Assembly (NCBI GenBank): GCA_965644295.1
Contig: CBFFRP010000370.1
Span: 62,001 to 126,000, forward strand
Source of the DNA: Paraphysomonas bandaiensis
Lineage: Eukaryota; Protista; Chrysophyceae
Length of the DNA: 64,000 bases
Reading direction: 5' to 3'
Part shown: positions 1 through 64,000 of the stretch, one piece after another
Position numbering within the stretch: the stretch's first letter is position 1
Layout: each line of letters starts with the position of its first letter
Position numbers and translations under genes: made by a program
Notes under the pieces: generated by a model
The model's input: only the letters and a program-made list of their open reading frames with translations
Databases searched by the model: none
What the model was told of the DNA's origin: nothing

Positions 1-45
1 ATAAGTACCATAGTTACCGTTATAAGAACAAACTGCATGCACATA

Positions 46-368
46 CTCTCTTTCGAATTTGAATTCTTGTATTTCTCGATCTCTTTCGATGTCATTTATT
101 TCTGGGTCACGGTATTCATTTTCTAATTCCAGTTGTTCATTCCATTCTTTACATCGCTCTGCAAATATTCGATTACGATACTGCTTATCCAAATCTTTAT
201 ACTGCTGTTCATATTCACGTTGTTTCTGTAATCGAGCCTTTTCTTTTTCCTGTTATTGAATTCAATGAAAGTCAACATGAACATTGATGTGTTTACCTCG
301 GCTGTCTGAGGTCTGGAAGCTGCTAGCTTCTTGAAAAACTCTTTCCTGTGAGACTTGTTTCGTTGCAT
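46..368 (-). CDS. 5' exons of a charged coiled-coil protein gene, probably continuing off the left edge
   Basis: ATG at 368 (MQRNKSHRKEFFKKLAASRPQTAE), GTAAAC donor, AACAG acceptor, then an E/K/R/Q-rich open frame (EKEKARLQKQREYEQQYKD...) ending at a GTATGT donor. Confidence 0.45.
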
Positions 369-832
369 TGTATGTGTATGTGTATGTGTATGCGTATTAT
401 CAGCCAAATGCTGATACTATATCTACATTGGCCACACTGGTCCAGTTTTTGGCCGGCCTGTATACCGGTATACTGCTGTATGCAGATATTCCGGGATATG
501 GATATTGGCAGAAAAAAATCTCTGTTTTGTCTTCTTGGAATTCCAGCATTTGCACCTGACAAAAAAAAATGTTTTTTTTGTGGTACCCTCCAGCTGTACA
601 TCTGTATATATGTATATATATACGGCATGTATACTTGTATAGTTGGGTGCATAGTTCAGAGTTGTCTACCTCCACCTCCATATGATACTATAGTATAGGA
701 GTACAGCAGTAGTGGAGGTGTGTAGGGTGTATGCATGTGCTGTTGTATGCATACACAACACTCATATATATATACATATAACTCAACTAACCTCACATCT
801 CACATATAAGTTGCTTCATAAACACTCTTATA

Positions 833-1777
833 ATGATGCGACATGAAGATCAGATCAGATTAGGCACTTCTACTACATTAGATGAGCCTGTTAGTGAGAC
901 TATTGTAAGTATATCACTATACACATATACACACATCTAGTTCTAATATATATGTATGTATATGTGTATATGCAACTATGGACGTAACGTATACAGTCTT
1001 ATATATAGCTATTACATGTAACGTTTATTAATATATATTTGTATCTTATGTATACATGTATATCTAATGTATGTATATCTGATGTATATATATATATACA
1101 GCTGAGAGATGTGCGACAAGTGGTAGCCAAGTTAAAAATTGTTTTATTACCTCTTGGTAAAGATAGCAATCAAAGTATTTTGCAAAAGTTAAGAGAATGT
1201 AAGTGTCATACGATATACCTCCATATAACTTATCATCTTTGTATTTAAAGGGGATCTTTGGGGTCCATTACTTGTGTGCTTGATGCTTTCGACTACACTC
1301 AGCTTCACGGCTCCTGGTAGTACCGCTTCAGTCGTATTTGCGGCTGTGTTTGTTATTGTGTGGTGTGGAGCCGCCATGGTCACTGTTAATGCACAGTTGC
1401 TTGGAGGCACGATATCATTTTTCCAAAGCGTCTGTATTCTTGGATATTGTGTTTTCCCACTCACCCTTTCGGCCATCGTGTGCCTCATTGTAGGACTGAT
1501 CTACAAGCAGGTGGTGTACAGTTGCTTTTTGTTTTTGTATTCTCTAATTGTTGCTTTGAATTAGATGGTGATAAAGGCCGTCATAGTTGCCATTGGTTTT
1601 ATTTGGAGCACTCGAGGTGGGATGCCATGTATTGATTGTGATGTAAAATATGATTTATTTTCTTCAGCTTCAGTTGTTTTCATGAGCGAGGTTATCAGTG
1701 ACCAACGGCGGGTTCTGGCTGTATATCCGGTGTTTTTCTTCTACACATTCATAGGGTGGATGATTCTTCTCCAGTAG
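833..1777 (+). CDS. YIPF6: Yip1-domain Golgi membrane protein YIPF6 (5 exons)
   Basis: Spliced model: TLDEPVSETI|LRDVRQVVAKLKIVLLP...|WDLWGPLLVCL...VTVNAQLLGGTISFFQSVCILGYCVFP...LAVYPVFFFY; GT-AG introns at 905-1101 and 1199-1250 and two more. Confidence 0.9.
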
Positions 1778-2155
1778 GTAGCAGCTAGTAGATATAGCGA
1801 GCTAAGCCCTTCTTTTTGTGTTGGCTGACGTGTATTAATATAAACGAGATATTTTTTATTGTGACAATCGCCTACGCACTTTTCGGTTTAAAGCTTTCCC
1901 TACCCTTTTTGTACTCCGTTAAATACCTTTCTTGAAATTCCACAGTTTTAACAAGGTCATTTTCTCCATCCTCCCTTTCCAAAAATACGCGGGATTTATC
2001 GTAGTCACACACTACCAGTATATGTTATGTAAGGCTAGATGCCTCCCCTTATACAACCACTACTCTAGGGTACAAACAGAATATTAAGCAGGAAATAATG
2101 CTTACACTATGAAGAAGCGAAGAAACCGTACATGTTTCACCAACGTAGTAAATAC

Positions 2156-2298
2156 CAGGGCTAGGGAACAGTATATTGAATAGCAATATATTGCAATAGT
2201 ATTGTTGGGTCGGTTTTAAAACTCCATCAATATTATTGGTGAGTCGCTATCTAATATCTAACAATAGTCTTGCAATGTGTAGTGATCCCTAGCCATGG
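2156..2298. mobile_element. Small hAT-like MITE
   Basis: TIRs CAGGGCTAGGGA / TCCCTAGCCATG, imperfect flanking AAATAC duplication, internal CAATA(G/T)TATTG motifs; a related GGGCTAGGG end occurs at ~63824. Confidence 0.45.
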
Positions 2299-2516
2299 AA
2301 ATACTAAATTCCTAACCACGGATATACGTTCTTCAGTTCATCTGTGCAATTAATGCTAATATATTTATTATAGCGGTACAACTCCTGCTGTTCGAATATG
2401 GTAATAACAATACATTTACCTAAACCAGTTATACAGTACATATTACATATGAACACAAAATTAATCAAACATGGCATTGATAAGCATTTCCCACATACAC
2501 CATATACATACATCTA

Positions 2517-3371
2517 TCAAAATTCCCACTTCGTTGTAATTTTCCAGTAAAAATGCAGTATGGTGAATAGCAGGGAGTGTTTTGGCGGGTTCATTATACT
2601 TCTACACATTGGTAAATACAGTGCAAAGGACAGAAGCAGAGTGTAGGGATATAATACGATACCAAACACTAAAGAAGCGAGATAGACTCTGAGGCTACAG
2701 AGAGATACCAACAGAGCTACCAGAGCAGTACATCCTGAAAGGAATCCATGCTGGTGCTTGTATAAATACAATGCATTTAGAAACACCGCAAGGTTCAAGC
2801 TACCCTTAGCAGAGGTGCACAACACAAGTAGTAAAGACCTCCCCGTACCAAATGACTCCATTTCATCCACTGGTAGCTCGGGATTAAGCTCTTTGTCAGG
2901 GTGGAGGACCATATACAACGTGTTATATATAGAGAATGGCATATAACGCGAGTTGCAATCCGTTCGCTGCACAACTTCATATTGATTGACTAAAACCCCT
3001 ATGGAATGAAACAATCCACAGCATAGAAGACATCCATAGTCATATGAAAGTTTATCATCAATTGTCTTGCATTGGACAGTATATGACTGCCATAGAGGGG
3101 CGCATATATAACATATGAGGATATATATACATATAATTGAATTAAACTGAAAACTTGTTGAAGATATGCTTATACAGAGAGCAAGTGTACCGATTATATC
3201 CATGAGAACACAGTATATACCCCAGTAATAGGAAGATAGAGGGATGTTCATACATAAGCCGATAGTCCTCTCTTTAGAGGGTATGACTGGTTGGAAGGGA
3301 GGGAATTCGTGTTTAATGGGTTCAGTGGAGGGGAGGAGTGGAGTGTGTGAAGTGGTAGGGTCTGTGTCCAT
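2517..3371 (-). CDS. Hypothetical multi-pass membrane protein (~284 aa)
   Basis: Non-repetitive part of ORF 2517..4631; ATG at 3371 (MDTDPTTSHTPLLP); several hydrophobic segments. Confidence 0.6.
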   Translation of the reverse strand: MDTDPTTSHTPLLPSTEPIKHEFPPFQPVIPSKERTIGLCMNIPLSSYYWGIYCVLMDIIGTLALCISISSTSFQFNSIICIYILICYICAPLWQSYTVQCKTIDDKLSYDYGCLLCCGLFHSIGVLVNQYEVVQRTDCNSRYMPFSIYNTLYMVLHPDKELNPELPVDEMESFGTGRSLLLVLCTSAKGSLNLAVFLNALYLYKHQHGFLSGCTALVALLVSLCSLRVYLASLVFGIVLYPYTLLLSFALYLPMCRSIMNPPKHSLLFTILHFYWKITTKWEF

Positions 3372-3456
3372 TGTTTGGCTACGTGATGATTGTAAGTGTG
3401 ATATACTGCTAATAATAAGAACACGAACCGCACCCCATACACATCGTATAAAGGAG

Positions 3457-4361
3457 ATACATGCATAGATACATACATACATACATACATATATACATAC
3501 ATACATACATACATACATACATACATACATACATACATACATACATACATACATACATACATACATACATACATACATACATACATACATACATACATAC
3601 ATACATACATACATACATACATACATACATACATACATACATACATACATACATACATACATACATACATACATACATACATACATACATACATACATAC
3701 ATACATACATACATACATACATACATACATACATACATACATTCATACATACATACATACATGCATAGATACATACATACATACATACATACATACATAC
3801 ATACATACATACATACATACATACATACATACATACATACATACATACATACATACATACATACATACATACATACATACATACATACATACATACATAC
3901 ATACATACAGACATACATACATACATACATACATACATACATACATACATACATACATACATACATACATACATACATACATACATACATACATACATAC
4001 ATACATACATACATACATACATACATTCATACATACATACATACATGCATAGATACATACATACATACATACATGCATAGATACATACATACATACATAC
4101 ATACATACATACATACATACATACATACATACATACATACATACATACATACATACATACATACATACATACATACATACATACATACATACATACATAC
4201 ATACATACATACATACATACATACATACATACATACATACATACATACATACATACATACATACATACATACATACATACATACATACATACATACATAC
4301 ATACATACATACATACATACATACATACATACATACATACATACATACATACATACATACA

Positions 4362-4393
<32 letters not shown>

Positions 4394-4447
4394 CATGCAT
4401 GCATACATACATACATACATACATACATACATACATACATACATACA

Positions 4448-4479
<32 letters not shown>

Positions 4480-4493
4480 CATGCATGCATACA

Positions 4494-4524
<31 letters not shown>
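3457..4524. repeat. (ATAC)n microsatellite, ~1.07 kb
   Basis: Near-perfect tetranucleotide array with occasional ATGCATAG/ATTC variants. Confidence 0.99.
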
Positions 4525-4525
<1 letters not shown>

Positions 4526-4850
4526 CCGTTCTGTAGAACAGAATATACATGAGTTGAAGATTGAAGATCAAGTTGGAGACTCTGTATGTGTCAACACATC
4601 GAACTTCTTCTGTATATACAAACATCTGCACATCACAGAAGTAAATATTCTGAAGTCAATTGAAAGTAAGTGAATTTATCTTCTATATATATACATATAT
4701 ATGCAGTATAGTCACTACATGCTCTGATCTCTGTGCTGATCTCCATACATACATACATACGTACATCTCCATACATACATCTGCATATAGTGCTCTCACA
4801 CTAACATCACTCACAGTAACACACTTACATCTCAATACTGAACTCATAAC

Positions 4851-6184
4851 ATGGGAGGTATGTATCAACACACACAATCTACTCTATCATCACATCAACA
4901 ATCAGGAGGAGCGTCTATATTACACACAGCAGTAAAAGAGAATCCAAATTTAACGGAGCATTACAGAAATGAATTAGCGGCATTCTTTGCAGGAGAATAT
5001 GTTCGTATGAGGTAACTAGTTCATAAAATACAGACATAACATCAAGTTTTTAGATCATTTTCAGTATTTTTTTATAGTATTTTGTGATATTTGTATATAG
5101 AAACTTGGGATTATCTGAAGGAGATATCAGAGAGGAGTTAACGCGTAGATTAGCTATGACTGAATTACAAATCTTGAAGAATGTGGCTCTATTAGAGAAA
5201 CAATGTTGCTCAAAGATACCTGATAGTGAAGATGAGAGGTTCTTAAAAGATTGCAAACATGCAGTTAACTCCATATCTTCGAAAGGGGGGATTAGTTTTC
5301 TATGTTGTGTGGATGGATCTCCACCTTCTGATCAAGCTTATAATCTATGTCTCGCTCTTATGCGCCGACATGACTATTTGTGTGTATTTCATGCATTTGC
5401 AGATAATGAACAAGAGGAAGCTGATACTTTGAAGGCTCGCATTCAGCGACAGGTGCTTGATCTTGACAGTAGTCCTGTAGCGAACTTGTCCTCCTCACAA
5501 GTAGCATTGCATTTCGAAGATCGATACTCCAGGACTCCGTTGCGGGTACTTCAGGATCTTCTGGGGCACTGTCGCCATCGCCATCACGACCATGGAGGAT
5601 ATGGCCATGGGTCGGTGGAGTGTGATCATCTCATGTCCCCAGGTTACAGACCGCCGGACTTTGTTGTTTTGGGCCACGCAGGTGTGGGGGCGGGTAGTGA
5701 TGGAGCATTTCCAACGTCGCTTGGTAGTACCTCGGAACTTGCTTTACGTTCAGTTCACGTACCCTGCATCGTTGCCAAGCAGTCCTGTCCCGTTCAGGGC
5801 CCACGTAGATTTGCGATGGCAGTGAATTTTTCTGAGTGCTCCAGACAGGGCTTGGAAACCGTGCGCCGACTGATTCAGCCACGAGACTCCCTCGTTCTTT
5901 TGTTCGTGGTACGCCCGCATGTGGATCCCGAAAAGGCTGTCAAAATTGAGGAGTACTATCAGGAAGATCTGCAGAAATATGGTCCCGTGGACAGCAAATT
6001 TGTTGCTATTCATATCGACACACACCACACTGTGGAAAGTACTATAATCGACTTTGTGAACGGCCCACAGAGACCAGACTTTATCGCCCTTGCACCTCGA
6101 GCAAAGCCATCCAGAGAACACTCGGCGATAACTGAGTATGTGATTATTAATTCCAGGGCATCTGTGATACTGTGCAAGAACTAA
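4851..6184 (+). CDS. N-myristoylated tandem universal stress protein (USP)-domain protein (3 exons)
   Basis: Exons 4851-4857, 4906-5011 and 5101-6184 splice in frame to MGGGASILH...; USP motifs FLCCVDGSPPSDQA, PDFVVLG, LGSTSELALRSVHVPCIVAK, then a second domain FAMAVNFSECS...SAITEYVIINSRASVILCK. Confidence 0.8.
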
Positions 6185-6406
6185 CAACACATATATATAT
6201 GTGTTATGGTTTTAATAAACGACTGGATAACCAACAATTCTGAGCTATATATCACTGCTTACTCACCGCTTATATAGTGGTGGCAAGCCACGAATGTGGT
6301 TATTTTGTATAGCAATGCTATTTTACAACTCGATTATGTGAAACAAGATATTCATATATATTAACATGCTGTTGAAATAGTATTATGTTTATCAAATTAA
6401 TATATT

Positions 6407-7022
6407 CCCTGTTCCGAGGGCGTATCCTAGTGTAGTGATTCTGTTTAATAAAGTAAGTAATACCCTTTTTATAGAATTTCAGCGTTTTTCTTGTGTGCGA
6501 AAATAGATATTATCATTTTACTGGGCTCCGTGAACATCACACTCACTTAATTAAATTGGTGATAAATATTTCTCCTCATTAATTTCAACTCACCGGATTG
6601 CCAATCAATAATGATCAAACTTAGACGGTCACAGTACTTCTTGCACAGTCATTATAGTTTAGTTTTCTACTGTAGATATTTTACAACAAAATATTTAAAC
6701 TACTGACAGCTATTACAATAGGAATAACTGCCATACTATTAAAGCCACAACGAACTATATGTAAACTTACACCCAATTAATCCAAGCTTTTATTGGTGTT
6801 GTGCTCTAACAACTTTACTCACTACTCACTCTTGGCATCACAGTTCATACGCTCATACGTACATCACTATGCGTTGTATTATTATCTTTGATCTAGCTCT
6901 ATAACTACATAACCACAAACAAAATATTATTTGCACATTATTTTGCCTTCGATAGAAATGAATATATCCTCTGGGGAAGGAAGTCAGAGTTGTAATAAAG
7001 AGCAATAATGGGATAAGGAATA
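6407..7022. pseudogene. Diverged duplicate of 11149-11794 (MITE end plus 3' part of the neighbouring gene)
   Basis: Colinear high similarity by eye, e.g. TCCTAGT.TAGTGATTCTGTT...GGGATAAGGAATA. Confidence 0.75.
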
Positions 7023-7027
7023 TGCCC

Positions 7028-7980
7028 CCCACACAAGCTACATCCTCTCCGTACCCATAACTCCACCAAATACTCCATCTTCCTAACAGAACGTATACGC
7101 GAGACGGCATACGTATGGGACAAATCATACGCGATGGGAAGAAACCGAGCCAAAAAGGAAAAACCGGGAATGATCACATAACGGCCTCCGCATGCGCCGA
7201 CTGTGCACACCCACTAGACAACATGGCGCACATGCTTCTCACCTGCACACACCCGGACCTCACTCAAATACGTGAAGACGTTCACCAAGCACACCGCAGT
7301 AAGCTCGACAAGCTTCGCACATGCACGCCTCCCCATCCCTGGTTTCACACCGCCATCATCAAACTAGCAAAAACCGCATGGAATCCGAACACCCCCAGGT
7401 TGAGCGCTACTGGACCGGCCACATTACTGCCACACAATTGGCCGACGCATTCGCAGGCACGGCACCAGTATCACCGACTACGACCCCACCACACTCACAG
7501 CAACGCCAGTCACAGGATACTCACCCGACACCTAAAATACTCCAAATCCTCCAATCGACATCCACCCCAACAAGAATTCTATCCTCTGCAAGAGTCCGAA
7601 CCCGACAGACAAGCGCCACCACCCCGGAAACAACTCCTCCTTACTTGTGGCCGAAATCCCACCTCGACAACCAGCACCATCTCCACCACCGACTTACACT
7701 CGCATATACATCTAGCCCCAACCATCCCCCGTACAACCCATGATACAGGCCCGCCAGACACATTGCCCAAAAAGGCAGAACACCCCCCTAACCCTAACCC
7801 TAACCCTGACTAACCTCACTACAAGGGACGGTTGCACCATGGTGCTCGCAGCGATGCACAAGCAGTCCCGAGACGGTTGCTCGCCACTAGTAGTACATAG
7901 TAAGCCCAGATTAATCAGTCTATAGATATAATACTAGTTTCTATACTCAACCGTTCTTATGTAATAATCAGACTTTTTCT
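7028..7980 (+). mobile_element. 5'-truncated non-LTR retrotransposon (LINE) remnant
   Basis: 14-bp TSD TAAGGAATATGCCC (7014-7027 / 7981-7994); frameshifted ORF with C-terminal zinc finger CADC...DNMAHMLLTC; 3' part homologous to 23074-23590. Confidence 0.8.
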
Positions 7981-7989
7981 TAAGGAATA

Positions 7990-8502
7990 TGCCCTATTCG
8001 GAGGGCGTGGCCATAATGTAGGCTGGCTGGTACATCACCAATAACACCGAGATATAGCACTGATTCTACCACCCGCCTACCCGTGTACCAACGTAGCTGA
8101 CCGCATAGATCATGCGCAGATTCTGTTGCCGACCCACCCGTTTTCACTTTCCCTAAGATAACGCGGGATTTCTCATAGCTATGCATGAATTATATATGTA
8201 ATTCGTGCAGAATCTAGTAGGACCATGTGTAGCTTTCCACAACCTAGCAAAGATTGCGCGGAGCTACTCGTGACCATCATGCATGACTCATTATAGTAGG
8301 TCTGTAGGTCTAGTGTAACATTGGCCGCCCTCCCCTAGAATTTCGTAATCTCATATAGGCTACGAAATTGTAGTGTAGATCTAGCTAGAGCACTCTGGTG
8401 CCGACACACAAAGAATACACTGAGATTTTTATTAACAATCTATACATTACTTAACTTAGTTAACACTAGCACTTCACTAGGGTACGCTCTCAGAATGGGG
8501 CA
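7990..8502. mobile_element. MITE family B, uninterrupted copy (~510 bp)
   Basis: TIRs TGCCCTATTCGGAGGGCGT / ACGCTCTCAGAATGGGGCA; the body is repeated inverted at 21874-22830. Confidence 0.75.
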
Positions 8503-8516
8503 CAATCAATTACGTA

Positions 8517-10190
8517 TCAACTTTCAACTAATAACTCATTCACCCTACCCATCATCTGTGTACGGGCTTCTGCAGGCGATGTCACAGTGCTAACTGAAGC
8601 CAAATCAATAAATAGTGGTTTCATACCTAAGACAGTTTCACTGTTACCTCTGCGGCTGCTGCCCAGTACAGGAAGGAGCGCAACGTGCCTCCACTCAATG
8701 TCATTATGCACAAGACTTTTTTCTGACAGTGTGTCGACAGCTTCCGAAAGTACATTATGCACAGTAACTTCTTTTGTAGTTTTCATGAACGCTTCAAATT
8801 TAGATGTCCATGCATCAAATCGTTCGTCTGCCAGAGCAGAACTCTCCCTCCTCCCCCAATAGAACATGTTAAAATCAAAGGAAATGCTACCATTGCGATG
8901 AATACAGTGAAAGACAAATGGCATAATTAGCGAATCGGAACCGACCACCCTTGTGCGAAGCACATCAACTCCATAGACAGTTTTCCATATGTTGTACTCA
9001 TTCTCACAAGCACTGGCATCATAGAATTTCTTAAGTACGACTAAATGGAAATCCTTAGTTAGCGCGAGGCAAACCTTGCCATCGGCCCCACCGTGAAGCT
9101 GCCGCAGCACTATCAAATAAGTTGGTTCCTGTTGAGGGAGTGTGAGAAAAATTTCCTGGTGTTCGGTAAATGTATTCTCCGGGATAATACCCCAATTCCA
9201 GGTCTCCGCACTCAGAAATATGTATGCTCGTTGCGAGGAGAGGAGCGGTAAACGACGATATTGTGCTCTCATAGACTTCAATATAACGGTTCCAATAAGT
9301 GGAAGCAGTGTTGCGTCATGCCAACTGTACTCTCTACTGCCATGAAGTATTCTTTGTAGTGTGCTTTCCACGGGAAAGTATTCTATTACATTGTCGACTT
9401 TGGGTGGGTTCAGGTCAATTGAGGTAGCAAAAGCGTTTGTGTCAGGAAACCATACTACTCGCCACTTGTCCAGGGTAGTTACAATCCCAAATACTTCGCA
9501 TTGTCCAAAAGAATTGCGTAGATTTGACATGTAGTCGTAAAGTTGTCCAAGCACCTTTAAATTGGACAGCTCCGTTTTTCCAGGTTGTTTCACTTCAATA
9601 ACTGCAATGGGAACACCAGATTGTGTTTTGACAACCCAAATGTTGGACTTGGACTGCTTTTCCTTACCGTCTATCACACACACCATTGTTTTTTGATAAT
9701 GCAGTGACACATCCTGCCTAATATCCAAAAGTGTCAACACATCTAGCATAATATTGCGGACATGATATTCAATCTCTGCCTCATTAAAATAAAATACAGG
9801 CTGTGAAGGGTTGTTCTTAATTAGGAGCAGAAAAATGCTTGGTCCCGACAAATTTCGCACAATGTTCTTAAAGATCACAAAATCCTGCTCTATAAAGCTC
9901 TTCACAGCAGCATGTCCAGGATCACGGGTGGAAGTATTGGTGGAACTTGGCGTTTCTAGAGAACCTAAAGTCAGGCCGTTTAGCCCTCCGTGTAAAAGCC
10001 GTCGAATGGAAACCGCATCGTGCTCAGCAAGCTCTCTTTTCATTTCCGCCAGTTCCTCATCCTTTTTCGCACGTTCCTCCTCCACTTTCGCAAGTTCTCT
10101 TTTCATTTTTGCCAGTTCCTCTTGTAGTTTCATGATCTGTAACTTGACGGGCAGGCTGGCAAGAGGCATCTCTTCTTCTGGAACTTCCAT
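8517..10190 (-). CDS. Crinkler-like protein: N-terminal coiled coil + PD-(D/E)xK (REase-like) domain + atypical kinase domain
   Basis: Intronless; EELAKMKRELAK repeats; NEAEIE...SNIWVV...IAVIEVKQPG...GQLYDYM...FGIVTT; kinase motifs GGADGKV, VVLKK, HNDIEWRH, FIDLA. First ATG at 10190. Confidence 0.7.
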   Translation of the reverse strand: MEVPEEEMPLASLPVKLQIMKLQEELAKMKRELAKVEEERAKKDEELAEMKRELAEHDAVSIRRLLHGGLNGLTLGSLETPSSTNTSTRDPGHAAVKSFIEQDFVIFKNIVRNLSGPSIFLLLIKNNPSQPVFYFNEAEIEYHVRNIMLDVLTLLDIRQDVSLHYQKTMVCVIDGKEKQSKSNIWVVKTQSGVPIAVIEVKQPGKTELSNLKVLGQLYDYMSNLRNSFGQCEVFGIVTTLDKWRVVWFPDTNAFATSIDLNPPKVDNVIEYFPVESTLQRILHGSREYSWHDATLLPLIGTVILKSMRAQYRRLPLLSSQRAYIFLSAETWNWGIIPENTFTEHQEIFLTLPQQEPTYLIVLRQLHGGADGKVCLALTKDFHLVVLKKFYDASACENEYNIWKTVYGVDVLRTRVVGSDSLIMPFVFHCIHRNGSISFDFNMFYWGRRESSALADERFDAWTSKFEAFMKTTKEVTVHNVLSEAVDTLSEKSLVHNDIEWRHVALLPVLGSSRRGNSETVLGMKPLFIDLASVSTVTSPAEARTQMMGRVNELLVES

Positions 10191-11369
10191 TTCACCCACA
10201 GGGAAATTTAAGGAGGGAAGGCGTTTGTTTGATTATGAGGCAGAGAGCCAAACTAACGATACACAAGAACTGTTCACACCTCCATGTACATGCTGCCGGT
10301 CCCCTAATTCAAAACCACAACGACTTTTCACTACACAAATATAAAAACTGGATGTTTTGGAGGGATTTCTGATAAGCATTTCATACAAAACCTTGAAAAC
10401 TGGAAAAAGTATATGTATGTACAGCAGTACTATAGTTTACATGACCAAAACTCTAAATATCCCTGGTTTCGACCACAGAAAACAGTAAAAAGCCCTGATA
10501 ATACCATGTCCATACTATGTCCATGTACATCAAGGTTGCTTCTATCCTGCAATGCTTTCACGATAAGCGAGTTTTGGACACTCTGCTTGTCAATTACTGA
10601 GACAAGCAACTATTGAGTGTGATTACAAGGAATGTCTTTACAGCTATGCTTATTTATTTAACAAGACACCCCCCCCCTCTTTCTCGGGAATAGTGATGCT
10701 GCTACCAAACGATATAGCCGTTAAGTTGTTCTTCACATGCATCGTAACTAGCGATAGTTTAACAAATTAACTAATACTTAAATTAAAAGAAAATAGACAA
10801 CAGGCATAACAAAGTAGGTCATCTTTATCTTCAGATCAGAATTCTTATCCAAAACTGTAAATCGGATACTCTCCATTGCTGCTATCGAAGTCATATATTT
10901 CAATCAGAAAATGTTTGCGCATTTTCTGTTAAACTCTAAACTTTTTTATCTTTTCTCTTCTTCGTTCTTAGCTCATTGGTTCTCTTTATCGATATGTAAA
11001 GGCTTTATGAGTGTTGGAAGTGTAAAAATAATGATTGTGGTTGTTGATGATGTCGAAAAACGGTATACCCAATTTGTGAAGACAAACATGTTTCAGAACT
11101 ACTAGAACATTTCTTTTAATATATAGCATTTACTGAAAGTCTTTTTTATCCTAGTATAGTGATTCTGTTGAATAAAGTAAGTAATAACCTTTTTTATAGA
11201 ATTCCAGCGTTTTTCTTGTGTGCGAAAATAGATATTAGCATTTTGACTGTTGAATTAAGATTACTGGGCTCCGTGAACACCACACTCACTTAGTTAAATT
11301 GGTAATAAATATATCTCCTCATTAATTTCAACCCACCGGATTGACTGGCTTCATCACAGCCAATCAAAA

Positions 11370-12893
11370 ATGATCAAACTTAGACAGTCACAACACTTCT
11401 TGCACAGTCATTATATTTCAGTTTTCTACTGTAGATATTTTACTACGAAATATTTAACTACTGACAGCTATTACAATAGGAATAACTGCCATACTATTAA
11501 AGCCACAACGAACTATGTAAACTTACACTCAATAAATCCAAGCTTTTATTGATGTTGTGCTCTAACAACTTTAGTCACTACTCACTCTAGGCAACACAGT
11601 TCATACGCTCATACGTACATCACTATGCGTTGTGTTATGATTGCGTTGTATTATTATCTTTGATCTAGCTCTATAGCTACATAACCACAAACAAAATATT
11701 ATTTGCACATTAATTTGCCTTCGATAGAAAGGAATATATTCTCTGGGGAAGGAAGTCAGAGTTGTAATAATGAGCAATAATGGGATAAGGAATAATCCCA
11801 GCTGAATGGGACAATATTTGAACTTCGCACTTCCCCATTGAAGACTGAACATTATCATTAGTATAACATTTCCCATCTGCGTCTGTGACCATCACCATCA
11901 GTGTGTATGAGAGAGGCGGTCCATTGCTATCTACAAGAGGGGGGTGATTCGAGGGAGAGAAAGATGAAATTGAACGGGAGAAAAAGAACCCATCAGTCCA
12001 ATTAATGCCACTAACTATGCGTAGATTTCTGCATAACATATGTAAGTGCCATAACTTCAAACACTTTAAAACCCAACCTCTGCTGCAGTGGCCACACTAA
12101 AGATGTTGTTACATCCCTGAGCTCCATGTAACTATTATCCGGAAGAGTGCTATGTGAAATAGGGTTTGTAAAAGGTGAAGTGAAAGGCACCAACTAAATA
12201 AAAACTATTACACATACGATTGATTTCATAAGATGATATATTCCATACCGGTGAAAGGGCTGATACCCCATCTGGACTCAGAAGATCTTTGAGCAATGCT
12301 ACAGGCGAGGTACACGATATGGATTTATATCTGATTCGTATGGCTGGATTTTCCGTTATAAACATCGGACCAGTTAATATTCTCGACTGAACTGTATATA
12401 ATTCAGTGATATTGTTACTATAAGTATTACAACTAGCAGTATTACTACTACTAGTGTTACTAGTAGCAGATGTAGAGGTAGAGGGGGTAGAGGAGGAAGA
12501 GGTGGAGGGAGTGGAGGAGGTAGAGGTGGAGGAAGTAGAGGAGGAAGAGGTGGAGGAAGTAGAGGAGGTAGAGGTGGAGGAAGTAGTCACTGTACGCCAC
12601 ATGTTATCATCCACTAACAAATCCATATAACTCCCCTTAAAATCACGTAAGACCTCATCTCCTAACTCTCTATATTCATAATGCTGATTCCATCGACTTC
12701 TACTCATTACACTATGATCATTATGATCATTATCATCTGTATCTGCATCTGTATGTGTGTATGTATGTGTGTATGTATGTGTATCGTTGAAGCTTGCTAT
12801 GTAACTATGAGAGACTTCCTTCCAACCCAAATCAAACATCAGACATATGAAGAACAACAACAGAGATGTCAATCCCACACTGTATTTATTCAT
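11370..12893 (-). CDS. Multi-exon type II membrane protein with Ser/Thr-rich stem; exon structure and 3' end unresolved
   Basis: MNKYSVGLTSLLLFFICLMF signal-anchor, HT repeats, poly-S/T tract, successive ORF pieces 12150-12893, 12011-12193, 11710-12060. Confidence 0.45.
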
Positions 12894-12977
12894 ATTGAAT
12901 TGAAATGAAGGGATGAGGTTCGTGATACTTATATATATGAGTGTGGATGCATGTGTGTATATAGAGTAAAGCACTCA

Positions 12978-13107
12978 GCATCTTAGTTTTCGGAAATAAA
13001 TTGAAGCAAATATACTCTCTATTACTTCAATACAACTACGCCTGGAATACAGATAATTGTTGTCTCAATATTAGAGGCATCTTGGAACAAAAATACACAA
13101 AGGACGC
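12978..13107. repeat. ~125-bp dispersed repeat, second copy at ~20247-20375
   Basis: AAATTGAAGCAAA...CTGGAATACAGATAATTGTTGTCTCAATATTAGAGGCATCTT...AAAATACACAAAGGA in both copies. Confidence 0.85.
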
Positions 13108-13387
13108 CGATACGCATGGATGGATGTAGGTAGGTAGGTATGTATGTATGGATTCGTAGTATATGTGAAAATTACTAACTTTTTCAACAATTTCTATGGT
13201 TTTTACTTGATTTCTGCATACATAAAATCAATTTTACATAAAATTCCTTGTTTTTGTCATACTACTACAACACACACTCCTCTCCTCTGTGTACGTACAT
13301 ACATATATATACATACATACATATGAGGGTAAAGTTCCTCCATAGTTGATACCAACTCCTCCTCCTCTATCATCACTCATCCTTCAT

Positions 13388-14720
13388 ATGGTATACTTTG
13401 GACAACTCGTGATAGGTCCTCCAGGATCAGGGTATGTATATCTCTCTCCATCTGCTGCTGCTGCTGCTGCTGCTGCTGTCTGTATATATACACACACTCA
13501 TATATATATACAGGAAGACAACGTACTGCTGTGGTATGCAAATGTTTCTACAGACGATAGGAAGAACATGTGAGGTAGATTGTAATCCATCACATACGCC
13601 TATCTTACGGGGCCATAGATCGTGAATTTAGATTTTGCTAATGACAATGTCCCGTATGATCTAGCGATCGATGTCAGGGAGCTAGTATCTCTAGAGGTAA
13701 TGCATATGAATGACTATCTATTCATTGATATGGAAATAATATGCAATTATATTATAGAGAGTAATGGAAGAGTTTAATCTTGGACCTAATGGGGGGCTTA
13801 TATATTGCATGGAATATCTTTTGGAACACTTTGATTGGTTGGTAGAGAAGCTAGCTGCATTGGAATCAAGATATATTATATTTGATTGCCCTGGTCAGGT
13901 TAGTATGCACTGCAACTGTAAGTTGTTTTAGTTACGATGATGTAGATTGAACTCTACACACACCACAACTGTGTGCATAGCCTTGTGGAACGCTTGCAAC
14001 GACCAGTCCCTCCGGCCACACCTGACATGGAATGCCGACTATGCACTGTGCATCTGGTGGACTCTTTCTACTGCAGTATGCCGAGCACTTTTGTGTCGTC
14101 AGTATTACTTGTGGCATCTGCGATGCTACGATTGAGCTTGCCCCAAGTGAGTGTTCTTTCTAAAGTGGACCTGCTGCACTCGTATGGTCCTCTGCCCTTC
14201 AATCTAGACTTCTACACTGAAATGACTAACCTAATGCCTCTTACCAAATACGTTGGTCGGAATGTGAGAAACTGTGAGGACGATGCGTTGGAAGAAGATG
14301 AAGAGGACAATGAGGATGAGGTGCCCGGCATACCGGAAAAATTCAGGCGCATGACAGAAGGACTTTGCGAAGTGCTGGATGAATTTGGCCTAATATCTTT
14401 CATTGCAATGAATATTCAAGACGGAGAGACGGTACGCAGGGTGCTAGCAGCGATAGATAAGGCAAATGGTTATAGGTGAGTCACATGAACATTTTGTTAT
14501 GTACGAATGATTTTGGTATAGCTTTGCTGCCTCTGAGGCAAACGAGATTATGGATCGTAACAAAAGTGACAAGGCTCAGAATGAGGGACAAGAGCCAATA
14601 AATCAAATGTTCCGAGTTGCAGCTCAGGATTTAGAACCTGCTTATATGCGCACACTAGAGATACAGGAAAGGTATGGAGGACGTGCTGACGTGGATGATG
14701 AACCTGTCCCCAGCACGTAG
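13388..14720 (+). CDS. GPN2: GPN-loop GTPase 2 (multi-exon)
   Basis: MVYFGQLVIGPPGSG|KTTYC, NLDFAND, LGPNGGLIYCMEYL, FDCPGQ, ELYTHH, VHLVDS, VLSKVDL, IDKANGY. Confidence 0.92.
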
Positions 14721-15071
14721 ATATCTATATAATAATATATAATCTATAAATTACGTTGAATTTGCATCTGTGTCTATATTTGTAGTGTTTATTCTAGAGA
14801 TGCCTGAGAGATAAAATTAGAGATGCCATCTGTGTGATTGAAGAGTTTCGTAATGGAATATAAGTACGCCGCATAGTTGCGTACCGTCTGTAACGAAAGT
14901 ACTAGATACTAGATAGCTGCTCCATACAGAGTAGAAGGAAGAAACGGAGACATTCAATCGTAATGGTATAATATATTTCTCTCAGCGCATCACACACCCT
15001 CAAAAAACACAAACATAAAGTAAGTATCAGGCATCAGGGCAGCGTAACATTATACCAATTAATTGATACTA

Positions 15072-15467
15072 CCCTCAACAAGTCGGGTTTCTGAATGGTA
15101 AGTACCGGAGATATTTCTCTGGGAAACTAACGCGAGTCGCATATATAGTCAGCATATCCAAAAGCTTGTGTGGTACAAGAGACACCAATAATTGTGTAGA
15201 CTTCTTTGGGCCTTGACGAATAAGCAAACGTCTCCGGGAATGGACCCACCTCAAGGGTATCCGGAGTATTGGGCTTGGGCTGCCTACCGAAGTCAAGCAT
15301 CCGGGCTAGTTCACCTTAAGGAAAGTGCACCTTGGTGCTTGCGGTGATGCACAAAAAGCTTTTGTAGGCCCAAATAGTAGGATATCAAAGTTAAGCACTT
15401 GTTAGTTAAATTGCAATGCTACATTAGTTCTGACTCTTACACGCCTATTGATAATAATCAGACATTC
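15072..15467 (+). mobile_element. Short non-autonomous retroposon (CCCTCAAC family), copy 1
   Basis: Starts CCCTCAACAAGTC, ends ACGCCTATTGATAATAATCAGACATTC; diverged TSD AATTAATTGATACTA / AATTAATTGCTGCTA; homologous to 22039-22522. Confidence 0.75.
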
Positions 15468-16135
15468 ACTAATTAATTGCTGCTAATAAACTAATACAAT
15501 ATATAAGAATCATAGTAACTAATCTAGCGAATAATAGTATATAGCATCATGATACAAACGGATGCAGTTTGCTGCTCGATATATGCCAACGTAGCTTGTT
15601 CAACACAATATTATCGTTGCAAGAAGCATTTGAATAGCACACACAATCTTAATGAGCGGTTGTTTAGCAGCGCTCCCACTACTCCTCTAACACTTTCACG
15701 CCCCCACACACGCGAACCCCAACGTAGGCGACTCCACCAGCTCTATATTTACGTATCCGTCTGTGATAAGTTTAAATGTACGCTTACAAATTCACATAGT
15801 GACACACACCTAGTATCATTATGTATATAAAAATATTGATAATAAATATTGAGTACACTGCATTCTATACTCCTCATGATGTCTCAGCAGAGAATGACAG
15901 CTGGGCGAATGAACACATCTTTCACTTTCACGTACTCACACACGCAACCCAAGGAAGGCTACTCCGCCAGCTCAATTTACATCCAACTCATACACCATCG
16001 CAGTACGATTCTATCTCGCACCATCTTACTCCCTCGGAACAATATCCTCCCATCTACATAACTCTAACCCTCTCTTAAGCGTCTGAGACGATTAGAGATG
16101 TGATGGTCCTTGGCAAAGGGCTATGCCTTGATGCA

Positions 16136-17290
16136 TCAGTTGGGTACCTTGTGCTCATACCCGCGCCTATCCAATACTCCTCTGTACGTGCCTTCCGTCA
16201 TTCTCTCTCTCACATTCTCTATCTCCCTCCTTACCAACCTCTCACTTTGCCATACATACTTTTCTTGATATTCTGTTTCCACCGACCTCACCAGATGTAG
16301 CAGCATATTCCTCTGAAGCATATTCCTGGTCTCCTGTGATAGCCCCACGGGTTTTGAGGCTACATGAATGTCCTCCTGCATCCATCCCCCGTCTCGTCTG
16401 CTCTCCTCCTCTTCTGTCCTCCGTCTACCACTGGACCTACTTCCCATACTCCACTCATCCTGTGACGGCATCTCCTCCCTTCGTCTCCCTATCCGGCCTC
16501 CTACTCCCATCGCAGCCAACTCCTCCATCACTGGTGTACTTCGATACTCTTCCCCTATATCCCTTCTGACTGGTGTCTTCGGATAATCGTCCCCTCTTTC
16601 TCCCCTATGAGGCTGCCAATGCTCTGCTCCTGTGCTCTCCCTCCTACTCGGTGTCTGCCCCTCTTCTCTCATTATCTTCCCATCTCTCCGACCTCCTCTA
16701 TACCAGCTTACCCAACACTGTGTAGCATACTTTGGCGCTGATCCTGCCTTCAGTACTGCCTGGCAGCTCCTACACTTACGATCAAATATGAGAGTCTCTG
16801 TCCGTGGATTCCCTCTCATCTCTATCACGGGCTGATCTCTTGCTTTCTCCGTCGCATACCTCTGTCGCACCCACACCCATGATGGAATATCTGCAGGCTT
16901 GCTCTCCCTCTCTTGCTGCTCCAACTCCCCCAGCCGCATCTTCTCACTAAATAATTTCCTGGTAGTCTCCATATCCCCCGCTCCTGTCTCCCTCGCTCGT
17001 ACAGGCATCCCTGTTAGTGGGTCCCCCTCCTCTGACTCTTGATAGTCTGGTAACCTACTCCAGTCCCTGTACATTCTCTCCCCTGTGGCCTCCATCCCTG
17101 GCCTGCCCTTGCTGTGTCCACTCCCGTCACCACGGTTGTAGACTGGTTTCTCAAATGGGACCGTCCCTTGGCCGGCCCCGGTATCCCACCATGCCTCTGA
17201 GAATGATGTTTCTTGTGCACTGTCCACACCGTCCTCCCATAGCTCTGCCCCATGCGCTTCCCCTCTTTGAGATCGTTGCCATGAATTTTT
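16136..17290 (-). CDS. Charged R/E/G-rich hypothetical ORF with CxxC, possibly TE-derived; start unclear
   Basis: Long open frame with strong purine skew and CRSCQAVLKAGSAPKYA; possible short final exon after an intron near 16085-16147. Confidence 0.35.
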   Translation of the reverse strand, partial: KNSWQRSQRGEAHGAELWEDGVDSAQETSFSEAWWDTGAGQGTVPFEKPVYNRGDGSGHSKGRPGMEATGERMYRDWSRLPDYQESEEGDPLTGMPVRARETGAGDMETTRKLFSEKMRLGELEQQERESKPADIPSWVWVRQRYATEKARDQPVIEMRGNPRTETLIFDRKCRSCQAVLKAGSAPKYATQCWVSWYRGGRRDGKIMREEGQTPSRRESTGAEHWQPHRGERGDDYPKTPVRRDIGEEYRSTPVMEELAAMGVGGRIGRRREEMPSQDEWSMGSRSSGRRRTEEEESRRDGGWMQEDIHVASKPVGLSQETRNMLQRNMLLHLVRSVETEYQEKYVWQSERLVRREIENVRERMTEGTYRGVLDRRGYEHKVPN

Positions 17291-17445
17291 CACTGGGTCT
17301 CGGGGACAGCCCACGTTGTCCACCACATGAGACGATTGGAATTGATCAACCACGAGGAAGCGGGGGCAGCAAAAATTCATGGCAACGATCTCAAAGAGGG
17401 GAAGCGCATGGGGCAGAGCTATGGGAGGACGGTGTGGACAGTGCA
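17216..17445. repeat. Perfect 75-bp inverted repeat with 80-bp spacer
   Basis: 17216-17290 is the exact reverse complement of 17371-17445. Confidence 0.97.
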
Positions 17446-18355
17446 AGGACCCATACCCCTGATAAACCGCACCTTGACACCGAAGCACCGAAGAACTATA
17501 CGTCCGTGGGCAACTCCCACACATAAGGCTATTTGTATACTTAAAGACAACCGAAAGCACGCATCAAACTTCCAACGCGATATCGTTGCATGAAGTATTC
17601 GTATAGCACTACCAATGTTTTGTGAGACGTTATTTTGCCGAGCTAAGATTGTCATGACTAGATTTTCGCAAGCGAATGATGACACCTAGACACCTTGAAA
17701 TGTTGAATTTTCTGCGTGAAAATGTTAATGTTTCTTTGGGATGAGATTCTAGTTCAGAAAGTTATTCTAAAATCTATCAATAGAATGAAAGGCAATTAAT
17801 TGGAAATTATTGCCAATTACCAAAAATTGGATGCTTGATTAATAATTGCAATTAAAAATTGTTGGACACCTTTCACCAATTAAATGCCAATTAATTGTTA
17901 CGCAAGCCTGCTACATTAGTCCTGGCTCTGAGACGCCTATTGCTAATAATAAGGCATTCACTACCTTGTAGTTCAGAAAGCTATTCACAAAAGCAATAGA
18001 GTTGGATGTTTGGTTAATAGTTATTACCTCTCTACAAATAGTTGCCAATTCATTGTTACGCAAACCTGGTCCATACTACAACCTACAACAATGCGATATT
18101 TATCCCGAGGCTCAGGTATGATGTTTTCAATTTTACATTATGACGGCTAGTATGGCTATTGTACATTATAATTTTCTCGTTATTGGCTCTTGTGAAAAAA
18201 ATATACATCGAAAAAATTATTAGACGTTTTGAATACCGCAAATAAACTATGAAACAAGCAAAGAAACAAGAACATGTAGAGAGGAAACACAATTTCCCAA
18301 ACCTTTCACATTATAACACTGATATTTTCTCTATTCTAATGTACCTAATCGGAAG

Positions 18356-19689
18356 TCATTGTATGTACGTGTGGCACTCAATAGTGTCAAGGGTGAGAGA
18401 CGAGGAGGTGGGGTCGAAGGTGTTCCATTCGAGACAGTTATAACCAGAGTACTCGGGGGCCTCAGTGTTGGATGAGGAAGAGCTGTGTGCTTCGTAGTAA
18501 CGGCAATCTAATGGACTACTCACCTGGGGCACCCAGGGAGGCGTCACCTGTCTCCTTTCCAGTTTCTGCCAATCTATAAGACCACCTTGTGCAAACCATA
18601 TGTGGTTCTGAATATCCTCCGCACCCCGCCCGCCGCGCACACACCCCAATCTCTGGGTGGGATTCTTTTGAAGGAGACCTCGTATAATACTCTTTGACGG
18701 TTGGGATATATTCTTGGGGAAGACGGGGTCCCGCGACACTATGTTCTCTGCAGTGGCCGAATCACGGCACTGCTGCTTTTCGCTGTCCTCTGGTATCGGG
18801 ACAAAAGCTGATCTCCCAACCAGCATCTCAAATATGAGAACCCCTAAAGCCCAATAATCAACCCCTTTGTCGTACCCCGCGTCGTGAGATAAGGCTTCAG
18901 GGCACAGGTACTCAACATGTCCGCAAAGGGTAAAGGCGCGGTCAGTGAACGTCTTCGCGAATCCCCAGTCAGTTAATTTAAGAAAACCCCGGCTATCAAT
19001 AAGTAAAGTATCAGGGTGAAGTCCGCGATATACCACGTTTTTTCCATGCGCATATTTGAGGGCGGAAAGAACACAGGCAGCATAAAATACTTTCTGCTTG
19101 TCCCCTATGCCGTAGTCGTGGGCGTTGCTGAGCAAGCACGAGAGACTGGCTCCTGGTTCTACGTCAGTGATAAGAAATAAACTATTTTGATTGGAGAGTG
19201 ACCCAATAAGCTTTGTAATAAACGGATGATCCAAACGTTCTAAAAGATCCTTTTCGCGACTCGGAACGTGTTGTTGAAATGTTTCACTGAGTATAGCTTT
19301 GTGATATACATTGAGTGTCACCACTTTCCCTGATGGTGAATGGGCTGCCAATAATTTACAACCAAATCTTCCCGATGCTAAAGTATTGTGAATTTTAAAT
19401 TCTGCAATAGATTCTGCAAAAGTTGTATCTCGTGACCCTATAATAAGACCCTCTTTGTAAGTATCGGCACTGCTATTCGATGCTGAGCAATCTGATTCTG
19501 TTTTATCAAATTCAAATGGACAACAATTCTGGCTAGAGGCTTTTGGTTTGGAAGGTTCGCCGTTAGCTGACTTGGTATCATCTCCAGTGAAACATGACTT
19601 AAGTAACTGTGAAGTAATAGTTATATACAGCAGCTATGAGTACATATTAATAAACTTACAATATCAAACACTCCATCAAACAATGACAT
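18356..19689 (-). CDS. PKA/PKG-like AGC kinase-fold protein, predicted pseudokinase (2 exons)
   Basis: Exon 19689-19660 (MSLFDGVFDI), intron, exon 19606-18356; HPFI, LKLTDWGFAK, TLCGHVEYLCPE, DYWALGVLIFEM, RLG, PPWVP; catalytic loop reads YRGLHPDT. Confidence 0.85.
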
Positions 19690-20460
19690 CCTTATCAGCA
19701 CTCCCTACGAACCTCTACAATACGTGATAGGATACCTTCAATGATGATGAGAAGTTCGAGCTATCTCTGCAATGGTTTGCAATGAACTATGCAGCAGTGT
19801 GGATGCATGTATGTATGTATGTATGTATGTGTGTATAGGCAGCGCTCCAAATTTTCAACCGTCAGTGAGAACGCTGTAGGGCAGAATACAGTACGTATAT
19901 CCTGCCACTAAATTTTTGATGAAAGTTTTAATGTATTCTGTAGTATACAGTGTATTCGGCTATATACCCTCCCTTTTATACGAGAAAGCTCCTTGCACAA
20001 TTGCATTGTAGCAAAATTTCGTTGGTCAAAAAACAGCATCCATCAAAAAACAGCATCTAGATCACATTTTCCATAGATTATCGATTTTATCAATTTGTTC
20101 ATGGTTTATTTCATTGAAAAATCATCGTTTTTTCACTGAAAAGTGAAAAAGAGAGATTTTTTAATGAGAAAACGATGACTTTTCAAATCGATATGCACAA
20201 CCACAAACGGATGTATGGTGACATATGGTAATGTATGGTGTCGTATGCATCTTATTTTTCGGGAAGAAATTGAAGCAAAAATACTCTATATTACTTCAAT
20301 GCAACTACGGCTGGAATACAGATAATTGTTGTCTCAATATTAGAGGCATCTTAGAACAAAAATACACAAAGGATGCAGAGACGTGAACACACCATCATAT
20401 CCATAGCCGGAATCTGTCAGGAAACATCCACATCCTGTCCACAGCCCCCCTGCTGCACTG

Positions 20461-20712
20461 TGTATGTATGTATGTATATACGTATGTATGTATGTATGTA
20501 TGTATGTATGTATGTATGTATGTATGTATGTATGTATGTATGTATGTATGTATGTATGTATGTATGTATGTATGTATGTATGTATGTATGTATGTATGTA
20601 TGTATGTATGTATGTATGTATGTATGTATGTATGTATGTATGTATGTATGTATGTATGTATGTATGTATGTATGTATGTATGTATGTATGTATGTATGTA
20701 TGTATGTATGTA
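20461..20712. repeat. (TATG)n microsatellite, ~250 bp
   Basis: Direct observation. Confidence 0.99.
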
Positions 20713-20790
20713 CTATCAGACACATGGATGTGTATATGAAATAGATGCATATTCCCAGCTCACAACAAACAGAAGAGATTACAAGATAAC

Positions 20791-21546
20791 ATGATCGTGT
20801 ATGTGACAACACAAGCAGGTAAGACGATGACGTTTACTGTTGAACCAAACACACGTATTGGTAACACCCACAAAACTGCTAGACACACTGATAGCATCAC
20901 TGATAGCATCACTGATAGCATGAATGCTCGTATGAGAAGCTATGAAGAAATGAATATGAATGAAGTAGGGAACTATACCTTCACTCTACCTCATTTAATC
21001 ATGAGATTGTGTCGTGATCTTCACTGGGATCCTCATTTTGCAGAGGAGGCAACTGGAGAATATATTCGATTGATTGAAATGAAGTGCGTCAGTCGAGACA
21101 CTGATGGAAAGATTTTATCACCATCACCAATTATCGATCAAGTTTGGCACACTCATATTCTGGATACAAGAGCGTATATGAAAGACACGGAGATTATTCA
21201 TCGGAGAGTAGCTGGTGATCAGCAATTTGAATTTCTGCATCATTCTCCGGATAATGCACAAGATGTAGACGAAAGGAGACGACGCTTAAAAAACACAAAA
21301 AGGGTGTATCGGGCAAGTTATGCGGAGCGTATGGACGAAAAATATTGGGCAGAGAATGCTACTGTGACTTATTTCTCACCTCCGCTATCACTGAAGGAAA
21401 TGGTTCGAAACGAGGAAGGAATTCCGTGCAATCAACAAAGACTCATTTTTAGGGATGTAAATTTGGATGATTCTAGGATGCTGTCCGACTACAATATCAC
21501 TCATGAATCTAGTATTCGCCTAGTCTTGAAGTTGATAGGGTGCTAG
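20791..21546 (+). CDS. Ubiquitin-like protein with an internal GRDP/DUF1399-like insertion; C-terminus LIGC
   Basis: N-terminus [19 protein letters not shown] resembles ubiquitin 1-19; C-terminus [13 protein letters not shown]...[21 protein letters not shown] resembles ubiquitin ~33-76; middle EYIRLI...[19 protein letters not shown]...FLHHSP. Confidence 0.85.
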
Positions 21547-21873
21547 ACTGTATTTAGCACACTTCATATTGATTGGTTCAAACTAGGGCAGGAAATCTGG
21601 GCAATTTTCTACAACGAAGTTTTGGATGATTCCCAGATGCTGTCCGACTACGATATCAGTGATGGGTCTGTTATTATCGTACGCTTTACATTGAGAGGGT
21701 GATAGATGATAGTCAGAACACTTCATATTGTACATTATATGTAGTCCGATTCCTATCATATCATTAGTTCGTGTAACACTGATAACCACAACTGTGTTTT
21801 TCTAGTAACGTCATTATAAGTCAAATACCTTATAGATTTTAATTCCTTACAAACAGCAAAACTCAACACAGAC

Positions 21874-22830
21874 TGCCCCATTCCGAGGGCGTGCCCTAGT
21901 AAAGTGCTAGAGTTGATTAAGCTAAGTAATGTATATATAGTTAATAAATATCAGCGTATTCTTTGTGTGTCGGCGCCAATAAATCTCTAGCTTGATCTAC
22001 ACTCTACACTATACTTGCATAGTTTATATGAAATTACACCCTCAACAAAGTCAGACTCGCACCTTTTCGTGGTGTTCTGGGGGATAAGTACCGGGGAGAT
22101 TCTCTCTGGGAAACGAACATGAGCCGCAAACATAGTCAGCAGATATTCTTCTGCCTACTCATATAGCCGAATGCTTGTGTGGTACAAGGGACACCAATAA
22201 GTGTCACTTGTGTAGACGTCTTTGGGCCCTGACGAATAAACAGGCATCCGGGACAGGGCCCACCTGAAGGGTAACCGGGGTATTGGGCTGCCTGCTGAAG
22301 TCAAGCATCCGAGATGTTCACCTTAAGAACTCAGAGCGGAAGTGGTCGCACCTTGGTGCTTGCGGCAACGCACAAGCAGCTTCCGTAGCGTTAAATAGTA
22401 GGATAAAGAAAGTGAGTACTGATTAGTTACAGGTAGAGATCTAACTAGTTTGTCTACTAGCATTCATCTAGCTACTAAGTTGGTGCAGGTTTTTGACGCC
22501 TGTTGCTAATAATAAGACTTTCAATATGTATGAGATTACAAGAAATCCCGCGCATTCTAGGGGAGGAGTGAGTCAATAGTGAGTAGTGAGTCATGCATGG
22601 TCACGGTCACGAGAATCTGTACGAACATATATAACTCCTGCATAACTATGAGAAATCCCGCGTTATCTAAAAGAAAAAAAGCACGGGTGGGGCGGCAACA
22701 GAATCTGCGCATGATCTATGCGGTCAGCTACCTTGGTACACGGGTAGGCGGGTGGTAGAATCAGTGCTATATCGGTAATATGTGGTGTACCAGCAAGCCT
22801 ACACTATGGTCACGCCCTCGGAATGAGGCA
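21874..22830. mobile_element. MITE family B, opposite orientation, interrupted by a retroposon
   Basis: TIRs TGCCCCATTCCGAGGGCGT / ACGCCCTCGGAATGAGGCA; both halves match the reverse complement of 7990-8502. Confidence 0.75.
22039..22522 (+). mobile_element. Short non-autonomous retroposon (CCCTCAAC family), copy 2, nested in the MITE
   Basis: CCCTCAACAAAGTC...GACGCCTGTTGCTAATAATAAGACTTTC; TSD TATATGAAATTACA / TGTATGAGATTACA, and the site is single-copy in the 8-kb MITE. Confidence 0.8.
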
Positions 22831-22865
22831 TGTACAAATAAACATATCACAGACTGATACCTATT

Positions 22866-22949
22866 GAAAGTCTTTTATTTAGCAATAGGCGTTAGAAACC
22901 TGTACCAATATATAGTGGCTAGTTGAATGCTAGACATACTAGTTAGACA
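22866..22949 (-). mobile_element. 3'-end fragment of the retroposon family
   Basis: Reverse complement ends AACGCCTATTGCTAAATAAAAGACTTTC; flanked by GATACCTAT on both sides. Confidence 0.65.
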
Positions 22950-23073
22950 GATACCTATATACATATATACGTACACTATAACAGAAAAATTTGCCAAACA
23001 CTGGTTGAATTTGTTCACAAGTTGGTTACCAAACAACAGATATGAAATTGTAGCGTATATGAATATAATAAGT

Positions 23074-23590
23074 ACACCACAACGCAGATACGGCACCAGT
23101 AACACTGATTACGACCCCACCACACTCACAGCAATGCCAGTCACAGGATACTCACCCGACACCTAAAATACTCCAACTACTCCAAGCGACATCCACCCCA
23201 AGAATTCTATCCTCTGCAAGAGTCCGAACCCGACAGAGACAAGCGCCACCACTCCGGAAACAACTCCTCCTTACTTTTGACCGAAATCCCACCTCGACAA
23301 CCAGCACCATCTCCACCACCGACATACACTTTCATATACATCTAGCCCCAACCATCCCCAGTAAAACCCATGATACAGGCCCGCCAGACACTCTGCCCAA
23401 AGGCAGACCCCCCGACTAACCTCACTACAAGGGACGGTTGCACCATGGTGCTCGCAGCGATGCACAAGCAGTTCCGAGACGGTTGCCCGCCACTAGTCGT
23501 ATAGCAAGTCCTGTTATTAGTTAGTCTATAGATGTAAAAAACTAGTTTCTATACACAACCGTTCTCATGTAATAATCAGATATTCCTTTG
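23074..23590 (+). mobile_element. 5'-truncated LINE remnant, same family as 7028-7980
   Basis: Perfect 17-bp TSD ATATGAATATAATAAGT (23057-23073 / 23591-23607); similar to ~7455-7980. Confidence 0.85.
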
Positions 23591-23996
23591 ATATGAATAT
23601 AATAAGTCACAAAAATAATTAATTAATTAATTAGTAATTACAACTTTCTTTCAACTTTTATTAGACACTTCTTTCTTAATGTTGTTCTCGTGAGTGATCA
23701 AGTAGATGATATATATATATATTATTAACCTGTTCTGGAGAGGTTGTATGTAATGTGATGAATGACGCTGACTGCAGTGATATACTCTCTAATGTATCGT
23801 GAATAATATACTATATGCATACATGCTACAGAAAGGCTAGATAGACATACACGTACATCTGTGTTATGTAGATATGTATATATGAGCTTATTGTTATGTT
23901 TGAGTGTTTGTTTTGATGCTCTGTAAGCCACTAATATATTGTGTGGTGTGAGATGGTATCTTAGACAGTCACAGTGTGTAATCAATGGATATAAGA

Positions 23997-24115
23997 ACGA
24001 CTAGGTTGAATACCAAAGTTGACTAGGTTGAGTCATTTATTACTTTGACTAGGTTATTCCACCAAAAATAGCGTGACTAGGTAATTCAACCAATTTGACT
24101 AGGTTGAATAATATT
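23997..24115. repeat. Cluster of GACTAGGT motifs; related cluster at ~63878-63970
   Basis: Five GACTAGGT copies; GACTAGGTTGAATAATAT is shared with 63954-63971. Confidence 0.6.
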
Positions 24116-24992
24116 TCCCATACTACTTAGTGTATTGTACAACATATATTACATAAAAATATTATAATCATACACAGTTGAGAAGCCATTGGAGCTGTAG
24201 GACGTATAATATCCCCTGGAAACTACGATATCAATAAATAATCTTATACGAGAATGGCAGTCCCATTATGATTCTATAATATTCTATAATCATATCGCCT
24301 ATTATTGACTTTTTAATCATTTTATCACTAAGGTCGTTGAAGAATAGTTTAGTCAGACAAGATAATGGATAATTATTATAATTGCAAACACAATGGTGCA
24401 TTTTGGATGAAGCTCAAAGCATTCACCAACATAATTTTAGCATTCAGATAGCAACCACTGCAACTTCCGTTTATTGAATCGTCATGTGATACTTCAGTTT
24501 CACAGTTATGTACCTATACAGCATTTCACCAAGTATCACCTTTTCTCACATTAATTTTAACGAATAATACGTTCTATACTCTATACTAGGGAAATATACA
24601 TGATATTCCAGTATCCACCACTCGTTTGTATTCGTTATGACATTGTAATGAGTGTTTGATCATCGATCTGACCCAAATCAGAATTTTCAAAACATGTTAT
24701 TCTGATTCCAGTGTTTTGATAGAACCGCTGATTACTTAACATACAGAGAACTGTGAATAATTTTCTCAACGGTGCTACTTCTAGTGCAGTATGCGAAATA
24801 CTATTCTTCTACACATAATTACATAGCACTGTTCAGTAACGAAGAACCTTAAGCGGCTCTACTTTGTCAAATTGGTCAACAAGTGATCAAGAGGCCAAGA
24901 TGCTTTATTTCTACTCTACAGAAGCGAAGTCCTGCGTTGCTTTTATACTGGAGTAATTGTAAAATGTAAGGTACACGGCGTGGTCTTTAAAT

Positions 24993-27575
24993 CTAATAAA
25001 ACTCTGAGCGCCTGCTATCTACATGTAAACTATGTCGCTGCTGGCCCTCAAAAGGGGATATTACTACTTTTTCGCTATCTCCGCTCGAAACAAAAGAACT
25101 TATGCTAAAAGATGAATTCCGATCATGCGATGGGGAATTCTGGTCGCATGAAGCGGCTTTCTGATCGCGGGTTATGGGCCGAACACATAGGCTTCGCATC
25201 GAAGGGATGTTAGCCTTCGCTTTCCGCATAGTCGACCAACAACTTCTGAACATTCTGCGGAAAGCCGCCCGAACAGACTCTGTGCCAAAAGCAAAAAATG
25301 GACCAATACCGAAGCTGACCATAAAGATCTGAACAACAAAGATTCGCCAGGAAACTTCGATACGAAGGGCTTGACCCCCGCATTCATCTTCTCCTGCATG
25401 CTGCGCCGAATATGCGTTCTTGCGTAACATACAGTCGTAGAAACTAATTTGGGCAAAATTTTGTATGTTCGAAGTTGTATTTGCTATTACACCAGCAGCA
25501 CCCAGTGCCACTGCAGAGCTAACTATAAGAAAAACGATGCGTCTGTACAAGTACAACGACGACAATATGGCAGAGAAGTAGGCACACATTCCACTCTTCG
25601 TTGATTTGCCCTTCTCGGATTGTCTGAAGTTTCTTTCACTGAATCGTCCTTCTGCCTGTTCCAGACCGTCGTTTCCAAATTCTACTGATACCAGGCTCAA
25701 ATCAGACGGCCGTGTATTATCCTCAGTAGAACGGGGGTTGAACCTATCAGATGAAACGGCATCGGAGGGACGGATGTCATTCTTTACCGTCCGTATGATT
25801 AAAGTAGAGCACAATAGCACCATTGATGGCCCTATAACCATCACTGGCAGCCAGACAAGTAGGAAAAACAAGAGATCTCCTACCCAGCTCTTCCCAAACA
25901 TTGGGCCACAGAAGTTGTACTCGGACTTCCAATAGTTTCCTATGTACCCAATTCCCAGAAACACCCCAGTACAAACGACTGGGTGAGCGTAGCAGAAGTA
26001 TGTCTGTACAGCCCGCCATATCCTTAGCTGGGACACCTTAGAGAGGTAGTCATAAGGACGCACTATGCAATATATATGCGAACATATCCTTCCTGTCCAT
26101 GCCTGCTGCCAACATATTGTGAAGACGATTAGGGAACCTTGGACGACACAAAAAGCGTTGTGAAGAAGAAAGCCTGCATTGCCGCTGCACTGCAAAGGGT
26201 GGCTCTGCCCGGCGACTGTGAACCCATTAACTAGCATAAAAACAACACTACAAGCATTTGAAACAGATACTCCGAGACAGAGAATCACAACCTGTTCGGA
26301 GAGGGCACACTTTTTGCGCGCCTGGATAACAGAAAGTGTCACATCCTTCGCTGCAACCGACCACGCTTCCCTCACCACACTGGCATGTTGCCCCAATGTG
26401 ACTACGCCAAGTACACATGAAAGTGCGGAGACCACGAATAAAACATAGGAATTAAGATAGAAGGTACCCCGCCTGTACCACAGATTCGGACAAGCTATGG
26501 AACACTCAGACCCATCAAACCGTGGTATAAACACCTCCGATCTACTGTCCAGAGTCTTATCATCCGGTATCACAGTTGGGTCAGGACAGACTGCTTCTGA
26601 CTCCTGTACTTCACTGGTGCCTAGAATGTAACAGTCCTCTCCTTCTGCAGCAGCGTTCTCAAGGCAAGTTTCTCCTACAAATGTTTCGGGGTCTATCGAA
26701 AAATCCTCCCCCTCCCCCCTGCCCTTGTACTTGAACCCGATAGTATCAGCTAATTCAAAAAAGTCTGCGCATGCCTTACTGATAGTAGCACAGGCCTTTG
26801 GACAATACTTCAAGTCCGTCCGGGTACCTGTAACGTTGTTATACCACACACCGTACTCTTGGTAGAGCATCCCGCAAGTATACTCCCTGATGTATGACTT
26901 GCAATTTAATGCGAGCCATATAGGGGATTGGTAGGCAACAAACTTTGTAACATTGTTCTCAAGATCATCAAAGGGAGTCGTGGAGAATAATTCATAGGTT
27001 ATCACCCCTACACATTCATCTCCAAAATACGGCGTAGGTGCAAGTGATGGTGCTGATGTGGGTACTGCAGATGGGTCAGCTGATGGAGCACATGAAGGTA
27101 AATAACTAGGGGATCCAGAGGGGTCAGATGATGGGCATGATGATGGTAGTAATGAGGGGTTAGAGGAGGGGTATGATGATGATGGTAGTGATGAGGGGAT
27201 AGAAGATGGGCATGATGATGGTGATGATGATGAGGGGATAGAAGATGGGTATGATGATGGTAGTGACGAGGGGATAGAAGATGGGTATGATGATGGTAGT
27301 GACGAGGGGATAGAAGATGGGCATGATGATGGTAGTGATGAGGGGTCAGAGGAGGGGAACGATGATGATGGTGATGATGAGGGGATTGAGATGGGTAAAC
27401 TAGTTGGACATGATGATGGAACATGCGATGGTTGATTAGATGGCATTATAGAGGGTAGTGTACTGTTTTCTGTGAGATATACGAGTGTGTATGTTGATAG
27501 TGATGAGGAGGACAAACATGTATATATAGAGGCTATTAGAAGAGTTATTTGGAGTGTTGGATGATAGAGAATCAT
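24993..27575 (-). CDS. Frizzled/Smoothened-like 7TM receptor with PS-rich stalk and Cys-rich ectodomain
   Basis: Signal peptide; (PSSxPS)n; CKSYIREYTCGMLY...CPKACATISKAC; CPDP...CSIACP linker; about seven hydrophobic helices with Cys in the loops. Confidence 0.7.
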   Translation of the reverse strand: MILYHPTLQITLLIASIYTCLSSSSLSTYTLVYLTENSTLPSIMPSNQPSHVPSSCPTSLPISIPSSSPSSSFPSSDPSSLPSSCPSSIPSSLPSSYPSSIPSSLPSSYPSSIPSSSSPSSCPSSIPSSLPSSSYPSSNPSLLPSSCPSSDPSGSPSYLPSCAPSADPSAVPTSAPSLAPTPYFGDECVGVITYELFSTTPFDDLENNVTKFVAYQSPIWLALNCKSYIREYTCGMLYQEYGVWYNNVTGTRTDLKYCPKACATISKACADFFELADTIGFKYKGRGEGEDFSIDPETFVGETCLENAAAEGEDCYILGTSEVQESEAVCPDPTVIPDDKTLDSRSEVFIPRFDGSECSIACPNLWYRRGTFYLNSYVLFVVSALSCVLGVVTLGQHASVVREAWSVAAKDVTLSVIQARKKCALSEQVVILCLGVSVSNACSVVFMLVNGFTVAGQSHPLQCSGNAGFLLHNAFCVVQGSLIVFTICWQQAWTGRICSHIYCIVRPYDYLSKVSQLRIWRAVQTYFCYAHPVVCTGVFLGIGYIGNYWKSEYNFCGPMFGKSWVGDLLFFLLVWLPVMVIGPSMVLLCSTLIIRTVKNDIRPSDAVSSDRFNPRSTEDNTRPSDLSLVSVEFGNDGLEQAEGRFSERNFRQSEKGKSTKSGMCAYFSAILSSLYLYRRIVFLIVSSAVALGAAGVIANTTSNIQNFAQISFYDCMLRKNAYSAQHAGEDECGGQALRIEVSWRIFVVQIFMVSFGIGPFFAFGTESVRAAFRRMFRSCWSTMRKAKANIPSMRSLCVRPITRDQKAASCDQNSPSHDRNSSFSISSFVSSGDSEKVVISPFEGQQRHSLHVDSRRSEFY

Positions 27576-27759
27576 CCCCTACCACTAGCACGGCCACAAT
27601 GAGTGGATAGATTATGGTGTGGTGTATAGTGGCCTGCTGTGGAGGTGTAACTAGAGATATGAGTATGGAAGGGGAGATATATGGAGGGTTACGTACATGT
27701 GTATATGTATGTATGATATGGAGGATAGGATACCATTGAGAGTAGATGTACTGCTGTAT

Positions 27760-27925
27760 TAGTGGAATAGAGGGGTACAGTACTTATTGATTGGATAGGA
27801 GAGCAGCAGTAAGTGTACTGTAGTACATTAAGAATGTATAGTATGAAGTGTCATTTGTACGTCGTAGTGGAATAGAGGGGTACTGTACTTATTGATTGGA
27901 TAGGAGAGCAGCAGTACGTGTACTG
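27760..27925. repeat. ~60-bp direct duplication in a divergent promoter region
   Basis: TAGTGGAATAGAGGGGTAC.GTACTTATTGATTGGATAGGAGAGCAGCAGTA at ~27760 and ~27865. Confidence 0.8.
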
Positions 27926-28264
27926 TAGTAGTACACTATGAATAAGATGGTACAGTACTTATTCGTATGATAGAACAGTACAAGTACTGCAGTACAGTAG
28001 AGCGATATGTTATGAATATTTCAGTACTTCTCTCGCTGTATGTACAGCAGTACACACAGCAGTAGAGTCCTATGAGACCATAGAGTAGTATTGAAATACA
28101 GACGTATGTGTATATATATAGCAGTTAACTTTACAGAGTTTCTAGTATATACATACATAATACCACCTTAACCCTTAATATAAACATACACTACATACAA
28201 AATAAACTTCAATTGCAATTAACATTGATTACATATCACTACATTACCTTACTATATCTTATCA

Positions 28265-29463
28265 ATGGCCCGAAATGAGCATTTAGATGATAATATCAGT
28301 TGTTTCCTTCAGTCGATAGGAATCAACTCTGATAATGATACAGATATGCATGATATAGAAAACAAATTAATGTTTCATACTTTAGAAAGTTTAGGTACAT
28401 TATTACATGTTGCTGTGAAGAATAATGCTCGTAGTCAACAACGTGCAGATGATGATCAAGACGAAGATATTCAAGACGTACTGCGGAGGTCTTTTTCATC
28501 GGCTTTACATTATTTTGCGGATAATATCAAGTCCCCACCTGATGAGGATATAAGGGAACCGTACCCTGAGAAGTGGCTGAAAGAATCTTTCCCAGATTCA
28601 GCAAAAGAAGAGGATGGAAGAACGTGGCTGCCTCTGCAGTGGGCCTTGAAAGCGGCTGATAGTAAAACTGATATGCTTGGCGTGGAGGATGCAGAAATTT
28701 TGCTAAAGGAATACCAGTCTGTTGAATTTGCAGTTTCGCCACTATCAATGGCCGTCGCTAAAAGCGAGCCATGCTTGGACGTGGTCCGCTCCATTCTCCA
28801 TCATAACCCTTCTGCAGCAAAGGAGCCTGACCGCGACAAGGCCTATCCTTTCATGTACGCATGCGCCTGGAATAGAAATATAGAGACTGTAGAACTGCTA
28901 CACAGTCAATGTCCCGCCACCGTTGACAAGGCAGACATATACGGGTTCCGTGCACTCCACTACGCTTCCTATGTCGGCTCTCTTGATATGGTACGATACC
29001 TTTTGCGGCTAAACCCACGTGCGGCGCAGCAGCCAAATAGATATGGCGTTCTTCCCCTCAATGCATGTGTAGTAAACCGACTGGGGTCTCTAGAAATGAC
29101 TAGGCTCATATATGAAGCACATCCTCCAGCAGTTCGTGTGGCAGATGAGAATGGTCTTCTCCCATTGCACAAAGCTGCGCAGCATGCATCCATGGAAACC
29201 ATACAGGTAAGTCTTAACATCGACCGCTGTCATACAAAAGACAACAGCTAAACGAAATGTTGTAGTTTTTGTTAGAGGCTTTTCCAGAGGCTGTTAACCT
29301 CACAGATGAGGAAGGACTTCTTCCTCTTCACTATTCGGGTATCCGTGTAGACAAGGACCTAGAAATTCAACAGTTTATTCTGGAGGCCAGTCCCAAGAGT
29401 GCAGCGGACAGTGCGAGGGTAGCTCTAGCAAGTTCTCAAAAGAAAGAATGTGTGATTATGTAA
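28265..29463 (+). CDS. Ankyrin-repeat protein with C-terminal CaaX motif (CVIM), 2 exons
   Basis: GFRALHYA, GVLPLNAC, GLLPLHKA and GLLPLHYS repeats; intron 29207-29265; ends KKECVIM*. Confidence 0.88.
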
Positions 29464-31106
29464 TATTGTAGGACTGCCGATGTTAGGTCTTATAGAGATT
29501 TATTATTACTATTATTATTATTTGCGATGTTATGTAAAGTAGTACATTACAATCACACTTCAATACCAGTTGCTTTTTTCTGTCAGGAGTGTTAGATGGG
29601 GTACATGTGAACACAAACAAGCAGCGTAATCTTCATATGCAAACGACTCTAAAAAGGGCAGCAGAAGGAAGATTTTAATCTCTCATATTTGTTGTTTTTC
29701 TGGTCTCGACGTGACCACGACTAATTGGTATTATTTATTCACACTAAATGCTGTTGTAATTCAACTAGATCTATCATTGGATCAGCAATATGCCAGAACA
29801 CACAGTCTACCACAAAACGAAATGACAGACTATGTTAATTGATACACTTGATGCTACTCTCATCTCTCACACGCAATGAGAAGAATTCATTCAATCCATT
29901 GCTCAAGCGAATTAATACGACTACTGTGACTTAGACTTCTGTGTGCGGTAAGTGTAATTGTTATCTTCACAAAATTCGATGACATCATTAGGGAGTTCCC
30001 CAGCGACTTCAATGGCATACATTCCAGGGACACCTTTATCTATGAAACGGTGAGTAACTATAAACAACTTGCATAACGAAATACGTACCTATCCGCTGCC
30101 ATCTGGCTACCCAACTACCCCGTGGTTCAAGAAGTGATATCATTCCTTCAAAATATGAAGTAGTACACTATAAGTATAAGTATTACTAGCCATTACTACA
30201 TATACAGTGATATATATGATAAGTACCGTATTTATTCTGCTCTGATTTCTACGCAAGCGTAAAAACTCACAATTCTCACATCCATCCTCATAAAACTGTA
30301 TATATGTGTGTTATTTGTATGTAAAAGTGTGTATGTTTTGACAAACCTGCTCATATGTTTTCAACAGAGAGCATCGCATGCAACAACGAATAGCTTTAAA
30401 TGTATCAGGAATACCTGCGTATAATTCAGACACATCGACTACTTCATCGTCCATTATGAATTGATTATGTGTAATGAAGTAGTTATTGATTAGATGAATT
30501 GAATGAGTGGTATATGAGTGGAGTTAAGATAAGAGTTAATGCTCTATGAACTGCTATATATATATATATATATATACTGCCATAGACACACTGCACTGGT
30601 CTGTATATATATAGAGAGAGGGGGAGAGAACACATACGATACCATAAGAACTGTACGTAAAATCAACCTGTGTGCTATATATCGCTATTTTAGAGCATAA
30701 AATCTAATTTTTATCTTTTTTGGGGGCCAATTTTCCCTATTTTTTATTTTACTTACCATATATACCTGCATTTTCCTACTTTCAGCCTATTTTAACTAAA
30801 ATATTTCCTATTTTTACCTAGACAGATATTTGTATATGAAGATACTCGTATGTCGAGCTGTAGGATTGTATTTGAACATTTAAAATCCCCTGCAATGATA
30901 GTTGCGTATAGTGGAGATATCCATATGCATGTATAGTAGAGAGCCATCACGTGTTCATCATATACATATAGAGAAGACTAGAAGAAAATCGAAGTTGAAA
31001 GTGAAGTCGAAGTGAAAGTGGCGAATATTCATATTCAACTTCGTTCTTCATTGCACAGAGAGTATATACCCCAGTGGCTTATATATAGTAAATCGTGTAG
31101 AGCAGT

Positions 31107-34100
31107 ATGCAGGAATATGAAGCATGTAGATACAGCTGCAGTTCATCTGACTCCTCTTTATATTCACCATCACATACATATACATATACTCATGCAATAG
31201 ATAAACTCCCATATATTGAAATGGGAAAACATCTTCAGGGGTTACGTCAATTGATGTTAAAGTGCTGTCGAGAGAAAGAAAAGATGCATGTGGCGATATC
31301 TATTCATACAACTGACCATATGGATTCTACTCATAATATACAGAAAAAACAAGAAGATTTCATAGAAAAAGAGTATGAAAACACTGTGGGATATACACAG
31401 GTGACTCCCCCTGCTCGTGGACCCTTATCAGTACAAGAACTTCTTGCTTATGCTACTCCAAATAAGATTGATGGCATACAACATAGAAATATACCTGTAA
31501 TCTCACCTGATGAAGAAGATATGGGGAATAAAGGGCGTGTAAGGGGTATAGAAGGAAGGTATGGTGGAGAAAAAGAGCTACGTGCATCGGGATACTCCTT
31601 AGCATCTTCACTATCTGTTGGGAATCGAGAGAAGGGAACCGCATTAGCACCGATGTTGGAATGGCGGAGACATGCTCTACTCATGGAGGGTGATAAACTG
31701 ACCCTTGAGGAAGTGGCGGAGAGTCAACAGAATTTACTTGAGCAAATGTATGCTGAGTTAGTGGGTTCTGCCGCAGGAGAAATCTACCTCAGGAGAATAG
31801 TGTGCGCGGTAAGTATGTAAATATCTACTGTATTTACACAATAACCCCACTGTTTATATGGAAACAGATGTTGGCAACGCATTGTGCTGAGAAAAAGCTC
31901 ACGAAAACTTTTCCAACACCGAAATTTTTAAGTACTGAACGAGAACAGTTCTCTGCAGAGACGCAGAAAGACGAATCTGAAACGACGCCGTTATATGAGC
32001 AAATTTCTGAATTACGGCGTGAAATTGACAGTAAAAGTAAACTTTTGTATTCTACTCAGTCAGAACTGAGATCGCTTCAGGAGTCAGATGAGTTATCACG
32101 TCGTGATCGTAACGAAGTGTTGGAGCGTTGCTTATCTGATGTCCGTCGCATGGAGGGGTTAGTATCGAGGTATCGCAGTAGTGCTGATGCATCCGATAAA
32201 GCATTGCATCAAGCTAAACAGGAATGGGAAACAGAAAGAGAATCACTAAGGAGATCCCTACTTTCACTAGAGCAACGAGTAGTGCAGCATACCGAAAAAG
32301 AGAATGAATTTATGGAAAATATTGAGTGTCTCCAATCCAAGTTGGAGAAAATGAGAACGGAGTCTGGTGTTGCTGGATCTGCGTTGTCTGATATGACGGC
32401 GGAGCGAGACTCTTTGCTGGAGGAAGTGTCATCACTTCGATCTGAGTTGGTTGCATTGAGAACAGAGTCTGGTGTTGCTGAATCTACATTGTCTGAAATG
32501 ACAGCAGAGCGGGATTCATTGTTAGCGGAAATGTCATCACTTCAATCCGAGTTGGATGCATTGAGAGCGGAGTCTGGTGTTGCTGGTTCTGCATTGTCTG
32601 AAATGACAGCAGAACGAGATTCTTTGCTGGAGGAAGTGTCATCACTTCGATCTGAGTTGGATGCATTGAGAACGGAGTCTGGTGTTGCTGAATCTGCATT
32701 GTCTGAAATGACAGCAGAGCGGGATTCATTGTTAGCGGATGTGTCATCACTTCGATCTGAGTTGGATGCATTGAGAACGGAGTCTGGTGTTGCTGAATCT
32801 ACATTGTCTGAGGTGACTGCAGAGCGAGATTCTTTGATGGAGGATGTGTCATCACTTCGATCTGAGTTGGATGCATTGAGAACGGAGTCTGGTGTTGCTG
32901 GTTCAGCATTGTCTGAAATGACGGCGGAGCGAGATTCATTGTTAGCGGAAGTGTCATCACTTCGATCTGAGTTGGTTGCATTGAGAACGGAGTCTGGTGT
33001 TGCTGGTTCAGCATTGTCTGAAATGACAGCAGAGCGGGATTCATTGTTAGCGGAAGTGTCATCACTTCGATCCGAGTTGGTTGGATTGAGAACGGAGTCT
33101 GGTGTTGCTGGATCTGCATTGTCTGAAATGACAGCAGGACGAGATTCTTTGCTGGAGGAAGTGTCATCACTTCAATCTGAGTTGGAAGCATTGAGAACGG
33201 AGTCTTGTGTTGCTGGTTCTGCATTGTCTGATATGACGGCGGAGCGCGATTCTTTGTTAGTGGAAGTGTCATCACTTCGATCTGAGTTGGAAGCATTGAG
33301 AACGGAGTCTGGTGTTGCTGGTTCTGCATTGTCTGATATGACGGCGGAGCGAGATTCATTGCTGGAGGATGTGTCATCACTTCGATCTGAGTTGGTTGCA
33401 ATGTTTGAGTCTAAGGAGTCTGTTATATTGTCCTTGGAAGAGCAAATTTTGAAATTGAGAAGTGAAATTGACAGTAAAAGTAAACTTTTGTATTCTACTC
33501 AGTCAGAACTGAGATCGCTTCAGGAGTCAGATGAGTTATCACGTCGTGATCGTAACGAAGTGTTGGAGCGTTGCTTATCTGATGTCCGTCGCATGGAGGG
33601 GTTAGTATCGAGGTATCGCAGTAGTGCTGATGCATCCGATAAAGCATTGCATCAAGCTAAACAGGAATGGGAAACAGAAAGAGAATCACTAAGGAGATCC
33701 CTACTTTCACTAGAGCAACGAGTAGTGCAGCATACCGAAAAAGAGAATGAATTTATGGAAAATATTGAGTGTCTCCAATCCAAGTTGGAGAAAATGAGAA
33801 CGGAGTCTGGTGTTGCTGGATCTGCATTGTCTGAGGTTACTGCAGAGCGAGATTCATTGTTAGCGGATGTGTCATCACTTCGATCTGAGTTGGAAGCATT
33901 GAGAACGGAGTCTGGTGTTGCTGGATCTGCGTTGTCTGATATGACGGCGGAGCGAGACTCTTTGCTGGAGGATGTGTCATCACTTCGATCTGAGTTGGTT
34001 GCATTGAGAACAGAGTCTGGTGTTGCTGAATCTACATTGTCTGATATGGCAGCAGAGCGGGATTCATTGTTAGCGGAAGTGTCATCACTTCGATCCGAGT

Positions 34101-37100
34101 TGGAAGCATTGAGAACGGAGTCTGGTGTTGCTGGATCTGCGTTGTCTGATATGACGGCGGAGCGAGACTCTTTGCTGGAGGATGTGTCATCACTTCGATC
34201 TGAGTTGGTTGCATTGAGAACAGAGTCTGGTGTTGCTGAATCTACATTGTCTGATATGGCAGCAGAGCGGGATTCATTGTTAGCGGAAGTGTCATCACTT
34301 CGATCCGAGTTGGATGCATTGAGAACGGAGTCTGGTGTTGCTGGTTCTGCATTGTCTGAAATGACAGCAGGACGAGATTCTTTGCTGGAGGAAGTGTCAT
34401 CACTTCGTTCTGAGTTGGTTACATTGAGAACGGAGTCTGGTGTTGCTGGATCTACATTGTCTGATATGACAGCAGAGCGGGATTCATTGTTAGCGGAAGT
34501 GTTATCACTTCGATCCGAGTTGGATGCATTGAGAACGGAGTCTGGTGTTGCTGGTTCTGCATTGTCTGAAATGACAGCAGGACGAGATTCTTTGCTGGAG
34601 GAAGTGTCATCACTTCGTTCTGAGTTGGTTACATTGAGAACGGAGTCTGGTGTTGCTGGATCTGCATTGTCTGAAATGACAGCAGAGCGGGATTCATTGT
34701 TAGCGGAAGTGTCATCACTTCGATCCGAGTTGGATGCATTGAGAACGGAGTCTGGTGTTGCTGGTTCAGCATTGTCTGATATGACGGCGGAGCGCGATTC
34801 ATTGTTAGCGGAAGTGTCATCACTTCGATCCGAGTTGGATGCATTGAGAACGGAGTCTGGTGTTGCTGGTTCTGCATTGTCTGATATGACGGCGGAGCGA
34901 GATTCATTGCTGGAGGATGTGTCATCACTTCGTTCTGAGTTGGTTGCATTTAGATCGGAGTCTGGTGTTGCTGAATCTACATTGTCTGAGGTGACTGCAG
35001 AGCGAGATTCTTTGATGGAGGATGTGTCATCACTTCGATCTGAGTTGGTTGGATTGAGAACGGAGTCTGGTGTTGCTGAATCTGCATTGTCTGAGGTTAC
35101 TGTGGAGCGAGATTCATTGTTAACGGAAGTGTCATCACTTCGATCTGAGTTGGATGCATTGAGAACGGAGTCTGGTGTTGCTGGTTCAGCATTGTCTGAT
35201 ATGACAGCAGAGCGGGATTCATTGTTAGCGGAAGTGTCATCACTTCGATCTGAGTTGGATGCATTGAGAACGGAGTCTGGTGTTGCTGGTTCATCATTGT
35301 CTGATATGACGGCGGAGCGCGATTCATTGTTAGCGGAAGTGTCATCACTTCGATCCGAGTTGGATGCATTGAGAACGGAGTCTGGTGTTGCTGGTTCTGC
35401 ATTGTCTGATATGACGGCGGAGCGAGATTCATTGTTAGCGGAAGTGTCATCACTTCGTTCTGAGTTGGTTGCATTTAGATCGGAGTCTGGTGTTGCTGAA
35501 TCTACATTGTCTGAGGTGACTGCAGAGCGAGATTCTTTTCTGGAGGAAGTGTCATCACTTCGATCTGAGTTGGTTGGATTCAGAACGGAGTCTGGTGTTG
35601 CTGAATCTGCATTGTCTGAAATGACAGCAGAGCGGGATTCATTGTTAGCGGAAGTGTCATCACTTCGATCCGAGTTGGATGCATTGAGAACGGAGTCTGG
35701 TGTTGTTGGATCTGCATTGTCTGAAATGACAGCAGGACGAGATTCTTTGCTGGAGGAAGTGTCATCACTTCAATCTGAGTTGGAAGCATTGAGAACGGAG
35801 TCTGGTGTTGCTGAATCTGCATTGTCTGATATGACGGCGGAGCGAGATTCATTGCTGGAGGATGTGTCATCACTTCGATCTGAGTTGGTTGCAATGTTTG
35901 AGTCTAAGGAGTCTGTTATATTGTCCTCGGAAGAGCAAATTTTGAAATTGAGAAGTGAAATTGACAGTAAAAGTAAACTTTTGTATTCTACTCAGTCAGA
36001 ACTGAGATCGCTTCAGGAGTCAGATGAGTTATCACGTCGTGATCGTAACGAAGTGTTGGAGCGATGCTTATCTGATGTCCGTCGCATGGAGGGGTTAGTA
36101 TCGAGGTATCGCAGTAGTGCTGATGCATCCGATAAAGCATTGCATCAAGCTAAACAGGAATGGGAAACAGAAAGAGAATCACTAAGGAGATCCCTACTTT
36201 CACTAGAGCAACGAGTAGTGCAGCATACCGAAAAAGAGAATGAATTTATGGAAAATATTGAGTGTCTCCAATCCAAGTTGGAGAAAATGAGAACGGAGTC
36301 TGGTGTTGCTGAATCTGCATTGTCTGAAATGACTGCAGAGCGAGATTCTTTTCTGGAGGAAGTGTCATCACTTCGATCTGAGTTGGTTGGATTGAGAACG
36401 GAGTCTGGTGTTGCTGGTTCTGCGTTGTCTGAAATGACAGCAGAGCGGGATTCATTGTTAGCGGAAGTGTCATCACTTCGATCCGAGTTGGATGCATTGA
36501 GAACGGAGTCTGGTGTTGTTGGATCTGCATTGTCTGAAATGACAGCAGGACGAGATTCTTTGTTAGTGGAAGTGTCATCACTTCGATCTGAGTTGGAAGC
36601 ATTGAGAACGGAGTCTGGTGTTGCTGGTTCTGCATTGTCTGATATGACGGCGGAGCGAGATTCATTGCTGGAGGATGTGTCATCACTTCGATCTGAGTTG
36701 GTTGCAATGTTTGAGTCTAAGGAGTCTGTTATATTGTCCTCGGAAGAGCAAATTTTGAAATTGAGAAGTGAAATTGACAGTAAAAGTAAACTTTTGTATT
36801 CTACTCAGTCAGAACTGAGATCGCTTCAGGAGTCAGATGAGTTATCACGTCGTGATCGTAACGAAGTGTTGGAGCGATGCTTATCTGATGTCCGTCGCAT
36901 GGAGGGGTTAGTATCGAGGTATCGCAGTAGTGCTGATGCATCCGATAAAGCATTGCATCAAGCTAAACAGGAATGGGAAACAGAAAGAGAATCACTAAGG
37001 AGATCCCTACTTTCACTAGAGCAACGAGTAGTGCAGCATACCGAAAAAGAGAATGAATTTATGGAAAATATTGAGTGTCTCCAATCCAAGTTGGAGAAAA

Positions 37101-38318
37101 TGAGAACGGAGTCTGGTGTTGCTGAATCTGCGTTGTCTGAAATGACTGCAGAGCGAGATTCATTGTTAGCGGAAGTGTCATCACTTCGATCTGAGTTGGA
37201 AGCATTGAGAACGGAGTCTGGTGTTGCTGGTTCTGCGTTGTCTGAAATGACGGCAGAGCGAGATTCATTGCTGGAGGATGTATTGTCGCTTCGGAGTCAT
37301 AATGGAGTGTTAAGAGATCGTGTTGCTGGTCTTAATGAAGAATGTCGTCTATTGAATGATGATATGGAATCAAACTACAAATACTATTCTGAGAAACTTT
37401 CTGCTGCACGGGTACTTTTACAAGAGAAAGAGTCAGCTTTACTCGCACTACATGGGCGGTTACATCACCTCACGGACAGATATCATGTTCTTGTTGGTGA
37501 AGATATTGACTCGTTGCACAGAAGTTCTTCAGTATTGAACGGTGTACTTTCAATTTTGAGTCGCCTTGGAGACATATTTTTACAGAGAAAACATTCTTCC
37601 GTTGCGAAATCTGCTGATCGTGTGTTTTCAATGTTGGACAGTCACACACATTTGGTAAGGGCTGAATACAGAGCGCAGAACATGCGTCTTCAGGAACTCA
37701 AAAATAAATGTATTCTCGTGCATGAGTCTCATCGTGATCACATCACGGAAAAAGTCGATGACATTCTAGCCGGCCTTGTACATGATCTCCAAGGATGCGA
37801 TAGACATTTGAGAGAGCTAAATGGTGTTGGGATTGATGACTGCGTTGAGCGCATGGATATACTCGGGCGTGTCCTGACGCTGCTCAAGAAATGTTCAGTG
37901 GATGTGCAAAATGTTTTAGACCTACGAAAAACGAAGGCACAATCTTTTGCAGCAACAGTGGGAGCTGTTGACCAACACAATAATTCTCAGCAGGAGACAT
38001 ACTTGACTGCAGCTCTGGACCGGGAAAGGATTAAAACTCGAGGGGCTATTAGCTTGGTGCGTCAGCAGCAGTTATGCATACTTACACAAAGGTGAGTGTC
38101 GTCCTTGAGAGTGACGATCCATTGTTGGTAATATTGTTTATAGGCTGCTTCTGCACAAATACAAAGCTAAATTAGGGACAGAGAGATCTTTAGATCACGT
38201 GAAAGAAAATCTGGACTCACTCAATCCTACAATCTTAATTGAGAGGGCAGAGTCTTTAGTATCCGAAATGTCAGAGAGCGTTAATAGAATAAGAAATGCC
38301 GACATTTCTATAGGATAA
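31107..38318 (+). CDS. Giant coiled-coil protein with 35-aa tandem repeats (3 exons: 31107-31808, 31868-38091, 38144-38318)
   Basis: Both introns are GT-AG and phase-compatible; about 36 copies of LRTESGVAGSALSEMTAERDSLLAEVSSLRSELDA interspersed with a repeated 131-aa module. Confidence 0.8.
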
Positions 38319-39336
38319 ACTGAAAATTGTAGTAATTTAATACTTATTTGATTGCATGTTTACTATTTTACGGTTTAGATAATGTAATATAAACACTTTA
38401 TTTTTACACGACATGTGTGCACTGATATATATATCTTGCTTCTGTATCATATTACAAATGATCTCCCAAATAGTATCGTAAGTACTGAAGAATGCAGCAC
38501 CACTTCAAATTGGACAAACTGGAGTTGATAGTAGACAAGAGCGATACTTTGTAGCTTTGTAGTGCAATAAGAACGGCTAAGACACTGCTAAGACGTTCGT
38601 CTATTATCATTACGATTATATATTATATGAGTGTTGAGTGTACCTTATTTCAATCCTTTCTATTTAAAAATGGAATTAATTATTGATTAAATCGTGTAAA
38701 TGGAATAGGATATTGCGTGACTATGTATATTTCAAGTCATGATTTCGTTGCAAAAAGTAAATATGTACTGCAAAAATTTAATATCTACTACGAATCTTAC
38801 ATGTCATATGCCGGTTATATTTCTTGTTGAGCGTGAGAGGGTTTTGCTAATATTTGGTGAGTGAAGTGGCAAAATTCTTACCGTATTCTGTTCTACGTCC
38901 GCTATTTATATGAAGTCATCTGGCCCATTTTTCCTGGCACCCCTGGTGTGTCCTTGTAAAAGTACACCTTGCGACAAGATCTTCATCCTCGGGAAAATGT
39001 ACTCGAGTTCTTCATCAAATTTACGATCAGGTTTTCTAGAAGATGCGAAAACTCGGCGTACATCCAGGCAAGCCACATCAGCTCTCTCAGAACTTGTCTT
39101 GAAGTAGTTAAGTTGGAATAAACCGTGTGGGCGAGTAACAAAATACACAAGAACAGTACATTGCTCCACACTTACTGCTCCAGGTGCGTTATAGAAAATG
39201 CATGGAGAAATGAATGGGAGACAGAGATTACAGATATGGCGAACATACCATGCAAGGGGTTTTGGCCCCGTTGTTTACGTCCAGTCATAAAAATAGTTGA
39301 GCGAAATAACTCTTGATTTTATGATACTGTTGAAGG

Positions 39337-39577
39337 CCCTCAACAGAGTCGGTGAAGAGCATCCGGGACTGGGTCCACCTGAAAGGTAACCGGGGAATTG
39401 AGAAGCATCCGGGCTGTTCACCTTAAGGACTCAAACATCCTGAAGTCAGCAGATGTGAGGTATAATATCAACATTCTGATTGCTCACTACATTTGCCTTG
39501 AGTGATAGAGCGACAGCAGTTGCGTAGAATTGCTTGATAGTAATATTATAGAGCAGTATATCAGAGTTAAGACTTTC
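39337..39577 (+). mobile_element. Internally deleted CCCTCAAC retroposon; duplicated at 47520-47760
   Basis: CCCTCAACAGAGTC...GTTAAGACTTTC; TSD TACTGTTGAAG / TACTTTTGAAG. Confidence 0.7.
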
Positions 39578-39923
39578 ACTACTTTTGAAGAAATGGCATT
39601 GAATTGGTCCTGTTTGTACAGTTTACTCTAGGGTTTATATCGGGACATGTTTTCAACCAATAGGGTTTTCAACTTATTTCTAGTGTTTCAACGAAATCAT
39701 TGTGAAATGTCAATTTAAGATAATATGATGTATTGGGTAGACGATACGTTACCCTACAGAAAGGACCCCCTAGGCTACTACCGCGACTGCGTCCAAAACA
39801 TAGACAGAAATGGAAGCGCCCAAGGGTGCTAAGACTACTAGGAATCCACAGACGAACCGAGACTGGAACACCGTCCACCGCACATATGAACCCCACCAAT
39901 CATACGCATAGGACCATAGCACC

Positions 39924-42900
39924 GGATGCATTGAGAACGGAGTCTGGTGTTGCTGGTTCAGCATTGTCTGAAATGACGGCGGAGCGAGATTCATTGTTAG
40001 CGGAAGTGTCATCACTTCGATCTGAGTTGGTTGCATTGAGAACGGAGTCTGGTGTTGCTGGTTCAGCATTGTCTGAAATGACAGCAGAGCGGGATTCATT
40101 GTTAGCGGAAGTGTCATCACTTCGATCCGAGTTGGTTGGATTGAGAACGGAGTCTGGTGTTGCTGGATCTGCATTGTCTGAAATGACAGCAGGACGAGAT
40201 TCTTTGCTGGAGGAAGTGTCATCACTTCAATCTGAGTTGGAAGCATTGAGAACGGAGTCTTGTGTTGCTGGTTCTGCATTGTCTGATATGACGGCGGAGC
40301 GCGATTCTTTGTTAGTGGAAGTGTCATCACTTCGATCTGAGTTGGAAGCATTGAGAACGGAGTCTGGTGTTGCTGGTTCTGCATTGTCTGATATGACGGC
40401 GGAGCGAGATTCATTGCTGGAGGATGTGTCATCACTTCGATCTGAGTTGGTTGCAATGTTTGAGTCTAAGGAGTCTGTTATATTGTCCTTGGAAGAGCAA
40501 ATTTTGAAATTGAGAAGTGAAATTGACAGTAAAAGTAAACTTTTGTATTCTACTCAGTCAGAACTGAGATCGCTTCAGGAGTCAGATGAGTTATCACGTC
40601 GTGATCGTAACGAAGTGTTGGAGCGTTGCTTATCTGATGTCCGTCGCATGGAGGGGTTAGTATCGAGGTATCGCAGTAGTGCTGATGCATCCGATAAAGC
40701 ATTGCATCAAGCTAAACAGGAATGGGAAACAGAAAGAGAATCACTAAGGAGATCCCTACTTTCACTAGAGCAACGAGTAGTGCAGCATACCGAAAAAGAG
40801 AATGAATTTATGGAAAATATTGAGTGTCTCCAATCCAAGTTGGAGAAAATGAGAACGGAGTCTGGTGTTGCTGGATCTGCATTGTCTGAGGTTACTGCAG
40901 AGCGAGATTCATTGTTAGCGGATGTGTCATCACTTCGATCTGAGTTGGAAGCATTGAGAACGGAGTCTGGTGTTGCTGGATCTGCGTTGTCTGATATGAC
41001 GGCGGAGCGAGATTCATTGCTGGAGGATGTGTCATCACTTCGATCTGAGTTGGTTGCAATGTTTGAGTCTAAGGAGTCTGTTATATTGTCCTTGGAAGAG
41101 CAAATTTTGAAATTGAGAAGTGAAATTGACAGTAAAAGTAAACTTTTGTATTCTACTCAGTCAGAACTGAGATCGCTTCAGGAGTCAGATGAGTTATCAC
41201 GTCGTGATCGTAACGAAGTGTTGGAGCGTTGCTTATCTGATGTCCGTCGCATGGAGGGGTTAGTATCGAGGTATCGCAGTAGTGCTGATGCATCCGATAA
41301 AGCATTGCATCAAGCTAAACAGGAATGGGAAACAGAAAGAGAATCACTAAGGAGATCCCTACTTTCACTAGAGCAACGAGTAGTGCAGCATACCGAAAAA
41401 GAGAATGAATTTATGGAAAATATTGAGTGTCTCCAATCCAAGTTGGAGAAAATGAGAACGGAGTCTGGTGTTGCTGGATCTGCATTGTCTGAGGTTACTG
41501 CAGAGCGAGATTCATTGTTAGCGGATGTGTCATCACTTCGATCTGAGTTGGAAGCATTGAGAACGGAGTCTGGTGTTGCTGGATCTGCGTTGTCTGATAT
41601 GACGGCGGAGCGAGACTCTTTGCTGGAGGATGTGTCATCACTTCGATCTGAGTTGGTTGCATTGAGAACAGAGTCTGGTGTTGCTGAATCTACATTGTCT
41701 GATATGGCAGCAGAGCGGGATTCATTGTTAGCGGAAGTGTCATCACTTCGATCCGAGTTGGAAGCATTGAGAACGGAGTCTGGTGTTGCTGGATCTGCGT
41801 TGTCTGATATGACGGCGGAGCGAGACTCTTTGCTGGAGGATGTGTCATCACTTCGATCTGAGTTGGTTGCATTGAGAACAGAGTCTGGTGTTGCTGAATC
41901 TACATTGTCTGATATGGCAGCAGAGCGGGATTCATTGTTAGCGGATGTGTCATCACTTCGATCTGAGTTGGAAGCATTGAGAACGGAGTCTGGTGTTGCT
42001 GGATCTGCGTTGTCTGATATGACGGCGGAGCGAGACTCTTTGCTGGAGGATGTGTCATCACTTCGATCTGAGTTGGTTGCATTGAGAACAGAGTCTGGTG
42101 TTGCTGAATCTACATTGTCTGATATGGCAGCAGAGCGGGATTCATTGTTAGCGGAAGTGTCATCACTTCGATCCGAGTTGGAAGCATTGAGAACGGAGTC
42201 TGGTGTTGCTGGATCTGCGTTGTCTGATATGACGGCGGAGCGAGACTCTTTGCTGGAGGATGTGTCATCACTTCGATCTGAGTTGGTTGCATTGAGAACA
42301 GAGTCTGGTGTTGCTGAATCTACATTGTCTGATATGGCAGCAGAGCGGGATTCATTGTTAGCGGAAGTGTCATCACTTCGATCCGAGTTGGATGCATTGA
42401 GAACGGAGTCTGGTGTTGCTGGTTCTGCATTGTCTGAAATGACAGCAGGACGAGATTCTTTGCTGGAGGAAGTGTCATCACTTCGTTCTGAGTTGGTTAC
42501 ATTGAGAACGGAGTCTGGTGTTGCTGGATCTACATTGTCTGATATGACAGCAGAGCGGGATTCATTGTTAGCGGAAGTGTTATCACTTCGATCCGAGTTG
42601 GATGCATTGAGAACGGAGTCTGGTGTTGCTGGTTCTGCATTGTCTGAAATGACAGCAGGACGAGATTCTTTGCTGGAGGAAGTGTCATCACTTCGTTCTG
42701 AGTTGGTTACATTGAGAACGGAGTCTGGTGTTGCTGGATCTACATTGTCTGATATGACAGCAGAGCGGGATTCATTGTTAGCGGAAGTGTTATCACTTCG
42801 ATCCGAGTTGGTTACATTGAGAACGGAGTCTGGTGTTGCTGGATCTGCATTGTCTGAAATGACAGCAGAGCGGGATTCATTGTTAGCGGAAGTGTCATCA

Positions 42901-45900
42901 CTTCGATCCGAGTTGGATGCATTGAGAACGGAGTCTGGTGTTGCTGGTTCAGCATTGTCTGATATGACGGCGGAGCGCGATTCATTGTTAGCGGAAGTGT
43001 CATCACTTCGATCCGAGTTGGATGCATTGAGAACGGAGTCTGGTGTTGCTGGTTCTGCATTGTCTGATATGACGGCGGAGCGAGATTCATTGCTGGAGGA
43101 TGTGTCATCACTTCGTTCTGAGTTGGTTGCATTTAGATCGGAGTCTGGTGTTGCTGAATCTACATTGTCTGAGGTGACTGCAGAGCGAGATTCTTTGATG
43201 GAGGATGTGTCATCACTTCGATCTGAGTTGGTTGGATTGAGAACGGAGTCTGGTGTTGCTGAATCTGCATTGTCTGAGGTTACTGTGGAGCGAGATTCAT
43301 TGTTAACGGAAGTGTCATCACTTCGATCTGAGTTGGATGCATTGAGAACGGAGTCTGGTGTTGCTGGTTCAGCATTGTCTGATATGACAGCAGAGCGGGA
43401 TTCATTGTTAGCGGAAGTGTCATCACTTCGATCTGAGTTGGATGCATTGAGAACGGAGTCTGGTGTTGCTGGTTCATCATTGTCTGATATGACGGCGGAG
43501 CGCGATTCATTGTTAGCGGAAGTGTCATCACTTCGATCCGAGTTGGATGCATTGAGAACGGAGTCTGGTGTTGCTGGTTCTGCATTGTCTGATATGACGG
43601 CGGAGCGAGATTCATTGTTAGCGGAAGTGTCATCACTTCGTTCTGAGTTGGTTGCATTTAGATCGGAGTCTGGTGTTGCTGAATCTACATTGTCTGAGGT
43701 GACTGCAGAGCGAGATTCTTTTCTGGAGGAAGTGTCATCACTTCGATCTGAGTTGGTTGGATTCAGAACGGAGTCTGGTGTTGCTGAATCTGCATTGTCT
43801 GAAATGACAGCAGAGCGGGATTCATTGTTAGCGGAAGTGTCATCACTTCGATCCGAGTTGGATGCATTGAGAACGGAGTCTGGTGTTGTTGGATCTGCAT
43901 TGTCTGAAATGACAGCAGGACGAGATTCTTTGCTGGAGGAAGTGTCATCACTTCAATCTGAGTTGGAAGCATTGAGAACGGAGTCTGGTGTTGCTGAATC
44001 TGCATTGTCTGATATGACGGCGGAGCGAGATTCATTGCTGGAGGATGTGTCATCACTTCGATCTGAGTTGGTTGCAATGTTTGAGTCTAAGGAGTCTGTT
44101 ATATTGTCCTCGGAAGAGCAAATTTTGAAATTGAGAAGTGAAATTGACAGTAAAAGTAAACTTTTGTATTCTACTCAGTCAGAACTGAGATCGCTTCAGG
44201 AGTCAGATGAGTTATCACGTCGTGATCGTAACGAAGTGTTGGAGCGATGCTTATCTGATGTCCGTCGCATGGAGGGGTTAGTATCGAGGTATCGCAGTAG
44301 TGCTGATGCATCCGATAAAGCATTGCATCAAGCTAAACAGGAATGGGAAACAGAAAGAGAATCACTAAGGAGATCCCTACTTTCACTAGAGCAACGAGTA
44401 GTGCAGCATACCGAAAAAGAGAATGAATTTATGGAAAATATTGAGTGTCTCCAATCCAAGTTGGAGAAAATGAGAACGGAGTCTGGTGTTGCTGAATCTG
44501 CATTGTCTGAAATGACTGCAGAGCGAGATTCTTTTCTGGAGGAAGTGTCATCACTTCGATCTGAGTTGGTTGGATTCAGAACGGAGTCTGGTGTTGCTGA
44601 ATCTGCATTGTCTGAAATGACAGCAGAGCGGGATTCATTGTTAGCGGAAGTGTCATCACTTCGATCCGAGTTGGATGCATTGAGAACGGAGTCTGGTGTT
44701 GTTGGATCTGCATTGTCTGAAATGACAGCAGGACGAGATTCTTTGTTAGTGGAAGTGTCATCACTTCGATCTGAGTTGGAAGCATTGAGAACGGAGTCTG
44801 GTGTTGCTGGTTCTGCATTGTCTGATATGACGGCGGAGCGAGATTCATTGCTGGAGGATGTGTCATCACTTCGATCTGAGTTGGTTGCAATGTTTGAGTC
44901 TAAGGAGTCTGTTATATTGTCCTCGGAAGAGCAAATTTTGAAATTGAGAAGTGAAATTGACAGTAAAAGTAAACTTTTGTATTCTACTCAGTCAGAACTG
45001 AGATCGCTTCAGGAGTCAGATGAGTTATCACGTCGTGATCGTAACGAAGTGTTGGAGCGATGCTTATCTGATGTCCGTCGCATGGAGGGGTTAGTATCGA
45101 GGTATCGCAGTAGTGCTGATGCATCCGATAAAGCATTGCATCAAGCTAAACAGGAATGGGAAACAGAAAGAGAATCACTAAGGAGATCCCTACTTTCACT
45201 AGAGCAACGAGTAGTGCAGCATACCGAAAAAGAGAATGAATTTATGGAAAATATTGAGTGTCTCCAATCCAAGTTGGAGAAAATGAGAACGGAGTCTGGT
45301 GTTGCTGAATCTGCGTTGTCTGAAATGACTGCAGAGCGAGATTCATTGTTAGCGGAAGTGTCATCACTTCGATCTGAGTTGGAAGCATTGAGAACGGAGT
45401 CTGGTGTTGCTGGTTCTGCGTTGTCTGAAATGACGGCAGAGCGAGATTCATTGCTGGAGGATGTATTGTCGCTTCGGAGTCATAATGGAGTGTTAAGAGA
45501 TCGTGTTGCTGGTCTTAATGAAGAATGTCGTCTATTGAATGATGATATGGAATCAAACTACAAATACTATTCTGAGAAACTTTCTGCTGCACGGGTACTT
45601 TTACAAGAGAAAGAGTCAGCTTTACTCGCACTACATGGGCGGTTACATCACCTCACGGACAGATATCATGTTCTTGTTGGTGAAGATATTGACTCGTTGC
45701 ACAGAAGTTCTTCAGTATTGAACGGTGTACTTTCAATTTTGAGTCGCCTTGGAGACATATTTTTACAGAGAAAACATTCTTCCGTTGCGAAATCTGCTGA
45801 TCGTGTGTTTTCAATGTTGGACAGTCACACACATTTGGTAAGGGCTGAATACAGAGCGCAGAACATGCGTCTTCAGGAACTCAAAAATAAATGTATTCTC

Positions 45901-46501
45901 GTGCATGAGTCTCATCGTGATCACATCACGGAAAAAGTCGATGACATTCTAGCCGGCCTTGTACATGATCTCCAAGGATGCGATAGACATTTGAGAGAGC
46001 TAAATGGTGTTGGGATTGATGACTGCGTTGAGCGCATGGATATACTCGGGCGTGTCCTGACGCTGCTCAAGAAATGTTCAGTGGATGTGCAAAATGTTTT
46101 AGACCTACGAAAAACGAAGGCACAATCTTTTGCAGCAACAGTGGGAGCTGTTGACCAACACAATAATTCTCAGCAGGAGACATACTTGACTGCAGCTCTG
46201 GACCGGGAAAGGATTAAAACTCGAGGGGCTATTAGCTTGGTGCGTCAGCAGCAGTTATGCATACTTACACAAAGGTGAGTGTCGTCCTTGAGAGTGACGA
46301 TCCATTGTTGGTAATATTGTTTATAGGCTGCTTCTGCACAAATACAAAGCTAAATTAGGGACAGAGAGATCTTTAGATCACGTGAAAGAAAATCTGGACT
46401 CACTCAATCCTACAATCTTAATTGAGAGGGCAGAGTCTTTAGTATCCGAAATGTCAGAGAGCGTTAATAGAATAAGAAATGCCGACATTTCTATAGGATA
46501 A
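39924..46501 (+). pseudogene. 5'-truncated second copy of the coiled-coil gene, fused in frame to a LINE remnant
   Basis: Lacks exon 1 and the start of exon 2; the ORF call begins at TTG inside retroelement sequence. Confidence 0.6.
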
Positions 46502-47918
46502 ACTGAAAATTGTAGTAATTTAATACTTATTTGATTGCATGTTTACTATTTTACGGTTTAGATAATGTAATATAAACACTTTATTTTTACACGACATGTG
46601 TGCACTGATATATATATCTTGCTTCTGTATCATATTACAAATGATCTCCCAAATAGTATCGTAAGTACTGAAGAATGCAGCACCACTTCAAATTGGACAA
46701 ACTGGAGTTGATAGTAGACAAGAGCGATACTTTGTAGCTTTGTAGTGCAATAAGAACGGCTAAGACACTGCTAAGACGTTCGTCTATTATCATTACGATT
46801 ATATATTATATGAGTGTTGAGTGTACCTTATTTCAATCCTTTCTATTTAAAAATGGAATTAATTATTGATTAAATCGTGTAAATGGAATAGGATATTGCG
46901 TGACTATGTATATTTCAAGTCATGATTTCGTTGCAAAAAGTAAATATGTACTGCAAAAATTTAATATCTACTACGAATCTTACATGTCATATGCCGGTTA
47001 TATTTCTTGTTGAGCGTGAGAGGGTTTTGCTAATATTTGGTGAGTGAAGTGGCAAAATTCTTACCGTATTCTGTTCTACGTCCGCTATTTATATGAAGTC
47101 ATCTGGCCCATTTTTCCTGGCACCCCTGGTGTGTCCTTGTAAAAGTACACCTTGCGACAAGATCTTCATCCTCGGGAAAATGTACTCGAGTTCTTCATCA
47201 AATTTACGATCAGGTTTTCTAGAAGATGCGAAAACTCGGCGTACATCCAGGCAAGCCACATCAGCTCTCTCAGAACTTGTCTTGAAGTAGTTAAGTTGGA
47301 ATAAACCGTGTGGGCGAGTAACAAAATACACAAGAACAGTACATTGCTCCACACTTACTGCTCCAGGTGCGTTATAGAAAATGCATGGAGAAATGAATGG
47401 GAGACAGAGATTACAGATATGGCGAACATACCATGCAAGGGGTTTTGGCCCCGTTGTTTACGTCCAGTCATAAAAATAGTTGAGCGAAATAACTCTTGAT
47501 TTTATGATACTGTTGAAGGCCCTCAACAGAGTCGGTGAAGAGCATCCGGGACTGGGTCCACCTGAAAGGTAACCGGGGAATTGAGAAGCATCCGGGCTGT
47601 TCACCTTAAGGACTCAAACATCCTGAAGTCAGCAGATGTGAGGTATAATATCAACATTCTGATTGCTCACTACATTTGCCTTGAGTGATAGAGCGACAGC
47701 AGTTGCGTAGAATTGCTTGATAGTAATATTATAGAGCAGTATATCAGAGTTAAGACTTTCACTACTTTTGAAGAAATGGCATTGAATTGGTCCTGTTTGT
47801 ACAGTTTACTCTAGGGTTTATATCGGGACATGTTTTCAACCAATAGGGTTTTCAACTTATTTCTAGTGTTTCAACGAAATCATTGTGAAATGTCAATTTA
47901 AGATAATATGATGTATTG

Positions 47919-48560
47919 GGTAGACGATACGTTACCCTACAGAAAGGACCCCCTAGGCTACTACCGCGACTGCGTCCAAAACATAGACAGAAATGGAAGC
48001 GCCCAAGGGTGCTAAGACTACTAGGAATCCACAGACGAACCGAGACTGGAACACCGTCCACCGCACATATGAACCCCACCAATCATACGCATAGGACCAT
48101 AGCACCGGACCGCACGAAACCAGGAGGCCCTAGACAGCGGCGACGCCGTCTCCGGCAACTCCACCTATGCCTGATGCCCAGACGGTGCACGGCGACAACG
48201 ACACATTCCACCACACCATCAAACTCTGTGCACACACATCTAGTGCTCGGTACACTCAGGACCTTAACACAGAACCCTGTACCTCAGAGCCTGGCGGAAC
48301 CTTATCCCAAGGGGAGACATCCGGACAACACGCGCCAGTGAGTCCTAAGACACACGAGCAGGGCGAAACTCACAAACAACATTAAGAACGGAAGTGGTTG
48401 CACCTTGGTGCTTGCGGCGACGCACAAGCAGCTTCTGTAGCGCTAAATAATAGGATAATAGAATTTGTGCTGATTAGTTATGGGTAGAGGTCTAACTAGT
48501 AGATCTAGCCACTGTATCGGAACGAGTTTTTAACGCCTATTGCTAAATATAAAGACTTTC
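47919..48560 (+). mobile_element. 5'-truncated LINE remnant with the family 3' tail
   Basis: TSD ATGATGTATTG on both sides; C/A-rich body; GGTTGCACCTTGGTGCTTGCGGCGACGCACAAGCAG; ends AACGCCTATTGCTAAATATAAAGACTTTC. Confidence 0.75.
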
Positions 48561-48898
48561 AATAATGATGTATTGACTATTGAATTTAAAAGAATTCTAT
48601 ATAGAATTAGTGCCAGCCATCATCATATCAAGTCAAGATAGAATGGTTAGGGAGCGGACAAAGAAGGTACAGAGGTGCAAGCAATAAAAGCCATGTTACA
48701 AGAGTAAAACAATTCAATTATAAAGTTTAGTCGCTCACTGGTAATCCGGATTTTAAAACGGTGAATTCTAATTCATTTCAGTTCTTTACATTATTCATAA
48801 AGGGCTACAAGAGTGTTATCACAGAAGCATTAATCAGTTCAGAGAGCGATTCAAGAGGTATTTGCAGTATGTAAGAGTCAATGCAGTGTATGCATGTG

Positions 48899-49140
48899 TT
48901 ATTAGCAATAGGCGTTAGAGAGTCAGTGCTTAACTCTGATACCCTGCTCTATATAACTACCAAGCAGTGCTCTGTGCAAGTGCTGTCGCTCTATCACTCA
49001 ATGCAAGTGCAGTGAGTGGACAGACTGTTGATATACCTGACATCTGATGACTTCAGGTGCACAGCTTGAATGGCCTTGAGCCCTTGAGTCCTTGAGGTGG
49101 GCCCAAAGACACCTACACAGACACTTGTCCCTTCTATTAC
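48899..49140 (-). mobile_element. Degenerate retroposon-family copy
   Basis: Reverse complement matches 39425-39570 (CCTGAAGTCA.CAGATGT.AGGTATA...TTGAGTGATAGAGCGACAGCA) and ends AACGCCTATTGCTAATAA. Confidence 0.65.
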
Positions 49141-49580
49141 TGTTTTGTCCTCTTCCACCCTTAGAACTCTGTACATGTATACAATTTTGGGGTTTATATT
49201 TCCTAAATACCCAATTTTTACACCTAAATCCGGGTATTTAGGGTTTTAGGCCGCAAGCTCAATGCATTATTCTCTGTATGTTCTGTATGTAGAGATGCTA
49301 AAAAAACAATGTCAGGTTCAAAAACTGGGGTTATTAGAAACCATGAATATAAAAAAGGGTATTATTTATACTATACGGATATATCAGCTCTATATCTCTT
49401 TCATTTTCAGTTTCTAAGTGTCTATTGAAGATACGTCTGTGTTGATGGTGATAATAAGATAAGAGGTGTGTGTATGTGTGTATATACATACAGCAGCATG
49501 AGTGTGTCTAGAGTGAGTCCAGTGCACAGCATATTAACATAATTAGAGTGGTAAGACCCTCGTATATACATATATAGGTC

Positions 49581-50485
49581 ATGGGAAAGGTCATTCGTGG
49601 TCAGAGAAAAGGAAAGGGTTCAATTTTTAGATCCCATACAGTCGGTCGTAAGGGAGCATGCAAATATAAGCGTGCTGATTATGCGGAACGTAATGGATAT
49701 GCTAAAGGCATTGTAACAGAGATATTGCATGATAAGGGACGTGGTGCACCTATTTGTAGAGTTCAATTCAAGGATCCTTACAGGTTCAAGAAGGTTACCA
49801 CAACTCTTGTGGCTCCTGAGGGTCTCTATACGGGTCAGTTTATATACGCTGGAAAGAAAGGTATGTATATGTATGATATGATCATTAGATATACGTGTTA
49901 ATACCTTATATAGCCACTCTTGCTATTGGTAATGTCTTGCCTTTGAGTGAGCTTCCTGAGGGTACTGTTATCTGCAATGTCGAGTCTAAAATTGGTGATC
50001 TCGGCAAGGTTGCTAAGGCCTCTGGCAACTACTGTGTTATCATCGCCCAGGATGCTGATAAGGGTACCACCCGCGTTAGAATGCCCTCTGGCTCAAAGAG
50101 AACCTTCAGCAACCTTTGCAGAGCTACTGTTGGCATCGTTGCTGGTGGCGGACGCACTGATAAGCCTATCCTTAAGGCTGGACGTGCCTTCCACAAGTAC
50201 AAGGCTAAGAGAAACGAGTGGCCAATTGTAAGTGCTCATACCTGTGAAGTGTATATATTGATTCTAGTTCTCTTTTCTGTTGATGTATGACTAATTGATA
50301 TGCTAATGTAGGTCAGAGGTGTGGCAATGAACCCCGTTGACCATCCCCATGGTGGTGGTAACCAGCAGCACATGGGCAAGCCTGGTACTATCAGCCGCGT
50401 GACTTGTGCTGGTGCCAAGGTTGGTCAGATTGCCGCCAGACGCACTGGTAGACTCAGAGGATCTGTCAGAACCGATGAAGTTTAA
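49581..50485 (+). CDS. RPL8: 60S ribosomal protein L8 (uL2), 3 exons
   Basis: [11 protein letters not shown]...GRGAP; [17 protein letters not shown]; [17 protein letters not shown]; introns 49861-49913 and 50228-50311. Confidence 0.97.
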
Positions 50486-50882
50486 ATAGTGGCGACAGTA
50501 TATTCCCTTATCCCTTGTTAAGTAACAGCTACATGTCTGTTAACAAACTAAGAATGACCCTTACCACTTTTAACCCAACTATTCTTTTTTCGTTTATCCA
50601 CGCGCGCATTAATATAGACTAATTTACTATGTTGATCGCATCAGTAGATAAGTTAAACAGTTGACGCTTGTTACACTTAGTAATACGTAGCTCGCTATTT
50701 GTTACCTGTAGCAATACGAATAGCTTTGTGGTAGTGTTTTCTGATGGTGGTTGTGCTCCTAGCTGTGATCAATCACACATTTCAGCACTTTTTATTAAGC
50801 AGAGTTTTGGTCACACAATTTACTTTCCAGGGTTATAAAAACTTCGTGATTATTGAGATATAATATATAATATATTACATTT

Positions 50883-53800
50883 TATTGAACTACAACCAAC
50901 TCCTACGTGCGTACTTGAAGTTTGGTAAAGTCAATCGCTAGTAGTTATCCTGTATTCTATGTAGCAATGAAATACAGAATATACATGACTACAGTATAGG
51001 AGTAGCTATTACAAGTATACAAAGAAACTGAAAATATAGTAGCTGTTAAAGATATGATTTGTAGAACAGAATGTTGATGTTGGTAAATGACGTGGTTCCT
51101 AACTCACAGGGCTACAACATCATAAACTTACTATATCTCCTATAATATCAATCAGTCAATATTGCACTAACTAAAAGCGTAAATTAATATGGCAGCGGAT
51201 GGAAATTTCACGAATGTCGCCTCAGGCTCAAAGGTACCTCCCTTCGAGGAACTGAACTTCAAGAAATTCAAGAAGTTCTTCACCTCATTCCTCATGAGAC
51301 ACAATCGAGCTCATCTTGTCCTCTCAAAGGATAAACCAAGGCACATTCATGATCTAGACTCTACAGTCCCAGCGGGAGCTCATATGACTGATGCACAGAA
51401 GAAGCGACTACGCAAAGCGAAGAAACTCTGGAACACCCGGAACGAGACCGCGTACTCCTTCCTGATGGAAGTGTGCAATGCTCACCCAAAAGCAGGCACA
51501 ACAGCGGCTCTCTACGAAGGAAGTACAGCAAAAGGGTTACTACAGGCACTGGAAGAGAGATTTCTCAATGTTGAAAAGAATACAGTACAGGCAGAGGTCA
51601 CAAAGTTCAATTCAATGAAGATTACCTCAAGTCAGTCAGGAGCAGAGTTCGTCGACAGCGTTGAAGCCCAGGCCAAGATTCTCGAGAATCTAGGTCGTGA
51701 AGTCACGGAAGACGACAAGCTCACTCGACTAAAGGAAGGTCTCACAGACAAGAGATATTCCCAACTAGCACACAGCCTGTATACAGCAAACGATGTGACA
51801 TACGCAAGAGCAAGCAGCCTAATCAAAGGGTATGAAAACACATCATTCGGCAAGCATGCGTTGCAAAATTCAGGGGAAGACAGTGTCAATCAAGCAGTGG
51901 ATGACAGTAAATGGAAAGAGCACAAGAGAAAGGGCAGATGCAATAAGTGCAAGAAACTTGGCCACTTTGCTAGGGAGTGCAAGACTCCAGAGCATGTCAT
52001 AAAGAGGATGAAGGGGACAAGATCACAGAGAAAAGATAGAGATCACAGAAACAGGGGTGATAACAAAACAAAGCTACCTGTGTGTGAGATATGTGACATC
52101 CCAGGCCATCAGACTAAAGACTGCTTCCACTTGAAGACTGCTAAAGCTGCAGTGGTCAGTTCTAAACGGGGGCGAGACTCTAGAAGGGAAACGGCACCCT
52201 ACAAGAACAAGAAGAAACCGCGAGTGTCTGTACATGATTCAGAAGATGAAGCGGGATACGAATCGATGATATGTGTGGAAGAAGAGGTGAATCTAGCACA
52301 GAGCATGTCAGATGTTATTTATTTAGACAGCGGGTGCAACAAGATGATCCTTACCTCCAAAAACCACATGACCAACCTTCAGCGCGCTGATAGGCAGATG
52401 TCCACAGCGAACAAAGGTAAACTGTCAATACACAGTGTTGGCGATGTAGGAAGCTTTAAAAAGGTGTACTACGCACCTGAAGCAAGTAAGAACCTCGTAG
52501 ATATGAAGAGCATCACAGATAGGGGTTGTGTTGTGACGTTCGATAATGATGAAGTCGTCATTCGAAATAAGACTACGAACAAGACACTCATTAGACAGAG
52601 AAGTGTTAATGGATTATATCCAGTTCGACTCGAAGACTTACTTCAGCTTGGAGAAGAATCCTCAGCAGCACTTGAGGAGCAGGGGTTTGATGACCAGCGA
52701 ATTCTATGGCACAAAAGACTTGGCCATGTCAACTATGATAAACTGACTGAGTCCGACCGCCGAGGCCTAGTTGATGGAATAAATCTGGACAAGAAATATT
52801 TCAGAAAAAAACACAAAAAAACGATATGCAAATGTAATACCTGCATGCGATCGAAACTCACGAGAAAGAACTTCAGGACTCCACGCCAGTTGATGAACTT
52901 AGACAACAACCCAAAGGAGAGAGGGGTGCTCAGTGCAGATACGATGGAAGTCCTAAACACGCCATCGATGGAAGGCTACAAACATGTGTTACTATTCAAG
53001 CACAGTGATGCAAAACATGTATGGGCTTATGGGTTGAAAAACAAGACTGGGAGTGAAGTGTTAAAGTGTATGAAGGACATGGTAGAGACCCAACTTGTCA
53101 AAGAAGGATTGCAACTACGACGATATCATGCAGATGGCGCAGGAGAACTAGTAGGGCAACATGTCAGGCAGTACTTACGTGAAACCACCAGCACAAGGAC
53201 TGTACAGGTTACTTGGACTCCACGTGACACACCCGAAATGAATTCGCTATCGGAACGCACTAATCGTACAGTGAAGGAGATGGCCCTTGCTATATTGCTC
53301 GATAGTGGCATGCCATCAGTATTTTGGTTCAAAGCAGTCTTGCATGCTGTATATCTGATCAACAGGTTACCTACGAAGACAACGAAAGGATACATCTCAC
53401 CTTTTGAGTATATTACTGGAACCGCACCAGATGTGAGTGACTTGAAGATCTGGGGCTGCAAGGCATGGGCTATTGTGCCGAAGGAGCAGCGCCGCAAAGA
53501 GTGGAAAGAAAAGGGAAAACCTGGATACTATATGGGACAATGTCAACAACCTGTTGGACACCAAATATATATTCCAGACCTGAATGCTATTATTGTTGCA
53601 GTCAATGCACAGTTTGATGAGTCAATTCCAGAGCGTTCACAGGAGTATTTCGACGAAATAGATAATCTACAAATCGACACCTCAGAAACAGCAGAGAGTG
53701 TAAATGACTATCAGTACCTGGTGGGCCTCAGACATCTTGATGGACACCTGTGTTATGTTACCACCAGAGTGATAGAGAGAAGAGGAGTCATTGTTGCATA

Positions 53801-56061
53801 TAGGAGATTAGATATGAAAGGAAATACTACCGAGGAGCAAACTCCAATTCATATCAAAGATGTAGTAAAGATGACTCACTCTACAAAGTGTCAGACCGAC
53901 AAGTTTAATAGTTTGCGAAATGAGTTGGATCAGACTTGTAATGACAGTGACAATGAACAGAGGACTCCTGACCGCTCAAATCGGGGCGCATCTTCAACAG
54001 GTGGGGCAGATCGAAATCCCAGAACTGAAAAACGACCTCGAAAAAAACGGCACATTGTTAACGTTGGTGTCCTCGGCGATGTCTCATTGTTTCTTGATTC
54101 CTCCAACAGCACAATTAAAGAGCCACAGACGCTGGCAGAAGCAAAGAAGACTCCACAGAGAACATACTGGATTGAAGCTACCAGGAAGGAGGTGCACAAG
54201 CTTGAACGAAGGACATGCTGGAAGATTGTCCGAAGGCCGAAACACCGAAAAATCATAAAATCTAAATTGGTCTTTAAAGTAAAGCGCGACCATCTTGGAA
54301 AAATTAAGAAGTTCAAAGTTCGACTTGTGGCGAAAGGGTTTACTCAAGAACAAGGAGTCGACTATAATGAGACATTCTCCCCAGTAGCTAAAGGTGTATC
54401 ATTTAGGCTAGCACTAGCACTGGCTCTGCGATACAATCTGCAACTCCGTCAACTCGATGTAGAAACGGCATTTCCGTATGCAGATCTGGACGAAGACGTG
54501 TTTATGTCTCCACCTGCAGGAATAGATATTCCACAAGGCTGTTGTTTGAAGATTCTGAAGAGTTTGTATGGCCTAAAACAAGCGCCTCGAAATTGGCATT
54601 CAATGCTGAAGGACAGTATAAAGGCGATGGGGTATAAACAATGTGTTCTTGACCCATGTTTATTTGTACTCAAGGGTACTGATGATAACCTACATATGAT
54701 ACTTGTGTATGTAGATGATATCATTGTGCTCAGCTCTGACAGCCGTCATATTGAAGAAGTCATCAGCGCCTTTAAGACTCAATATGCCATGCAAGATATG
54801 GGGGACCTTAAGCATTATTTAGGTCTTACCATTGAGCGTCATAATGGCCAGATTAAGTTACATCAGTCTGCATATGCTAAAGATGTTGTGGCCAGATTCA
54901 ATCACTTGTTGTCAGAAAAGAAGAGACGGTGCAAGGCAACCACACCTCTACCACCTGGCCTAAAGTTGTCCAAGGATGCAAAAGAGGAAGAAACTCGAAA
55001 ACAGAGAGAATACGTTGATGCATTTCCCTATCAATCTGTTATTGGTGCCTTAATGTATTTGGCAGTGCATACTAGACCAGACATGGCATATACAGTAAAT
55101 CTTCTCTCCCGGTTCACCACAAGACCCACGTACGCTGCATGTCAAGCTGCTCTGCATACTTTATTGTATTTAGAAAATACAGTTGATCAAGGTATCATAT
55201 TTCCTAATTTCACAGATGAAGACCCTCTATGTGTGTACTCTGATGCAGATTGGGCCGGAGATCTGGATACATGCAGATCCACTACAGGGTATATCGTATA
55301 TCTGTGGGGTGCTCCAATTGCATGGCAGTCCAGACTGCAGCCAACAGTGGCTACGTCGACTATGGAAGCTGAATATATGGCTGCATATGCTGCAATTCAG
55401 GAGATTGTATGGATACGAGGGGTGATGACAGAGCTCGGAATTCGTGGATTTGAGCTCAGTAAGAATGCGTCTCCAACAATCTTGAATATGGACAGCAAGA
55501 GTGCGATTGATCTAGCTCAGAACCCGGTAAATCATAAACGTTCCAAGCATATTCGGATCAAGTATCATTGGATTCGAGAGCAAGTGGGAGGCTGTATCGT
55601 CAGGCTGAATCATGTGCCAACGGCAGAGATGACAGCAGACGTGATGACTAAAGCCTTGTCCGAGAAGCTGCACTATCAGCATGTGCACACTATGGTATCG
55701 CACTAAGTAGACTTGCTCATCACAGTATATTCTGATATGTTCATTGAGTGGGAGTATTGAACTACAACCAACTCCTACGTGCGTACTTGAAGTTTGGTAA
55801 AGTCAATCGCTAGTAGTTATCCTGTATTCTATGTAGCAATGAAATACAGAATATACATGACTACAGTATAGGAGTAGCTATTACAAGTATACAAAGAAAC
55901 TGAAAATATAGTAGCTGTTAAAGATATGATTTGTAGAACAGAATGTTGATGTTGGTAAATGACGTGGTTCCTAACTCACAGGGCTACAACATCATAAACT
56001 TACTATATCTCCTATAATATCAATCAGTCAATATTGCACTAACTAAAAGCGTAAATTAATA
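50883..56061 (+). mobile_element. Intact Ty1/copia LTR retrotransposon with 307-bp LTRs (50883-51189, 55755-56061)
   Basis: LTRs appear identical; 5-bp TSD CATTT; PBS-like TGGCAGCGGATGG; PPT-like GAGTGGGAG. Confidence 0.96.
51189..55706 (+). CDS. Copia Gag-Pol polyprotein (Gag with 2 CCHC knuckles, PR, IN, RT, RNase H)
   Basis: CNKCKKLGHFAREC, CEICDIPGHQTKDC, YLDSGC, WHKRLGH, HADGAGE...SERTNRT, LYGLKQAPRNW, YVDD, YSDADWAG, EAEY, ADVMTK; IN precedes RT. Confidence 0.97.
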   Translation: MAADGNFTNVASGSKVPPFEELNFKKFKKFFTSFLMRHNRAHLVLSKDKPRHIHDLDSTVPAGAHMTDAQKKRLRKAKKLWNTRNETAYSFLMEVCNAHPKAGTTAALYEGSTAKGLLQALEERFLNVEKNTVQAEVTKFNSMKITSSQSGAEFVDSVEAQAKILENLGREVTEDDKLTRLKEGLTDKRYSQLAHSLYTANDVTYARASSLIKGYENTSFGKHALQNSGEDSVNQAVDDSKWKEHKRKGRCNKCKKLGHFARECKTPEHVIKRMKGTRSQRKDRDHRNRGDNKTKLPVCEICDIPGHQTKDCFHLKTAKAAVVSSKRGRDSRRETAPYKNKKKPRVSVHDSEDEAGYESMICVEEEVNLAQSMSDVIYLDSGCNKMILTSKNHMTNLQRADRQMSTANKGKLSIHSVGDVGSFKKVYYAPEASKNLVDMKSITDRGCVVTFDNDEVVIRNKTTNKTLIRQRSVNGLYPVRLEDLLQLGEESSAALEEQGFDDQRILWHKRLGHVNYDKLTESDRRGLVDGINLDKKYFRKKHKKTICKCNTCMRSKLTRKNFRTPRQLMNLDNNPKERGVLSADTMEVLNTPSMEGYKHVLLFKHSDAKHVWAYGLKNKTGSEVLKCMKDMVETQLVKEGLQLRRYHADGAGELVGQHVRQYLRETTSTRTVQVTWTPRDTPEMNSLSERTNRTVKEMALAILLDSGMPSVFWFKAVLHAVYLINRLPTKTTKGYISPFEYITGTAPDVSDLKIWGCKAWAIVPKEQRRKEWKEKGKPGYYMGQCQQPVGHQIYIPDLNAIIVAVNAQFDESIPERSQEYFDEIDNLQIDTSETAESVNDYQYLVGLRHLDGHLCYVTTRVIERRGVIVAYRRLDMKGNTTEEQTPIHIKDVVKMTHSTKCQTDKFNSLRNELDQTCNDSDNEQRTPDRSNRGASSTGGADRNPRTEKRPRKKRHIVNVGVLGDVSLFLDSSNSTIKEPQTLAEAKKTPQRTYWIEATRKEVHKLERRTCWKIVRRPKHRKIIKSKLVFKVKRDHLGKIKKFKVRLVAKGFTQEQGVDYNETFSPVAKGVSFRLALALALRYNLQLRQLDVETAFPYADLDEDVFMSPPAGIDIPQGCCLKILKSLYGLKQAPRNWHSMLKDSIKAMGYKQCVLDPCLFVLKGTDDNLHMILVYVDDIIVLSSDSRHIEEVISAFKTQYAMQDMGDLKHYLGLTIERHNGQIKLHQSAYAKDVVARFNHLLSEKKRRCKATTPLPPGLKLSKDAKEEETRKQREYVDAFPYQSVIGALMYLAVHTRPDMAYTVNLLSRFTTRPTYAACQAALHTLLYLENTVDQGIIFPNFTDEDPLCVYSDADWAGDLDTCRSTTGYIVYLWGAPIAWQSRLQPTVATSTMEAEYMAAYAAIQEIVWIRGVMTELGIRGFELSKNASPTILNMDSKSAIDLAQNPVNHKRSKHIRIKYHWIREQVGGCIVRLNHVPTAEMTADVMTKALSEKLHYQHVHTMVSH

Positions 56062-56325
56062 CATTTTACATTTCACATAACATTTCAAAACACCAATCGC
56101 CTTATTGAAAGATAATCTCAAATAACACAAATGTATATACATTCAGTTTGCATGATATTTCACCGCGCATCAAATATATACTGATACAACAGCAGGGAGC
56201 AAAAACATACCAAATAACAAATTTCACTGATCTGTATCACAAATTTATCACAAAGAAATAGATTAGTTGTACTATATTCGAACATATATTGTCACAGAAA
56301 GACCGCTACTCATCTGCACGTGTAG

Positions 56326-58131
56326 TTATGAACTAGAGTCAGTTTTCCACGAAGATATTTGACTCTTCAGGTTGAAATTAGGTAACAGCGTCCCACTGGT
56401 AAGAGGCTGATTAGTCATTGGTGATGTGCCGTTCCCCGTGGTTAGCCATGCCTCTATCGCAGTTCGTTCATATGTATGCCCATCTTGAGCTATGACTGGA
56501 TCTTGCATTAACTACATATATTGAAATAAAACACGAAGAGAAGTTATTAAAGCAATTCACCTCCTGTGTGATAGGGCACAAGAATTCATCAGGAGGACCT
56601 TGGCGTGATGCAATTCTCTTGGGCGGCGAAAGGCTGGATGCAGTGCTATATCCACGACTCAAACCGCGGGAAGGCTTCTTCTTTGCTACAATGTGGTAAA
56701 AACAGTGCCATCACACGATCAACAGTAAACATATACTACACTTACGAGAAGACTTTCTCGTATATATGGGGTCCATTGCAACGTCTCCTTCAGTAGACTC
56801 CTTCCCAAGGTCCGACTGAGAACATCCGAAGATTTGGGACTGAGAATCACCAGAAAATGATGCTGAAGCGCGTCTGGCAGGTGGCGGAGGCTCGCAGATT
56901 ACGGCTACAGGTATCGCTATGAAAGAATATACTTTATCAGCACTAACACTTACGTTTCAGCTTTAATTTATTGAAGTACTTCGTGGCCACATCCACATCT
57001 AAAAGCTTCAGCTTGCGGATAAGTTTATACTGCTCTGGTACTTCCATTAAGGCCTGAAGACTAAAACCCACCTGCTCCGTTACATTCAATTAGTCTCGCC
57101 GCTAAAACCATACAATACAATGAACCTCCGGAGATATCCCCGCTTTGCGAGCCTCTGCCAGTGCATCAGTCATACACACGAACTGGAAATTGTCAAAGCG
57201 GCGGCGTGGCAATTGATCATCGAACTGCTGCATCATATCCCACGGTCCATCCTATAGTCAGATAAAAGATAAGAGATAAGAACAGCAGAGCGTATCTATC
57301 AACACTTACCCCAACACCCACCATCACTATAGATATCGCGAAGTTGCTGGCCTCTACAATAGCCCGCTTGGTATCATCCAGATCACTGTCCGTCACTTGT
57401 CCGTCGGCAATAATTACCCTATACAAACTTTTAAAAAAAGTCACACCAAGAAACCATGATGCACATACAGTATGTGATAGCGAAATTCGTGTTCAGCGAC
57501 AATATGAATAGCCTTTCTGTAAATCAATATCGGTAACCACAAAAGAAGGTAGAAGAGTACCAGATATACACCTTATTATAGGAGCAAATGACGTCGGACC
57601 AGCCAGAGAAGAATACATCGCCATATGTTTATACAGTTTCTATAAAGTATTACAAAACGAGTAATATGTATCAAGTGATAAGTAGATTACCTCCACTTCA
57701 TCCAATCCATTACACGGCATATCATTCTCACGAAAAGATACAACTTTTTGATTACGTGATATCACATCACCAAAACCATAACATGGAATTTTATTATCAT
57801 CATCAAATACTGATAATGTCTTACATATCACATGCAACACAACCTGATAAGGGTTCCTGATATCACTTGCAAGACTGTGTAAAGATTTCCCATGAAACGT
57901 TTTTTCACCATTATATAAATTTGATTTTGTAAAATCAATTCCGATAATTAATTCGGATGATTCAAGACCACATGAACGTAATCCATCTTGTAGATCTTGA
58001 TATGATGTGTATTTATCGGGTATAGTGTAGAAATCTAGATGTGTAGGAGTTACATACAGTGTGATGAGTTGATTAAATGAATGACCTGATAGAGGATTGG
58101 TAATGGATTGTGATGAGACTCCTGAACCCAT
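56326..58131 (-). CDS. N-myristoylated copine (vWA)-U-box protein, RGLG-like E3 ligase (multi-exon)
   Basis: MGSGVSS; [11 protein letters not shown]; [14 protein letters not shown]; [11 protein letters not shown]; IADGQV; SIVMVGVG; RRFDNFQFV; [11 protein letters not shown]|[20 protein letters not shown]...SPMTN. Confidence 0.9.
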
Positions 58132-58359
58132 TTCAATGGTGTGGTGTGTGGAGGAGAGGCAGAGAAGGGTTGGTCATGATCTCAGGGATGGATTGTGGTT
58201 AGAGTGAATCAGAGCTATGAGCATGATACACACATACATGTATATACATACAGAGGGAACATGCTGTGTACATATAGACACATGTACTGTACTGTGTATA
58301 TAGGAATTCCTGTACAAAGAGGGGGATTTATTGTGGACTGTATTACATATACAGGGTTT

Positions 58360-58537
58360 TGTAATAAAAACCATGGTTTTGTGTTTCCTCAAGTACACTG
58401 TACATGTCCAGTACAGTTCATGTCAGGGGGTTTATAAAAAACCAGGGTTTTGTGTTTCCTCAAGCACACTGTACTGTACATGTCCAGTACAGTTCATGTA
58501 AGAGGGATTTATAAAAAACCAGGGTTTTGTGTTTTCG
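58360..58537. repeat. ~70-75-bp tandem repeat (about 2.3 units)
   Basis: TAAAAACCA(T/G)GGTTTTGTGTTTCCTCAAG.ACACTGTACATGTCCAGTACAGTTCATGT repeated. Confidence 0.85.
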
Positions 58538-58718
58538 CAATGGTCCTCGTGCACACAACACACTGTATGAAGTTTGAGGAAATATCTTGGAGTTTTCCAA
58601 CAAAATAACCCCATTTTATAACCCCCCTTGTACTGATATCTATAGAGACAGACACAACACCAGCTATAACACCACAACTATCACAACATCCACTAATACA
58701 ATCAGAAACATACACACT

Positions 58719-60574
58719 ATCTTTACAATGGAGTATGCCAACAGCATCTACAGTCATTGTTGTCTTGACACCCCTGCCTGTGTCTCGAGCGATAACCTAT
58801 GGGTTGTCTATTCCCAACTGCCAAGTTGTGAGATTTGATGAAGTTCAACGTTGTTGCATGCCCAACTAATTTTCCCTCGCTTTCTGGGTAAACGATGCCT
58901 CCCTCTTTCTTTTGTCCCCTACTACTTCATCACTTGTAATTACTTCGCTAGAAATTGGAAACCGTATAAAGAACATAAGCTGGTCAAGAGTGTAGGTCGC
59001 CTGACTCTTACAAGTGATAAAGTGGTGGGAGATAAAAGAAAGAGGTATAGTTTACCCCGAAATCGAGTAAAAAAGTTGGGCACGCAGCAACGTTGACATA
59101 TATCAAAGCTCACAACTAGTGTTGGTAATCGACAACCCATAAGTGCCTGCTTATGTCGAATGTGTGGTATCTGATATATTATATTCTCTCACAATTCTGA
59201 GAACCTTGTTGCAAGTGGACAATACTTCTGTCAACAAAGCCCTAAAGGACAGAAATTATTTCATTTACCACTATTTCTTTACTTCGAAGTGTACGCAAGT
59301 GTTCATATGAGGTTTGATCTGTACTACTTCGAGCAATTGCTAAATCCAATCTGGTTTCAAAGTAGCCTACCAGCGACCTGGACTCTTGACCTCTACTTCT
59401 GTCTATAAAACTAAGCTACTGTACCCCTCGTATTTTAAAATTAGACACACTTGCTCACTAAATACACTTATAGTTTATACCCGTACTTCTTCTTCTTGTA
59501 ATTGCATAGAGTAGCGAATCGCTGTATTGAAGATATACGTATATATAATCATAACTACTTTACTATGAATAGTATTTAGACAAGCTGGCCTCGACTATAA
59601 TGATATATTATATATTACTATTATCTACGTTCAACACACAGTTATATACACATTCAGAATGCGCGTATTTAAACGCATGTATACATAGAGGTAACAGTTC
59701 CCTGGATAGGCAGTTCGGGAGAAAGCCTCGAGAATAGTTAGCAAAGACTAAGCATGTACAAACATCAGCTTCACTCGCTATAAAAACCATTTAAAAAGGA
59801 AACGACTGTATTGTAGATAACAAGACCCCAATAACACTGAATGATCGCAGCATGCAACATATAGGTGTCATACATATACGACATGAGTGAACACTGCTTG
59901 CTGTGACCCTCCAACACTATAACATGGAGTGCATGCAACAAACAAGCTAGAAGAGGACATTGCAACATTATTTATTGTACAAGGCCCAAAGGAGCCCAGA
60001 GTGTGCCAGAGCTATATCTACCAAATGATATCGCTTATCTTCCACTCGAGTTGTGAAAGACTTATTATTAGCAGTAGGCGTCAAGAGCCAACACCAGATG
60101 AGTAGTTAGATGAAGACTAGTCACGCCCGATCGGCCAATAGGTCGGTCCCAGCACTGACAAGCTGACTCAGATGGTGGCAACGTAGCATATCCACAAAAT
60201 TTCTACGGAGGGAACCGGTACAATTAAATGTCATCAAATTGGTCGATAAGGCTTAGCAATGCCCTAACTATCGCCATGCTATATGGTACGACCTCATATT
60301 GCACTATACGGTCATAGAGTGACCCACATAGTCAAGTCACAGAGATGATATTTGACCCCCCCACACACTCTCAACTCTCCAAGCACATCGTCTGCAGTAT
60401 TAAGTCGAATACACAGTTTCAGTAGTGGTTAATGCATCCCACTGCTTTGTATATAGCAATCGATAGTCATCCTGAGGACTGAGGGCTCTTCTGTCTTATC
60501 ACTCGAGACACAGGCAGGGTGTCATGGCAACAATGACTGTAGATAATGCTGATATACTCCAGTGTAACGATAGC
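58719..60574. mobile_element. Putative decayed TIR element bounded by ~75-bp imperfect inverted repeats
   Basis: 58722-58795 is approximately the reverse complement of 60496-60572 (CTCGAGACACAGGCAGGG...CAACAATGACTGTAGAT). Confidence 0.5.
60055..60120 (-). mobile_element. 3'-end fragment of the retroposon family
   Basis: Reverse complement reads GACGCCTACTGCTAATAATAAGTCTTTC. Confidence 0.6.
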
Positions 60575-61225
60575 ATGTCTCTAAATCCCTGCCTGATAAT
60601 CCCTAATTTGTGGTAATATGCCCAACAGGTAATAAAAATCTCCCTTTTTCTAATTTCTTTTTATATGTTCCTAATCAAAAAACAGCATGCAACCAAAAAC
60701 CCATGGATTTTTATGCTTGATGCCTGACCCTGCGTACTCTGTAAGCACTGTACATACTGTGGTAACCAATGCAAACCTCAGGTTTTTATGTCAAAAACCC
60801 ATTTAGAGTAGTGTAATAACAAGGTGGGGTCACCAAATCTCGGTCACCATACATAGCAGTACAGTACAGTATAGTGTATAGTAGTATAGTATAGTAGTAT
60901 AGAGTAGTATAGTGTATAGTAGTGTATGTACTCTGCTGTACATAGTGATATCGTAGTGTGTAGTGTGTATGTATATATCACAGCAGTGGATGTTTACTCT
61001 GCTGTACATACACACATACATACACATACATATATATCAACAACCCTCTCAATGAAATTACAATACATTCCAAGTACCTATCAAATCACTCTACTCTAAC
61101 CAGCTACCTTACCTCGAACTAGTTGCTATTAGCCTCCCTGTAGCCACCTCTATAAGTATGCATACCTCTGTGTGTATGTATGTGTATGTATGTATGTCTG
61201 TATAGCGCTATAGTCAATCATACAC

Positions 61226-63014
61226 ATGCTACATCACATCATATCATACACTGTCATTCTATCCATATGCATACTTGTATCAGGAGGATGCAGAGACTCC
61301 GGCTCATATAAAACACGCACACGTATCGTATGTATAGCTGCTGTTGAGATGGAGTGGGATTATGCACCTGATTCCAATGAATTTCGGATGGATAAATCGA
61401 ATCTATATGAGGAAATTGCTCAGAATATGCTGATGAAGTCATCCAAGAATTTAGGGAAGATATATCAGAAAGTAATGTATAGAGAGCATGTGTATGATAC
61501 CAGCACAGAGACGTGTAGATGGGAGGCTTCATATCGCATTAATAGTACATACAGTGGGATTATGGGCCCAACGATCAGAGCAGTAGTCGGAGATACGGTA
61601 GTAGTACACTTTAACAATCAGGCTTCTAACGACTATTCACTCGTACCTGACGGATTGACGTTTTCAGGGGTATGACTAGATACAGAAACTGTGATGTGTA
61701 GTAATTTTTTTATCTGTTATGCAGAATATGCAGCAGCTTGTAGGACCTGGGGAGTCTTTCACATATGTGTGGCATGCTACCTCCAATTCTGGCCCATTGA
61801 GAGGACAGGGGTCCACCACTTCATGGCTGTATCGATCGGACAACAGTGAGGACGATGTGCACACCGGATTAGTGGGAGCCATCATTGTAACGGACTCTAG
61901 TTACGTGACTTCTAAGAAGAATAGACAACATGCGCTTCCTTGTGATGCTGATAATGTAGTAGTCCTCATGACGTGTTCCTTTGATGAGTCCCGTAGCGCG
62001 TAAGTTCCCTCAAGTGTGCCATGCCATGTGGTCTGTAACCTTTTGTGCAGAATGCTGGAGAGGAACCTCTTGTCTCATATAGGTGGAGACGGTGACATAT
62101 ACATCGACTTATCCAAGTACCAGAGTGATGAGCAATTTGTAGCGTCCAACACTCGAAATTCCATTAACGGTTACATGTACGGTAACCTGGGAAGCTCTCG
62201 TGGATTCTCTGCCACCACCAACGAGCGATATCGTGTCCATGTTCTCGACTGCGGGGCTGAATCCTCCGACAATATATGGGCTGGTGGACAATCCCTAAAG
62301 TGGTCGTCCATATCCACAGCTTCGTTCATGAATGAGCTACGTCACGAGGAGAAAATTAGAGCTGTAAAGAATATCGAAACCTCCGGTGATGTCGGAGCGC
62401 GGCTTATGACATCATATGTTCAATTCCAGGATCGACAGGAAGGTGAATGGCTGGTTCAGAGTAGTGATAGTGATCTCACTCAGGCTGGAATGATAGCTAT
62501 ATTTGAGCTACTTCCTGCCTCAGAGGTGGGATACTCTTCTCATGACGAAGGTGATGCCAGCGCATGGGCTGAATTTAGTTTCGTCGATGTATGTCTGGGA
62601 GTGGGGGTGCTAGCCCTGATTATTTGGGTGGGCTTCTATATATACAAGGAGCAGAAGGCGATGACCACTTGGCAGCAGCTGCCTGATAACTCTTCCCACA
62701 CTTTCTGCAGCTCTGACAGTGATGTCATGGATTCGACACAGACTGAGCTAGAACAACCTATCGAAACCACTGACGAAGAGTCTTGCCCTCCTCGCCCTCC
62801 CAGCCCTGTCCCTTCTCGCTCTACCCATAACGTAACCCCACCCGCCCCTACATCGCGTCAGTCGTTGCATACACATGAATCGCCTGGGAGGCGGTCAAGC
62901 AGTAGATTGAGTAGGAGTATGCGAGACACAGAGTATAGCAGCGCATCAGCAAGGAGAAAGCGAGCAATGAAGCGACGCGAGTTAAGTGTGTTACAAAATA
63001 TGGACGTTCTCTAG
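61226..63014 (+). CDS. Hephaestin/ceruloplasmin-like two-cupredoxin type I membrane protein lacking copper ligands (3 exons)
   Basis: Signal peptide; IAAVEMEWDYAP; YQKVMYRE; GIMGPTIRAVVGD; VGPGESFTYVW; GLVGAIIV; SINGYMYGNL; TM helix; S/R/P-rich tail. Confidence 0.85.
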
Positions 63015-63150
63015 GGGGAGTCGCTTCTCTAGAAGACGCATCTATCATTTTTTTAGTAATGACTTTAGTTTTTTATTTTGTTGTGGTATGCTTGTATCAT
63101 TCGTAATTCAATCGCAGTTTTTGCTTCATAGCACTGTCCATATATATATT

Positions 63151-63241
63151 GAAAGTCTTATTATTTAGCATTGAAAGGGAAGGAGGGCCTCCAGGCCCTG
63201 CGTGGAGAGCGCTGTAGCGCATTGGTGGTCCAGTGGGGTAG
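63151..63241 (-). mobile_element. ~90-bp insertion carrying the retroposon tail on a different GC-rich body
   Basis: TSD AGCACTGTCCAT (63130-63141 / 63242-63253); reverse complement ends TGCTAAATAATAAGACTTTC. Confidence 0.65.
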
Positions 63242-64000
63242 AGCACTGTCCATTCATATCTGTGTGGTTGGTACATTTCCTTACTATTTATAGTACGCTT
63301 GAACTTTAATTATTGGTTTAACGACTGCATTTATTGATAACATGGTGCTAGTGATACACCAACAACTCCGATGGCATAAAATATAAGTTTACACACAATG
63401 ATGGGTATCGCTATTTTGAGCAATTAAAAGCTGAATTTTGAGTTTTTTTATTACAATCGTTACTTGAATAATGTTGTTGTCAGAGACAGTATTCTATTTA
63501 TGTAAGATGTTTAGATAACTAAAGTACATTGACTGTACAACATCTGATTATAGTGATTGGTAGTAGTGCGATACAATATATTTAGGAATGACTATGAATG
63601 ATCAGAGATGTTTATTTTATAATATTTTAGTGATTCATTAAAATTATTATTATTATTGAGTGAGCTCAACGTCTTAATGTCAAACACTGATACTCAACAA
63701 TGATATTATTTTATCAACCGTTCCACTTTTATGTAGTTCTTTTCAAAAAAGAATTTTTAATAATGTTCAGATTATTTTCTTTTGGTTGTTAGAATATATA
63801 TAAACCTTAAAAACGGGGGGGGGGGCTAGGGAGCGATATATATCAATACTATTGTTAGATCCGCCGGGATCTATTTTTCGACCTAGTCAATTTAGTGGAA
63901 TTTTCTAGTCACACCAAAATTGGTGTAAAAATAGTATGACTAGGAAATTCAACGACTAGGTTGAATAATATATCTCGATAGCGCCCCATCAATAATATTG

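Follow-up and report, generated by a model that had tools for sequence, protein, structure and literature searches.

The window, a stretch of 64,000 nucleotides (64 kb), is eukaryotic DNA with ~40% GC content, sparse open reading frames (ORFs) and long microsatellites. An earlier note on this DNA had reported a forward-strand ORF at 20791-21546; its coordinates and frame were exact, and the product comprises 251 amino acids. The ORF encodes two pieces of ubiquitin, with a linker and an all-alpha domain between them. The features of the locus are as follows.

20763-21829 (+): extent of the transcript, from polyA metatranscriptome contigs (X1/X4 records 20763/20772-21358 and 21345-21829/21773)
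within 20763-21829 (+): 5' UTR of ~28 nt, and 3' UTR holding a relic copy
20791-21546 (+): intronless coding sequence, 251 aa and a TAG stop (colinear transcripts; P0001 97% identical)
20791-20865 (+): ubiquitin piece 1, covering strands b1-b2 and the opening turn of helix 1 (residues 1-25, ...TRIGN)
20866-20973 (+): disordered linker, residues 26-61 (pLDDT <50 for residues 27-62; dN/dS 1.0-1.7)
20886-20921 (+): in-frame 12-nt tandem repeat, CACTGATAGCAT x3, encoding TDSI repeats
20974-21360 (+): inserted all-alpha domain, residues 62-190, UCP032817-like (profile, AF2 and atlas matches)
21118-21156 (+): signature motif S110-P-S-P-I-I-D116-Q-V-W119-H120-T-H122 (invariant or nearly invariant columns in A1, A2 and A4)
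21238-21252 (+): second conserved motif H150-H151-S-P153-D154 (H151 and P153 invariant in A1/A2; H151 nearly so in A4)
21361-21390 (+): connector, residues 191-200, with the ATVTYF stretch (paralog alignment)
21391-21543 (+): ubiquitin piece 2, residues 201-251, corresponding to ubiquitin 26-76 (helix 1 to b5 and the tail)
21541-21543 (+): codon TGC of the terminal Cys251, at the position of ubiquitin Gly76, followed by TAG
21590-21745 (+): relic tandem duplicate of the 3' end of the gene, within the 3' UTR (78% DNA identity to 21420-21600)

Public polyA marine metatranscriptome runs contained 89% of the sampled words of the locus. Their contigs were colinear with the genome over 20763-21358 and 21345-21829, with depth falling beyond these limits, and the same sequence was present in several independent runs. 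Such contigs are short of formal proof of expression; even so, their ends bracket the ORF like a transcription unit, and the gene appears to be expressed. No joint excising the insert was found in the polyA contigs across the locus. The sole joint within the ORF (21264 to 21412, GT..AC) was non-canonical, did not match the insert and occurred only in two runs that are possibly DNA. The closest database protein, P0001, is a peptide from the Paraphysomonas transcriptome MMETSP1103 and keeps the insert, as does the transcript-derived P0002 (59% identical over its full length); a word search with residues 40-200 only gave matches limited to these two. The RNA check for splicing of the insert, proposed in the earlier note, thus came out in favour of an uninterrupted message, given the colinear contigs and the insert retained in both proteins. 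An intron running from the GT at 20861 to the AG at 21395-21396 was considered and rejected, as it breaks the frame and the joint is absent from the transcripts.

A phmmer search against all PDB sequences (E ~1e-13 to ubiquitin) aligned residues 2-26 with ubiquitin residues 2-26 and residues 201-251 with ubiquitin residues 26-76, two collinear matches that abut at ubiquitin residues 25/26. The ubiquitin fold is therefore interrupted in one frame, as had been claimed, with pieces 1-25 and 201-251 aligning to ubiquitin 1-76; the insertion point likewise lies where it had been placed, at the start of helix 1, after N25 and within the first turn. The C-terminal piece was identical to ubiquitin at 27/51 positions, and the Pfam ubiquitin profile (PF00240) matched residues 200-248 with 47.2 bits (cutoff 25.4) over profile positions 23-71 only. 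The N-terminal piece was weak by HMM score (3.7 bits). Residues 1-25 were identical to ubiquitin 1-25 at 12 of 25 positions without gaps, a value reached by 0 of 500,000 shuffles, and the next-best 25-mer in a six-frame translation of the whole 64-kb window had seven identical residues. The hairpins of paralogs and relatives were clearer, with 14-18 of 25 residues identical (L003, P0119, P0020). The protein ends with ...LKLIGC and a stop, Arg72 being replaced by Lys and Arg74 by Ile. Cys251 aligns with Gly76, which bears out the reading of the end as GC instead of GG, and the terminal Gly-Gly of ubiquitin-type modifiers is absent. The phmmer alignment also placed changes at ubiquitin surface residues (L8Q, H68R, K48V, and K63H), so that binding by ubiquitin receptors is not assured.

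A full-length AF2 model built on a 10-sequence alignment had pLDDT values of 86-90 at residues 1-20 and 201-250 and <50 in the linker (27-62), with an all-helical insert; the strands of piece 1 were predicted at residues 2-6 and 12-16 (pLDDT 86-89). VIA-align, which allows discontinuous alignment, superposed 74-76 residues over model 1..251 on ubiquitin 1..76 with an rmsd of 0.7-1.0 Å, Z of 15.7 and ~50% identity, and Foldseek alone gave a match confined to the C-terminal 50 residues of the full-length model. In the model, residues 1-25 and 201-251 complete a single five-strand beta-grasp, so the AlphaFold check suggested in the earlier note, whether the hairpin packs with the C-terminal half, had a positive outcome in this prediction. 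With a full-length pTM of only 0.54, the model does not fix how the insert is oriented against the beta-grasp. Because AlphaFold has been trained well on ubiquitin, the packing of the hairpin is partly expected from the sequence alone. The place of the hairpin in the fold is supported independently, from sequence comparison, in that the hairpin is under selection and conserved in relatives.

Across the genome (62.6 Mb in all), the domain occurs in three diverged copies, namely the window gene, L002 (nearly identical to P0002) and L003. All three sit in intact ORFs that are intronless, share one layout and end in GC; the locus of P0020 is intronless as well. The N-terminal hairpin reads MRLFVKTLKGKVLTLDVEPNIRIGN in L002 and MQIFAKTLTGKTIPLTVEPSMLVGH in L003. 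Pairwise Nei-Gojobori dN/dS among the three genes was ~0.33 for the hairpin, 1.0-1.7 for the linker, 0.24-0.35 for the helical domain and 0.32-0.50 for the C-terminal ubiquitin half. The hairpin offers few sites, yet pN was lower than pS in all three pairs. By these ratios, both ubiquitin pieces and the insert are held by selection, and the linker drifts neutrally. In this Paraphysomonas-like chrysophyte, the window gene is functional, expressed and free of introns.

The insert is an all-helical domain of ~130 aa. Folded alone with the 70-sequence alignment A4, it gave an AF2 model with pLDDT 94 and pTM 0.89, comprising five main helices and short ones. The earlier note had called it GRDP/DUF1399-like, and a distant relationship of this kind holds: the GRDP-like profile PF07173 matched 38 of 70 family members at E<=0.01 (best 6.7e-7), scoring 23.4 bits in the paralog P0002, 30.0 in P0135, 26.5 in P0144 and 23.7 in P0094, and 21.3-21.9 bits against a threshold of 22.7 in the window protein (residues 68-132, profile positions 78-143 only). 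As an assignment, however, UCP032817-like (PF27765) fits better. Precomputed PF27765 matches are on record for P0013-15, P0020, P0021 and P0023, but not for P0001 and P0002, the closest kin; the names of the ESM Atlas clusters identify this precomputed family as UCP032817-like. In the ESM Atlas, the insert resembled clusters named 'GRDP-like/Rad60-SLD' and 'SUMO family protein' (diatoms commonest) and bacterial 'UCP032817-like' clusters with TM 0.75-0.84 (0.75-0.82 for the UCP032817-like clusters). Matches of the insert model to solved structures stayed within noise, both by Foldseek against the PDB (best E 2.2) and by VIA-align against 48,161 chains (best Z 3.8). As modelled, the insert is without a solved structural relative, which is not proof of a new fold.

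The signature motif pointed out in the earlier note, ending ...LHHSPD, is present and nearly invariant across the family. Nearly invariant positions are Y91, F94, K98, D103, S110, P111, D116, W119, H120, H122, Y129, H151, R165, T169, Y173 and W186; as a guess from conservation, the D/H/H/H cluster among them suggests a metal site. A complex prediction between the P0014 domain (10-140) and its own Ubl (152-228) scored 0.02, which speaks neither for nor against docking of the two. NCBIfam and PADLOC searches with the window protein and its bacterial-looking kin gave no match. The neighbourhoods of bacterial homologues in Acinetobacter lwoffii (L010) and Paludisphaera soli (L005) contained fadB/fadA-like genes, a TehB methyltransferase and unannotated ORFs, and no informative operon was found at these two loci.

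Among 1.84 billion proteins, the domain-only profile A2 matched 12,940 cluster representatives at E<=1e-3 and 3,778 at E<=1e-10. Architectures and termini were counted in the best 150 of the 12,940 and close kin (159 sequences, with some same-organism redundancy), 79 of which bear a Ubl. The domain precedes a complete Ubl in 48/79; the remainder carry a truncated Ubl after the domain, and in many of these the missing strands were found at the N-terminus. The complete Ubls are in part ubiquitin-like, and in part score higher as SUMO-like Rad60-SLD (e.g. P0191 and P0201). RING fingers, and weakly BTB, lie upstream of the domain in some members. The Ubl-bearing proteins ended in GC in 62/79 and in another residue followed by Cys in 8/79, and Cys was the final residue in 84/159 sequences, but the inspected 150 are those closest to a eukaryote-derived profile, so these frequencies may not hold for all 12,940. 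A genuine GG end occurred in 0/79, the lone 'GG' (P0145) not being a Ubl terminus, and the SUMO-like Ubls likewise end in GC. Nine members that lack a Ubl carry tails rich in Cys or in Gly and Cys, such as ...CGCGGCGGCGGGGCGG. The functional part of the earlier note, a non-conjugatable or Cys-reactive Ubl attached to a possible His-metal domain, stands as a proposal, although the family-wide Gly-Cys terminus makes a functional cysteine very likely, and the link of the domain to a C-terminal thiol, as it emerges from these sequences, is the strongest functional clue available.

The search for relatives with the same split, recommended in the earlier note, yielded the two genome paralogs together with P0119 and P0020, all cut after ~25, and the family also holds splits elsewhere in ubiquitin.

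Split after ubiquitin ~25: window gene, L002/P0002, L003, P0119 and P0020
Split after ubiquitin ~37: P0025, P0026, P0077, P0080 and P0175
Split after ubiquitin ~48: P0138

In P0134, P0153, P0144 and P0094, the Pfam ubiquitin match likewise starts within profile positions 23-28. In a quick maximum-likelihood tree built from 117 columns of 77 domain segments, the window gene and its paralogs came together (99), joined by P0119, P0144, P0094, P0134, P0153 and P0135 (SH-aLRT 93); a Pfam ubiquitin match starting in the range 23-28 is shared by this whole group. The split-at-37 group (82) adjoins the window group with modest support at the joint node (81), and P0020 and P0138 were placed elsewhere without support.

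In P0175, ubiquitin 1-47 is matched ahead of the insert and 38-75 behind it, so that strand b3 is present twice. Just after the domain, the three genome copies conserve a stretch ATVTYF/ATPIYF, which MAFFT sets against MQIFVK of complete Ubls; ATVTYF may be a relic of strand b1 of a second ubiquitin. We infer, as an unproven reading of the sequences, that in an ancestor with a Ub-domain-Ub layout each ubiquitin lost the part that the other kept, with boundaries that differ between lineages. Such an origin by reciprocal loss is possible because ubiquitin fragments complement each other, as in laboratory split-ubiquitin. An intact Ub-domain-Ub intermediate was not found among the family members inspected (best 150 and close kin).

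Ubiquitin ranks with the most conserved proteins of eukaryotes, and its mode of action is defined by the Gly-Gly terminus. To our knowledge, ubiquitin fusions are normally end to end only. In protists, end-to-end fusions of UCP032817-like/GRDP-like domains with ubiquitin or SUMO share with the window protein the domain (30-40% identity, TM 0.82-0.84), the partner fold and the Gly-Cys end, but their domain lies N-terminal to a complete Ubl, whereas in the window protein it lies inside the Ubl, after residue 25. These fusions are commonest in diatoms and are automatically named 'SUMO family protein' or 'GRDP-like/Rad60-SLD' in databases. In the literature, we found no publication on the end-to-end or split form, on PF27765/UCP032817, or on a naturally domain-interrupted ubiquitin.

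Laboratory split-ubiquitin (Nub/Cub) reportedly goes back to Johnsson and Varshavsky in 1994, and the relatives split after ~37 are cut at about the same loop as this engineered form. Its concept, as given in PMC3317652, is that two ubiquitin fragments reassemble to a native-like fold. Unlike laboratory split-ubiquitin, the window gene is natural, encodes one chain into which a folded domain is inserted, is cut at 25/26 in helix 1, and lacks the Gly-Gly for a deubiquitinase read-out. UBL3/MUB has a ubiquitin fold without Gly-Gly and C-terminal cysteine(s) serving prenylation and a reducing-agent-sensitive linkage to substrates (PMC10511055). It carries a C-CaaX box (Cys and three residues), a contiguous fold and no UCP032817-like domain, whereas Cys is the last residue of the window protein; the sequence relationship shown between the two is that of the ubiquitin fold only. 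Plant GRDP1/GRDP2 (DUF1399, PF07173) have a distantly related helical domain with the D-x-x-W-H-x-H motif in common but, unlike the window protein, have glycine-rich regions and no ubiquitin fold. At the level of titles and abstracts, the GRDP papers concern phenotypes in plant growth, stress, ovules and seeds, and DUF1399 is not assigned an enzymatic activity there.

Beta-grasp folds accept inserts at defined points, often before strand 3 (PMC1949818). In 2Fe-2S ferredoxins, SLBB and molybdopterin oxidoreductases, which are families of ancient divergence, the inserts amount to a few secondary-structure elements (PMC1949818), whereas the window protein has a complete domain inside a sequence ~50% identical to ubiquitin. 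Surveys of the beta-grasp fold describe no whole domain within near-canonical ubiquitin (PMC1949818). At the level of the family, the unusual features are the split fold and the G76C terminus, in a Ubl-domain protein with a DUF domain.

Overall, we lean towards the explanation that the gene encodes a noncanonical, thiol-bearing Ubl, with a two-piece beta-grasp and a helical domain, from a family with Gly-Cys ends. As modelled, the product is one ubiquitin beta-grasp made from two segments, parted by the linker and the UCP032817-like/GRDP-like domain. It would have no canonical modifier role through activation of a Gly-Gly carboxylate, and the beta-grasp would instead be a built-in ubiquitin-like handle presenting a flexible, thiol-ended tail. 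The helical domain carries the conserved D116/H120/H122/H151 cluster; it is probably a module for metal binding or catalysis, and may act on or with the terminal cysteine by binding, oxidising or transferring it. Such specific coupling between domain and tail is put forward tentatively, and a thiol linkage to other partners (disulfide or lipid, by analogy with UBL3/MUB) is somewhat doubtful. It is quite improbable that the family performs self-contained, E1-independent thiol tagging, with a metal bound by the His-cluster domain, which would activate, oxidise or transfer the Cys of its own Ubl/SUMO-like tail. If true, such a system would link the protein to targets or carry metal or sulfur; ubiquitin-like chemistry of this class would be new and widespread among protists, and in its bacterial relatives Cys-rich tails would replace the Ubl.

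Several other readings were weighed against the thiol-bearing Ubl. We regard as unlikely that the protein is a Cys-anchored or Cys-linked Ubl like UBL3/MUB, with a lipidated or redox-bonded Cys and the domain as cargo or effector without domain-tail chemistry. The precedent itself speaks for it, given the C-terminal cysteines, prenylation and reducing-agent-sensitive substrate modification of UBL3/MUB (PMC10511055), as do the conservation of the terminal Cys across the family and the transmembrane-like segments ahead of Gly/Cys-rich tails in some relatives (P0083); however, a CaaX box is absent, Cys being the final residue, and the repeated fusion of the domain to several kinds of Cys-bearing tail suggests that the domain itself is tied to the thiol. 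An integral UBL-domain protein of the plain kind (Rad23, Dsk2, parkin), recruiting proteasome or receptors with no special role for Cys, would suit the near-canonical ubiquitin of many relatives, where L8, I44, H68 and V70 are kept (P0014, P0021), and the RING and weak BTB domains found in relatives. This is improbable, as a Cys in last position in 84/159, GC in 62/79 and essentially no GG are far above incidental, and L8 and H68 are changed in the window copy.

Canonical E1s and deubiquitinases require Gly75-Gly76, and Arg72 of ubiquitin is linked to E1. A true modifier, attached whole to targets through its C-terminal carboxylate by E1/E2 enzymes that accept Cys76 or are specialised for it, is very improbable here: many relatives keep an LRLRG tail including the Arg72 equivalent, but the LKLIGC tail of the window copy has Lys for Arg72 and Ile for Arg74. 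Scarcely credible is that the insert is removed, as an intron or in an intein-like manner, to give a small ubiquitin(G76C), or that the ORF represents a nonfunctional chimera or an error of assembly. GT and AG dinucleotides do occur near the junctions, and a domain-interrupted ubiquitin resembles a chimera at first sight, but the polyA contigs are colinear and the lone joint in the ORF is non-canonical and does not excise the insert. The insert starts with THKTARH... and ends with ...FSPPLS, followed by LKEM; its junctions lack the N-terminal Cys/Ser and the C-terminal His-Asn then Cys/Ser/Thr of an intein, and its predicted fold is all-alpha, not HINT. Three paralogs and distant relatives keep the frame under purifying selection, and the sequence recurs across several independent runs, both of which speak against these readings.

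The gene demonstrates that a near-ubiquitin sequence (~50%) tolerates an internal folded domain, an arrangement that recurs at three positions in related proteins. It is a natural counterpart of engineered split-ubiquitin and provides natural data on where the fold can open. It also points to a large unstudied family, whose representatives number in the thousands and come from diatoms, chrysophytes, dinoflagellates and marine metatranscriptomes, with kin in bacteria. In the Ubls and SUMO-like domains of this family, the terminal Gly is swapped for Cys, and they are always paired with one helical domain that lacks a solved structure. The pairing offers a testable handle on the function of GRDP/DUF1399/UCP032817 and on cysteine-based Ubl chemistry beyond UBL3.

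The copy number of the TDSI repeat in the linker differed by sample (-12 nt in runs X5/X6 and +36 nt in X1/X4), and P0001 has one repeat unit fewer than the window protein. A (TGTA)n microsatellite adjoins part of the locus examined with metatranscriptome reads. The relic duplicate in the 3' UTR encodes ...FYNEVLDDSQMLSDYDISDGSVIIVRFTLRG, and the TGC codon is changed there to TGA.

The 3' UTR of the split-ubiquitin gene includes a relic tandem duplicate that is transcribed along with it. This copy corresponds to the last ~130 nt of the gene and the beginning of the 3' UTR, is 78% identical to the 3' end of the gene, and carries TGA in place of the Cys codon TGC. Its position is listed with those of the other features of the window.

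Features of the window around the split-ubiquitin gene (coordinates, strand where applicable, description)
8517-10199, minus strand, ORF for a DUF5898 protein
18356-19351, minus strand, ORF for a protein kinase domain
20461-20712, (TGTA)63 microsatellite, 98% purity
20886-20921, in-frame 12-nt tandem repeat inside the disordered linker
21590-21745, relic tandem duplicate
28265-29251, plus strand, ORF for an ankyrin-repeat protein
31802-38095, plus strand, open frame of 2,097 aa built from coiled-coil repeats

Within the coding sequence, public samples differed in the copy number of the 12-nt repeat: some had one unit less than the window and others up to three extra, which alters the length of the linker and leaves the reading frame intact. 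Upstream, the (TGTA)63 microsatellite reaches its 3' limit ~50 nt before the transcript start of the gene.

Additional copies of the helical domain were observed in relatives of the split-ubiquitin protein. P0077, a 708-aa relative from a marine metagenome/Tara cluster, has its ubiquitin split after approximately residue 37; its ...NLRGGC is internal and is followed by ~430 further residues containing two additional helical-domain copies. Bacterial relatives (genomic loci L004-L025) that combine two helical-domain copies with transmembrane-like segments at the C-terminus are present in Armatimonadota, Planctomycetota (Paludisphaera), Pseudanabaena, Longimicrobium, and many Acinetobacter species; all of them lack annotation.

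Downstream of the gene, summed contig depth at 22045-22300 was very high in all four runs compared, with a maximum of ~53,000 (public sequencing run X6) versus ~300 at the gene itself, and contigs of the same runs showed numerous variant joints there. This stretch probably belongs to a mobile element or to a repeat present in many copies.

No functional tie to the split-ubiquitin gene was apparent for its kinase, ankyrin-repeat, and DUF5898 neighbours in the window. The coiled-coil frame comprises seven Cep57_CLD_2-type stretches together with coiled coils of the GAS and ATG16-like types. In the window, the profile of GC skew recurs with a period of ~8 kb (32-36 kb and 40-44 kb), suggesting that this giant gene has been tandemly duplicated.
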